Shown here: piece by piece, positions 1 to 48,507 of the stretch
Position numbering within the stretch: position 1 is the stretch's first letter
Layout of the letters: each line of letters starts with the position of its first letter
NCBI GenBank assembly: GCA_019358935.1
Contig: JAHHIK010000065.1
Span: forward strand, 1 to 48,507
Length of the DNA stretch: 48,507 nt
Source of the DNA: Tolypothrix carrinoi HA7290-LM1
GTDB taxonomy: Bacteria > Cyanobacteriota > Cyanobacteriia > Cyanobacteriales > Nostocaceae
Direction: 5' to 3'
Made by a program: the position numbers and the translations under genes
Notes under the pieces: model-generated
Told to the model about the DNA's origin: nothing
Database searches by the model: none
The model's input: the letters and a program-made list of their open reading frames with translations, nothing else

Positions 1-34
1 TAGCATATATGGAAATTATTTCGTTTAGCATCTA

Positions 35-68
35 GCCCTCCTTATTTTCTCTTCTTGGAGGGCATTTT
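35..68 (+). terminator. possible intrinsic terminator hairpin
   Basis: GCCCTCC-N15-GGAGGGC followed by ATTTT. Confidence 0.4.
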
Positions 69-121
69 ATTGCTTTACTGTCCCAAAGCGATCGCCTAAA
101 TCAATAACTAGCAACTTAGGT

Positions 122-652
122 TATTATGTTGCAGTCGATGAACGTCACCTACCGCAAGGTTCCCCAGCAAGTCCAGCAATTACTAACTTACTCTGTCGCC
201 GCTTAGACCGACGTTTAACGGCGATGGCAGAAAAATTAGGTTTTACTTACACCCGCTACGCCGACGATTTAACCTTTTCCGCTTCTGGCGACAGTCTGCG
301 CCATATATGTAATATACTCAAGCGCACCGAATCAATTGTTACTCACGAAGGCTTCACTATCAACCCAGAAAAAACCCGAATTTTGCGAAAATCTCGCCAG
401 CAGGAAGTTACGGGAGTGGTGGTGAATAATAAACCCAACGTTGACAACAAAACATTAAAACGCTTTCGCGCTACCCTCTTTCAAATTGAGAAAGACGGTT
501 TAGAAGGAAAGCACTGGGGTAATGCTAATTTAATCGCTGCCATTAATGGCTTTGCCAATTTTGTCGCAATGGTGAATCCAGAAAAAGGTGCGGAGTTTCA
601 ACAGCAAGTGCAACGCATCAAAAATAAGTATGTTCGCAACGGCAGGAGTTAG
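122..652 (+). pseudogene. 3' part of a retron-type reverse transcriptase; the 5' part is missing or separated by an interruption
   Basis: The reading frame runs upstream of the listed ATG (224) as YYVAVDERHLPQGSPASPAITNLLCRRLD, then RYADDLTFS (catalytic YADD) and QQEVTGVVVN (retron region-Y VTG). Upstream of about 122 no frame looks RT-like, and there is an in-frame TAG at 26-28. Confidence 0.8.
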
Positions 653-659
653 ACAGATA

Positions 660-1835
660 TTAAGAATACCACTCTAAAGGAAGTTGGTCTATATTGGTGG
701 GAGTGGCTATGGTATCATTCATCTGCCAAATTGTATTATCGCCGGTTTGAGTATTGCGCCAGAAGATGTCAGTCTTGCCATCACCGTTAAAATCGCCAAT
801 ACTAGAACTCCAAACTGGGTCAACTTTCGGCATAAAAGCAGAAGTATCAATGTTTGTACCATCCATCAGCCAAGCAGTATTTTCTCCTGTTACAGAGTTG
901 CGCCAAAATATGTCAGTCTTGCCATCGCCGTTAAAATCGCCAATGCTAGATGTCCAGTTAGCATCAAGTGTTGTTAGAGTACCTTCATTGATCAGGATAC
1001 CACTCATCTGCCAAACTTTGTTTTCTCCGGTTTGATTATTGCGCCAGAGAATGTCAGTATTAGAATCTCCGTTGAAATCCCCAAGGGTATAATTCCAGGA
1101 TGGGTCGAGTTGGGCAATAGAATACTCACTCTCTTTCGTACCATCCATAAACCAAACTTTGTTTTCACCTGTTACAGTATTACGCCAGAAAACATCAGTC
1201 TTGCGATCGCCATTAAAATCGACAATGCTACGAGTCCAGTTGGCATCAGATGTCGGTAGAAAAGCCGCAGTGGTAACTGTTGTCCCATCCATTATCCAAG
1301 CGGCATTTTCACCAGTTTGAGCATTACGCCACAAGATGTCAGTTTTGCTATCTCCATTGAAATCGCCAATGTCACTACTCCACGATGGGTCAACTTGCAA
1401 CACAGAACTCCCAGAGGCAATTCTTGTGCCATCCATCAACCAAATAAAATTGTCACCACTTTGACTATTACGCCATAATAGATCGCTCTTACCATCGGCG
1501 TTGAAATCAGCAATCTTGTAATTCCAGGCTGAGTCAAGTTGATCCAAATTACCCGCTTCGGCAACTCTTGTGTTATCCATCAGCCAAACTGAGGTATCAC
1601 CAGTTTGAGAGTTGCGCCACAATCTATCTGTCTTACCATCACCGTTGAAATCGGCAAGAACTGCCGGACTGTTGAAAATTGAATTCGGATTTTCTGCTGC
1701 TTGTGCTGATTCTGAGGATTTACCCAAACCTAAAAAATTATTTAAATTAAGCTTGTCTCCCAAATCTTTTACCGATTCAAATGATTTTAAAGCACTACCT
1801 GTAGATACAATTAAGGAATTTTTAGATTCCAACAT
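660..1835 (-). CDS. FG-GAP/VCBS-repeat protein (probable beta-propeller)
   Basis: Seven repeats of the type (G/A)DFNGDGKTDILWRN...TGEN..W.MDGT. Confidence 0.9.
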   Translation of the reverse strand: MLESKNSLIVSTGSALKSFESVKDLGDKLNLNNFLGLGKSSESAQAAENPNSIFNSPAVLADFNGDGKTDRLWRNSQTGDTSVWLMDNTRVAEAGNLDQLDSAWNYKIADFNADGKSDLLWRNSQSGDNFIWLMDGTRIASGSSVLQVDPSWSSDIGDFNGDSKTDILWRNAQTGENAAWIMDGTTVTTAAFLPTSDANWTRSIVDFNGDRKTDVFWRNTVTGENKVWFMDGTKESEYSIAQLDPSWNYTLGDFNGDSNTDILWRNNQTGENKVWQMSGILINEGTLTTLDANWTSSIGDFNGDGKTDIFWRNSVTGENTAWLMDGTNIDTSAFMPKVDPVWSSSIGDFNGDGKTDIFWRNTQTGDNTIWQMNDTIATPTNIDQLPLEWYS

Positions 1836-1951
1836 AGAGTTTATTTTTTACTACTTTTCATAACTATTTTTAACTGTTTATTTTGGAATTTTCTGTTACT
1901 TTATAACATCCAAACTTTTTGTTTTGTTCAACTATAGCAATATAGATGCCA

Positions 1952-1984
1952 AGAAACCCGGTTTCTCGGAGAAACCGGGTTTCT
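1952..1984. repeat. palindromic short dispersed repeat
   Basis: AGAAACCCGGTTTCTC-G-GAGAAACCGGGTTTCT with perfect 16-bp arms; a degenerate relative lies at about 3565-3625. Confidence 0.75.
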
Positions 1985-2012
1985 ATTCAAAGTTGCGACC
2001 TTCGATGAAAGT

Positions 2013-2057
2013 AAAAAAATATGACTTGTATACCCACATAAATATACAAGTCATATT
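2013..2057 (-). terminator. intrinsic terminator of the 2129..3322 gene
   Basis: AATATGACTTGTATA / TATACAAGTCATATT stem, with an A-run on + that gives a U-tail on -. Confidence 0.7.
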
Positions 2058-2128
2058 CAGTAATTGAGAAGAGCGATCGCAGTCAGGACTGAAGTCCTTA
2101 ATTTAAGCTAAAAAACGCTTACTACGAA

Positions 2129-3322
2129 TTAGTTAGTATACCACTCTTTAGGAAGTGCATCGGTAGGAGTCTCAGTTGCATTCGTTCCATCCATTGTCCA
2201 AATGGTGTTGTCACCGGTTTCGTAATTGCGCCAGAACACGTCACTCTTGCCATCACCGTTGTAATCGCCAATGCTAGCTTTTGACGATGGATTAGATTGC
2301 GCTAGAACAGCTTCGCTGCTAACTGTTGTGCCATCCATCAACCAAGCAGTGTTCTCACCGGTTTGCTTATTGTGCCACAAGATATCAGTCTTACCATCAC
2401 CGTTGAAATCGCCAATGCTAGATTCCCAGTTGGCATCAAGCGTTGTTAGGGCACCCTCATTAACGAGGACACCATTCATTGTCCAAACTTTGTTTTCTCC
2501 GGTTTGCTCATTACGCCACAAAATGTCAGTCTTCAAGTCACCGTTGAAATCGCCAAGGGTAGCAGTCCAAGCTGCATCCTGCGATTGTAAATCAAACGGA
2601 GTGGCTTGATCGCCATCCATAAACCAAACTTTGTTTTCTCCGGTTGTCGCGTTACGCAAGAAGATATCGCTCTTACCGTTGCCATCAAAATCAACAATCG
2701 TAGGAGTAAACGCTGGGTCTGAGTTATCTAAAGCAGTTGAAGAAGTGACTGTTGTGCCATCCATCTGCCAAATGCTATTTTCACCGGTTTGGTTATTGTG
2801 CCACAAGATATCGGTCTTGCGATCGCCATTGAAATCGCCAATGCTAGAAGTCAGCGCTGGGTCAACGTTTTCTAGAGAAGCTGAACTAGCAACTTTTGTC
2901 CCATCCATTAGCGCAACGACATTCTCACCCGTTGACTTGTTGTGTAACAAAAAGTCGGTTTTACCATCACCATTGAAATCGGCAATGTTGTAATTCCATG
3001 AGGATACGTCATATGTCCCCAGAGAACCTTTTTCGGTTACTGTTGAACCATCCATCAGCCAAACCTGAGTTTCACCGGTGGCACTATTAACCCAGACTTT
3101 ATCCGCTTTACCATCACCGTTGAAATCAGGAACAATCGCTGCACTGGTTAGGTAAGGATTAGGATTGGGGTTTGCTGTCGCCGATGCTTCATCTTGTAAC
3201 GATTGTGAGGCTTTCCCCAAGCTCAAAGAAGTATTTAAATCATCTTTGGTCGAAGTATTTGAAGTTATGTCTGTTGTTAATGCACTAGTTGTCGCACTTT
3301 GGGGATTTTTAGCTGAAAACAT
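2129..3322 (-). CDS. FG-GAP/VCBS-repeat protein, tandem paralog of 660..1835
   Basis: Same seven DFNGDGK repeats and a similar C-terminus (LPKEWY versus LPLEWY). Confidence 0.9.
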   Translation of the reverse strand: MFSAKNPQSATTSALTTDITSNTSTKDDLNTSLSLGKASQSLQDEASATANPNPNPYLTSAAIVPDFNGDGKADKVWVNSATGETQVWLMDGSTVTEKGSLGTYDVSSWNYNIADFNGDGKTDFLLHNKSTGENVVALMDGTKVASSASLENVDPALTSSIGDFNGDRKTDILWHNNQTGENSIWQMDGTTVTSSTALDNSDPAFTPTIVDFDGNGKSDIFLRNATTGENKVWFMDGDQATPFDLQSQDAAWTATLGDFNGDLKTDILWRNEQTGENKVWTMNGVLVNEGALTTLDANWESSIGDFNGDGKTDILWHNKQTGENTAWLMDGTTVSSEAVLAQSNPSSKASIGDYNGDGKSDVFWRNYETGDNTIWTMDGTNATETPTDALPKEWYTN

Positions 3323-3849
3323 GTTGTTTGTTTATCACGCAGTTTCATAAAGTTTTAGCTGCTTTGTTCAAGTTAATTCAAGTGTTATTTAAACACTTTT
3401 CTGGTTGTTTAATCTTTTATTTATAAGTGTCATAATTTGTCTATTTTAGACTATTATATAATGAAAAATTTTTAGTAACCTATGAACTTTTTGTGATTTT
3501 AAGTTTGTCAAATACTTATCAAAAAAAACCTCTAGCTTAGATATAGCAGTCCTAAATCATTGAAAAACGAGAATCCCGGCAACAAAAACGAGAATCCGGG
3601 TAACTTTTGCGAAACCGGGATTCTAAGACTTTGCCATAACAGTTTTCTCTAATAAATTCAAGTCATGAATAATCGCGCATTCGCGATAGATGAAGTCCGT
3701 ACTTGCCAAGAGTTAAAATAAGTAGGTAGATATAAAGACACAAATCAAACTTAGCTGTGTTGCCTTATTTGTAAAAAAACAATAACTTATATATCTAGGC
3801 TTAACTTTGCCCACGTACTTACAACAAGAATTTGAGTTATCAAGTAACC

Positions 3850-5160
3850 ATGCAAGCAGAATATCGGCAGCGTCGCGAACAGTTGATGGCAAAAATTGGC
3901 AATGGTACTGCAATATTTCGCAGTGCGCCTGCTTCAGTCATGCACAATGATGTAGAATATGCTTATCGCCAAGATAGCGATTTTTTCTACCTGACTGGTT
4001 TTAACGAAGCGCAAGCGGTAGCGGTTTTAGCACCCCATCACGCAGAACACCGCTTTATATTGTTTGTGCAACCGAAGGATAGAGAAAAGGAAGTTTGGAG
4101 TGGTTATCGCTGCGGGGTGGATGCAGCTAAGGAAATTTACGGTGCGGATGAAGCTTACCCGATCGCTGAATTAAATGAAAAATTGCCGCAGTATTTAGAA
4201 AAAGCCGATCGCCTTTATTATCATTTAGGACGCGATCGCTCTTTCAACGACACTATCCTCAAACATTACCAAAGCTTACTACGCACTTATCCCAAACGCG
4301 GTACCGGACCAATCGCGATTGAAGATACTTGCACAATCTTAAACAGCATGAGATTGGTAAAAAGTCAAGCTGAATTGGAATTAATGCGAAAAGCTGCCGA
4401 TATTGCCGTTGAAGCACACAATCACGCGATCGCATTTACGCAACCTGGTCGTTACGAGTATGAAATTCAAGCAGAAATCGAACACATCTTCAGAAAACGA
4501 GGTGCGATGGGACCTGCCTATCCTTCAATTGTCGCTTCTGGTGTGAATGCTTGCGTGCTGCACTATATCGAAAATCATCGGCAAATGCAAGATAACGAAT
4601 TGCTGCTGATTGATGCTGGTTGTGCGTATGGTTATTACAACTCGGATATTACGCGGACATTTCCGGTAGGTGGTAAATTTACGGCTGAACAAAAGACACT
4701 GTATGAACTTGTATTAGAAGCACAGAAACAAGCGATCGCGCAAGTGCAACCAGGCAACCCCTACAAATTAATTCATGATACAGCAGTGCGCGTCCTCACC
4801 GAAGGCTTAGTTGAACTCGGCATTCTTGTTGGTGAAATTGACAAGTTAATCGAAGAAGAAAAATACAAACCTTATTATATGCACCGCACCGGTCATTGGT
4901 TAGGTTTAGATGTGCATGATGTAGGAGTTTACCAACATGGTGACGATAAACCGCAGATATTACAACCAGGTCAAGTGCTGACAGTAGAACCAGGACTTTA
5001 TATTGTTCCAGATACCAAACTGGCAGAAGATCAACCAGAAACAAACCCCCGTTGGGTTGGTATTGGTATTCGCATTGAGGACGATGTTTTAGTTACACCC
5101 ACAGGACATGAAGTGTTGACTGCGGGAGTTCCCAAAGCAGTAAACGAACTAGAAAGATAA
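3850..5160 (+). CDS. pepP: Xaa-Pro aminopeptidase (aminopeptidase P, M24B)
   Basis: YRQDSDFFYLTGF, LLIDAG, SDITRTFP, HWLGLDVHD, TVEPG and GIRIEDDV motifs; ATG at 3850 preferred over TTG at 3832. Confidence 0.95.
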   Translation: MQAEYRQRREQLMAKIGNGTAIFRSAPASVMHNDVEYAYRQDSDFFYLTGFNEAQAVAVLAPHHAEHRFILFVQPKDREKEVWSGYRCGVDAAKEIYGADEAYPIAELNEKLPQYLEKADRLYYHLGRDRSFNDTILKHYQSLLRTYPKRGTGPIAIEDTCTILNSMRLVKSQAELELMRKAADIAVEAHNHAIAFTQPGRYEYEIQAEIEHIFRKRGAMGPAYPSIVASGVNACVLHYIENHRQMQDNELLLIDAGCAYGYYNSDITRTFPVGGKFTAEQKTLYELVLEAQKQAIAQVQPGNPYKLIHDTAVRVLTEGLVELGILVGEIDKLIEEEKYKPYYMHRTGHWLGLDVHDVGVYQHGDDKPQILQPGQVLTVEPGLYIVPDTKLAEDQPETNPRWVGIGIRIEDDVLVTPTGHEVLTAGVPKAVNELER

Positions 5161-5166
5161 AAAATA

Positions 5167-5186
5167 GGGATGGTACACACCATCCC
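5167..5186. terminator. hairpin directly after pepP
   Basis: GGGATGGT-ACAC-ACCATCCC. Confidence 0.55.
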
Positions 5187-5569
5187 AAACATAATTTCAG
5201 CACTCATTAACTAATAGAACTAGAAGTTCACTTTTCACTTTGTAAACATTATTTACTTAGTATTAAATAGTATTTATTGCCTTACTCTCGCTTCTCAAAC
5301 ACTTTTCCAGAAACAGACGATGCAATTTACTTCATGAAAAGTCGAAATAATACTTTAGACATATGCCCAAATGAGTATCAAAGTCTTGTCAGACAAGGGT
5401 CAAAACCTAATTTCCGGATAAATCTCTTGTATATTATTATCTTTATAAAAAATTAACATATAATTTATTAAATTTATATAATTAGGTAACAGATTAATGT
5501 AACATACTTGAATATGCATGGGTGCTTCTACTGAATCGATGCCGTTTTTCAACAATCAAATAGCATCTC

Positions 5570-6496
5570 ATGACACAATTGGTAAGTAAATTATTGCGTG
5601 GGATTGGGGTTTATCCTTACTCAAGTCCACGTAATTTTCACAATGTCAAAATTCAATCTGCAATAATACAGAACAAAGCAATAAATGCTACTACTGTAAA
5701 TAAAAGACCAATTTTTACAGTGTATTTATTGGAACGGCGGATAAATTGTATGACTATCCCTGCAATTGTGGAGGCAGTTCAGAGGGCATGTATTGAAGGC
5801 AAGAAAATAATTGTAGCGAATTACAATATCCACAGCTTTAACTTATCGATGCAATTGCCGTGGTATTACGAGTTTTTGCAAAGTGTAGAAATTGCTAACT
5901 GTGATAGCGTGGGAATATTAAAGGCGATCGCTTATATGGGGTTGGATTTACCTTTAGATTACCGAGCCTCGTACACATTGTTAATGCCCAAAGTCTTGGA
6001 AAGTTGCAATAAACATAAGTTTTCAGTATTTTTCCTGGGAGCAAAGCCGGAATATTTACAAACTGCCCTTGAGCGCTTGAGAGTCAAGTATCCGAGTGTT
6101 TGTTTTGCTGGACATCACGGCTATTTCGACAAAGAAGACCCAAAGGCAAATCAAGCTGTAATTGAGCAAATCAATCAGGTAAAGCCGAATATTTTGGTTG
6201 TAGGCATGGGAATGCCAATTCAAGAATCTTGGGTGCAAAAGCATCGCAGCAGCTTGCAGGTTAATGCCATCATGCTTGGTGGAGCGATTATCGATCGCAT
6301 GGCTGGAGTAGTCTCTGATTGTCCGCATTTTATATCTAATATGGGTTTTGAGTGGCTCTATCGTCTCTGTCGCGAACCAAAACGTCTAGCAGCTCGCTAT
6401 TTGTTAGGAAATCCAGCTTTTGCATTACACATTGCTTTAGCAATGTCTAATGCATCACCACTACGAGTAGAACTCACGTCAAATATAGATAGATAA
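5570..6496 (+). CDS. WecB/TagA/CpsF (GT26) glycosyltransferase
   Basis: VFFLGAKP, AGHHGYF, LVVGMGMPIQESW, GFEWLYRLCREPKRLAARY. Confidence 0.9.
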   Translation: MTQLVSKLLRGIGVYPYSSPRNFHNVKIQSAIIQNKAINATTVNKRPIFTVYLLERRINCMTIPAIVEAVQRACIEGKKIIVANYNIHSFNLSMQLPWYYEFLQSVEIANCDSVGILKAIAYMGLDLPLDYRASYTLLMPKVLESCNKHKFSVFFLGAKPEYLQTALERLRVKYPSVCFAGHHGYFDKEDPKANQAVIEQINQVKPNILVVGMGMPIQESWVQKHRSSLQVNAIMLGGAIIDRMAGVVSDCPHFISNMGFEWLYRLCREPKRLAARYLLGNPAFALHIALAMSNASPLRVELTSNIDR

Positions 6497-7022
6497 TTCG
6501 AGCTTTGAAGGTAATATTCATTTTATTGATTCAGCGCTGCACTACATCATTCAATTAGCATGTTCGTTGACTACATGTGTGTATGTCAAGATAAAAACAT
6601 GATTTACAAGTGAATAATTCCCAGAGAGATATCTTGATTTGTAGAGGATTAATTGTAGCAACATGTCAGATTTTATCTCAAAACTTTTGTGCTAGTGTTC
6701 AGTATTTCCTTGTTTAGTTAGACTTTATCGCTCATCAAAGGACATAACCCGCGTTATTTAAAAAAAGTCACAATCAGTGGTGCAAAAGCTTTTCGCTTCT
6801 CACTAATTATGGTGCATTGAAAAAATCAAAGTCAGTGAAAAATAAGGATTTCATGGTATGCGATGCTATAAAGCCGAGCTACTATGTGAACATCCTTTCA
6901 GTAAATGGATATTAAGCTTGCTTAAATGTCTCATTGTAAATAGCTGACTTCACAGCAAGTAAACATTATCGTTCTCACTCACTAGATTTTCAGCCATTAA
7001 TAAAAGCTGATTAGGCAAAATC

Positions 7023-7961
7023 ATGAAAGTTTGTTACTTCATACAGAGTCATATAAATCCTGAGCAAATTTATCGATTAATTGATATTATTAAAAAATCC
7101 AGTTATGAGGCTCAAGTTATTGTTAGTCATAATTTTTCTGGTTGTGAATTGGATGTGACAAATTTACAAAACTCTGGCGTTAAAGTATTAACAGGTAAGG
7201 GTGGACGTGGCGATTTTGTGCTGCTCCAATCTTATCTGGATGCAATCAAATGGTTGATTGATAACCAAATTAACTATGATTGGTTAATTTACCTTTCTGG
7301 TCAGGATTATCCCATCAAACCAATATCAAACATTGAGAATTTTTTAGCCGAAACTAATTATGATGGGTTTATAGAATATTTTAAGATTTTTTCACCCGAA
7401 AGCCATTGGAGTATGAAAGAGGCTACAAGCCGTTATTTATTTAGATATAAAAAAATTAATTCCCTGACAAAATTACCAAATTGGGTAAAGGAATTACTTA
7501 CACCAATCAAAATAATAAATTACTTGCAGCCTTTTGTCAGAATAAATTTGGCATATGACATGTTAGGTGTGAGAGCATTATCATTATTGATTAAAGACTT
7601 TGTTTTTTATGGAGGTTCTTTCTTTACTACTTTATCGAGAAAATGTGTAGAATATTTGCACCAATTTTGTCAAAGCCATCCAGAAGTAGTCGAATATTAC
7701 AAAGGAGTATGCGTAGCCGATGAATCTTTTTTACAAACAATATTAGTTAATAGTGGATTATTCAATTTATGTAATGATAATAAGCGCTACTATGATTTTT
7801 ATAAAAGTCGGAATGGGCGTCCCGCAATTTTAACAACAAATGATTATAATGCAATAATACAAAGCGAGGCTCACTTTGCGAGAAAATTTGACATATGTAA
7901 AGACAGTAGGATTTTAGACCTTTTAGATAAGGAAATTGGGAAAGTTGTATTTGATAGCTAA
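7023..7961 (+). CDS. core-2/I-branching beta-1,6-GlcNAc-transferase family (GT14-like) glycosyltransferase
   Basis: YFIQSH, LSGQDYPIKP, YGGSFFTTLSR, DESFLQTIL, FARKFD. Confidence 0.85.
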   Translation: MKVCYFIQSHINPEQIYRLIDIIKKSSYEAQVIVSHNFSGCELDVTNLQNSGVKVLTGKGGRGDFVLLQSYLDAIKWLIDNQINYDWLIYLSGQDYPIKPISNIENFLAETNYDGFIEYFKIFSPESHWSMKEATSRYLFRYKKINSLTKLPNWVKELLTPIKIINYLQPFVRINLAYDMLGVRALSLLIKDFVFYGGSFFTTLSRKCVEYLHQFCQSHPEVVEYYKGVCVADESFLQTILVNSGLFNLCNDNKRYYDFYKSRNGRPAILTTNDYNAIIQSEAHFARKFDICKDSRILDLLDKEIGKVVFDS

Positions 7962-7994
7962 TTTTTGTGGTTTGGAGTTTGAAGGATCTTAATA

Positions 7995-8963
7995 ATGCTT
8001 ACTACACCAAAGGTTAGTGTTGTAGTCCCCGCTTATAATGTTAGCGGCTACATTCAAGAAACGCTGATTTCACTCGAATTACAAACTTTTTCAGACTTTG
8101 AGGTATTGGTAGTTGATGACGGTTCTAGCGATGATACCCCAGCTATAGTGGAAAAATTTGAAGAGCGAGATTCACGCTTTCAGTTATTGCAGAAATCAAA
8201 CGGGGGTTTGTCATCTGCACGCAACTATGGCATCCGTCATGCGCGGGGTGAATATATTGCCTTGCTGGATGGTGATGATGTTTACCACAAAGATAAATTA
8301 GCAACTCATGTCGATCGCTTAGATAGAGATGCTGATATTGGAGTGGTTTACAGTGCCTCGCAGACAATTCGCGACGATGGACGACCAACGCTTATTAGCT
8401 TGAGCGGCAAACCAATACATTCAAATTTGATGTTGGCTTTGTTGTGCAAAAATTTCGTCGGACACGGTTCTAATGGAGTGTTTCGTCGATGTTTGGTGGA
8501 TGAGGTTGGGGAGTTTGACGAAGACTTACGCAGTTGGGAAGACGTCGATTTTTGGTTGCGGATAGCGGCAACGCAGAAGTGGGGTTTTTATCGAGAGAAG
8601 CGTATTTTATGCTACTACCGCGTTCGTCCTTCTGGACTGTCTTTCAATCTCGTGCAAATGCGGATTTGTGGTGAACAGGTCATTCAGGGTGCTTATCGAC
8701 GATCGCCAGAGTTAATAGAACCAATGTTACCAACAGCTTACGCTTATATGTACCGCTATTTAGCGCGGTTGAGCCTTCAGGGTGGTGATATAGAAACAGC
8801 GCGTGATTTTATTGACCAAGCTTTGATTTGCGACAAGTCAATTTTTTATCGGGATGTGCGATCGCTCCTGACTTTAGTATCTGTGCGTTTGTCACCAATC
8901 GCAAAACTAGCGATCGGGCGATCGCTTGGGGAAGCAAAGTACGCCAAAAAATATCAAGGCTGA
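7995..8963 (+). CDS. GT2 family glycosyltransferase
   Basis: VSVVVPAYN, VVDDGSSD, NGGLSSARNYG, LDGDD, EDVDFWLR. Confidence 0.92.
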   Translation: MLTTPKVSVVVPAYNVSGYIQETLISLELQTFSDFEVLVVDDGSSDDTPAIVEKFEERDSRFQLLQKSNGGLSSARNYGIRHARGEYIALLDGDDVYHKDKLATHVDRLDRDADIGVVYSASQTIRDDGRPTLISLSGKPIHSNLMLALLCKNFVGHGSNGVFRRCLVDEVGEFDEDLRSWEDVDFWLRIAATQKWGFYREKRILCYYRVRPSGLSFNLVQMRICGEQVIQGAYRRSPELIEPMLPTAYAYMYRYLARLSLQGGDIETARDFIDQALICDKSIFYRDVRSLLTLVSVRLSPIAKLAIGRSLGEAKYAKKYQG

Positions 8964-8966
8964 AGC

Positions 8967-10448
8967 ATGAAAAGCATAGATGAAGAATCATCTGATATTT
9001 CACCTAGAGAATTAACCAGTAAGAACTCCTTGCTGAAAAACGGATTTTGGGCAACCTATGGAGCTTTTGCTACACGTTTTTTGGCTTTAGCTAATAACTT
9101 GCTACTTGCAAGATTGCTGCTGCCATCAGAATTTGGTGTCATTGGTGTAGCTTATATTTTTTGGTCTTTTGTAAATTTATTTGCCCAAGATACTGCTGCT
9201 TCATTCATTGTTTATAAGGGTATCAAAGATAAACGTTATTTAAATACCACTTACACAATTAGTCTTGGCATCGGTTTAGTTTTAGCAGTAGGGCTTATCG
9301 CTACATCTCCCTTGATAGCTAATTTTTTTGGCATCCCTGATTTGATTTGGCTTCTAACTGGATTTGCCTTCAATTTGGTGCTGTCTTTCTATCAGTCCGT
9401 TTATGTTGGAGTCCTGAGAAGCCAGATGCGGTTTCAAAGCCTGACAAATTTAACCTTAGTAGCTTCAATGGCACGAGTTTTTTCTACCGTTGTTAGCGCT
9501 CTGCTCGGACTAAGCTACTGGTCTTTTTTAATAGGAGATATGGTTTCTTGGGTGATAGCTTCGATTCTCGCCCGTCGTGAAGTTAAATATAATTTTCAGT
9601 TACAAATAGACAAAGAAGTTTGTTCAGAAGTACTTTCATACTCCTTAGGTGGTACAGGCTATAGTTTGGGATACTACGTCAATGCTAACTCTGACAATTT
9701 CGTAGTTGGAAAACTCTTAGGTACAACCAGCTTAGGTTATTACAATTTAGCTTACCAATTGACAATGGCATTACCTGTAATTTTAAGCCAGGTCGTCAAT
9801 CAAATTGGAATGTCTGCTTTTACGCAAATGACAGACGATAAACAGCAAGAAAATGCTCTGCGGAATGTAATTGAGCAAATTGCTGTTTTTATTACTCCCA
9901 TATACGCTTTATTCTTTTTAATCATTGATAAGCAAGCTATTTCTTTAATTTTTGGCGAAAAATGGATACCTGTTGCCGCATTAATTCCTTGGTTGTTAGT
10001 GTTTGCTTACTTCCGTGTAGTCAACTCTGCTATCAGCTCGATGTTACAAGCCAAAGGTCGTCCGGGAGTTAATGCCAAAGTCAACTTAATAATTGCTCCA
10101 GTAGCCGTACTAGGTTTTGTAATTGGAGCAATTCAAGGAAAAATTATTGGAGTCAGTATTTCTGTAGCAATTATATTGGGAATTGGTTGGACATTTTATT
10201 GGTGGTGGGTAGGTTGTAAAGCTCTAGGATGGTCTATGTTAAAAATTTTACAGCCAAGCTTTCTGCCAATTTTGTTCACAGTCATATTGATGATATGTTT
10301 CTCTTATTTATCAATAATTATTAAAGCAATTATTTTTGCAATTGCCTATTTAATTGTCATGCGGATGTTTCAGCCAACATACTTTCGGAAGATTCAATAT
10401 TTTACTGAGAAAGTTTTTCTAGTTATTCGGAGAAAAATTAAATTATAA
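8967..10448 (+). CDS. wzx: oligosaccharide flippase (Wzx/PST family)
   Basis: LARLLLPSEFG and NSDNFVVGKLLGTTSLGYYNLAY; many transmembrane segments; EPS cluster context. Confidence 0.85.
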   Translation: MKSIDEESSDISPRELTSKNSLLKNGFWATYGAFATRFLALANNLLLARLLLPSEFGVIGVAYIFWSFVNLFAQDTAASFIVYKGIKDKRYLNTTYTISLGIGLVLAVGLIATSPLIANFFGIPDLIWLLTGFAFNLVLSFYQSVYVGVLRSQMRFQSLTNLTLVASMARVFSTVVSALLGLSYWSFLIGDMVSWVIASILARREVKYNFQLQIDKEVCSEVLSYSLGGTGYSLGYYVNANSDNFVVGKLLGTTSLGYYNLAYQLTMALPVILSQVVNQIGMSAFTQMTDDKQQENALRNVIEQIAVFITPIYALFFLIIDKQAISLIFGEKWIPVAALIPWLLVFAYFRVVNSAISSMLQAKGRPGVNAKVNLIIAPVAVLGFVIGAIQGKIIGVSISVAIILGIGWTFYWWWVGCKALGWSMLKILQPSFLPILFTVILMICFSYLSIIIKAIIFAIAYLIVMRMFQPTYFRKIQYFTEKVFLVIRRKIKL

Positions 10449-10559
10449 TTAATTTTAATTGCAAAAAAATCAATAAATAATTAAAACGATGATACTATAA
10501 AATCAGCCTTTACTGTATTTGTGGTTTTCGTCTATAGACCTAAATAGTAATTACTGACT

Positions 10560-11681
10560 ATGCCTAAATCTTCGCCTGATATCGCAATTTTTTTGCGTTG
10601 CCTTTATGGAGGTGGCGCTGAACGAGGAATGCTGAATTTAGCTCGTAATTTTTTGCAGCAAAAACTCACAGTTGATATGGTAGTTGTTAAGGAAGAAGGC
10701 TCTTTACTAGAACAGTTGCCGCCAGGAATTCGACTTATAAATTTAAACGCACAATCCAAGCTTGGCATCTTGCCTAAATTGGTTAAATATTTGCAGCGAG
10801 AGCGTCCTGTAAGTATGCTGGCAACGCTACACTATCCTTGCGAGATAGCCATCTTAGCAAAGCGTATTGCTCGCGTATCGACACGCATAGTAGTATCTGA
10901 ACAGAATAATCTTTCTCAAGAAGCAAAACGCATTCCACAACTTTCAGTACGTTTAACACCTTTAGCAGTAAAACTTTTTTACCCTTGGGCAGATGCTATA
11001 GTGGCTGTTTCTCAAGGAGTAGCCGAGGACTTAGCTAATGTAACTCACCTACCAAGAAAGCGCATTGATTTAATTTACAATCCAGTTGTAACTCCTGAGG
11101 TGTTTACAAAGGCAAAAGAACCAGTTAATCACCCGTGGTTTCAACCAGGAGAACCGCCGGTTATTTTGGCAGTAGGAAGGTTATATCCACAGAAAGATTA
11201 TCCTACTTTAATAAATGCCTTTGCCCAAGTGCGGCAAGTACGTCGCAGTCGGTTAGTAATTTTAGGGGAGGGACCAGAAGAAGATAATCTGAATAATTTG
11301 ATTCGTGAATTAGGTTTAGAAGAAGATGTTGCCATGCTGGGTTTTGCGGATAATCCTTACGCTTACATGGCAAAAGCCGCAGTTTTTGTTTTGTCTTCTG
11401 CTTGGGAAGGTTTCGGCAATGTACTTGTAGAAGCATTAGCTGTAGGAACTCCAGTAGTGTCTACAAATTGCGAAAGTGGTCCATCGGAAATATTGGCAAA
11501 TGGTAAGTATGGTGACTTAACACCAGTTGGGGACTCTAAGGCAATGGCTGAGGCTATTTTAAATGTTCTCGCTGGCAATACCAAGAAAGTAGATTCGATC
11601 TGGCTAAATCAATTTACCTCAGAAACTTGTGCCGAAAAATATCTACAGGTGTTGGGTATTCCAACAAAAGTATTAGCCTAA
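10560..11681 (+). CDS. GT4 family glycosyltransferase
   Basis: GGGAER, VGRLYPQKD, FVLSSAWEGFGNVLVEALAVGTPVV. Confidence 0.92.
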   Translation: MPKSSPDIAIFLRCLYGGGAERGMLNLARNFLQQKLTVDMVVVKEEGSLLEQLPPGIRLINLNAQSKLGILPKLVKYLQRERPVSMLATLHYPCEIAILAKRIARVSTRIVVSEQNNLSQEAKRIPQLSVRLTPLAVKLFYPWADAIVAVSQGVAEDLANVTHLPRKRIDLIYNPVVTPEVFTKAKEPVNHPWFQPGEPPVILAVGRLYPQKDYPTLINAFAQVRQVRRSRLVILGEGPEEDNLNNLIRELGLEEDVAMLGFADNPYAYMAKAAVFVLSSAWEGFGNVLVEALAVGTPVVSTNCESGPSEILANGKYGDLTPVGDSKAMAEAILNVLAGNTKKVDSIWLNQFTSETCAEKYLQVLGIPTKVLA

Positions 11682-11730
11682 AAAAGAAGGGGAAAGGGGA
11701 AAGAAAAAAGGACGCATCTTTATTTCTTTA

Positions 11731-11824
11731 TAGGACTTACGCAAAAACTCTCCCAAACTCCTATTTCTCTGTGTTCTCTGTGTCCTCTGCGGTTCGTTTT
11801 TCCATAATGAAAGCGTAAGTCCTA
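11731..11824. mobile_element. 94-bp MITE-like element
   Basis: Terminal inverted repeats TAGGACTTACGC...GCGTAAGTCCTA with internal TCTCTGTG repeats; same TIR core as 27443..27806. Confidence 0.65.
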
Positions 11825-11893
11825 CTTTACATAAACCTATGAATTCCTTTTCCCTTTCCCCAAGATTCTTATAAAACTTCAATAATTTAAAGA

Positions 11894-13231
11894 ATGCTGG
11901 AATTTAGCCGCACTAATAAAATTACCTCCAAACAATCTGAGTCCAAACTGCAAGCTTTATCATTTGCAGAAAAAATAATTTACTGGACTATTGTACTCAC
12001 ACCGCTTTGGTGGTTGCTGGGAGTACAAACTATTGTCTATCCAGTTGTTAGTGCGTTTCTACTAGTTGCTGGTTTTAAGCTAGACAAGCTAATTAAAAAC
12101 TCTTTGCCAATTTGCAATTGGGCATGGTTAGCAATGATTTTAGCTGCACTTTGGACAAATATTTTGGGGTTGGAACAAATAGGCTTCGATCCTTTGAAAA
12201 CAGCAGCCACATTCTTTACTTTATTTAAAGGCTACTTGATGATATTTGCCTGCATGACTGTACCATTTTGGCATCGCATCAGAGTAAAAGTGATTGTGCG
12301 GGCTGTATCCTGGATGGCGATAAGCTATTTAGCACTCCTTGCTATTCAAATGGTAATACTTTTTGCGCTCGGTTCTCAAGAACCTTTTTTACCGCCCTTA
12401 GCTCGCATAATTCCGGGTGATAAAGTCAGTTTGATGGTGAAGTTTGCTGTCATTCAGCCATTTTTTGGTATTCCCTTACCTAGGACAGACCTGTACACCG
12501 CAGATCCTCCTATTTTGGGGGTTTGTGCCCTTTTATGCTTCTTTATTTGCTTGAGTGAAAGTAGCGATCGCTTGCGTAAATTTGCTTTGGCAGGATACTT
12601 AGTTGCTTTGGTAATTTCTCAGAGTCGTCTAGCTTGGATATGCTTTCCGTTAGTATTTATAATTATTGGTTGTTTCCGTAGTGGTTTGGCTCGACAAGGT
12701 TCTTTATGGGTAGCATCTTTTACCTCTTTCTTGTGTGCCATTTTCGGTTTAGCTTTACAAGATGTAATCAATACACCCCTAAAAACTTTTAACAGCGCTC
12801 GTGCTGACTCATCGAAAGATCGGGAATATGTTGTTAATGCTACTATTGATGCATGGAAAGAGTCACCTTGGGTAGGGTGGGGAATTGTTGATAAAACAGC
12901 GTCTTGGGGAAATGGAGCATTTGAGCTTCCCTTGGGAACATTTTCTTCCTACGCCCAAGTGCTTTACGTACACGGGGTGTTTGGCTTTGTTTTTTTTATT
13001 ACAGCACTATTTTTAACTGCGTGTGCCTTTTGGGAGCCTGCCATGCGGGGAAACCGCATTTGCCAACAAGCATTTGCCAGCTTAATAGCTCTATATATAT
13101 TGTGTCAGGCGACTACTTTGACTTGGATGGCGATTTATTTTTGGTTCTTTTTTGTTTGGTTGGGGGCTATTCTCGCAGAAGTAAGGCAACAGAAGTTAAG
13201 TATTATGAGTTGGGAACAACTTTCAGTATAA
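11894..13231 (+). CDS. O-antigen ligase/polymerase (Wzy-like) membrane protein
   Basis: Polytopic membrane protein with SQSRLAW and a periplasmic loop ending SPWVGWG...HGVFG; EPS cluster context. Confidence 0.8.
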   Translation: MLEFSRTNKITSKQSESKLQALSFAEKIIYWTIVLTPLWWLLGVQTIVYPVVSAFLLVAGFKLDKLIKNSLPICNWAWLAMILAALWTNILGLEQIGFDPLKTAATFFTLFKGYLMIFACMTVPFWHRIRVKVIVRAVSWMAISYLALLAIQMVILFALGSQEPFLPPLARIIPGDKVSLMVKFAVIQPFFGIPLPRTDLYTADPPILGVCALLCFFICLSESSDRLRKFALAGYLVALVISQSRLAWICFPLVFIIIGCFRSGLARQGSLWVASFTSFLCAIFGLALQDVINTPLKTFNSARADSSKDREYVVNATIDAWKESPWVGWGIVDKTASWGNGAFELPLGTFSSYAQVLYVHGVFGFVFFITALFLTACAFWEPAMRGNRICQQAFASLIALYILCQATTLTWMAIYFWFFFVWLGAILAEVRQQKLSIMSWEQLSV

Positions 13232-13319
13232 AAGGCTTCAAAATAAAAATTTTAAATCTAGATTTTGCATCTATCCGAAGTGGTATGTTTTGATAAATTA
13301 ATAATTTGGTATTAGTTTC

Positions 13320-15356
13320 ATGGCTAAAATAGCAGCGATCGCCATCAGGCATTGGAAGCCCCTAATATTGTGGAACATACTAATATTGGGAGCAACTGTT
13401 GCCACCGCTACCTTTTTGCCCCGTGTTTGGAAGGCAACAACACAGTTTACAGTTAATGGAGCAAGTGGCAATTTAGATGCCAATTTAGGCATTTTGGGTT
13501 CCTTGAAAAATGGTACTTCTGATATTTCTGCGACTGGTGGGAACAGTCAATTGAATATGCAGCAGAGCATTCTCAACAGCGATACTTTGATGGAAAGGGT
13601 GCTGGCAAAAGACCCAGAAAAAGCTCAATTCAAAAGATTAGCTGATTACAAGAAGCAATTTGAAGTTACTCCGGATGAAACTTCAAATATCCTTTCTATT
13701 AGCATCAACGCTTCTAGTCCAGAATTGGCAGAACTACGCGCAAATAATCTCACAAATTTGTTTCAGCAGCGACTCAACGAACTGCGTCAAACAAACCGTT
13801 CATCTAAAAGAAAGTTAAGCACAAAAGAATTAGAAGGCGCGAAAAATAATTTGATTTTGGCACAACAAGCTTTAGCCAGGTTTAAGCAGTCTACCGGACT
13901 AGTTAATGCTGAAGAACAAACAAAAGCAATAGTTAGTACCATTGATAGTTTAACTAAGGCTCAATTACAGGCACAGTCCCAAGCTGAATACAGTCAAAAT
14001 CGGGTTGCTACTTTATCAAATCGTCTGCGAATGTCACCGAATCAAGCTATTAGCTCTTTGAGTTTGGGTGAAAATAAAGATTACCAATTTATTAGAGCCA
14101 AACTATCAGAAGTAGAAGCTGATTTAGTGCGGCAAAGTACTAAATATACTGATGACCATCCTGTTGTTAAACAACTTTTGCAACAGAAGCAAGCATTATT
14201 GAGCCAGATACAAAGCCAAGTTAGCCAAACTGCTGCTGGTTCGTCTATCGACACCACACTCAATAGTCAAGGAGAAGGACGTGCCAGTTTAGTCGAACAG
14301 TTAATTTTGGCAGAAACAGAAGCTAAGGGTCAGCAACGTCTCGCTGAACAAATACAAAGTCAACTAAACCAGCTCAAAGCTAATTTAAATTCTATACCCG
14401 CTCAACAAGAACGGTTAGGTGAACTTCAACGCGGTGTTGATGTAGCAGAGGGTGTTTATAAAGGTTTAGTTGCCCAAGTGCAGCAAACTAATATTGATGT
14501 CTTTGATGTTTATCCCAATGTGGAAATATTAGATGCAGCCAGAGTTGATAGCAAACCTGTTTCTCCCAACTTATCGTTAATGGTCTTGAATGCTTTACTA
14601 GCAGGAATAATTGGCAGCATTGCCCTATTATTACTGCTAGAAAGACGCAACCCGCTGTTGAGTCCTCAAGACTTGGAATATATGAAGTTCCCGATAGTTG
14701 TCTCTATTCCTCGAATCAAAAATACTGAACTGAAATCAAAACTAGATGATAGAAAGGTCAACTTCTTTCAACGTCTTGCTTCCGCAGTCAGCTTGCAACC
14801 TCTAAATAACCGCCATTTATTGATTACCAGTGCAATGGAAGGTGAAGGTAAAACAACTGTTACCTTGGGGTTAGCAAGGGCATTAGTAGATTTAGGTTTT
14901 CGGGTACTAATGGTGGATGGAGATTTTTTCCAGGCAGAACTTACTCACAAATTAGGTTACACTAAAGAGCTTAACAGTACTCTAACGCCCATTTCCATAG
15001 AACGTAATCTAGATTTATTGCCTGCCATCCCACAACGCGGCAAAATTCTGGAGATGATATCCGGGGGACGTTTTCAACAAGCGCTGGCAGATGCCAAATC
15101 TCATGCTGAGTATGATTATGTTCTAGTTGATACTGCTCCTGTCAGTTCCACAACTGCTACAGCATTAATGACAGCCCAAATTCCCAATGTATTGTTTGTT
15201 GTCCGACCGAGTATAAGTCATAGTAGCTTGGTTCGTGATAGCCTCGAACAATTGATCCAACATCAGGCTCAAATTTTAGCTTTGGTAGTTAATGACGTGG
15301 AAACTACAGCTAAACCTTACACGCATCGCTTGCATGATGTCGCGATCAATCAATAA
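13320..15356 (+). CDS. polysaccharide co-polymerase / BY-kinase (Wzc/GumC family)
   Basis: Two transmembrane segments flank a coiled coil containing YTDDHPVV; Walker A EGEGKTT, A' VDGD and B VDTAP. Confidence 0.85.
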   Translation: MAKIAAIAIRHWKPLILWNILILGATVATATFLPRVWKATTQFTVNGASGNLDANLGILGSLKNGTSDISATGGNSQLNMQQSILNSDTLMERVLAKDPEKAQFKRLADYKKQFEVTPDETSNILSISINASSPELAELRANNLTNLFQQRLNELRQTNRSSKRKLSTKELEGAKNNLILAQQALARFKQSTGLVNAEEQTKAIVSTIDSLTKAQLQAQSQAEYSQNRVATLSNRLRMSPNQAISSLSLGENKDYQFIRAKLSEVEADLVRQSTKYTDDHPVVKQLLQQKQALLSQIQSQVSQTAAGSSIDTTLNSQGEGRASLVEQLILAETEAKGQQRLAEQIQSQLNQLKANLNSIPAQQERLGELQRGVDVAEGVYKGLVAQVQQTNIDVFDVYPNVEILDAARVDSKPVSPNLSLMVLNALLAGIIGSIALLLLLERRNPLLSPQDLEYMKFPIVVSIPRIKNTELKSKLDDRKVNFFQRLASAVSLQPLNNRHLLITSAMEGEGKTTVTLGLARALVDLGFRVLMVDGDFFQAELTHKLGYTKELNSTLTPISIERNLDLLPAIPQRGKILEMISGGRFQQALADAKSHAEYDYVLVDTAPVSSTTATALMTAQIPNVLFVVRPSISHSSLVRDSLEQLIQHQAQILALVVNDVETTAKPYTHRLHDVAINQ

Positions 15357-15371
15357 GCATCAATTAGTATT

Positions 15372-16715
15372 ATGCGACGAAGAGATGTTTTGATGGGAGT
15401 ATCAAGTGCCGCAGCAGCATCGCTATGGCATCCAATCTCCCAGCTACACCAAGATACAAAATCAGTCCGAGTTAGTGTGGATTGGCAAACATCAATAGCT
15501 AAATCCACAGTCAACACCTTTGGTTCTAATGATTATGAAATTACCACACCCGAACGTGCGCGAGACTCTGCATACCAAAAATTATTATCTGAGTTAAATA
15601 TCAAATTAATTCGCATCCATCATGGTGAATTAAGCGATCGCTGGTCTAATCCAGCGACTAAAACCTGGGATATAGCGAAAATTAAAGCAGGTTACGATGC
15701 ATCCTATCCCCAAAAACCCATTATTATTCAAAATATCCCCACTTGGGCTAAGTGGATGCAAAAAACTCCAGATGGTCTGCTACACCCTAAAGAATATGAC
15801 AACTATGCAGCTTTTTGTGCAGAGTTGGTGGTAATTCTCAATCAACGTCTATCTCGTCAGATAGTGTATTGGGAACCATTTAACGAACAAGATGTGCGCT
15901 ATCACAAAGCAGGAAAGCTTGACGAACTATGGCTTATATATAACAAAGTTGCTCAAGCAATGAAAGCCAAAGACCCCAAAATTAAAATTGGTGGTCCCGT
16001 CCTCACTTGGGATGAATCAAGCCGACTCGCATCATTTCTGCAAAGTTGCGCTTCTAATGTAGACTTTATCTCTTGGCATCGTTATGCCAGCGGTGATGCT
16101 AACGATTCCACCGATAAAATCATGGCTTACACGCCTAATTACGGTCAACAAGTGCGAGAATTCCGGGCAATCACCAAAAAATATATTCCCCAGCGTCATA
16201 TACCTTTATTACTAGGCGAATACAACATTAACTACTCTTGGGAATCGGGTGAGAAGCGTCAAAATACTCATATTGGGGCAGTTTGGTTTGCTTCCGTACT
16301 CAAACATCTAGCAGAAGCGGGTGTAGATATGGCAACCTCCTGGCATCTCAAAGATGGAATTTACGGCATGATTGACTCAGAAAATCGTTTGCGACCCGCC
16401 GCTACTGTATTTGCCTGGGGAGTAAAGTATTTAACAGGTACAGTCATGCAGACAAAAAGCGATCGCTCCAGTGTAGAAGCAATGGCAGTCATAAATGCTG
16501 ACGGAAAACGTTCTTTATTGTTAATCAACAAATCAGCTAAACCTGCCGAACTTACTTTAACAGGGATGTCAAAAATCAAACTCCCGAATATTTTGCCTAT
16601 TTTTTACCTAAATGCAGATGGAGTGCAAAATACTAGCATCACTCAACAATTGTTGTTGGGAAAAGCTTTTAATTTAGGAGCCTACTCTCTGGCTTTAGTT
16701 CGTTTATCTGGCTAA
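15372..16715 (+). CDS. Tat-exported clan-A glycoside hydrolase (GH39-like)
   Basis: MRRRDVL twin-arginine signal; YWEPFNE acid/base region, DPKIKIGGP, DFISWHRY, LGEYN nucleophile region. Confidence 0.75.
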   Translation: MRRRDVLMGVSSAAAASLWHPISQLHQDTKSVRVSVDWQTSIAKSTVNTFGSNDYEITTPERARDSAYQKLLSELNIKLIRIHHGELSDRWSNPATKTWDIAKIKAGYDASYPQKPIIIQNIPTWAKWMQKTPDGLLHPKEYDNYAAFCAELVVILNQRLSRQIVYWEPFNEQDVRYHKAGKLDELWLIYNKVAQAMKAKDPKIKIGGPVLTWDESSRLASFLQSCASNVDFISWHRYASGDANDSTDKIMAYTPNYGQQVREFRAITKKYIPQRHIPLLLGEYNINYSWESGEKRQNTHIGAVWFASVLKHLAEAGVDMATSWHLKDGIYGMIDSENRLRPAATVFAWGVKYLTGTVMQTKSDRSSVEAMAVINADGKRSLLLINKSAKPAELTLTGMSKIKLPNILPIFYLNADGVQNTSITQQLLLGKAFNLGAYSLALVRLSG

Positions 16716-16787
16716 TTTATAGGTAGTAAGCGGCTCTATCCCTTAAAACCTTTATATTTGAGCGGTAAACCGCTCACTACAGAATTT

Positions 16788-17336
16788 TTAAGAACATCCC
16801 TCTACAAATTCCACTTCCGGCAGTTTACCCGATCGCAACTGAGTAACACGCTTGCCATCAGTCTCAAATATTAACCGATAATTACCATAAGCGCGGTCTT
16901 TCGGTATCAAAGTCAGATAATGTCCACCTTGGACATATTTATGAGACGTGACCGTAATTTGTCCTGGGTAGAGAGATTTAATCTGCGCTTCCGTATCACC
17001 AATACGCGCACCGCTGAAAGTAGTAACGCGACTATTTTTATACACATCCACCCTGGAAATGCGACCCCCTGTCACCATAAAGCCAATATTTTGCGGTTCC
17101 CCTTGCGGCTTCACGTAGTAACAACTATTATTATTAGGCGAATCGTCAACTAATTTTGTACCAGCAGCTCTTGTTGCTTCTTTCACAGTCATTCCCACTC
17201 GTACTATTCCAAGACCGTTGAGAGTTAGTTTCGATTGGTTTGTTAACTTCGCTTGTGCTAAAACAGTCCCCACTGTCAAAGAAGAAAACGCAACTGTTGC
17301 CGTAATTAAAGTTAATAATTTATGTTTGCTATTCAT
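16788..17336 (-). CDS. secreted hypothetical protein
   Basis: Signal peptide from MNSKHKLL to VLAQA. The longer ORF start at 17450 runs through a palindromic repeat and is unlikely to be real. Confidence 0.7.
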   Translation of the reverse strand: MNSKHKLLTLITATVAFSSLTVGTVLAQAKLTNQSKLTLNGLGIVRVGMTVKEATRAAGTKLVDDSPNNNSCYYVKPQGEPQNIGFMVTGGRISRVDVYKNSRVTTFSGARIGDTEAQIKSLYPGQITVTSHKYVQGGHYLTLIPKDRAYGNYRLIFETDGKRVTQLRSGKLPEVEFVEGCS

Positions 17337-17379
17337 TTTAGATAGATAAAAAAGGGTATGTGGCAATCTTGAAAGACTC

Positions 17380-17412
17380 AGATCCCCGACTTCTTTAAGA
17401 AGTCGGGGATCT
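17380..17412. repeat. palindromic short dispersed repeat
   Basis: AGATCCCCGACTTCT-TTA-AGAAGTCGGGGATCT. Confidence 0.75.
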
Positions 17413-17462
17413 TTTGTCTCAATGCTTTTATCTACGCTACTCATCTTCATTATTTCGGACTT

Positions 17463-18716
17463 TCACTCTGTTTGTTTGCGAAACTCAGCTATCACTTCAA
17501 TCAAACCCACAATATTGCGATTGAACTCAAGTAAATCTTCCGCAGGTATCCAATATTCTTGATGCATCAAAGCACCAACTGTTTTCACTGAATAGCGACT
17601 TAAAAAATCTGCCTTCACTTGGAAGCGGGTTACATAGCCGATGCCTGTATCATTCGTTGCCGCATTCCAATCGCGGGCAATTTGTACAGCGTATTCTTCG
17701 TTAAGTACTGGGTAAAAAATCGGCTGTTCTGGTAGTCGCGGTGGAAACTCTCGATAACCACTTTCTCGAATCAAAGTTAGTTCGTTTGCTCCCGTAGGAC
17801 GGAACAGAGTAATAGTTTCTGCATCGAAGTTAGGTAAAGGTTCTCGCGCTTGCAACCACTCTGTCGGGATGCTTTTTACACCAGCAGACAGCGCGACAAT
17901 ACCGCCGACAATGGCGCAAGTGGTATCTCTATCCCCCAATCCACTCACAGTTAACCACAGTGCTTCTTCGTAGTTATTGAGGTGTTGAGCAGCACACCAC
18001 AAAGCAAAAGGAACCGTATCTTGTGCAGAGATATAAGTGCCATTTCCTAGTATAGCGGCGGCTGAGTTAATGTGTGTTTTTTCGGATAAATCACGAGCTT
18101 GACGTATCTTTGATTTTACCTCGCTTTCTGGAACATAAGGCAAAATAAGCTTGAGAAATTCTTCTTTGTTAGGTAAAGAATCTCGTAATTGCCAAGCTAA
18201 AGCTGCTGCGATCGCTACAGAAATAGCGCCGGCGATCGCTTCTGGATGAGTGTGAGTAATTTCCGCACTTTTCTTTGCTTGGGTGACAACCAAATTTAAA
18301 TCCTCAGCAAAATATGCTCCCACAGGTGCAACCCGCATCGCTGCACCATTCCCATAAGAACCTTGTCCGTCAAATAAACTACCGGCTACTTTTTGCCAAG
18401 CTTCCCCATTCCGTATCTGCAAAAGCAACTTATGCATCGACGCACCATAACCGCGATCGCGCACGTAATATTTAGCAAAGCTTTGTGCAAGCTTATCTTG
18501 GTCAATTTCCCCGCATTCTCTCAGGATGGACACAATCGAAAGTGCCATCTGAGTATCATCAGTATAATACCAAGGCGATGCTGGTATGGCACGCGCTGCA
18601 ACCAGACTTTCCACCACATCTGGATGCAGAAAAAATCGTTCTCCAAATGCATCTCCCACCGATAAACCTTCTAGAGAACAGCGCAGAGCGATGAGGTGAG
18701 GATCGTTAGTTGTCAC
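17463..18716 (-). CDS. ADP-ribosylglycohydrolase (DraG/ARH family) with an extra C-terminal domain of about 118 aa
   Basis: GDAFG, YTDDTQMA, GNGAAMR, THTHPEA and GDRDTT motifs; a separate domain begins at TITLFRPTG. Confidence 0.88.
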   Translation of the reverse strand: MTTNDPHLIALRCSLEGLSVGDAFGERFFLHPDVVESLVAARAIPASPWYYTDDTQMALSIVSILRECGEIDQDKLAQSFAKYYVRDRGYGASMHKLLLQIRNGEAWQKVAGSLFDGQGSYGNGAAMRVAPVGAYFAEDLNLVVTQAKKSAEITHTHPEAIAGAISVAIAAALAWQLRDSLPNKEEFLKLILPYVPESEVKSKIRQARDLSEKTHINSAAAILGNGTYISAQDTVPFALWCAAQHLNNYEEALWLTVSGLGDRDTTCAIVGGIVALSAGVKSIPTEWLQAREPLPNFDAETITLFRPTGANELTLIRESGYREFPPRLPEQPIFYPVLNEEYAVQIARDWNAATNDTGIGYVTRFQVKADFLSRYSVKTVGALMHQEYWIPAEDLLEFNRNIVGLIEVIAEFRKQTE

Positions 18717-18866
18717 GACAGTAATTTTTGCACCTTTGTATTACATTTTGTAATATATCAAAATTGAAAAAAAAAGGGAATGGTATTCACCATCCCCCTA
18801 ACAACGTTCGCTGAAAGCACGTATTACTACAGTCGTTTCAAATCCAATTCCCGAAATGTTGAGATA

Positions 18867-20753
18867 TTAAAGTTGAGGTACGTACTGTTGCTTTTCGGGA
18901 ACTTCTGTGTATTCAGCCACAATCTGACGGAATTCTTCACCGTCAATAGTTTCTTTTTCGATGAGCAGATCCACCAAGCGATCGGTGACGCTGCGATTTT
19001 CGCGAATCAGCTGCTTTGCTAAGTCATAACACTGCTCGACAATTTCCCGAACTTGGGAATCGATGCGACGAGCGATCGCTTCCGAATATTCAGATCGCGT
19101 TGTCCAGTCACGACCCAAGAATACTTCTCCCTGCTGACTTTCCAAAGACAGCGGACCTAAATCCGACATCCCGAAACGTGTTACCATTTGTCGTGCCATT
19201 CCTGACAACTGTTGCAAGTCTCCACCGGCACCAGTAGTCACTTCCGCATGACCAAAAATCACATCTTCAGCTGCGCGACCACCCAAAGCACCAGTAATTC
19301 GTGCTTTCAACTGAGAGCGGGAAATTAACCCTTGTTCTTCGTTGGGAGTAAACCAAGTCAAACCCTGTGCTTGTCCCCGTGGGATGAGGGTAACTTTTTG
19401 CACTGGGTCATGGTCTTTGAGCAATGTCCCGATCAAAGCGTGTCCAACTTCGTGGTAGGCAATCAAGCGTTTGCTCTTGCTATCTACCAAAGGAGTACCT
19501 TCCATCCCCGCGACAACGCGGTCAACTGCGTCATCAACTTCTGCCAGGGTCATACCTTCTTTACGGCGTCTGGCGGTGAGAATTGCCGCTTCGTTGAGTA
19601 AGTTAGCTAAATCAGCACCAGTGAAACCAGGAGTGCGGCGAGCGATCGCTTCTAAAGATACACTCTTATCTAGTTTCTTATTCCGAGCGTGAACTTGGAG
19701 AATTTCCAAGCGTCCTTTGATATCCGGTGCATCAACAGTTACTTGTCTGTCAAAGCGTCCCGGACGCAATAATGCTGCGTCTAATACATCAGGACGGTTG
19801 GTAGCCGCAATAATAATGATGCCGGTGTTACCTTCAAAACCATCCATCTCCGTGAGGAGTTGGTTCAGGGTTTGCTCTCTTTCATCGTTACCGCCACCGA
19901 TACCAGCACCGCGCTGTCTGCCTACGGCGTCGATTTCATCGATAAAAATGATACAAGGCGCGTTATCTTTAGCTTTCTTGAACAAATCGCGGACGCGAGA
20001 TGCACCCACACCAACGAACATTTCTACGAATTCCGAACCGGAAATACTGAAGAAAGGTACACCAGCTTCACCAGCGATCGCTTTTGCTAGTAAAGTTTTA
20101 CCAGTTCCCGGAGGTCCTACTAACAGCACTCCTTTAGGAATGCGTGCGCCTACAGCGGTAAATCTTTCTGGTTGTTTCAAAAAGGTGACAACTTCTTGCA
20201 GTTCTTCTTTAGCTTCCTCAATGCCTGCTACGTCGTCAAATTTGACTCCTGTTTTTGCCTCCATTTGAAAGCGAGCCTTAGACTTGCCAAAATTCATCGC
20301 TTGTCCAGGACCACCAGGAAGGTTGCTAGAGCGTCGGAACAAAAAGAACAATCCAGTAATCAATAGAATTGGAAAAATCAGATTACCTAACAGTCCCCAG
20401 ATTGCTCCATCATTCCGCATCGGGTGAGCATCAAAACTAATTCCTTTGGTTTTCAGCTTGGAAATTAGCTCAGGAGCGCTCATCGGCAGGTCTACCCGCA
20501 CTCGTTGCACGCGATTATCGAGTTCTGGATCGACGGCTTCGACAATTGCTGTCCTACCACCTTCATAAAGATCCACGCTCGTGACTCGATCTGCATCCAA
20601 ATATTCCAGAAAGCGACCATAGGTCATGCGGGTACTAGCTGTGTTCTTAGTCATATCCGCAGGAGAAGAAGCAAATGCTCCTTGCCAGAAGAAAAAGCCA
20701 ATTACCAAAGCAGGCAATGTCCAGAGTACTAGGACTCTCCAAGAGAATTTCAT
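18867..20753 (-). CDS. ftsH: ATP-dependent zinc metalloprotease FtsH (FtsH2-type)
   Basis: [34 protein letters not shown]; the [12 protein letters not shown]-terminal region is typical of the cyanobacterial/plastid FtsH2 type. Confidence 0.97.
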
Positions 20754-21086
20754 TTTAATTTGCCTTTAGATGCCAATAACAACTAACTAGTAGCAACTGA
20801 TGGTGCTGACAACTTCCAGCTGAAGTGCGAAGCATGAAGTATACTTCTGCGGCTCGAACCGAAGCTTAGTAGTTTATCCTTCATCCTTTATCCTTCATCC
20901 TTTTTTTGCTCACCCTGTCACTACGCCGTGAAACGGATGTTTATAAATCCATTTTTCTTTAATCTTATGTTTTACATGCATTTCCATAGAGCTATTGAAG
21001 CGCTACGGTAAATCCATGACACCATTAAGAATCTTAATTAAATTTAACTTAATTCTAATACATTACACCAGCAGAGTTTGAGGAGA

Positions 21087-21275
21087 TGGGGAGACAAGGG
21101 AGACAAGGGAGACAAGGGAGATGGGGAAGACAAGGAAGACGAGGAGGCAAACTCCCCCTGCAAGAAAGCCCCAAGTCGTCCCCCTTGTTCCCTTGTCCCC
21201 TTGTCTCCTTGTCCTCTTGTCCCCTTGTCCCCCTTGTCTCCCTTGTCCCCCTTGTCTCCTTCTCCTCTTCCCCAA
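21087..21275. repeat. STRR-type 9-mer tandem repeats in inverted arrangement
   Basis: A (GGAGACAAG)n-type tract is followed by a (CTTGTCCCC/CTTGTCTCC)n tract. Confidence 0.85.
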
Positions 21276-21278
21276 ACC

Positions 21279-21776
21279 CTACTTTGCTTCTGTAATTTCT
21301 AGAGTGTAAGGGAGATACCTGTTTTTGTGGTAGGAACCAATCCAAATCTTGTAAGTTCCAGGAAGCCATTCGCCAACAATGCCGGGATTTTCGCCGTCAA
21401 ACTCATCATTACACCAACTGCCGCCAGGTCCAGTGACAATCAGTGTAGTATCTTCCGGACTGTCTACTTCTAACTTCAGGTAGTCGAATCTAGTTGTTAG
21501 CTCCAAGGTATGATCTGGTTCTTCATCCACAAACCCAGTACAGGGACCCGTAGCAGTTTCTGATCTTCCAGCGACTCTTCTAGCACGTATGGAACCACCA
21601 CTCATACCTCGAACTACCAGGGGGTCTGGGGAAAACCTGCCGCCAACACGAATATCTCCAAATATGGGCGGTGGCACTTCTTGAGCATAAGCTACAGTAT
21701 TAATTGCTGATGCCACTAAAAGCGTAACTATCGTGAACGATAATCTTATCCCTCTATTTAGTAATGTTTTCGGCAT
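21279..21776 (-). CDS. secreted hypothetical protein (PPC-like beta-sandwich)
   Basis: Signal peptide ending AYA-Q; DTTLIVTGPGGSWCND and PGTYKIWIGS. Confidence 0.7.
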   Translation of the reverse strand: MPKTLLNRGIRLSFTIVTLLVASAINTVAYAQEVPPPIFGDIRVGGRFSPDPLVVRGMSGGSIRARRVAGRSETATGPCTGFVDEEPDHTLELTTRFDYLKLEVDSPEDTTLIVTGPGGSWCNDEFDGENPGIVGEWLPGTYKIWIGSYHKNRYLPYTLEITEAK

Positions 21777-22031
21777 TTTGTTTACAGGAATTTTCTAAGT
21801 GTTTTTTAAGACACTAATTTTACACGCCAAGTTCCCAAGACGCGAGTAATTGACTACTTAATTTAGATTCGGAATTATTTATTATTCAGTAATGCTGACT
21901 CCGAAAGTTTTTTATCTTCTTTATTATTTATTCTCTACCAAGACTTAGCATTCAGGACTTTCTACTGTTACGAATGATTAGGGGCGTACAAACGTCCGCC
22001 CCCACAATGCCGACAAGAAAGCAAGTAATGG

Positions 22032-23474
22032 CTAATTACTTTTTGGTATAGCCTCAGTCAAGCGCGGTTTATCTAAATTAATTCGATTAAGTAGTAACCA
22101 CGATTGAATTAAGTCCGGACCGTGAACATCTCCAGTTAAAGCGGCACGGAGACTACGCATTACCAAACCTTTCTTGACATTTTGCTGTTTAACTACCTGT
22201 TTGATAATGTCTTGGGCGCTAGATTCACTCAGTTGCTGATTATCAACAGCAGCGATAATTCCCTGTAATGCCGCACCAACACCATCTTGCGTTAGTTGAG
22301 CCACTGCTTCATCACTAAATGGTACTGTTTCGCTGAAAAACAGTTGGCTCATCGCTACCGCATCTGTCAAACGAGTCATGCTCGGCTGAATTAAAGCAAC
22401 TAGCTGCTCTAACCAAGAACGTTCTCGTCCTTGGTCAAATTTATACCCTTCTTTCTCCCAATAGGGAATAATCAAATCTGTCAATTTATCTACTGGCATT
22501 GGGTGGATATACTGACTGTTCAACCAATCCAGTTTTGCCCAGTCAAATTTCGCCCCTGCTTTATTCACACGCTCAAAGCTAAACTGCTTGGCGGCTTCTT
22601 CTAAGGTGAAGATTTCCTGCGTTGAGTCTGGAGCTGACCAACCCAATAAGGTCATGTAATTTACTAAAGCTTCGGGGGTGAAGCCCATTTGCTTGAAGTC
22701 AAAGATGGAAGTTACACCGTCCCGTTTGGAAAGCTTGCGCCCATCGATGTTCAAAATTAGGGGTGTGTGGGCAAATTCTGGAACTTTTGCGCCAAAGGCT
22801 TCATAAAGCAGAATTTGTTTGGCGGTGTTGGCTATGTGGTCTTCTCCTCGGATGACGTGGCTGATTTGCATATCCATGTCATCAACTACAACCGCAAAAT
22901 TGTACAGTGGCTGACCAATTCCATCTTCTGCGGCACGAGCGATGACCATATCACCACCCAAATCGCTGCCTTGCCAACTCATGTTTCCCCGTACCAGGTC
23001 ATTCCAAACAATTTCCCGGTCGTCTTCAATTTTGAAGCGAATCACAAAGCTACGCCCTTCGGCTTCAAAAGCTGCTTGTTGTTCTGGGGTGAGGTTGCGA
23101 TGACGGTTGTCGTAGCGGGGAGCCTCGTTTCTGGCTTTTTGAGCTTCTCGCAAAGCCTCTAGTTCTTCGGAGGTGGTGTAGCAGCGATAAGCCAACTGTT
23201 TATCTAGCAAGCTTTTTACTGCTTCTTTGTAGATATCCAGGCGTTGGGATTGGAAAAATGGTCCTTCATCCCAATTTAATCCTAACCAGCGCAGTCCCTC
23301 TAGGATATTTTCGCTATATTCGGGGCGCGATCGCTCGACATCTGTATCTTCGATTCTCAGAATAAATTTGCCGCCTTGGTGACGGGCAAATAACCAGTTA
23401 AATACAGCGGTTCTCGCCGCACCAATATGCAAATTCCCAGTTGGACTCGGAGCAAGACGTACTCTGACAGTCAC
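22032..23474 (-). CDS. gltX: glutamate--tRNA ligase
   Basis: [11 protein letters not shown] (HIGH motif), [20 protein letters not shown]. Confidence 0.97.
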
Positions 23475-23550
23475 AGCAAATTCTCTCTTCGCTAAAGCAT
23501 GATTAATGTAGCTTAGATTTTATATTTATATTCAATCCAAACTAATTTAA

Positions 23551-23624
23551 CGGGACTGACGGGGCTCGAACCCGCAACTTCCGCCGTGACAGGGCGGTGC
23601 TCTAACCAATTGAACTACAGTCCC
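23551..23624 (-). tRNA. trnD: tRNA-Asp(GUC), CCA not encoded
   Basis: Reverse complement reads GGGACTGTAGTTCAATTGGTTAGAGCACCGCCCT-GTC-ACGGCGGAAGTTGCGGGTTCGAGCCCCGTCAGTCCCG. Confidence 0.97.
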
Positions 23625-23697
23625 TTAATTGGCAGCTTCCCTATTATGCCTATTCTATAGCTATTTGTCAAGGGTTTTTTTGAAATTAATTATTTGT

Positions 23698-23935
23698 TGG
23701 GGAATTGGTAATGGGGAATGGGGCATTGGGCATGGGGCATGGGGAATGGGGAATGGGGAATGGGGAATGGTGAGTCCAGCGAGAAAGGGAGGGTTTCCCT
23801 CGTGCCGGCTCTGGCTCTCCCGTTGGGGGAATGGGTAATGGGGAACGCGGTAATCGGTAATGAAAAAACAATTACCAATGCCCTATGCCCTATGCCCAAT
23901 GCCCTATGCCCAATGCCCCATTCCCCATTACCCAA
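23698..23935. repeat. STRR heptamer tracts in inverted arrangement with an embedded GC-rich dispersed repeat
   Basis: (GGGGAAT/GGGGCAT)n, then the insert GAGTCCAGCGAGAAAGGGAGGGTTTCCCTC..., then (ATGCCCT/ATGCCCA)n. Confidence 0.85.
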
Positions 23936-25505
23936 TCTGTGGCGTTGATGTCAGATGCCGCAATATATGAGATTGCATTTTTTTATACTCTTGTTTTAAG
24001 AGGTTTTTACTCAACTGGGGCAAAGATGAGGGGGGTAAGCTTTGACTGTGTTCTACCCAGGTTTTCAACATTTGCCGCTGAGTTGGATCGATGCGACTAC
24101 TAATCACGTAAAGGCAGGAATGGGGTGCTTCTAAAGTAAAGAAAATCAGAGCATAGCGTTCATTTTCCGCTAATGAAGACACTAGTCTATGATTTTGGGG
24201 ATTTTGCATATCCAGGTAGCAAGGAAGCCACTTGGGTTCGAGTCCTTTGTTATAAAGTACAGTCAGCCACAGCAGCATCGGATGGGGAGATGTGACAAAA
24301 ATAAATTGGTTGTAACGAGTACAAAAAGCGCGGTTGTTTATCTCTTTTTTAGACATCATCAGCGATAGTGCTGCGAATCCTTGTTCAACGTTGAGAAGTT
24401 GAGGAAAAACAATTTCCTGAATTGGTTTGTCTTGGGGCCAAAATAGTTGACAACAGGCTTTTTCTACTATTAAAGGTAAGCCAGAACCCAAGGGGAGGGG
24501 GAGAGGGGGGGAGGGGGGGAAGGGGAGAGGGGGAGGGGGAGATGGGGGGGATAAGGGAGTGATACTAGCGGTGTACTCTGCTTTGATTAAAGTCGCAGGC
24601 AAGCCGAGATAAGTGGACGGATCTAGTTTTTCTAAGATGTTTAGGACTTGGGTAATATTTTGGGGACGCGAGTCAGGTGCTTTGGCAAGACAAGCCATGA
24701 TTAAATCATCAAGCTCTTTGGGCAGTTTGAGGTTGGGATTAATATCGGCGATCGCTCTTGGAGCCTCAAAGTGATGTGCTTTATACCATGCGCCAAATAA
24801 GTCGGTTTCTGGTTGCCAAGGTTTTTTACCTGTAAGCATTTCATACATTGTTACACCCAGACTATAAATATCAGAGCGATTATCTAATTTTTCTCCTTCT
24901 AATTGTTCTGGGGAACAGTAGGGCAAAGTGCCATTAAATCCTCTATTTGTGCTGGTTGTTGCTGAAGAATTTAAAAATTTAGCAATTCCAAAGTCTAAAA
25001 TTTTTGCTAACTGACCTAATATCGGATCGGGTATAACTAATATATTGGCTGGTTTAATATCTCTATGAACTAGCTGATAAATTTCTTCGTCAATGTTAAT
25101 TCCTTCATGAGCGCATTGTAAGCCCAAACAAATCTGTCGTCCAAGAGTAATAAACATCGCCAAAGGTATAGGAATTAAATCCTTTAAACTCTTGCCGCAC
25201 AGATATTCCATGACGTAGAATGGTTTGCCTTGTTCACTCACGCCGTAATCATGTGCCCGGACTATATGTAAGCTTTTTTGACTTAAAACTGCACAAGTAC
25301 GAGCTTCACGGGCAAAGTCCTCTTGCATCTGAGGATTTGAAACCGTTTGAGAAAGGAACTTGATGGCAACTGGTATTCCCCCTAACAAGATGTCCGAAGC
25401 TAAAAATACTTCACCCATACCTCCCTTGCCAATTAACTGCTTAAGTTGATAACGATTGGCAAGCAATTCAGTCTTATTCGGACAAGCAAATGCACTTTGA
25501 TTCAC
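23928..25505 (-). CDS. Hanks-type Ser/Thr protein kinase (SpkA-like)
   Basis: GKGGMGEV, VAIK, HRDIKPAN, DFG, YCSPE, DIYSLG; C-terminal domain shared with the neighbouring kinase. Confidence 0.92.
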   Translation of the reverse strand: MNQSAFACPNKTELLANRYQLKQLIGKGGMGEVFLASDILLGGIPVAIKFLSQTVSNPQMQEDFAREARTCAVLSQKSLHIVRAHDYGVSEQGKPFYVMEYLCGKSLKDLIPIPLAMFITLGRQICLGLQCAHEGINIDEEIYQLVHRDIKPANILVIPDPILGQLAKILDFGIAKFLNSSATTSTNRGFNGTLPYCSPEQLEGEKLDNRSDIYSLGVTMYEMLTGKKPWQPETDLFGAWYKAHHFEAPRAIADINPNLKLPKELDDLIMACLAKAPDSRPQNITQVLNILEKLDPSTYLGLPATLIKAEYTASITPLSPPSPPPPLPFPPSPPLPLPLGSGLPLIVEKACCQLFWPQDKPIQEIVFPQLLNVEQGFAALSLMMSKKEINNRAFCTRYNQFIFVTSPHPMLLWLTVLYNKGLEPKWLPCYLDMQNPQNHRLVSSLAENERYALIFFTLEAPHSCLYVISSRIDPTQRQMLKTWVEHSQSLPPSSLPQLSKNLLKQEYKKMQSHILRHLTSTPQIG

Positions 25506-25697
25506 TTTTCAAACCTCTGCGCTTTCGCAATTAAAAAATTAAATATTATCTCAATCAACCTACTTAAGAATTATTAATTCATAATTCATAATTAAAGAGA
25601 GTTTGTACCCAGTGCCTCCTCTAAGCATTTTTGTTTCAGGTGGGGTCTAAATCCCCTCAAGTACATAATGCGTGAATTATGAATTATGAATTATGAA

Positions 25698-27326
25698 TTA
25701 TGCTATATTTTCCGGACGCAATAAAAAATTTACTAAATTATAAAATACTTTAAAGAGCCAATTTTTTACATTGACTTTGCTGTTGTTTTTATTGAGTGCT
25801 AACTTTCGTAAAATTTCTGGTTTGATTTTTTCGTACTCTGCTTTCAGAATAACTTTGGCTTGATTGGAATTAATAACTTCAGGGGAATTTTGACTAAGCT
25901 CTAACCAATCTGCAAGTTGCTGACGCTGGTGGCTATTGAGAGTTAAAGTCTTGACATGAGCGCAGTGAGTTGGTTCTTCAAAAGCGAAAAATAGCAGATG
26001 ATAGTAGCCAGTCTCTGCTAATATCTGCACTATTTTTTGTCCTCTACTATCTTTCATATCCAAGAAATAAGACAACCACCGCGTTAAAGGCAGATCGGGA
26101 TTATGTAAAATTGTTGTCCACAAGATCATTGGATAGATGTTCATTTTAGATATAAAGTCAGTGCCATTTGTTTTATCTATAAATTTGCTAATTTCTTTTT
26201 TGGGTAACATTGCCCAAAAAGTTGGGATGGTTCCTTGAGGAGTGTGTAGTAAATGTGGAAAACCAATTGGTGCAATTGGTTTATTTTTGGGCCAAATTTG
26301 GTGCAAACACTCTTTTTCTGATACTGAGGTAAAAGGTATTAATTGCACGGTTGATGAACTTTCCAAGTTGCTGCTATTGGAGATATTATCATTCAACTGT
26401 GTTTTTACCTTTTCTAAGGTTGTTAAAATTTCGCTGATATTTCGTGGGCGATCGCTCGCGTCTTTAGCTAAACAACTTATTACTAATTGTTCTAATTTCT
26501 GGGGAATTTTGACTTGAGGATTCACTTCCTCAAAGGTTGGTGGTATTTGAAAGCGATGAGCTTGATACCAAGTGCCAAAGAATTGGCTTGTTGTGTAAAA
26601 TGGATGCTTCCCTGTTAGCATCTCAAACATCAACACTCCTAAACTGTAAATATCAGAACGCATATCCAGCAGTTTACGTCCTTCTATATGTTCTGGAGAA
26701 CAGTAAGGTAAACTGCCAATAAATGAATCTGTAAGTGTCATACCGGCACGCTCTGTTAAAAACTTGGCGATACCAAAATCAAGAATTTTTACTATTGCTC
26801 CAACTTTCACATCTTCAACGATGAATATGTTTTCTGGTTTAATATCTCGGTGAACAACCGGATAAATCTCTCCTTTGAGGGTGATACCTTGATGAGCGCA
26901 CTGTAACCCTAAACAAATTTGATGACAAAAATCTAAAAACTGCGCTACTGTTAATGTTTCATTTTTTAAAAAATTTTTTAAATTTTTACCTGGAAGATAT
27001 TCCATTACACAGAAGGGAATTTTTTCTTCGGTAATTCCGTAGCTCAACACCCGGACAATATGTTTACTTTTGCGACCTAATTGAGCTCCAATAAAAATTT
27101 CTCTAACAAAGCGCTGGGACATTTGCTGATTTACCAGACTCAATGAGAGAATTTTGACTGCAACTGCCATCCCCCCCTTTGCAGCGTCTTCTGCTAGGTA
27201 AACTCTACCCATACCCCCTTTGCCAATTAAATCTCTTATTAAATATCGATTATTTAAAAATTTTCCTATATAAGCATCTAATTCTTTTTTTGGCGTTACC
27301 ATAATATTAATTTTATTGGCGACCAT
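25698..27326 (-). CDS. Hanks-type Ser/Thr protein kinase, tandem paralog
   Basis: GKGGMGRV, VAVK, HRDIKPEN, DFG, YCSPE; the WPKNKPIAPIGFP C-terminal domain resembles that of the neighbour. Confidence 0.92.
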   Translation of the reverse strand: MVANKINIMVTPKKELDAYIGKFLNNRYLIRDLIGKGGMGRVYLAEDAAKGGMAVAVKILSLSLVNQQMSQRFVREIFIGAQLGRKSKHIVRVLSYGITEEKIPFCVMEYLPGKNLKNFLKNETLTVAQFLDFCHQICLGLQCAHQGITLKGEIYPVVHRDIKPENIFIVEDVKVGAIVKILDFGIAKFLTERAGMTLTDSFIGSLPYCSPEHIEGRKLLDMRSDIYSLGVLMFEMLTGKHPFYTTSQFFGTWYQAHRFQIPPTFEEVNPQVKIPQKLEQLVISCLAKDASDRPRNISEILTTLEKVKTQLNDNISNSSNLESSSTVQLIPFTSVSEKECLHQIWPKNKPIAPIGFPHLLHTPQGTIPTFWAMLPKKEISKFIDKTNGTDFISKMNIYPMILWTTILHNPDLPLTRWLSYFLDMKDSRGQKIVQILAETGYYHLLFFAFEEPTHCAHVKTLTLNSHQRQQLADWLELSQNSPEVINSNQAKVILKAEYEKIKPEILRKLALNKNNSKVNVKNWLFKVFYNLVNFLLRPENIA

Positions 27327-27442
27327 AAAAATATTTGTTTAATAATCAATTAATAATACATTCTTTTTAATACCTAATTTTATGTCCTAAAAAGATAAAG
27401 TATTTTATAGACTCAATTAGGTAAGATGAAAAATAACATAAA

Positions 27443-27806
27443 CAGGACTTACGCAACTGGCACAGCGCGATCACAACCTTAAAGACTGCGGCTATTACCG
27501 AAGCCTTTCACAGCTTATTTGCTCCTACTACTCACTTTCCAGACCAAAACTTGCTCATTTCTTGCTCACTTTTCTAATTTACAGATTTAGTAATTTTTCG
27601 TATTACGTTTATAATACATTTTTCCGTATTTCAGGTATGTTGCTCAACCTGCCGCTATTTAGAGAAATGGTATTACCAGGACGGGAGCAACTGGCACAGC
27701 GCGATCACAACCTTAACGTCCGGATGTTCCCATGCTTATCGTTTAGTTGTTGGGCGCTCGGCGCAGCATAGCCGCGCCATTGCTTGTGACAGTTGCGTAA
27801 GTCCTG
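27443..27806. mobile_element. 364-bp non-autonomous IS derivative (MITE)
   Basis: 22-bp TIRs CAGGACTTACGCAACTGGCACA / TGTGACAGTTGCGTAAGTCCTG (one mismatch); no transposase ORF inside. Confidence 0.75.
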
Positions 27807-28010
27807 ATAAATAAAGGTGAATGTTTGATAAAACCACGCTGGATCTCTATGTAAAAGCTTTTAAACATTGTGTAACATATTTATTAAGCAATGCGGATGA
27901 GAAATTATACGGAAACGGAACGCAAGGTTAATTAAATTGTTTATTTGTGACCATAAATACACTGATAAAAGAAATTGAAGATTAGGTATTCTACTAACAC
28001 GACACAGCAG

Positions 28011-29204
28011 TTAGCGCTTGAAGTTCGGCGGGATTAAACGGCGTAGTAACCTCATGAGCCTTGGTTCCATCTTGAGTCTAAAGGCTAGTATTTGAGTGCG
28101 TTGCAGAGAATTGAAATTGTTGTCGCTGACAAGAATTAATGAGGGCTGTCCATCAGGTAGTTTTGAACCAAAAGTTAAACCTTCGATGTTGTCTAGCAAC
28201 ACGTCTAATTTTCTTAAATCTAATAGTAGTTTTTTCTGAACTGGTTTAATGTTTTTAATATCAGCTTGCTTCATACTGTCGATATTATGAATGTCATCGG
28301 CTTCTTCTAAGGAAACCTGAAATAAAGCAATATAAAACCCTAAGCCTGTAAAACTCCGCTCTAAACTAAGTAAGTTACCTCGATTATCAACAGCAAGTAA
28401 ATCAGGTAAACCGCTAGTAAAATGTTTAGTAATATCCAAAAGCGGTGCGACTGGTTCAGTCTGATAAAGAAATTCTTTTTCTAGCTGCTTGGTGAGCAGG
28501 TTATATTGCAAAATACGGCAAGGACTGCTAGTATTTGCTTTGGCTTCTGAACCATCTTGAATTAATGCATTTTCGGTGGCTGTAAACAGTTTCTTTTCGT
28601 TGGGTGTGATGGTGAGGCTTTCAAACGCCAAGTTGTTACGAATACCTTGCTTACCATTTTTATCTGGTAAAAACTTTTGAGGTATTGGTAATGTTGTAAT
28701 TTCTTTGCCAGAAGATAATAAGAATTCTTTAATAAAAGGATTGATTAATTGGCTAACATCGCCTTCAGAAGAAATAAATACAGTATCTTTACTAGTTAAA
28801 GCAATACCTTCTGTGTCTGTCTCACCAGATGGGAACTTCTGACCATTTTCGTTTAACAATGTAGTAACGCCCACGGGAACAATGCCGCCATTTGCCAATT
28901 TACCTTTGCTCAGGTCTATTTTTAGGGTGTAAAATCGTGCGGGAGCTTTTTTACTACGGTCATCGGATATGACGTAATAAAGGTTTTTTTTGGGGTCGTA
29001 TGTAATTCCTGATAATCCCCCGATTAGGGTTTTTTGGAAAGTTATATTCTTTGGTAAAGTAGCTTGTCCGATAAAATCTATGTCTGTTATCTCGACAGCG
29101 TTGATGGGTAAGTTGTGGAAAAAGAATAAGATGCTGATGACGAGAATTGGGATACAAAAGTAGATAATTGGCGGCAAGGTTAATAATTTTTTAATTAGCT
29201 GCAT
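28011..29204 (-). CDS. esterase-like activity of phytase family protein
   Basis: IGGLSGITYD, YYVISDD, DTEGIA, RNNLAFESLT, LDNIEGLTFG, LVSDNNF. Confidence 0.85.
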   Translation of the reverse strand: MQLIKKLLTLPPIIYFCIPILVISILFFFHNLPINAVEITDIDFIGQATLPKNITFQKTLIGGLSGITYDPKKNLYYVISDDRSKKAPARFYTLKIDLSKGKLANGGIVPVGVTTLLNENGQKFPSGETDTEGIALTSKDTVFISSEGDVSQLINPFIKEFLLSSGKEITTLPIPQKFLPDKNGKQGIRNNLAFESLTITPNEKKLFTATENALIQDGSEAKANTSSPCRILQYNLLTKQLEKEFLYQTEPVAPLLDITKHFTSGLPDLLAVDNRGNLLSLERSFTGLGFYIALFQVSLEEADDIHNIDSMKQADIKNIKPVQKKLLLDLRKLDVLLDNIEGLTFGSKLPDGQPSLILVSDNNFNSLQRTQILAFRLKMEPRLMRLLRRLIPPNFKR

Positions 29205-29509
29205 GGTAAGCTATTGTGAAAATTTAAAAGCCACAGATAGAATATCATAAATAGCTAATAACGAATATCTTCTATTAACTTAGATAAGTATAATTAAATA
29301 GAAAAAATATTTTTGTTCATAGTGAACGGTATTTTTGCTCTTGGCTTTTGGTAAGGGTTTTAAGCGGCTCAAACCCTTATTACTAACATTGGTTTATTTA
29401 CGCCTACCTGACTTTAAAATAAGGGAAAGGGTAAAGGGTAAAGGGAAAAAATAAATTTTAATGTGTCCTGCTGTACGCAGGAACTTGTTGGCTATTTAGT
29501 AATAAGCGC

Positions 29510-30982
29510 TTAATTAGAAAGAATTTTATGTTGACGAAGATAATATTCATTTTGAAAAAAGTTAGCTAGCCAGTCTTTAACATTGCGAGTGGCGCGACAG
29601 TCGTCTTCGTTGTAGCGTTGGATAATTTCTAGTAAGGTGCGATCGCCTGTTTCTAACCACCTATCGTACCAGTAAATACACTTAGCACCACTTGCCTCTG
29701 AATCCCGCCATTCAAATCTTAACCATTTAGCGATCGCTTTCAATGCATAGCTTTCTATCGGTAATGTAACACTTTGTATTAATTCTTCGTATACATCTAC
29801 AAATCGATTCAGTACAGGTGCTACATCTCGCTGCGGAGTGCGGTAAAGTCTCGCCAGTCGTTTGACTGTATCAAATTCGTAAATGCAGAAATGATAAATC
29901 GGCGCTTCGGGATATCGCCAAACTAATTCTAAAAATTGCTGCCAAATAATTTCTTCTTCCTCTGGCTTTTCTGCCAAGAAAGAATAAAATTTTTCGGTGT
30001 TGGCTTGTCTGTCAACGACCAAAACTCCTAAGAGATAATCTAAATTCAAGTCTGGCTGCGCTTCAATATCAAAGTAAATCTCGATGGGCGCTGTATATGT
30101 GATATCTTCTGTAGGTATCGCGTAAGGTAAGATAAACGGACGATTTTTGACTACAGATTCAGCTTGCACTACCAGCTTTAGCGCTACTTCGCTGTCAAAC
30201 CCAACCAAATTTTCTAGAACGCTTGGAAGAGTTTTCGCTAAAGATTCTACTGTTGTGATGGAAAGTGCTTGCAGTTGAGTGTAACGAAGGGGTGTGACTC
30301 CTGGTAATAGTGAAAGGTGTTTCTGAGAATGAGCGATCGCATAACAACTACTGTACCAGTGACAAAGATTACACTTCTGGCGGGCAATAAACACTTCTGG
30401 TGCTGCGGGTGATTCTAAAGTTTGAATAAACTCTTCTAAAATTGAGAGCATTTGCGGCGTCCATTTAGACAACTCCACCTCATAACTCGTCATTTTAGTA
30501 CGCAATATTAACCAGGCAGCCTCAGGTTCAACACCTTGCACCGTCGCCAACACTTGTGCGTGAAATGCTGCCGAAACTTGATATTCTTGTTTGGGACGCT
30601 TACCTAGTTCGATAGTCGTCGGCACATACATCCAATCTCCAAAACTTGACTGTCCGGGCTGTTTGAATAATAAATCGGGACGCGAAAGCAAAGTGTGTTC
30701 ACCATAAGTTATTAGCAACACTCCTTTATAAATGCAATCTACGCCTTGCTGCATTAATTCTACAGTCGCTGCCGCCCCAGCTTCCCAGTCTCCATAAGGA
30801 TAATCAGGTTCGTGATAACTCAACGGTGTCAAAATACTCTGTTGATGAGCGATTTTGTCTACATGCAGTTTTTGCAGCAAGTCATTAGGAGGATCTTGCT
30901 GCTTTTTATCACCGTGAATATCTAAAAAAGGTCGCCGCTTACACCGTTGGTATTGCAGCAGATGTTCAGCATTAATTAACAT
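29510..30982 (-). CDS. TM0106-family RecB-like nuclease with an RNase H-like C-terminal domain
   Basis: C.RR.FLD at the N-terminus, SRPDLL, CNLCHW..C, YFDIEA, SYALKAIA, YNEDDCRAT. Confidence 0.85.
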   Translation of the reverse strand: MLINAEHLLQYQRCKRRPFLDIHGDKKQQDPPNDLLQKLHVDKIAHQQSILTPLSYHEPDYPYGDWEAGAAATVELMQQGVDCIYKGVLLITYGEHTLLSRPDLLFKQPGQSSFGDWMYVPTTIELGKRPKQEYQVSAAFHAQVLATVQGVEPEAAWLILRTKMTSYEVELSKWTPQMLSILEEFIQTLESPAAPEVFIARQKCNLCHWYSSCYAIAHSQKHLSLLPGVTPLRYTQLQALSITTVESLAKTLPSVLENLVGFDSEVALKLVVQAESVVKNRPFILPYAIPTEDITYTAPIEIYFDIEAQPDLNLDYLLGVLVVDRQANTEKFYSFLAEKPEEEEIIWQQFLELVWRYPEAPIYHFCIYEFDTVKRLARLYRTPQRDVAPVLNRFVDVYEELIQSVTLPIESYALKAIAKWLRFEWRDSEASGAKCIYWYDRWLETGDRTLLEIIQRYNEDDCRATRNVKDWLANFFQNEYYLRQHKILSN

Positions 30983-31037
30983 TCCTTTAAGCTAACAAGA
31001 ATTAGCACTGATCGGAGTAATCTAGGCAAGAGCTGTT

Positions 31038-31297
31038 GGGAGGGGGAGGGGGAGAGGGGGGATGAGGGAGATGAGGGAGATGAGGGAGATGGGGGAGACA
31101 AGGGAGACAAGGGAGACAAGGGGGACAAGGGGGACAAGAAAGACTGGTTGTTAACAACCATCCACTAACAACCATCCACTAACAACCAACCACTAACAAC
31201 CATCCACTAACAACCATCCACTAACAACCAACCAATAACAACTAACCACTAACAACTAACCACTAACAACTAACAACTAACAACCAACCACTAACAA
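31038..31297. repeat. STRR tracts (GAGGGAGAT, GGAGACAAG, CAACCAT/CCACTAA/CAACTAA)
   Basis: Direct tandem 9-mer and 7-mer repeats fill the divergent intergenic region. Confidence 0.85.
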
Positions 31298-31299
31298 TT

Positions 31300-32487
31300 A
31301 TGACCAGTATTTCTACAGGACAAATTGAGTTGCATCGCCATCGTCAGCAATTTCCAGCTTTAGCTAATAAGACTTATTTTAACTATGGGGGACAGGGACC
31401 GATGCCGCAAAGGGCGCTGGATGCGATCGCCCAAGCGCAAATCCATATCCAGGATATAGGTCCTTTCAGTGGTGAGTTCTATCGCTGGTTGGTGCCAGAA
31501 TATAAAGCAGTAAAAGAGGCGATCGCACAGGAATTGAATGTCCCACCCGAAACAATCTCTCTCACGGAGGATGTAACTGTTGGTTGCAATATTGCTATGT
31601 GGGGTCTGGAGTGGCAAGCCGGCGACCATATGCTGCTCACAGACTGCGAACATCAAGGTATTGTGGCGATCGCACAAGAAATCGGGCGCAGGTTAAAAGT
31701 GGAAGTTACCACTTGTCCTGTGATGGCAACTTTAAATGAAGGCGATCCGGTTGATGCGATCGCCCAACACTTACGCCCTAATACTCGCTTGCTGGTGTTG
31801 AGTCATATCCTCTGGAACACGGGTCAAGTTTTGCCGCTTGACAAAATTGTGGAAGTGTGCAAAAAGAATGATGTGAGAATTCTCGTAGATGCGGCACAGT
31901 CTGTCGGTTCAATGCCTTTGAATTTAACTGAATTGGGGGCAGATTTTTATGCTTTCACGGGTCACAAGTGGTTGTGTGGTCCTGCGGGTGTGGGTGGTTT
32001 GTATGTGCGACCAGAAGCACTAGAAAGCCTGAAACCGACTTTTATTGGTTGGCGTAGCGTTGTTACAGATAGTCAAGGAAAACCTGGAGATTGGCATCCA
32101 GACGGACGACGTTATGAAGTGGCTACTTCAGATTTTCCGCTTTATGCTGGTTTAAGGGAAGCGATCGCTATTCATCACGAATGGGGAACACCTGAACAAC
32201 GTTATCAGGAAATTCGCCGTTTGAGTGAGTACCTTTGGCGAAGCTTGGCAACGCTACCCGATGTCAAATGTCTGCGGACTTCCCCACCAGAAAGCGGTTT
32301 AGTCTCGTTTCAACTGACAAATAACAAACCCCAAGCCAGCGTGCAACTGGTAAAGTTTTTAGAGTCACAAAAGATATTAACTCGAACAATTGCCGATCCA
32401 GATTGTGTACGCGCCTGCGTCCATTACTTTACACTAGAATCGGAAATCGACCAATTGATTGAAGAAATTCAGAGATTTTGTAAATAG
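31300..32487 (+). CDS. PLP-dependent class V aminotransferase / cystine C-S lyase (C-DES-like)
   Basis: YFNYGGQGP, SHILWNTGQ, VDAAQSVG, FTGHKWLCGP. Confidence 0.88.
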   Translation: MTSISTGQIELHRHRQQFPALANKTYFNYGGQGPMPQRALDAIAQAQIHIQDIGPFSGEFYRWLVPEYKAVKEAIAQELNVPPETISLTEDVTVGCNIAMWGLEWQAGDHMLLTDCEHQGIVAIAQEIGRRLKVEVTTCPVMATLNEGDPVDAIAQHLRPNTRLLVLSHILWNTGQVLPLDKIVEVCKKNDVRILVDAAQSVGSMPLNLTELGADFYAFTGHKWLCGPAGVGGLYVRPEALESLKPTFIGWRSVVTDSQGKPGDWHPDGRRYEVATSDFPLYAGLREAIAIHHEWGTPEQRYQEIRRLSEYLWRSLATLPDVKCLRTSPPESGLVSFQLTNNKPQASVQLVKFLESQKILTRTIADPDCVRACVHYFTLESEIDQLIEEIQRFCK

Positions 32488-32582
32488 GTCATGGGTAATA
32501 GAAAATGGGTAATGGGGAAAAGCCCAATTACCTATTACCTATTACCTATTACCTATTACCAATTCCCTATTCCCAATTTAAA

Positions 32583-33671
32583 ATGCAACGTCCAATTTTA
32601 TACATTGCTATCACTAATCACGGCTTTGGTCATGCTACCCGCACTGCATCTGTAGCGGCAACAATTCAAAAGTTATGTCCCGAAGTCTTGTTAATTATGG
32701 TGACGACTGCACCGCGTTGGTTGCTAGAATGCTATATAGAAGGAGATTTTATTCATCGTCCCCGCGCATTTGATTTGGGTGTTGTGCAAGCAGACAGCTT
32801 GACAATGGATAAAGCAGCCACTTTAGAAAAGTTGCTGGAAATTAAGAAAAATCAGAATTCGTTGATTGCCTCTGAAGTCAACTTTATTCGCCAAAATCGC
32901 GTTAATCTGATTTTGGCAGATATTCCATTTCTCGCTTCCTTGATTGGTAAAGCAGCTAATATTCCTTGTTGGATGATGAGTAACTTTGGCTGGGACTTTA
33001 TCTACCGAAGTTGGGGAGGTGAGTTTGAAGAAATTGCTGATTGGATTAGTGAATGTTATTCAAAGTGCGATCGCTTGTTTCGTCTTCCCTTCCACGAACC
33101 GATGCAAGCTTTCCCAAATATCACAGATGTAGGTTTAACCGGTGGTTCTCCTCATTATCCGGCAGATGAATTACGATCTACTTGGGGAATAACTGCCCCA
33201 AGAGAAAAAACTATTTTACTCACTTTTGGTGGCTTGGGTTTGCAGCAAATTCCTTATGAAAATCTGCGACAATTTCCAGATTGGCAATTTATCGTCTTTG
33301 ATAAATCTGCCCCGGATTTACCTAATTTTGTGAAAATAACTGATAAAGCATATCGACCTGTAGATTTTATGCCCATTTGTGGACGAGTTGTTTCTAAACC
33401 TGGTTTCGGCACTTTTGCTGAAGCCACACGATTAGGAGTGCCAATTATTTCAGTAACTCGTGAAGACTTTGCCGAAGCTGCTTTTTTGTTAGAAGGTATT
33501 ACTAATTACCATCAGCATCAAATCCTTACTCCTAGAGAATTTTTTGCAGGTAATTGGGACTTTCTCAATCAGCCACCCCAGCAACCAAAGCAATCTCAAC
33601 CTGTTGCTAAAGATGGTAATGAAGCTATAGCTAAAGCCGTTATCGATTACTTACAGCAACAAAAAAACTAA
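32583..33671 (+). CDS. GT-B fold glycosyltransferase-like protein
   Basis: HGFGHATR, LTFGGLG, VVSKPGFGTFAEA. The true start is probably MQRP at 32583; the upstream extension is translated STRR. Confidence 0.8.
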   Translation: MQRPILYIAITNHGFGHATRTASVAATIQKLCPEVLLIMVTTAPRWLLECYIEGDFIHRPRAFDLGVVQADSLTMDKAATLEKLLEIKKNQNSLIASEVNFIRQNRVNLILADIPFLASLIGKAANIPCWMMSNFGWDFIYRSWGGEFEEIADWISECYSKCDRLFRLPFHEPMQAFPNITDVGLTGGSPHYPADELRSTWGITAPREKTILLTFGGLGLQQIPYENLRQFPDWQFIVFDKSAPDLPNFVKITDKAYRPVDFMPICGRVVSKPGFGTFAEATRLGVPIISVTREDFAEAAFLLEGITNYHQHQILTPREFFAGNWDFLNQPPQQPKQSQPVAKDGNEAIAKAVIDYLQQQKN

Positions 33672-33672
33672 A

Positions 33673-33750
33673 CAACTAACCACTATCCACTATCGACTAT
33701 CCACTATCCACTATCCACTATCCACCATCCACTATCCACTATCCACTAAC
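33673..33750. repeat. STRR heptamer tract (CTATCCA)n
   Basis: About 10 tandem heptamers. Confidence 0.85.
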
Positions 33751-33756
33751 AATTTT

Positions 33757-34167
33757 ATGCACTACCAAAAATTACTAAGAATTCCCACCACTGGCAAATC
33801 TTTGTATAATATAACGTCAAAAATTGAGGCGATAGTTGCAGAATCAAATGTGGAAATCGGGCTTTGTACGCTATTTTTACGCCACACCTCAGCTAGTTTA
33901 CTGATTCAAGAAAATGCCGATCCAGATGTACTTTTGGATCTCGCTAATTTTATGGCAAAAATCGTGCCAGAATCAGCTAAGTATATCCACGATGCTGAAG
34001 GTCCCGATGATATGCCAGCACACATCCGCACCGCGCTTACTCATACCTCAGAACACATCCCCATCAATCGAGGTCATTTGGTGCTGGGAACTTGGCAAGG
34101 AATTTACATTTGGGAACATCGGCAACGCAGTCATACTAGAGAATTGGTTGTCCATATTTCTGGATGA
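33757..34167 (+). CDS. yjbQ: YjbQ/UPF0047 family protein
   Basis: HTSASLLIQENADPDV, EGPDDMPAHIR, LGTWQGIYIWEHR. Confidence 0.92.
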   Translation: MHYQKLLRIPTTGKSLYNITSKIEAIVAESNVEIGLCTLFLRHTSASLLIQENADPDVLLDLANFMAKIVPESAKYIHDAEGPDDMPAHIRTALTHTSEHIPINRGHLVLGTWQGIYIWEHRQRSHTRELVVHISG

Positions 34168-34314
34168 CAAATTGAATGCAATAAGTATAGTGACTAAAAA
34201 GTTAAGTTTATTCCTGTTTGATTTACTTCCGATCTACTGCTCGATTAAACTAAGATTTGTTGCTTTGTGCAGCAGTTTATAAAACTGTAAACTGCTGGAG
34301 TTATTTATATTTAT

Positions 34315-35058
34315 ATGAAGCAAAATATGACACCTATTCATAGTTTCAGTATTCTTGATGAAATCATTGCCCAGCAGTCTATTAATCAGTTGTCTCTCAA
34401 TCCACAGAAAACTTTAGCTACCAGTTTTGTGGAATTGGGAAGTTTAGTTACTGAAAAAACTAATGACATTCAACTAATAACATTTTTACAAAATAGTTTA
34501 AAGCAAATAATTTCGGCTTATTTGGACAACTTCCCAGAAAACATTTTCTGGGATTTTGATTTTTTGGTAAGTAGTATGTTCAGGCAGGCTTTGGTAGCAA
34601 ATGATGCTGTTGATTTTTTAAAATGTTTTGGTAACAAGATAGTATCGCTGCTGGAGTTATTCGGAAGTGAAAGTGAAATACGCTTTCGTTACGTCCACGA
34701 CTTTATATATGGGTTTGACTGGGCAAGATGGGTGCAAAAAAAACCAGAAACTCGCGCCACAGAAGAACCTTTTAGTTTAAATTTTTTAGATTATTTGCTT
34801 GCTAAAGGTGAGAAAATTTTGCAACTCATCTGTGATGATAAAGCTAATTATTATAAACCTTGTGATAAAGGCTATCGCAATCCTTATTGCTTTTCTCGCG
34901 AACCAGAGGATGAACGCCGTCTGTTAAGTTATCTTGCTGTTAATCAACTTATTCCGGTGACAGCATGGAATTGGAATGCTCAACCAGTATGGAATAAACC
35001 TTTTCAGCAACTTCGCGAAGAGTTATCATTAAAGCTGAATATTCCGAATAAGAGTTAA
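34315..35058 (+). CDS. hypothetical protein
   Basis: 247-aa ORF containing the aromatic-rich segments FPENIFWDFD and IRFRYVHDFIYGFDWARWV; function not recognisable. Confidence 0.7.
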   Translation: MKQNMTPIHSFSILDEIIAQQSINQLSLNPQKTLATSFVELGSLVTEKTNDIQLITFLQNSLKQIISAYLDNFPENIFWDFDFLVSSMFRQALVANDAVDFLKCFGNKIVSLLELFGSESEIRFRYVHDFIYGFDWARWVQKKPETRATEEPFSLNFLDYLLAKGEKILQLICDDKANYYKPCDKGYRNPYCFSREPEDERRLLSYLAVNQLIPVTAWNWNAQPVWNKPFQQLREELSLKLNIPNKS

Positions 35059-35163
35059 TTGCTGGTTGTTGGTTGGAGCGTTGTTAGTTGTTAGTTGTTA
35101 GTTGTTGGTGAGCCACTGCGTTGGTCTGGGCAATTGACTTTTTCATCCAGATGTATATTAACC

Positions 35164-36705
35164 GTGTCTAAACTAGATTTAGCTTCTATCAGTAAACCAA
35201 AAACTGAGTCTGGGATTAATTCCGACTTGCTCCACCCTGTTACGCCAAACGAGTTTTTACCCCCCATTAGTCGCTGGAGTACTGTTGGAGGAGTTGTACT
35301 CTTAGGGATTTTTGGTGCTGTTATTATGCTTGCAGCCATCTGCAAATATAAAGTCATTATTAAAGCTCCAGCGACGATTCGCCCGACTGGAGAATTGCGC
35401 TTAGTGCAAGCAGCAACAGAAGGAAGAATTAAAAGTATTGCTGTGCAGGCTAATCATGTGCTCAAACAAGGGGATGTCATCGCCACAATTGACGATTCTC
35501 GCCTACAAACCCAAAAAAAGCAACTGCTCACCAATATTCAACAAGCTAGACTTCAACTATCTCAACTTGATGCCCAAATTCGTGCAATAGAAGCACAGAT
35601 AGCAGCCCAAAGCGATCGCACTAATCGTGATGTCACTTCAGTACAAGCAGAACTTAGCCGCAGCCAAAGGGATTTAAAAGACAAGCAAATTAACTCAATT
35701 GCTCAAGCAACAGAAGCGGCAGCCAATTTAAAACAAGCTCAAAAGGAATGGCAGAAAACACAGTTAAAGTTGAAATCAGCTTTGGCAAATTTCAAGTCTA
35801 GTGAGGCTGCTTTCAAAGCAGCAAAGGCAAAACGAGACAGATATCAGCCCTTAGCCCAAAGCGGATCGATTTCAATAGATCAATTCCAAGAAGCACAGCT
35901 AGCAGTTGAGCAACAAGAACAACTCCTAGAGTCGCAAAAAGCTACAGTCCAAGAGTATCGAGAAGCAATTGGGCAGCAACAACAAGCTATAGAAGCAGCC
36001 AAAGCTAGACAGCAAGTAGCATTAATTTCCCTTAATCCCAGCGATGCCAGCGTGGTCATCTCAAAAGAGAAAATTGCCGCAGAAATCGCCACAGGTAAAA
36101 TCAACCTTGCAGGGTTAAACCGAGAAAGAGAGCAAACGATACAACAAAAAGTTGAAATTCAAAAGCAATTGAGCAGCAATACACAACAACTTCAACAAGT
36201 CAATAGAGAAATTACCGATACTATTATTCGTGCCTCTGCCTCTGGCACTATCCACGAACTCAATCTGCGTAACCCTCAACAAGTACTACGCTCTGGTGAT
36301 GTAATTGCCAAAATTGCTCCTAGTGATTCACCTTTGGTAATTAAAGCCTTAGTAGCATCTGAGGAAATTCCGCAAGTAAAAACAGGTCAAAGGGTGGAAA
36401 TACGAGTTGCTGGTTGTTCCTATACCGACTACGGCACTCTTTCAGGGAAAGTCAAAGCCATTTCTCCAGATGCGATACCTACACTAAGCTACGAAAATCG
36501 CACCTCTACTCAAGATGCTAGTAGCACAACTACAAAAACAGGCACTTACGAGGTCACTATTCAGCCTGAAAATATGGAATTAACCGCTGGAAGTCGCAAG
36601 TGTGCTATTCAATCCGGTATGGAGGGGAGGGCAGATATTATTTCCCGTCAAGAGACGGTTTTGACATTTGTGTTACGAAAGGCAAGACTGCTGACGGACT
36701 TGTAA
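35164..36705 (+). CDS. HlyD-family periplasmic adaptor (membrane fusion protein)
   Basis: N-terminal transmembrane segment, IRPTGELRLVQAATEG, a long coiled coil, IRASASG, YGTLSGKV.AISPD, GMEGRADI. GTG at 35164 is the likely start. Confidence 0.9.
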   Translation: MSKLDLASISKPKTESGINSDLLHPVTPNEFLPPISRWSTVGGVVLLGIFGAVIMLAAICKYKVIIKAPATIRPTGELRLVQAATEGRIKSIAVQANHVLKQGDVIATIDDSRLQTQKKQLLTNIQQARLQLSQLDAQIRAIEAQIAAQSDRTNRDVTSVQAELSRSQRDLKDKQINSIAQATEAAANLKQAQKEWQKTQLKLKSALANFKSSEAAFKAAKAKRDRYQPLAQSGSISIDQFQEAQLAVEQQEQLLESQKATVQEYREAIGQQQQAIEAAKARQQVALISLNPSDASVVISKEKIAAEIATGKINLAGLNREREQTIQQKVEIQKQLSSNTQQLQQVNREITDTIIRASASGTIHELNLRNPQQVLRSGDVIAKIAPSDSPLVIKALVASEEIPQVKTGQRVEIRVAGCSYTDYGTLSGKVKAISPDAIPTLSYENRTSTQDASSTTTKTGTYEVTIQPENMELTAGSRKCAIQSGMEGRADIISRQETVLTFVLRKARLLTDL

Positions 36706-36710
36706 TGGGA

Positions 36711-36833
36711 CTAGTGTTCCAACTCATTCTTGATTTCTCTTCCTTCTCCTTCGGAGACGCCAAGGGCGAACGCGTACTTGGCGCCTTTGCGGTTAGTTTT
36801 TTCCCTATCATAATTAATGCGATAGACCACTAG
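36711..36833. repeat. possible MITE-like element of about 120 bp between hlyD and the ABC transporter
   Basis: Bounded by CTAGTG...CACTAG; the internal CTTTGCGGTTAGTTTT resembles the interior of 11731..11824. Confidence 0.4.
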
Positions 36834-36905
36834 ATGAAAATATGAAAAGTTCACCAAGCTGTGCGTGAGCGGTAAGCCAGACGATCCTAAGCTGTTAAAA
36901 TTTCA

Positions 36906-39050
36906 ATGAAATATGCAATTGTTCTCCAACACAGCGAAGAAGACTGCGGTGCAGCGTGTCTTGCCACCGTAGCTAAATCCTATGGACGTAAATTTGCTAT
37001 CTCGCGTATCCGTGAGGCAGTTGGCACTGGGCAGTTAGGAACAACGCTTTTGGGGTTACGTCGAGGGGCGGAAATTTTAGGCTTTAATGCCCGTTCTGTC
37101 AAAGCTACACCTTTGCTTATCGATCGCCTTAACGAAGCTCCTCTACCAGCCATTATTCACTGGAAGGGCTATCACTGGGTTGTTCTACATGAACGCAAAG
37201 GCAAAAAGTACGTCGTTGCAGACCCGGCAATAGGTGTGCGCTATCTTACCCGTGAGGCGCTTACAGAGTCCTGGATGAATGGGGTGATGCTGCTGTTAGT
37301 GCCAGATGAGAGCCGCTTCTACGAGCAACCTAATGACCGGATTGCTGGCTTTGGGCGCTTCTTACGTCGCATTTGGCACTATCGCCACCTAGTTGCCGAA
37401 ATTCTACCCCTAAACCTGGTAATTGGGCTGCTTTCTTTGGCATTTCCCCTGTTGATTCAGGTACTTACTGATGACGTATTGGTGCGAAGAGATACTGAAC
37501 TACTGGTGACAGTGGCGATCGCTGTCTCTGCGATGATTCTCTTCAGTAGTCTGTTGCGCCTCATTCAAGCACATCTGGTAGCTCATTTTGCCCAACGCTT
37601 AGAACTAGGATTGGCTTTAGAATTTGGTCGCCAAATTCTGCAACTTCCCCTCAGCTACTACGAATCTCATCGCAGTGGGGAGATCGTCAGCCGTTTGCGG
37701 GACATTCGAGAAATTAATTTGTTGATTTCCCAAGTAGTCACCACTTTGCCTAGTGAGTTATTCGTCGCTTTGGTGTCCTTGGGGTTAATGCTGGTGTACA
37801 GCTGGCAGCTTACCATCGCGGCGATCGCAGTAGCTTTTCTCATGAGTCTATCAACCATAGTCTTCTTGCCTGCTTTACAACAGAAGACCCGTGATGTCTT
37901 AGTTACTGATACAGAAAACCAAGGACTTTTAGTTGAGACTTTCAAGGGTGCTTTAACCCTCAAAACTACTAATGCCTCACCTCAAGCTTGGGAAGAACTG
38001 CAAAGTCGCTTCGGTTCCCTGGCAAATGTCACCTTCAGATTGTTACATATCAGTATTGTCAATGGCGTCTTTTCTAACCTAATCTCTGAGATGGGTTTTC
38101 TTGCTATTCTCTGTTTTGGCAGCATTTTAGTCATTCGGCGAGAACTTACCATCGGTCAACTGCTGGCATTCAACGGTATGAATCGCAACTTCATAGCACT
38201 GATTACTACCGCAATCAACTTTGTTGACGAGTTCGCCCGTGTCCAAACTGCTACCCAACGCCTAAGTGACATCATCGACGCTAAAGCAGAGGTTCGGGAT
38301 AATGCCCCTCAAGATTGGGCAGAGATTCCTGCTGATGCTGACATTACCTGTAAGGATCTCAACTTCCATCACGTTGGTCGAGTAGACTTGCTGCAAGACT
38401 TTTCTATTACTATCCCTGGTGGAAAGGTGACAGCGCTCATTGGCAAGTCTGGCTGTGGTAAAAGTACACTAGCAAAACTAATTGCCTGTCTTTACACGCT
38501 GCAATCTGGCAATATCCGCTTTGGGCGTTACAATCAATCTGACCTGTCTTTAGATTGTTTGCGTCAACAAGTTATCCTCATACCTCAAGAAGCGCACTTC
38601 TGGAGCCGTTCAATTATCGATAACTTTCGCTTCAGCTACCCTCATGCGACTTTAGAGCAAGTGGTAAATGCTTGTGAGATTGCTGGTGCTGACGATTTCA
38701 TCAGCGAACTACCAGACAAATATCAGACTGTACTGGGTGAGTTTGGGGCAAATCTTTCAGGGGGACAACGGCAAAGGTTAGCGATCGCTCGTGCAATTGT
38801 CACCGATCCACCCGTCCTAATTTTAGATGAATCCACTGGCGCACTCGACCCGGTGACGGAAGCCGAGGTACTCGACAAACTACTGGCACATCGTCAAGGC
38901 AAAACAACAATAATGATTAGCCATCGTCCGAGAGTAATTCAGCGAGCAAATTGGATTGTCCTGCTGGATAAAGGTGAACTCAAACTAACAGGAACCCCGG
39001 AAGAGTTGAGCCAACTTCCGGGGGAACATCGGGATTTTTTGAATCCGTAA
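36906..39050 (+). CDS. peptidase-containing ABC transporter (C39 + TMD + NBD), double-glycine peptide exporter
   Basis: QHSEEDCGAACL (catalytic Cys), HWVV (His), VADP (Asp), GKSGCGKST, LSGGQRQR, ILDE. Confidence 0.95.
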   Translation: MKYAIVLQHSEEDCGAACLATVAKSYGRKFAISRIREAVGTGQLGTTLLGLRRGAEILGFNARSVKATPLLIDRLNEAPLPAIIHWKGYHWVVLHERKGKKYVVADPAIGVRYLTREALTESWMNGVMLLLVPDESRFYEQPNDRIAGFGRFLRRIWHYRHLVAEILPLNLVIGLLSLAFPLLIQVLTDDVLVRRDTELLVTVAIAVSAMILFSSLLRLIQAHLVAHFAQRLELGLALEFGRQILQLPLSYYESHRSGEIVSRLRDIREINLLISQVVTTLPSELFVALVSLGLMLVYSWQLTIAAIAVAFLMSLSTIVFLPALQQKTRDVLVTDTENQGLLVETFKGALTLKTTNASPQAWEELQSRFGSLANVTFRLLHISIVNGVFSNLISEMGFLAILCFGSILVIRRELTIGQLLAFNGMNRNFIALITTAINFVDEFARVQTATQRLSDIIDAKAEVRDNAPQDWAEIPADADITCKDLNFHHVGRVDLLQDFSITIPGGKVTALIGKSGCGKSTLAKLIACLYTLQSGNIRFGRYNQSDLSLDCLRQQVILIPQEAHFWSRSIIDNFRFSYPHATLEQVVNACEIAGADDFISELPDKYQTVLGEFGANLSGGQRQRLAIARAIVTDPPVLILDESTGALDPVTEAEVLDKLLAHRQGKTTIMISHRPRVIQRANWIVLLDKGELKLTGTPEELSQLPGEHRDFLNP

Positions 39051-39091
39051 ATTATAGAGAAATAGCTGTGTTTAGTTAATTCATCCCGCAT

Positions 39092-39328
39092 TTATGCAAC
39101 GCCGTCTAATTCCATATAAAATTTAGAGTTTGTTAAAAATTCAACAGTGCTAACAGTAATATTTCCTCCTGGTGCCTTAAGAGATCCTGTATCAGTAACG
39201 ATCTTGCTGACAACTCCTCCTGACAATAACTCCTCATCATGTTCAGCTAATGGCACAATAAGTTTTGCCTCATATGAGGTAGTCAAGGTAGGCTGCAACA
39301 CATTTTTCTTGGGGATTTGGCGAAACAT
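39092..39328 (-). CDS. double-glycine leader peptide A (38-aa leader, 40-aa core)
   Basis: LIVPLAEHDEELLSGG|VVSKIVTDTGSLKAPGGNITVSTVEFLTNSKFYMELDGVA; RBS AAGGAGTT. Confidence 0.85.
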   Translation of the reverse strand: MFRQIPKKNVLQPTLTTSYEAKLIVPLAEHDEELLSGGVVSKIVTDTGSLKAPGGNITVSTVEFLTNSKFYMELDGVA

Positions 39329-39360
39329 TGTTTGAACTCCTTTGTGGTTTTAAAATCAAT

Positions 39361-39582
39361 TTATTGTTTTGCTTTATTTACCTGACTCAGCAATGAGGGG
39401 AGCGCGATCGCACTAGAAGTCGTGTCACCCGTTGCTGTAATAGTGATATTTCCTCCTTGCGAGGAATTCCCTCCTGACAAGGACTCCTCGCTGTATTCGT
39501 CTAAATCAACAACTATTTCCGAGAATTCTTTAATATTCAAGCTATGCTTTAATCGGTTTTGAATTAGAGACTTGTTAAACAT
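39361..39582 (-). CDS. double-glycine leader peptide B (38-aa leader, 35-aa core)
   Basis: IVVDLDEYSEESLSGG|NSSQGGNITITATGDTTSSAIALPSLLSQVNKAKQ; RBS AAGGAGTT. Confidence 0.85.
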   Translation of the reverse strand: MFNKSLIQNRLKHSLNIKEFSEIVVDLDEYSEESLSGGNSSQGGNITITATGDTTSSAIALPSLLSQVNKAKQ

Positions 39583-39627
39583 ATTTCAACTCCTTTTTAT
39601 ACTGCTTTGAAAAAACATCTGAGCTTA

Positions 39628-39792
39628 TTACTTAATTAGAGTTGTTCTTGACTGGCTTACATGAGTTAATTCATGCGATCTTAATTCATGGGATATTGCT
39701 CCTCCTCGACAATTGCTGGCTTCAATTTCATAAATCTCTCGATATAAGCTTCGATCCAATTGCAATAGCTTTTCTTTAGATTTCGTACTCAT
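39628..39792 (-). CDS. double-glycine leader peptide C (54 aa; not in the ORF track)
   Basis: Hand translation: MSTKSKEKLLQLDRSLYREIYEIEASNCRGG|AISHELRSHELTHVSQSRTTLIK*. Confidence 0.7.
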   Translation of the reverse strand: MSTKSKEKLLQLDRSLYREIYEIEASNCRGGAISHELRSHELTHVSQSRTTLIK

Positions 39793-39852
39793 GATTACTG
39801 TTCAAAAGAATCTTATTAAGGTATTTTATTGCTTCCCCAATTATCAGTGCGA

Positions 39853-39978
39853 TTAACCAATGCAACTGAATGCGTCCAACGCCCCGCCCAGGATTTTTTC
39901 CTGTTGGCGATCGCTCAAGTCTTGCCAAAGTCTTTTAGAAGGGTTTGATGAATTTTGAAGTGGTTGCTTGCGAAACAT
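39853..39978 (-). CDS. leader peptide D (41 aa; not in the ORF track; AG in place of GG)
   Basis: Hand translation: MFRKQPLQNSSNPSKRLWQDLSDRQQEKILAG|ALDAFSCIG*; strong RBS AAGGAGGT. Confidence 0.75.
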   Translation of the reverse strand: MFRKQPLQNSSNPSKRLWQDLSDRQQEKILGGALDAFSCIG

Positions 39979-40105
39979 GGCTACCTCCTTTGTTATTACT
40001 TATACTCTAACTCCAACGCATCCTAACTGAATATATCGCAAATGGTATTACATCAGGGTGGGAACGCTATAACCCTCGTATTGGCGGACTCGGTGGATGA
40101 GAAAT

Positions 40106-40315
40106 TTATAAGGTTAATATCAATGTTCCTCTAATTTTTCCTTCTGGTTCTGGTTGTCTAGCTCGATCCACTTCGTCAATCAATTCGCCTTTATTCATGC
40201 CTCCAGAAAGCTTTTCTGCTTGTTGGTCATTTAATTCTTGCCAAAGCTTTCTTTTCATCGTCACATTTTCTTGGGAGCTAAACTTTGGATTGGTGCAATT
40301 ATTATCTGTGTTCAT
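40106..40315 (-). CDS. double-glycine leader peptide E (39-aa leader, 30-aa core)
   Basis: Start at MNTDNN (RBS AAGGA); KLWQELNDQQAEKLSGG|MNKGELIDEVDRARQPEPEGKIRGTLILTL. Confidence 0.85.
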   Translation of the reverse strand: MNTDNNCTNPKFSSQENVTMKRKLWQELNDQQAEKLSGGMNKGELIDEVDRARQPEPEGKIRGTLILTL

Positions 40316-40328
40316 ATATTCAGTTTCC

Positions 40329-40505
40329 TTATGCGCTAAAGGGATTGGGGAAAAGTAGGACAAGAGCATTATTTGGCGGTTTGACAGATGAGCCACCAGA
40401 CAATGACTCTTCATTGTATTCATCTAGTTCCACCACAATTTTTGACAATGAGGAATTGTTTGTAAGATTTTGTGATGAATGCTTAATTGATTTCTTACCA
40501 AACAT
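40329..40505 (-). CDS. double-glycine leader peptide F (38-aa leader, 20-aa core)
   Basis: Start at MFGKK after AAGGAGTT; IVVELDEYNEESLSGG|SSVKPPNNALVLLFPNPFSA. Confidence 0.85.
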   Translation of the reverse strand: MFGKKSIKHSSQNLTNNSSLSKIVVELDEYNEESLSGGSSVKPPNNALVLLFPNPFSA

Positions 40506-40647
40506 TTTTAACTCCTTAGCTATGTCTAATTTTACAAGTATGATTAGATGCGATCGCTCACGACTAAAAGTAGCTTTGGATGAATCGCCAAGATTATTAG
40601 ACATTTTCTTCTCATGAACAACTTTTTGTCAGCTTTAGTAAATGCGA

Positions 40648-40677
40648 TCGCGATACTCCATTTTTGCGGAGTATCGC
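40648..40677. terminator. hairpin inside the peptide array, between G and F
   Basis: GCGATACTCC-N8-GGAGTATCGC. Confidence 0.45.
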
Positions 40678-40718
40678 ACAAATCACCCTACAAAGTTAGT
40701 TGAATATCTCATTACACT

Positions 40719-40931
40719 TCAGCAAACTTTGCCTGGTTGACAATTCCAGCCAATTTCGTAAGTATACTCCCAATTTTTCCACTTAATCCCATTTGAAGCA
40801 CCACCCCTAACTAGTTCTTGGGTATTTTCACTAAGTTCACACCACAAGTCGTTTGAGAGATTTTCTTTAGAGAAAATATCTTCTACTTTTAGAGAAGCGG
40901 TTTTTTGGGCTGGATTATTTTTTTGTATCAT
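40719..40931 (-). CDS. double-glycine leader peptide G (44-aa leader, 26-aa Trp/Cys-rich core)
   Basis: LWCELSENTQELVRGG|ASNGIKWKNWEYTYEIGWNCQPGKVC; RBS AAGGAGTT. Confidence 0.85.
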   Translation of the reverse strand: MIQKNNPAQKTASLKVEDIFSKENLSNDLWCELSENTQELVRGGASNGIKWKNWEYTYEIGWNCQPGKVC

Positions 40932-41049
40932 TTCTAACTCCTTTCTTTTGATTTTAGTTTTTCTTGTTTACAGTAGAAGCCGTAGCGTGTGCTAGCCAAT
41001 GCCTGTGATGCGTTACGATAAGCGCTACAATTGCGTTGGATGCTACGAA

Positions 41050-41403
41050 TTAAGCGTCTTGATGAAAGTGGCAGATGACAGATCGAACATCGAAGGAATC
41101 GTTTGGGACACCACTGATACGCAAAACATTATTGCCACTGTTTAAAACATTTCCTGCTAGCGTCACAGTTTGTGTCTGCCAATTCCCATCATTGCTAAAC
41201 AAATTTCCGACATCTGTATTGTTAACGAAAACATTGGGGCTGCCAGCAGTAAGCCCCCTTACCATAAAAGAGATGTAGGCAGTACCAGGAGCGTGTCGTC
41301 CTCCAGTATTAAAGCCCTCGGTGATGGTAAGTCCATCAGGCGCTGTTACCGTCGTCTGTTGAGTATCAGCAAGAATCGTGATAAAGTCACTAACTACAGT
41401 CAT
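41050..41403 (-). CDS. small beta-strand-rich hypothetical protein (117 aa), first gene ahead of the peptide array
   Basis: Start at MTVVSDF after GGAG; a pattern like VFVN...WQTQTVTL...L.SGNNVLRI suggests a beta-sandwich. Confidence 0.7.
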   Translation of the reverse strand: MTVVSDFITILADTQQTTVTAPDGLTITEGFNTGGRHAPGTAYISFMVRGLTAGSPNVFVNNTDVGNLFSNDGNWQTQTVTLAGNVLNSGNNVLRISGVPNDSFDVRSVICHFHQDA

Positions 41404-41605
41404 ATTGTTATCTCCACAATGCTTTAGCAATGAGTTGATTTATCCTTTGAAGATGTGGCACGTAATTCGACTTTGGCGATTACCCTCAAGGAGACTCTTC
41501 AACAATTTGCAGTTGCACCCTACCAACAATATCCAACTAGAGACCGATGACAAATTACGAACACATCCGGTTGACTTAATAATGGCAGTAAATGAGCAAA
41601 GAGTC

Positions 41606-41638
41606 TTGCACACTCATGCTGTTTTTGCACAATCTTGC
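41606..41638 (-). promoter_or_regulatory. candidate AraC-family operator (tandem direct repeat)
   Basis: On -, GCAAGATTGTGCAA-AAACA-GCATGAGTGTGCAA (12/14 identical, 19-bp period), immediately after the araC stop and upstream of the peptide array. Confidence 0.55.
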
Positions 41639-42537
41639 TATAACTTGAATAAAGTTTTAGGTGTAACTCCAGTCAATCGTTTGAAGTGGCGATTGAGGTG
41701 ACTTTGATGGGCAAAACCACAGGCTTGGGCAACATCGGCAATACTCATCTTACCTTGTAGCAGTAGTTGCTTCGCCCGTTCTACCCGCTGTTGAATCAAA
41801 TACTGGTGTGGACTAAGACCTGTAGATTGCTTAAATAATCGACAAAAGTAATAGCGACTGATGCCAAGATAAAGTGCGATCGCATCAAGAGAAATCTCTT
41901 GTGCTAAATTATCCTGGATATAATCAACTGCTTTTTTTAGCTGCTGTTGCGGTAAACCCCCTTCATACTCTTGTATAAAGGATTTTCGAGTTGAGTAATT
42001 TTGCAGGAGATGCACAGCTAAAAAGGTTGCGGCTGATTCAGCATAAAGACGGCTACCTGAACCATTAGTTTTAAGCTGTGTCTTCAGTCCCAGCCCAATT
42101 TGATGAATCAGTGCATCTTGAGCGATCAGATGCGGTAGCATTTCATATTGATCCGTATCCAGCAACTCTACAGCATTGCGAGTCAGTAATTCCGGCTCTA
42201 AATTGAGCAAAAGAATGTTGGCATCCTTATCCCAACGGATTGCTTGGGAAGTATGCATCGGACAAAGCCCTACGGCACCGGTAAACATTAACCCTGTTTT
42301 CAGATGCCTATCTAGAGTTCGCTCCACCTGAAAACTCTGACCAAGATTAATGGTGATGACAAATTGTTCCAAAGAATACTCAGGAGTCTCCCCTGGTGGT
42401 AGGAAGTGCTGTTCCAGACTCATAGCGCTCCACATTGTTCTGCCGCTAGAAAGCATAGGCGGTTGGGAGAAAACTTGTGGAAAAGCATTTTCGCCGTTTG
42501 CAACTGTTTGTTGTTGGCTATTGTTAGGTGTTTTCAT
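41638..42537 (-). CDS. AraC/XylS family transcriptional regulator
   Basis: YFCRLFKQSTGLSPHQYL...RVERAKQLL...IADVAQACGFAHQSHLNRHFKRLTGVTP. Confidence 0.95.
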   Translation of the reverse strand: MKTPNNSQQQTVANGENAFPQVFSQPPMLSSGRTMWSAMSLEQHFLPPGETPEYSLEQFVITINLGQSFQVERTLDRHLKTGLMFTGAVGLCPMHTSQAIRWDKDANILLLNLEPELLTRNAVELLDTDQYEMLPHLIAQDALIHQIGLGLKTQLKTNGSGSRLYAESAATFLAVHLLQNYSTRKSFIQEYEGGLPQQQLKKAVDYIQDNLAQEISLDAIALYLGISRYYFCRLFKQSTGLSPHQYLIQQRVERAKQLLLQGKMSIADVAQACGFAHQSHLNRHFKRLTGVTPKTLFKL

Positions 42538-42658
42538 CGCTGCTTTTTCTTTGGATTGTTTAGCAAAGCAGAAATATGAAATGGGCTACCAAGAACATCC
42601 TGGTAACCATAAATAAACAGATATAGCAATTTTCATTTGGGTGAAATTAGTGCGTATT

Positions 42659-42688
42659 TGTAGGGACAATTCATGAATTGTCCCTACA
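42659..42688. repeat. GTAG-type REP-like palindrome
   Basis: TGTAGGGACAATTCATGAATTGTCCCTACA, a perfect palindrome. Confidence 0.75.
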
Positions 42689-43000
42689 CCAAGCAATAAT
42701 GTATTGTATACAACTTTGAACAGCTATATTGAGATATGATTATAAACTTTCTTTTTTCAAGCTACTTACCTTAGACATAAAAGTTTAGATTTATATATAG
42801 GACTCATATTTTATTTATGAAAATATACGTAGGGTGCGTTATATGTAACTACAAATACTAAAAATATACGTTTTGTTTAAAAATATTTTGAGGATTCATA
42901 TATAAGCGCGATCGCTCATAATGTCTCTGGCAAAAAAAAATTTGTGGTAAAATCGGGGATTGAAAAATTTGTCAATCTTGAGCAATTTGGTATAGCGCTA

Positions 43001-43030
43001 GTAGGGTGCGTTATGCGTAACGCACCCTAC
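43001..43030. repeat. GTAG-type REP-like palindrome followed by an STRR tract (to about 43121)
   Basis: GTAGGGTGCGTTA-TGCG-TAACGCACCCTAC; a degenerate copy lies at about 42829-42860. Confidence 0.75.
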
Positions 43031-43125
43031 AAATACCTATCCACGCTCCCCCTATCCCCTATCCCCTATCCCCTATCAACTATCAACTATCAACTATCCA
43101 CTATCAACTATCCACTATCCATTTT

Positions 43126-43914
43126 ATGAAAATCGCTGATTTAATTACTTGGTTTGAAAAATGGGCAAATCCTGCTTGGTGTGAAAGCTGGGATAATTGC
43201 GGGTGGCAAATTGAACCAGGAGTTTTGCAGAAAAATGCACGGGTGTTGGTTTGTTTGACACCTACTTTAGCTGTGATGGAGGAAGCGATCGCCTTTCACG
43301 CTAATCTCATTTTTGCCCACCATCCGCTGATTTTTAATCCGCCGAAGTCTTTACGCAGTGGTGAAGCGATCGCTGAAATGGCGCGGTTAGCTTTTACTCA
43401 CAATATCGGCATTTACAGCGCTCACACTAACTTTGACCAAGTTGATGATGGCACTGCTGATGTTTTAGCTCAAATTTTACAACTTCAAGAAGTCACGCCA
43501 ATAGTACCCACACAAGCTAATTTAGGATATGGGCGCGTTGGTGTTTTAAATCCATCTCTGAGTTTACAGGATTTACTGGCGACAATTCAAACCCGACTTG
43601 CTCCTTTAAAGCTTCTTTTTTCTCCAACTCCTGATTTACAGCAGAGTATTTCGCGAGTTGCTGTTTTAGGGGGTTCGGGAGCAAGTTATATCTCAGCCGT
43701 AGTCAAAACTGGTGCTCAAGTTTATCTGACTTCTGACTGTAAGTTCCATCAATTTCAAGAAAGCCGCGATCGCAATCTCATTTTAATTGATGCCGGACAT
43801 TACGCTACCGAACGCCCCGCGTGCGATCGCCTGGTGCAAAAATTCCAAGCTTTAAACCTCGACTGGGTACAGTTGAGCCAAAAGGATGAAGATTTCCGTC
43901 AGTTTTTTCTTTAA
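43126..43914 (+). CDS. Nif3-like dinuclear metal centre protein (YbgI family)
   Basis: SWDNCG, FAHHPLIF, YSAHTNFD, VAVLGGSG, IDAGHYATE. Confidence 0.92.
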   Translation: MKIADLITWFEKWANPAWCESWDNCGWQIEPGVLQKNARVLVCLTPTLAVMEEAIAFHANLIFAHHPLIFNPPKSLRSGEAIAEMARLAFTHNIGIYSAHTNFDQVDDGTADVLAQILQLQEVTPIVPTQANLGYGRVGVLNPSLSLQDLLATIQTRLAPLKLLFSPTPDLQQSISRVAVLGGSGASYISAVVKTGAQVYLTSDCKFHQFQESRDRNLILIDAGHYATERPACDRLVQKFQALNLDWVQLSQKDEDFRQFFL

Positions 43915-44213
43915 TTAAATGTAAATATTTGTTAAAGTATCTAATTTTACTTTAACTAGAGTTGATTGAATCTCTAAAATGTATGATTTTAAACTGATAT
44001 AACTAGTATTATTATTGAAGAAAAAGGCGGAATTTGTATAGTTGAGCTTTCTTTAGAGGTGTAGCAAGAAGTTTGGTTATTTGATACGATGTGATTTAAA
44101 TCACAGCCAAAGTCTAACTACAATCACTCTTTACTACTGTTTGATATCAACTCGCAGACTAGGGAAATGTTGCAAACTGTATTTAACACATTGCTAACTA
44201 TGCCCTAATTAAA

Positions 44214-44432
44214 ATGATTCGCGCACTCATTGAATCTGCTTTCCAAACTGGATGTCTTAGTGTTGAATCCGAGGGTCTACTTCATCAAGTTTTGGCTACC
44301 AAAAGCTATGATTCAAAGGATTTAGCAGCCTTGGCAGCACTAGATGAAGCAGTTCGCGCCGGTCAAATTAAACGAGAGGCATCCTCCTCAAGTTTATTAA
44401 TGAAATTTCCCACACAATACAAACGAAGCTGA
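44214..44432 (+). CDS. small hypothetical protein
   Basis: 72-aa ORF beginning MIRALIESAFQTGCLSV, resembling small cyanobacterial proteins. Confidence 0.6.
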   Translation: MIRALIESAFQTGCLSVESEGLLHQVLATKSYDSKDLAALAALDEAVRAGQIKREASSSSLLMKFPTQYKRS

Positions 44433-44451
44433 CAGAAGAAGACTTTCTTGA

Positions 44452-44600
44452 GGGGGGGAGGGGGAAGACAAGGGAGAGGGGGAAGACAAGGGAGAGGGGG
44501 AAGACAAGGGAGATATAGAAATTTATTTTTTGTCCTCCTTGTCCTCCTTGTCCTCGTTGTCCTCCTTATCCTCCTTGTCCCCTTGTCTCCTTGTCCTCCT
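44452..44600. repeat. STRR tracts in inverted arrangement
   Basis: (GAGGGGGAAGACAAGGGA)n followed by (TTGTCCTCC)n. Confidence 0.85.
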
Positions 44601-45116
44601 TAATGACTGTCTTGCTTTGTGTCACCGAAAAAGATAAAGACGCAGTAAAGAACTTTTGGGTGTTGTTGTTTAAAACCATTAAGGTGACAGGAGAATGAGT
44701 TAAGATCAAATACATAGGGGTAAAGACTTCCCAAAAATGCCAATGATTACAAGTAGGCAACTTAAACAACCGCACTTACCACTTGTTTTGGAGTATTATT
44801 TATTACATAATGGTAGAAGTATTCACCAGAAAATACTCACGCTTGTCAGGACAACTCCCGAATTATGTAGAAACGTTGCACAATCTCGTCTCTACTATAT
44901 AAGTAGCCATTTCTAATGTTACCCCCAAAGAGATTTCGTTGAAGTGGTGGAGTAACCTGTGCTGTATGCGATCCAATCATCAAATATGACGGTTTGGATC
45001 AAGATATGCACTTGTTCGCCAACCGTGAAACTAGCTTCTTAAGGGTAGTATATATTGGGATAAAACCCAGATGTTGACAGGTTTAACTACGTCGTTTAAA
45101 AAGGCAGAAGCAGTAC

Positions 45117-45428
45117 ATGCTACACCGCAAGATTTATCAACTGTGTTGCGACGGGCGGGAGGTATGTGTATTCTTGCGGGACCAGCAACGCTGGATTGAA
45201 CGCGCCCGCATCCTCGACATAGAGGGAGATTTAGTCACCCTACGCTATGAAACAGAAGAAGAGGACGAAATTTGTTCTTGGGAAGAGATGGTTCGCCTTG
45301 AAAGTATTGGCGCTGTAACGCAAAAATTAGCTTCAGTGCCCCGTGGTAATGTCGAACCTCTTATGACTGAAGATTGTCCAGAAGCTGAACGCATCCGCAA
45401 TCGTTACACAGACTCAAATCCAGAGTAA
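45117..45428 (+). CDS. conserved cyanobacterial protein (DUF6679-like)
   Basis: MLHRKIYQLCCDGREVCVFLRDQQRWIE; family recognised from memory. Confidence 0.75.
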   Translation: MLHRKIYQLCCDGREVCVFLRDQQRWIERARILDIEGDLVTLRYETEEEDEICSWEEMVRLESIGAVTQKLASVPRGNVEPLMTEDCPEAERIRNRYTDSNPE

Positions 45429-45539
45429 GTGGGTAGTGGGCATGGGGCATGGGGCATGGGGCATGGGGTATGGGGTATTTCCCCTTTTCCCCTCTTCAAA
45501 TCCATTGCCCATTGCCCAATGCCCACTAACCACCAACAA

Positions 45540-47204
45540 CTAACTCTCACTTAACCGTTCAAAGGCAGGGCAGTAACCTTCAAGAGTTACCTTAAAGTTA
45601 TACAGGGGGGAAGCGGGGTTCCAACACCGCTGCCCCCTTTGATGTCTACAGGTACCGCAGCAATCGACATCAGACCAAATAAAGCGATCGCTATTTTGAT
45701 TGAGTAGTTCTCGTTGCGACAAACCCCGCAATACGAGTTCTTCTCCCTGCCAACGCGCTTCGATTAAGCCAGTATCGCCAAATTGTTGCCACCTAGGGTC
45801 AGCGGTAACGGCATCGGGGAGGGTAATTGTGATTACCGTTCCCAATTCTGTTAATTCACCCTCATAATTAGTCTCTGGGGCTGCTGGTTGCAAAAATGTA
45901 TCGCCAATCGGCAATTCTACTAATGTACCACTAGGGGGCGAATGTACGTGGTAGCGATTTTGCAATTCTTCTAAACTTGTGAGGTCTGCCAAATAGCCTG
46001 GGGAACCGTGGACAAAAATGACGTGCTGGGGTCGCAAATTATGAATTAGCTGGGTGGTACCAGGACCATCGCTATGCTGTGCCAAAAGATAAGTTTCGAC
46101 ACTAGTTTGTCCTGGGTATGCTTTATTAAGTTGTATATGAGTTTTTTCTGGTGAGAGAATTACCCAAGAATTCATACCTAGTTGGCAGTATTCATCCAAA
46201 TCAGTTGTAGAGTCGGTGAGGACAATACAAGGAGTGTTACCAACAGTGTGACGATATTCTGGTTGCAAACGACGCACGCGGGGACGCACTCGTTCATCCC
46301 AAAACAACGGTTGATGACGGGCGAAGTTTTGTACTGATGGGGGCAGGTGGGGTAACAATTCTAAGTAAGCATCGCATCCGGTGGCGACAGTACCATCAAC
46401 CCAAATATCTATGTCGCGTCCGGTGAAATGGTGATGGCTGCGTAACAGCATCAATAATTCTTGACCTAGACCCAATGCTGGTGTAGGTAGTAGTACGGAG
46501 GAACGGTCAGCGATCGCCCGATTAATTCGTTCTGCTAGTTGATTTTCTTGATTGCGTCGGTGCGGATGACGCGATGTGCCATAACTGCCTTCAATAATTA
46601 GCACATCCAATTCTAATCCGCGCAATTCCTCTAAACGCAAACCTTCTACTAGCCGCGAGTTCGATAAGAAAAAGTCACCTGTATAAAGTAATTTGTAAGA
46701 GCGTTCCTGGGTGGTGTAGGTGAGGAGAATCGCCACCGCTCCGGGTAGATGACCTGCGGGGTATAATTCTGCTACTAAACCTTCTTTAAATTCCACAGGC
46801 GATCGCAACGGCAACGCTTGACAAAATTGGGGAATTTCCGCTTCAGTTTGATCCTGCCAATTCAGCGGTAGTAACTTGCTTGTCACCTCGCTGGCGTAAA
46901 TCGGTAATAGAGGAAAAGCCTCATGCAGTGCTAGCAACCCGCTAGCATGATCTGGGTGAGCGTGACTTACCAAAACTAAATCTGCTGGTAAAGGCGAATT
47001 GCCTCGCTTTGCCGACTTTTTCAGCCCCTTTACCAGCTCGGAAATATCTTTTAAGCCACAGTCAAGCAGAATGCGGTGCGGTCCCATCCGCACCAATAAA
47101 CAGACACCTTCATCCTTATGGTGGACACCATAGGGAAAACATTCTAATTCATTCGTCCCCTCGGCTGCATCAATGCGAGAGGATACTGACAGATCCTCAC
47201 TCAT
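45540..47204 (-). CDS. MBL-fold beta-CASP ribonuclease (CPSF/YSH1-like) with a C-terminal Cys cluster
   Basis: LLDCG, SHAHPDH, AGHLPGA, YTGDF, IEGSYG, AQHSD, VHG; C-terminal CCGTC...C...C. Confidence 0.88.
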   Translation of the reverse strand: MSEDLSVSSRIDAAEGTNELECFPYGVHHKDEGVCLLVRMGPHRILLDCGLKDISELVKGLKKSAKRGNSPLPADLVLVSHAHPDHASGLLALHEAFPLLPIYASEVTSKLLPLNWQDQTEAEIPQFCQALPLRSPVEFKEGLVAELYPAGHLPGAVAILLTYTTQERSYKLLYTGDFFLSNSRLVEGLRLEELRGLELDVLIIEGSYGTSRHPHRRNQENQLAERINRAIADRSSVLLPTPALGLGQELLMLLRSHHHFTGRDIDIWVDGTVATGCDAYLELLPHLPPSVQNFARHQPLFWDERVRPRVRRLQPEYRHTVGNTPCIVLTDSTTDLDEYCQLGMNSWVILSPEKTHIQLNKAYPGQTSVETYLLAQHSDGPGTTQLIHNLRPQHVIFVHGSPGYLADLTSLEELQNRYHVHSPPSGTLVELPIGDTFLQPAAPETNYEGELTELGTVITITLPDAVTADPRWQQFGDTGLIEARWQGEELVLRGLSQRELLNQNSDRFIWSDVDCCGTCRHQRGQRCWNPASPLYNFKVTLEGYCPAFERLSES

Positions 47205-47414
47205 GGTCTTTTCCCCTCAAACCTCATATTTGTTGCACATTTCCCAAAAGCCTAGATTTACGCGGTTTTTGGTCTTGTGACCTTGGGGTAAGTTCCTAAG
47301 TGCGTCGCTGCCCGAATGCGGATTATGGAATTGGGGAGGACGCCTCCGAACCCGCGTTGGTTCGGAAAAACGTGGATAATGACAACCCATCAAACTAGGG
47401 GCTAAGGGCGTTTG

Positions 47415-47537
47415 TTAATGTGCCGATCCATTGCCGTGGTAGTTGTCTGAGTCATAAAAGCCATTTTTCGTGCCGAAAAATAAGCACGCAACGGTAAAGA
47501 TAACTGTTAATCCAACTAATATCAATTTTACATCCAT
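47415..47537 (-). CDS. ndhP: NDH-1L complex subunit NdhP
   Basis: 40 aa, MDVKLILVGLTVIFTVACLFFGTKNGFYDSDNYHGNGSAH; diagnostic C-terminus. Confidence 0.9.
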   Translation of the reverse strand: MDVKLILVGLTVIFTVACLFFGTKNGFYDSDNYHGNGSAH

Positions 47538-47741
47538 TTGTTTGTCGCCCTCTACTAAAGACGTCTTTATCTTAATAGAGCGATCGGCGCAATTGAGCCG
47601 AATCACCAAAATTTTTTACTATGTTTGGGTCGATTGGGCAATAGGTAAGATTACCACAATTAGAACTGATTGTAGAACTTTTCGGTTGACGTGTCTATCT
47701 ATCTGGGAATAGAGGAATTGGCGATCGCATTTAAAAGTCTT

Positions 47742-47771
47742 GTAGGGGACTCTTCATGAAGAGTCCCCTAC
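47742..47771. repeat. GTAG-type REP-like palindrome
   Basis: GTAGGGGACTCTTCATGAAGAGTCCCCTAC, a perfect palindrome. Confidence 0.75.
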
Positions 47772-47910
47772 GTATTTTTGCGTCAGTTATATCTATATAA
47801 AATTTTACACCCAGTTATTAACATTATTGGTAAAAATAGAACAACCTTACATAGTGTGGTTTACTGATTAATAGTGTAATCAAGTAAACATCACAATATT
47901 GGGAGATACA

Positions 47911-48198
47911 ATGTTCGGCTTGGGAATTACTCGTTTGTGTCGTGTGTTGTTGGGTATTGCGATCAGTGCCGTATCGCAGACACTCGCTTTTTGTGTAAAT
48001 TACGCTAATGCTCAAATTACACCAGATGGCACTCTACCCAATAATTCCAATATCAGATTAGAGGCGAAGACTTTTAACATCACTGGCGGAACCCAAGCTG
48101 GAAGCAACTTGTTTCACAGCTTCCAACAATTTTCTGTACCTACTGGTGGCACTGCTTTCTTCAACAATGCTGTTGATATTCAGAACATTATTGGTAGG
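47911..48198 (+). pseudogene. filamentous haemagglutinin/TpsA N-terminal domain gene interrupted by an IS
   Basis: Signal peptide ANA-QITPDGTL, then ITGGTQAGSNLFHSFQQFSVP and NIIGR; similarity stops exactly at the IS end (48199). Confidence 0.85.
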
Positions 48199-48507
48199 TT
48201 GACATCCTCCCCGGCGCGTAAACGCACGGGGATTCCTGAAATCGCTTTCAGGTTTTTCTCTTTCTTCGAGTTCCCTTACATGAGCGCGTTTCCGCATTGT
48301 CCCGCAGAGGGGAATCTCACGCCTAGACTTCAAGTTCGGTGCTAACCACCGTATTTGCCCATTCTTTCAGAGCTAATTTCAAAATATTCAACGCTGCATT
48401 TTCAATTAAAGTCAGCGACTTCCTCGCGGAAGCCGCTGCTCTCCAAAACGGAACGTGATACTTTCGTATCATTCCGCTCCGAGCGTGAAATGGTGCTTGT
48501 CACACAT
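48199..48507 (-). mobile_element. tnpB: right end of an IS200/IS605-family element (tnpB 3' end plus probable omegaRNA region); continues beyond the window
   Basis: On -, the TnpB tail ENAALNILKLALKEWANTVVSTELEV* (48403-48323), a subterminal hairpin ATCCCCGTGCGTTTACGCGCCGGGGAGGAT and a terminal TCAA. Confidence 0.8.
48405..48507 (-). ncRNA. 3' end of a group II intron (domains V and VI)
   Basis: 34-nt domain V GAGCGGAATGATACGAAAGTATCACGTTCCGTTT (AGC triad, GAAA loop, 2-nt bulge), then a domain VI-like stem CAGCGGCTTC/GAAGTCGCTG followed by ACTTTAAT (AY end). Confidence 0.85.

Follow-up and report, generated by a model that had tools for sequence, protein, structure and literature searches.

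A cyanobacterial array of double-glycine precursors with cores resembling short stretches of conserved proteins

An operon of Tolypothrix carrinoi HA7290-LM1, linked to a gene for an AraC-family regulator, very probably encodes mosaic, unmodified double-glycine precursors that are kept under purifying selection and exported, as judged from comparative sequence analysis. A preliminary description of the window (the whole stretch of DNA analysed, 48,507 nucleotides) had proposed that a constant leader is followed by cores assembled from pieces of unrelated conserved proteins, one or two to a core; this central observation is real and stronger than first reported, and the cores outperform both shuffled and reversed controls. 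Across related loci, selection has kept dozens of separate genes in which an export leader is followed by nothing but short copies of sequences from photosystem I, ATP synthase, EF-Tu, HU, porins, pilin, and injection tubes, and this represents natural peptide mimicry at a proteome-wide scale, whatever the target.

The seven precursor genes described on the minus strand at 39092–40931 are all present and encode cores of 40, 35, 23, 9, 30, 20 and 26 amino acids (precursors A to G). All seven leaders end in GG, including that of precursor D, which had been read as AG and in fact ends in ILGG, and the strong AAGGAG ribosome-binding site attributed to most of the genes is found upstream of five (A, B, D, F, and G), with AAGGA preceding E and none preceding C. 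The array lies behind the AraC gene (41638–42537, minus strand; HTH_18, E 2e-27) and a tandem direct repeat with a 19-bp period (41605–41640, minus strand), which begins at the AraC stop codon and is a candidate AraC operator. It faces the genes for a C39 peptidase ABC exporter (PCAT; 36906–39050, plus strand) and an HlyD-family adaptor (35164–36705, plus strand; Pfam HlyD_3, E 6e-20; TIGR01843), and domain searches bore out the identities of both the HlyD and AraC neighbors. The exporter, of 714 amino acids, is complete as had been stated, with the Peptidase_C39, ABC_membrane, and ABC_tran domains, Cys14, His90, Asp106, and the Walker A and signature motifs, and belongs to the short type composed of C39, ABC membrane, and ATPase domains without CAP_ED. 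In agreement with the preliminary description, no RiPP-modifying enzyme was seen between 30 and 48.5 kb (open reading frame list, with 13 frames domain-scanned). The first gene after the tandem repeat encodes a DUF7383-like small protein without a double-glycine leader (41050–41403, minus strand; Pfam E 0.003, Atlas 0.96), which is also present in L031 and L196/L202, occurs at only three distinct loci, and is not a general component.

Each core was compared with the open reading frames of its own genome, and the number of shuffled versions reaching the real score was counted (300 shuffles each). By this and related comparisons, four cores (E, F, B, and A) clearly copy other proteins. In precursor E (40106–40315), the HU N-terminus piece (40169–40198) and the loop of ATP synthase subunit c (AtpH; 40109–40162, 16/18 identical) were each matched by 0/300 shuffles, with further matches in NCBIfam (E 1.7e-5) and to PDB c-ring chains (E 7e-4); P0006, P0007, and P0009 carry longer HU copies. 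In precursor F (40329–40505), the AtpH C-terminus (40338–40367) is 9/10 identical to the AtpH of the genome (0/300 shuffles) and 10/10 identical in the L031 counterpart, so that the FPNPF stretch, formerly likened to a T9SS tail, is reassigned to AtpH. Precursor B (39361–39582) ends in a type IV pilin helix (core residues 20–35, 39364–39411) that is 12/16 identical to the pilin of the genome (0/300 shuffles), and the score of its possible haemagglutinin-repeat piece was reached by 24/300 shuffles. Precursor A (39092–39328), reached as a whole by 4/300 shuffles, combines a prephenate-dehydrogenase-like motif (core residues 3–15; 0/300 shuffles for residues 1–22), a GGNIT piece, and a contractile-injection tube N-terminus (core residues 25–36, 39107–39142), which scored 39.3 bits against the tube N-termini of relatives, compared with 25.0 bits for the best of 1000 shuffles, in a small targeted set of 17 open reading frames; no contractile-injection tube gene (TIGR02241) was found in the host genome. 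Thus, the earlier pilin, HU, and tube assignments hold against shuffling, and the haemagglutinin pieces proposed in A and B are only suggestive. The AtpH loop in E had been missed in the preliminary description.

The remaining cores are less clear. Precursor C (39628–39792), with an atypical leader, weakly resembles the eCIS-core (DUF4157) motif as had been suggested: the HELTH motif at 39643–39690 is present, but the Pfam eCIS_core match (E 0.007) is under the cut-off and 48/300 shuffles reach the real score against the genome's own frames; no eCIS_core protein over the cut-off was found in the host genome. A histidine-kinase motif, also considered for C, was rejected (48/300 shuffles). Precursor D (39853–39978), probably decaying, is not significant alone (184/300 shuffles); its LDAF may be a remnant of a phycobiliprotein beta N-terminus module, present in full in P0028 and L080, which fits the peptide family better than Hcp, the source considered and rejected. 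Precursor G (40719–40931) is Trp-rich with two Cys; its score was reached by 195/300 shuffles, no source was found in the PDB, among longer proteins, or in 301 phylum genomes (three weak matches), and it has one relative, P0046, and is absent from L031.

Collecting homologous arrays, as had been proposed, brought to light numerous further pieces of this kind, combined in varying ways. At 19 related loci, 52/135 cores matched the host proteome at a threshold of 32 bits (83 did not), compared with 17/1350 shuffled and 0/135 reversed cores; cores of other families served as a further control. The result was replicated at loci taken from protein-search matches (21/53 cores vs. 5/530 shuffles) and at loci found via the repeat (9/21 vs. 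1/210). Thirteen protein families (AtpH, porins, pilin, PsaA/B/D, thioredoxin, S10, PII, plastocyanin, EF-Tu, HU, and phycobiliprotein beta) account for 57 of the 60 matched pieces, and about 25 modules derive from at least 13 families. The cores are modular mosaics of 8–20-residue copies of conserved stretches, many of them pairing two copies through a Ser/Thr-rich linker, and the same modules recombine and recur across distant genera. Native termini are often retained: C-terminal pieces of a source end the core in 11/13 cases and N-terminal pieces start it in 5/9, the cores of L072 and L075 consist solely of the last 10 residues of AtpH, and an L055 core opens with an 18-residue match to the EF-Tu N-terminus (E 4e-4). 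Pieces of the pilin, porin, haemagglutinin-like, and CIS/Hcp kinds occur frequently (Hcp in L052, E 0.0045, and L032, E 0.068). Surface structures are not the main sources: most sources rank with the most abundant proteins of cyanobacteria, and many of these reside in the cytoplasm or thylakoid. Internal proteins (AtpH, PsaA/B/D, EF-Tu, HU, PII, and thioredoxin) supply approximately half of the matched pieces. Cores of a Cys-pair family lack a source, as does G, and two recurring source-less modules had no match in the PDB, nor did one of them in 151 genomes of the order, a search that included no positive control.

The ratio dN/dS is 0.22 for the pieces, 0.29 for the leader, and 0.53 for the rest of the core (16 pairs), and the pieces are 79–95% identical across genera with a same-codon share of 40–61%, in rows picked by motif and hence partly circular. 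The suggestion of recent capture from host genes fared poorly: in the window, 24/54 codons are shared with host genes (19 expected), and the genome's own genes are no closer to the pieces than foreign genes are. Only the AtpH loop of E departs from this (11/16 same codons, about 6 expected; 39/45 nucleotides, E 0.004), and it also shares 10/16 codons with the atpH of another genus. Because the modules recombine and are under purifying selection, the pieces appear to be old, kept mimics and not fresh captures. Ongoing CRISPR- or integron-like capture was rejected, since no recombinase recurred across 22 loci or among 40 scanned neighbors and the repeats are only leader-coding, as was HIP1 as a capture site: five of eight HIP1 sites in cores mark the pilin piece, yet cores show no HIP1 enrichment. 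In comparison with the window, L031 has a 28-nt deletion in D and retains C without a 15-nt duplication. In both E and F of the window, an alanine within the copied piece has become a proline; together with the broken D in L031, these substitutions indicate that the window copy may be relaxing.

Clustering of neighboring genes at 22 loci identified only the exporter, HlyD (15/22), and AraC (13/22) as widely recurring partners. No conserved immunity-like gene recurred among open reading frames of at least 95 amino acids, the size range screened, and no modifying enzyme recurred across the 22 loci; a scan of 40 neighbors identified a GNAT at two loci and a PatG-like protease at one. The exporter sits in a 23-row clade that holds 18/19 mosaic loci, and five loci of the clade show no peptides, the contig being short or cut in four cases. 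The AraC protein appears to be dedicated to the array, all 11 partners being nearer to the AraC of the host locus (45–93%) than to its paralogs in the host genome. The core motif of the repeat lies 3′ of 10/12 AraC genes, compared with at most 3 in shuffles, and repeat sites numbered 42 across the 298 kb of sequence from clade loci, whereas 999 kb from other loci contained 12. The repeat occurs in 6/401 phylum genomes and in 0 viral contigs, and a plasmid search gave no array match.

The export chassis is of a known type, as far as the available part of the group III description goes (Wang, Fewer, Sivonen 2011; PMC3140520): group III clusters likewise combine a short C39-ABC exporter with HlyD and dense arrays of double-glycine precursors without LanM. 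The novelty lies in the cargo, which here copies housekeeping proteins; a word search of that paper's whole text finds neither AraC nor mimic nor immunity, and its five text supplements lack six of the module motifs. No prior description of such cargo was found in the literature searched, which included few subscription journals. The leader is of a common type, D and G matching that of the CTB family bacteriocins (NF038167; E 0.1 and 0.01), but the scores (12.9 and 15.8 bits) concern the leader only and lie below the cut-off of 32. The CTB, crystallin-domain, and TxKYPSD double-glycine precursors have sister exporters that are 63–72% identical and form separate clades, and their cores match the host proteome solely via their own family (6/108). 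None of the seven precursors matched an NHLP/Nif11 leader at E up to 1, and the exporter scored 420 bits against NHLP TIGR03796, below the cut-off of 853. Short conserved pieces of housekeeping proteins that act as cues are exemplified by MAMP epitopes such as elf18 and by enterococcal pheromone and inhibitor peptides; these are cut from a parent protein or mimic one ligand, whereas here many mimics have separate genes.

We tentatively favor, at somewhat less than an even chance, the reading that the peptides are secreted mimics of cell debris that act on outside receptors. The AraC protein would bind the tandem repeat and turn on the operon, the C39 domain would cut after GG, and PCAT and HlyD would export the cores, steps expected from family knowledge; the mixture would then act outside the producer as synthetic debris, supplying epitopes for sensors of fragments of lysed cyanobacteria and triggering or jamming these, be they alarm receptors of neighboring filaments or, in grazers, predators, or hosts, pattern receptors. 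In Synechocystis, the most abundant proteins include those of photosystems and phycobilisomes as well as EF-Tu, PII, plastocyanin, and ribosomal proteins (available part of PMC6391073), and abundant proteins are good debris markers. The narrow set of source families, the native ends, and the low dN/dS are consistent with this reading, as are pieces near-identical to the producer's proteins without a recurring immunity-like gene and the apparent copying, by A and C, of proteins absent from the host genome. Against it, a single receptor is hardly able to recognize some 25 different modules, which means that the receiver must possess many receptors; abundance alone does not explain the repertoire, RuBisCO and D1 pieces being absent among the matches listed; the conservation rank of the copied stretch is uneven (porins 71st–89th percentile, thioredoxin 58th, phycobiliprotein paralogs 46th); 83 cores are without a match, with G and the Cys-pair family looking like ordinary bacteriocins; and the window copy may be relaxing.

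It is rather unlikely that the pieces are dominant-negative toxins that, after uptake by competing cyanobacteria, occupy interfaces in the c-ring, photosystem I, pili, porins, HU dimers, or injection tubes or poison their assembly. The AtpH polar loop, the PsaA/B iron-sulfur loop, the pilin helix, and the porin C-terminal strand are interface or assembly elements, as are many pieces; the chassis is a bacteriocin exporter, and 31/135 cores have a hydrophobic tail. However, the producer shares the targets, a conserved immunity gene did not emerge at the 22 loci, a common uptake motif is lacking, and thylakoid targets are hard to reach. Fragments of E. coli proteins that likewise copy conserved stretches of essential proteins inhibit their parents, according to the part of Savinov et al. 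(2022; PMC9245647) that was available; these are engineered, intracellular, and weakest against abundant proteins, unlike a natural exported library, and susceptibility drops as target abundance rises, which makes abundant proteins poor targets, although a ribosomal protein escaped this rule. The chance is smaller still that the peptides are chaff that ties up the binding factors of enemies (proteases, toxins, or the receptor-binding proteins of phages or CIS) without signaling: pilin, porin, haemagglutinin-like, and CIS/Hcp pieces are frequent and self-identical pieces need no immunity, but the internal half of the pieces would not be met by outside binders on live cells, and 80 cores gave a single PHROGs match (E 0.07) and none below.

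A similarly low probability attaches to the view that scraps of genes were recycled into ordinary class II bacteriocins acting on membranes, or into signal peptides, whose likeness to the sources would be ancestry only. The exporter type is known, cores of the G and Cys-pair types are source-less, and 21/135 cores have at least two Cys, but the identity across genera at the partly circular codon shares given above, boundaries that match native termini, a mean net charge of +0.9 (135 cores), and pieces that follow the source sequence and not merely hydrophobicity argue otherwise; searches of NCBIfam and Pfam with 128 cores gave no match to a known bacteriocin family at E up to 0.2, and neither a cationic amphipathic core nor a known family match, the marks of class II, was found. 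Chance likeness or a neutral graveyard of captured fragments is already disfavored and very improbable: the decay of D and the peptide-less clade loci would fit, but the excess over shuffled and reversed cores, replicated twice, and the dN/dS of the pieces do not.

To return to the debris reading, mat- and crust-forming cyanobacteria may possess a library of secreted epitope mimics, at once mobile, inducible, and combinatorial, that imitates injection machines as well as the core proteome of the cyanobacteria themselves; we give this possibility a little under even odds. Such a counterfeit lysate would imply a sensing system for cyanobacterial fragments, whose ligands the conserved modules would list; as cues, the peptides would provide ligands with which to trace the sensing of cyanobacterial lysis, and as inhibitors, they would mark evolution-tested weak spots of the photosynthetic machinery. 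Because the peptides lack modifications, are short, and can be synthesized cheaply, and because several carriers of such arrays are cultured strains, the question can be tested directly.

The minus strand carries the AraC gene (41638-42537) and, downstream of it, a tandem repeat, a DUF7383-like gene and the seven double-glycine precursors, running from G to A (39092-40931), which face plus-strand genes encoding HlyD and a 714-aa C39-ABC exporter. The exporter keeps the catalytic Cys, His and Asp residues and the ATPase motifs, and GG closes the leaders of 7/7 precursors, including D, which the preliminary description had read as ending in AG; the strong AAGGAG ribosome-binding site ascribed there to most precursors is present at 5/7. 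The neighboring genes and the relatives of the locus are typical of a filamentous cyanobacterium. A 54-bp stretch between the exporter and peptide A (39050-39103) matches 13 cyanobacterial plasmids at 82-100%, twice adjoining IS1 transposases, and the same-genus locus L031 has an insertion of ~220 bp at this place. Heptamer tandem repeats lie upstream of the next gene (43052-43121), and a TPS/haemagglutinin N-terminal domain (47899-48345; E 6e-18) ends after ~105 residues near the contig end.

Each core, that is, the peptide following the GG leader, was compared with the genome's own 11,778 six-frame ORFs and with 300 shuffles, and the names of source proteins were verified by Pfam. None of the 300 shuffles reached the scores of E1-10 (HU N-terminus), E13-30 (loop of ATP synthase subunit c, AtpH; 16/18 identical), F9-18 (subunit c C-terminus; 9/10 identical) or B20-35 (pilin helix; 12/16 identical), and E also matches subunit c in NCBIfam (E 1.7e-5) and PDB (E 7e-4). 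A25-36 resembles the N-terminus of relatives' gp19-like injection tubes (39.3 bits vs. 25.0 for the best of 1000 shuffles, against 17 chosen ORFs); no TIGR02241 tube gene was found in the host genome (99.65% complete), and one is present in 31/40 family members. A3-15 resembles prephenate dehydrogenase, a score reached by 0/300 shuffles of A1-22 and 4/300 of the whole core, and this piece was seen in no other genus. C resembles the eCIS-core motif (E 0.007), and the host genome has no eCIS-core protein above the cut-off. Not significant against own ORFs are D (184/300 shuffles reach the score), G (195/300) and the haemagglutinin-like part of B (24/300). Among the sources proposed earlier, pilin, HU and the tube N-terminus stand, the eCIS-core motif stands weakly, the haemagglutinin part of B is no more than suggestive, and the T9SS-CTD-like motif of F is replaced by subunit c. 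The pilin piece is bordered on its left by an HIP1 octamer (39404-39411), as in four other loci and the host pilin gene.

Related loci were gathered by exporter (77 named and 20 further regions), and their precursors were recovered with a leader profile; carriers include Atlanticothrix, Microcoleus, Tychonema, Allocoleopsis, Leptolyngbya (plasmid), Calothrix, Thainema and Spirulina. Prior to the tests, 19 loci were marked by eye as mosaic, with L051 and L065 left out as their arrays duplicate counted ones. At a threshold of at least 32 bits against ORFs of the window genome, host ORFs are matched by 52/135 mosaic-locus cores, which are not independent because close relatives are included, compared with 17/1350 shuffles and 0/135 reversed cores; the resemblance first proposed for the window cores thus exceeds shuffled controls in related arrays. 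Among other GG loci 6/108 cores match, all six to their own precursor family. In NCBIfam, 20/128 cores score at E ≤0.01 (~1 expected), to subunit c, PsaA/B (best 8e-9), PsaE, plastocyanin, porin, EF-Tu, S10, PII, thioredoxin, Hcp and H-X9-DG. The enrichment was replicated along two independent lines, by profile hits among protein representatives (21/53 cores vs. 5/530 shuffles; partial overlap with the loci) and in loci fished by DNA repeat (9/21 vs. 1/210; L196 and L202 are duplicates). Databases annotate the precursor genes as hypothetical, with one misnamed ribosomal protein S10.

Thirteen families supply 57/60 matched pieces, led by AtpH (16) and porins (13), and native termini of the source are often preserved. 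As post hoc, descriptive patterns, an assigned module occurs in 126/200 distinct cores and two or three modules in 47. The modules form 24 pairings, with four partners each for the AtpH loop and the porin coiled coil. Tube and sheath motifs are copied in L069 and L088. The plasmid-borne array of L069 (1399-6940) copies CIS tube, sheath, CIS13 and H-X9-DG motifs, and a gene for a 1198-aa WD40 protein sits between it and the exporter. For recurring modules in L060, L064, L071, L052 and L055 (GCLAWS, GKCEVG, FWGVRT, GPTAV, GCDPGTCC etc.), no source was found. Related genes of 670-695 aa lie within arrays (L054:9294-11309, L054:13008-15092, L055:9874-11958), one encoding eCIS_core and peptidoglycan-binding domains.

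The genes form a dedicated cassette. A single clade of 23 rows (FastTree, support 100) holds the exporters of 18/19 mosaic loci, L036 lying outside; five of its rows are without detected peptides. Among 22 loci the only widespread components are the exporter, HlyD (15) and AraC (13). A direct repeat of 19-bp period, present in 6/401 phylum genomes, begins at the AraC stop in 10/12 cases, and in L059 (728-10648) most of the individual peptide genes, on either side of the exporter, are preceded by a copy of the tandem repeat; we infer that it is a candidate AraC operator. The rarity of the system and its patchy distribution among families hint at horizontal spread. Sister exporters (L073, L074, L079, L091, L094, L098, L106) adjoin GG precursors with repeated TxKYPSD units, which we take to be microviridin-like.

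The copying of other proteins is a real observation. The export chassis belongs to group III of the cyanobacterial bacteriocin clusters, as defined in the consulted part of PMC3140520, and six module motifs are absent from five supplements of that study that were searched; AraC, mimics and immunity go unmentioned in its text. The precursors fall outside the CTB (NF038167), NHLP and Nif11 models, and a literature search found no prior description of such cargo.

In the window, the same codon as in the host gene is used at 24/54 identical residues (19 expected). Across genomes, codon sharing with own vs. foreign sources is 21/118 vs. 293/1185 for the AtpH C-terminus, 9/31 vs. 32/90 for PsaB and 22/60 vs. 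115/300 for PsaA; only the AtpH loop leans to the own gene (29/59 vs. 231/580). Apart from that loop, own and foreign sources score similarly, and recent capture of motifs from the genome's own genes is not supported. Sixteen orthologue pairs, matched by hand, give a dN/dS of 0.22 for pieces, 0.29 for leaders and 0.53 for the remainder, indicating that the genes are translated and that likeness to the source is maintained at the protein level. Judged by sequence, the pieces are old and selected, not fresh captures, and we infer ancient capture of gene fragments as the simplest origin; neither an integrase nor a reverse transcriptase recurred among the neighbors of the loci. Arrays turn over, as L031 retains A, B, C, E and F, with D frameshifted and G replaced.

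By analogy with its family, the PCAT-type exporter would cut the leader after GG and export the cores. Filamentous cyanobacteria do export and process peptides as signals (PatX; PMC12756182). The cores may then act as epitopes for receptors outside the producer, counterfeiting lysis debris, a tentative reading given somewhat less than an even chance. Since the sources are very abundant proteins (PMC6391073, in part), abundant proteins resist inhibitory fragments (PMC9245647, in part), the producer itself has nearly identical sequences and no immunity gene recurs across the loci, the epitope reading fits better than dominant-negative toxins, chaff or ordinary bacteriocins. These same points tell against dominant-negative toxins, which are considered unlikely, and chaff and ordinary bacteriocins are each rated as more improbable still. 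Against the epitope reading, however, there is no known receptor, the modules do not simply follow protein abundance, 83/135 cores are without an assigned source, and arrays may combine mimics and plain bacteriocins. In two mosaic loci, a GNAT acetyltransferase gene adjoins that of HlyD (L055:3916-4437, L068:359-979), and its product could acetylate core N-termini.

Follow-up and report, generated by a model that had tools for sequence, protein, structure and literature searches.

The double-glycine precursor P0001 of Tolypothrix carrinoi HA7290-LM1 (69 aa; 40106..40315, minus strand) carries a 30-residue core in which look-alikes of two conserved proteins, the histone-like protein HU and ATP synthase subunit c (AtpH), stand one behind the other. 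The gene lies in a contig of 48,507 nucleotides (the window, meaning the whole stretch of DNA analysed), and comparable collage cores are encoded beside a group of related exporters. Confidence is high in the anatomy of these cores and in the selection acting on them, as judged from their donor matches, the pairings of their pieces and the conservation of their amino acids. The further proposal, for which belief and doubt are about evenly weighted, is that the cores are exported, mimic peptides set free by lysis and thereby present decoys or false alarms to peptide-reading receptors. P0001 reads leader-GG-MNKGELIDEVDRARQPEPEGKIRGTLILTL, with its GG at 40204-40199 and the first core residue, Met, at 40198; a second possible start of the ORF lies at 40258, and an identical sequence is present in the NCBI and JGI collections.

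P0001 belongs to an array of seven small double-glycine precursors (39092-40931), which share leader repeats among neighbours and sit between an AraC-family regulator (41638..42537, minus strand; PF12833) and a convergent pair of export genes (35095-39050). The pair consists of a HlyD-type adaptor of a type I secretion system (35095..36705, plus strand; PF13437 over cut-off, TIGR01843 at E 8e-41 and below cut-off) and a C39 peptidase-containing ABC transporter, or PCAT (36906..39050, plus strand; PF03412, PF00664 and PF00005 over cut-off), whose closest relatives are found in Nostocales and other filamentous cyanobacteria. The P0001 leader shows the conserved acidic/hydrophobic pattern ending in GG and is adjacent to both export genes, as is characteristic of a PCAT-exported precursor. 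By analogy with its family, the transporter would cut after GG and export the core through the HlyD adaptor, in which case the mature peptide would begin exactly as HU does; the AraC-family protein probably controls the array. A modified RiPP precursor of the NHLP, Nif11 or lanthipeptide type was considered and set aside, with no leader-family match and no modifying enzyme in the window cluster. Between the regulator and the peptides lies a 117-aa protein (41050..41403, minus strand) with a weak DUF7383 likeness (Pfam E 0.0024, below cut-off) and a counterpart in the related locus L031. No excess of promoters or terminators over shuffles was found in the window.

The first ten core residues (40169..40198, minus strand) share eight with the product of the genome's single HU gene (G000:C20:65193+), and HU's own Met falls directly after the predicted cleavage site, in agreement with the sequence-only reading. 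The likeness is confined to residues 1-10, and the HU/IHF family PF00216, a domain of about 90 residues, has no Pfam match in P0001. Taken alone, the ten-residue match reaches only E 0.049 against 48,468 six-frame ORFs, which is the one point in favour of chance. Chance is nevertheless refuted, and is given next to no credence, by shuffle controls and by longer pieces in orthologous proteins, so that the likeness exceeds what a random 8-mer would give. HU is the best of the 39,298 Met-starting 10-mers in the genome for this core start (score 43, next 31), a score reached by 0/300 shuffles. Ten orthologous proteins of P0001 were found; P0007-P0010 and a peptide of locus L025 carry about 16 HU-like residues, and three cores with a longer HU piece match at E 1.9e-5 to 1.3e-4.

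The stretch that follows had been read as an AAA+ Walker B motif (LIDEVDRA), overlapping HU at LID as if joined through a micro-homology, and neither idea survived. Of the four positions preceding DE, only two are hydrophobic. Orthologues do not conserve the stretch, and P0004 keeps HU's Asp-Ala-Val at this place. As an own-genome match the stretch reaches E 7.2; the best genome-wide identity to the 8-mer is 6/8, with four such matches, one of them to an AAA-like protein. The real second piece is a look-alike of ATP synthase subunit c, separated from the HU piece by a two-residue linker that differs among orthologues. A 17-base exact DNA match from the linker region to contig C68 (E 0.032) sits inside a large unrelated gene, read in a different frame, and was taken as chance.

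The subunit c piece (core residues 13-30; 40109..40162, minus strand) corresponds to AtpH residues 40-57, the polar loop and the start of helix 2. It was absent from the sequence-only reading and is stronger than the HU likeness: 16/18 residues are identical at E 1.6e-9 among the genome's own ORFs, and 39/45 bases match at the DNA level. The piece also matches NCBIfam NF005608 over profile positions 40-57 only (E 1.7e-5; 25.4 bits vs a cut-off of 128) and c subunits in the PDB (E 7e-4). P0001 is not itself a subunit c, as the full two-helix hairpin above cut-off (NF005608/PF00137) is lacking, and the real atpH is located apart from it on contig C107. In locus L025 the partner of the HU piece is another part of AtpH, residues 60-69.

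Other members of the array show similar resemblances. The precursor adjoining P0001 upstream (40329..40505, minus strand) ends its core with a look-alike of the AtpH C-terminus (40338-40367; 9/10 identical, E 0.004 among own-genome ORFs), and its L031 orthologue is identical at 10/10 positions. A further core (39361..39582, minus strand) ends in a type IV pilin-like N-terminal helix region (39364-39411; 12/16, E 5.2e-5 to an ORF on G000:C115), the pilin label of this donor coming from its prepilin-type N-terminus with no family scan behind it. The precursor at 39628..39792 (minus strand) carries an eCIS-core motif (PF13699; Pfam E 0.0071, below cut-off) and a small internal duplication in its core (39666-39695, repeat D6). 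Matches of the precursor at 39092..39328 (minus strand) are weak and not significant alone (10/13 at E 0.15, and others at E 1-7). Their donors we take to be prephenate dehydrogenase-like and haemagglutinin-repeat-like proteins. For the remaining two, a search of the genome's own ORFs showed no donor for the nine-residue core at 39853..39978 (minus strand; leader weakly like NF038167, E 0.098), and own-genome, NCBIfam and Pfam searches found none for the array's first member at 40719..40931 (minus strand; leader NF038167 E 0.012, also weak).

The collage design recurs in related clusters. In total, 77 loci around related exporters and eight around peptide matches were gathered (three fetched twice and counted once), from which 232 raw rows of GG precursors were extracted by pattern. 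In loci with an exporter identity of at least 74%, 30/103 cores match ORFs of this genome at E<=0.001, four of the 30 having false leaders (two LuxR pieces and two self matches), and three shuffles and one reversal each gave 0/103. A cleaned set of 123 cores was made by removing nine false leaders by hand and adding three loci by peptide likeness; L060 and L068 were added after their motifs had been seen. Within it, 38 cores reach E<=0.001 against conserved host proteins, compared with 0-1 in each of ten shuffles, and alternative frames give 0-2 cores per frame over the same donor loci. Donors in the own-genome search, some of them labelled by reading the sequence, are AtpH (three pieces), porins (five pieces), pilin, HU, PsaA/B, P-II, S10, plastocyanin, PsaD, thioredoxin, EF-Tu (its N-terminal piece at E 0.001) and a phycocyanin beta-like chain. 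Family scans of these 123 cores, in which nearly all matches fall below curated cut-offs, again returned AtpH, PsaA/B, plastocyanin, porin, P-II and S10 and added PsaE, PsbJ, ApcA, TssD/Hcp, CIS13, H-X9-DG and eCIS core. The pieces are 8-21 residues long (median 13). With 30 hand-made motifs, at least one occurs in 73/123 cores and at least two in 24/123, in 16 different pairings; the other 50/123 cores have none.

Mosaic cores are confined to one exporter clade, usually flanked by an AraC gene. In a quick tree of 52/79 exporters (the others being incomplete or filtered out), all 15/15 mosaic loci fall in one 20-row branch (SH-aLRT 99) and 0/32 outside it. Matches at E<=0.001 were also obtained for 13/88 cores of distant exporter loci, but eight of these match a paralogous repeat peptide of this genome and four are other homologues or false leaders, leaving L060 as the single mosaic case, which the exporter tree places inside the clade. 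The branch mixes several families and contains a plasmid record, suggesting that the peptide cluster moves. In a plasmid-borne cluster (L049:4396-5291, minus strand) the cores give CIS13 and H-X9-DG matches and for the most part resemble stretches of phage-tail or contractile-injection proteins and of what we take to be a Planctomycete-type pilin-like tail, rather than photosynthesis proteins.

Several further features were observed in or near the related arrays. Proteins of about 670-695 aa lie inside peptide arrays (L034:9294-11309, L034:13008-15092 and L035:12874-14958), one of them with a full eCIS-core and a peptidoglycan-binding domain, the family imitated by some cores. Beta-lactamase-fold serine hydrolases occur within some arrays (L024:38-1063 and L032:3551-4813) and are possible peptidases for the cores; among the related loci, L060 also contains a PatG-like protease and L035 a GNAT. 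Cores of L024, L040, L044, L048 and L051 share recurrent motifs without a donor, such as a core-start Cys/Trp motif and a Trp-rich beta-strand-like block, which may copy proteins absent from this genome. A separate GG precursor family (G000:C32:45313-45654 and L053, L054, L067, L071, L074, L078, L086 and L090) has short tandem Lys-Tyr/Phe-Pro-Ser-Asp core repeats and lies next to exporters outside the mosaic clade. In L069, L072, L075-L077, L079, L082, L083, L085, L091-L093, L095, L098, L099, L106 and L107 the cores resemble whole small domains, which we take to be crystallin-like or SH3-like.

The placement of the pieces is not random with respect to the donor termini, although the rows counted are not independent. 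Donor N-terminal pieces start at core position 1-2 in 7/9 cases and lie at the core end in 1/9. Pieces taken from donor C-termini close the core in 12/14 cases and open it in 2/14. Cleavage would thus tend to recreate the end that the donor itself has; this accounts for the Met directly after GG in P0001 and bears out the importance that had been attached to its position. Internal donor pieces, however, also start the core in 11/37 cases and end it in 17/37, which weakens the argument from terminal polarity. The boundaries are not trypsin-like, with Lys/Arg at 3/37 ends and before 2/43 starts (background 8%). A rough expression proxy based on codons places 10/14 of the ranked donors in its top 5%; the hup value was computed from an incorrect start further upstream. 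Donor proteins come from the cytoplasm, thylakoid, lumen and outer membrane, and weapon and foreign-type proteins are among them; such a range of compartments fits a reader of linear peptides better than a single target. A donor can be recognised only if it is conserved, so the bias towards abundant and conserved proteins is partly an ascertainment effect.

The precise fusion of HU's start to the cleavage site had been attributed to fragment capture rather than chance. Its non-chance element stood, but a simple recent capture did not. Alignment of the core start to the genome's own hup gives eight mismatches in the first ten codons, six of them at third positions, and codon sharing between AtpH pieces and atpH is at chance level. 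Over the 20/22 pieces compared with their own genome's atpH, 59 codons are the same, 141 synonymous and 17 non-synonymous; the codon usage of the peptides predicts 59.5 shared codons, and atpH genes of other genomes give the same picture; the pieces are therefore old and conserved as protein. For the L025 HU piece, 9/12 codons are shared with its own hup. Alternatively, fragments of genes or mRNAs might have been captured neutrally or recently, for instance when abundant transcripts were reverse transcribed, and no function would be tied to the likeness. This would agree with the donors being mostly highly expressed genes on the codon-based proxy, with the detectable DNA likeness to atpH (39/45) and with a short-range pN close to pS. 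It is highly improbable nonetheless. All significant pieces are in frame and sense, and over 70 segments, some probably chance matches, 278 codons are the same as in this genome's genes vs 271 expected. Asn78 is encoded by AAT in 11/11 pieces and by AAC in 24/26 atpH genes. In 97 pairs of pieces from different genomes, 370 codons are the same vs 252 expected, so that the pieces appear to descend from common copies, inherited and shuffled between peptides. Capture may describe the first origin of the pieces and is largely refuted as an account of their maintenance; if they were captured from DNA, this would have been long ago, with the pieces since kept by selection on amino acids.

Selection is also visible in the contrast between pieces and their surroundings. 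At four non-anchor AtpH positions there are 98 synonymous vs 41 non-synonymous differences, compared with 24 synonymous vs 224 non-synonymous in the six codons further upstream, the pairs in both counts not being independent. Over a short range, selection on the cores looks weak: between the window and L031 the cores have pN 0.031 and pS 0.039, compared with 0.013 and 0.167 for the exporter. In 14 more distant whole-core pairs, pN/pS is about 0.5 (0.153/0.287). These data are read here as ancient recruitment, long-term purifying selection on the motifs and fast turnover of the linkers. It is very unlikely that the cores are matrix or adhesion proteins, comparable to the EbfG proteins, made from handy amphipathic or beta-strand pieces with an incidental donor likeness. 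Several pieces are indeed hydrophobic, and C39-exported GG-motif proteins enable biofilm formation in Synechococcus elongatus, according to the available part of PMC4997328; a bulk physical role would nevertheless not keep letter-level donor identity after synonymous sites have been randomised. At synonymous sites the peptide genes (39092-40505; pS about 0.04) have diverged from L031 only about a quarter as far as the exporter (36906-39050; 0.17), suggesting a separate recent exchange. Three Ala-to-Pro changes relative to the L031 orthologues were seen in 40106-40505 (minus strand), two of them in AtpH-derived residues that are Ala in 26/26 atpH genes; together with the duplication in the eCIS-motif peptide, they may reflect decay or escape in this strain. 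Whether pieces track the host's own AtpH variant was judged by eye and found to be inconsistent.

Pieces of the same kind recur in other bacteria. With one L032 peptide as query, 29 proteins were recovered, among them proteins of 775-5053 aa in which Hcp-like pieces stand in tandem. Several of the latter have signal-peptide-like N-termini, those named being from Bacteroidota and Planctomycetales, and two also have short tyrosine-kinase-like pieces (E 7e-5 and 3e-6). In P0015, P0016, P0024 and P0026 (2579-5053 aa), Hcp-like and FG-GAP-like pieces follow one another over a long tract; domain scans of three of these proteins showed FecR at the N-terminus and cohesin domains at the C-terminus. P0026 is named 'type VI secretion tube protein Hcp' in NCBI, and a collage composition explains spurious database names of this sort. 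The 1252-aa protein P0047, found by a search with the P0001 orthologue alignment, contains five tandem HU starts, each 9-11/12 identical to this genome's HU. A metagenome scan with P0001 gave 596 pattern matches, none confirmed, and a viral scan gave one 39% match that was judged chance from its ORF list. In the ESM Atlas, P0001 had no usable feature match and a low-confidence model, and leads for P0034 were all below 0.9.

P0001 and the other precursors of its array are of the unmodified double-glycine type, with cores that are collages of 8-21-residue look-alikes from conserved stretches of abundant proteins. In the proposed mechanism, the exported peptides would imitate the peptide debris of lysed bacteria; away from the producer, they would meet pattern-type peptide receptors on neighbouring microbes, competitors or grazers and serve there as decoys or false alarms. 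A reader of short linear peptides would suit the abundance and conservation of the donors, their spread over many compartments, the restored termini and the tandem display in giant exported proteins. Most of the donors are oligomers or polymers, which, together with the conserved amino acids and the class II bacteriocin architecture of the cluster, would also suit dominant-negative bacteriocins, in which the pieces enter a competitor and poison assembly of the source complex (the HU dimer, c-ring/F1 coupling, the pilus, the porin or the Hcp tube). Such a role is considered unlikely. Very abundant targets would be poorly suited to stoichiometric inhibition, the donors reside in five compartments without a common uptake route, and targets that have nothing to do with each other are represented within one core. 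Proteins of 1000-3000 residues that carry tandem copies would hardly enter cells, and among ORFs of at least 95 aa near the peptides in 18 loci there is no conserved immunity-like candidate, although the producer's own proteins match best.

It is equally doubtful that the cores are self-directed alarm pheromones, by which the producer and its kin would sense lysis peptides while the mimics amplify the signal, possibly through the adjacent AraC protein. An AraC gene is confirmed beside the peptides in 12/18 of the related loci listed, as it is in the window, the donors are mostly cyanobacterial proteins, and the available part of PMC6363468 describes GG peptides as quorum signals in other bacteria. 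A signal among kin would, however, have no need for dozens of rapidly reshuffled motifs (16 pairings), and no conserved receptor kinase is found among the neighbours in the 18 loci.

The exporter is of a known type, and its cargo is of an apparently undescribed kind. Cyanobacterial double-glycine cores are usually treated as hypervariable, their origin unexplained; here a shared set of look-alikes is present throughout an exporter clade, and the same kind of pieces recurs in exported proteins of other phyla. These shared pieces are selected at the amino-acid level. Something must read such short linear sequences, and the collage cores suggest molecular mimicry aimed at a putative reader. The peptides are short, unmodified and easily synthesised, which offers a direct route to the reader through pull-down and response assays. 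Should bacterial pattern recognition turn out to be the reader, one microbe would here be mimicking microbe-associated patterns towards another. More tentatively, and with doubt outweighing belief, a widespread and undescribed microbial surveillance may read short conserved peptides set free from abundant proteins of bacteria, phage-like machines and eukaryotes, with the collage genes, which range from the cyanobacterial peptides to the giant exported proteins of Bacteroidota and Planctomycetota, as a cross-phylum counter-measure or signalling language; if so, the collage vocabulary would be a ready-made ligand list of that system.

No description of cores built from pieces of conserved proteins was found in the literature searched, in which subscription papers and supplements were incompletely covered. 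Peptide MAMPs offer one parallel: elf18, the N-terminus of EF-Tu, is read by the plant receptor EFR, and such ligands, like the pieces in the cores, are short conserved linear stretches of abundant proteins. MAMPs nevertheless come from the real protein, whereas here dedicated genes make the imitation, and most of the pieces are not known MAMPs. Cyanobacterial double-glycine bacteriocin clusters were reportedly described by Wang, Fewer and Sivonen in 2011. In the available part of PMC3140520, clusters with a C39 ABC transporter and HlyD share with the present one the export machinery, the leader type, several precursors and variable cores. Their cores show very little conservation, are rich in Gly/Cys/Ser/Thr and are expected to be modified, and that part of the article does not mention copying of other proteins; the present cluster has no modifying enzyme. 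Leaders of two neighbours of P0001 score weakly as CTB family bacteriocins (NF038167; 15.8 and 12.9 bits), far below the 32-bit cut-off, and P0001 itself has no match, so that assignment to this family was rejected. The EbfG1-4/PteB system of Synechococcus elongatus, as presented in the available part of PMC4997328, resembles the cluster in its small GG-motif proteins, export by a peptidase-transporter and an apparently non-killing role; it differs in its role in biofilm development, and no mimicry of other proteins is described there.

On the side of the reader, the available part of PMC10907252 proposes DGR-diversified putative antigen sensors of multicellular bacteria as a variable receptor class. 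They are a candidate kind of reader for the cores only by analogy, having no known ligands in that part of the article. In concept, the closest precedent comes from ankyrin-repeat proteins of Bodo saltans virus, for which a decoy function has been proposed. As given in the available part of PMC5871332, fragments of essential viral genes are fused in frame to an unrelated ankyrin-repeat carrier, and the authors propose that these fragments act as decoys for host defence factors. The viral proteins differ in carrying larger, catalytic-domain fragments, in having no cleaved export leader and in not drawing on many cellular proteins, but they share with the collage cores the in-frame attachment of conserved protein pieces to a carrier of other origin.
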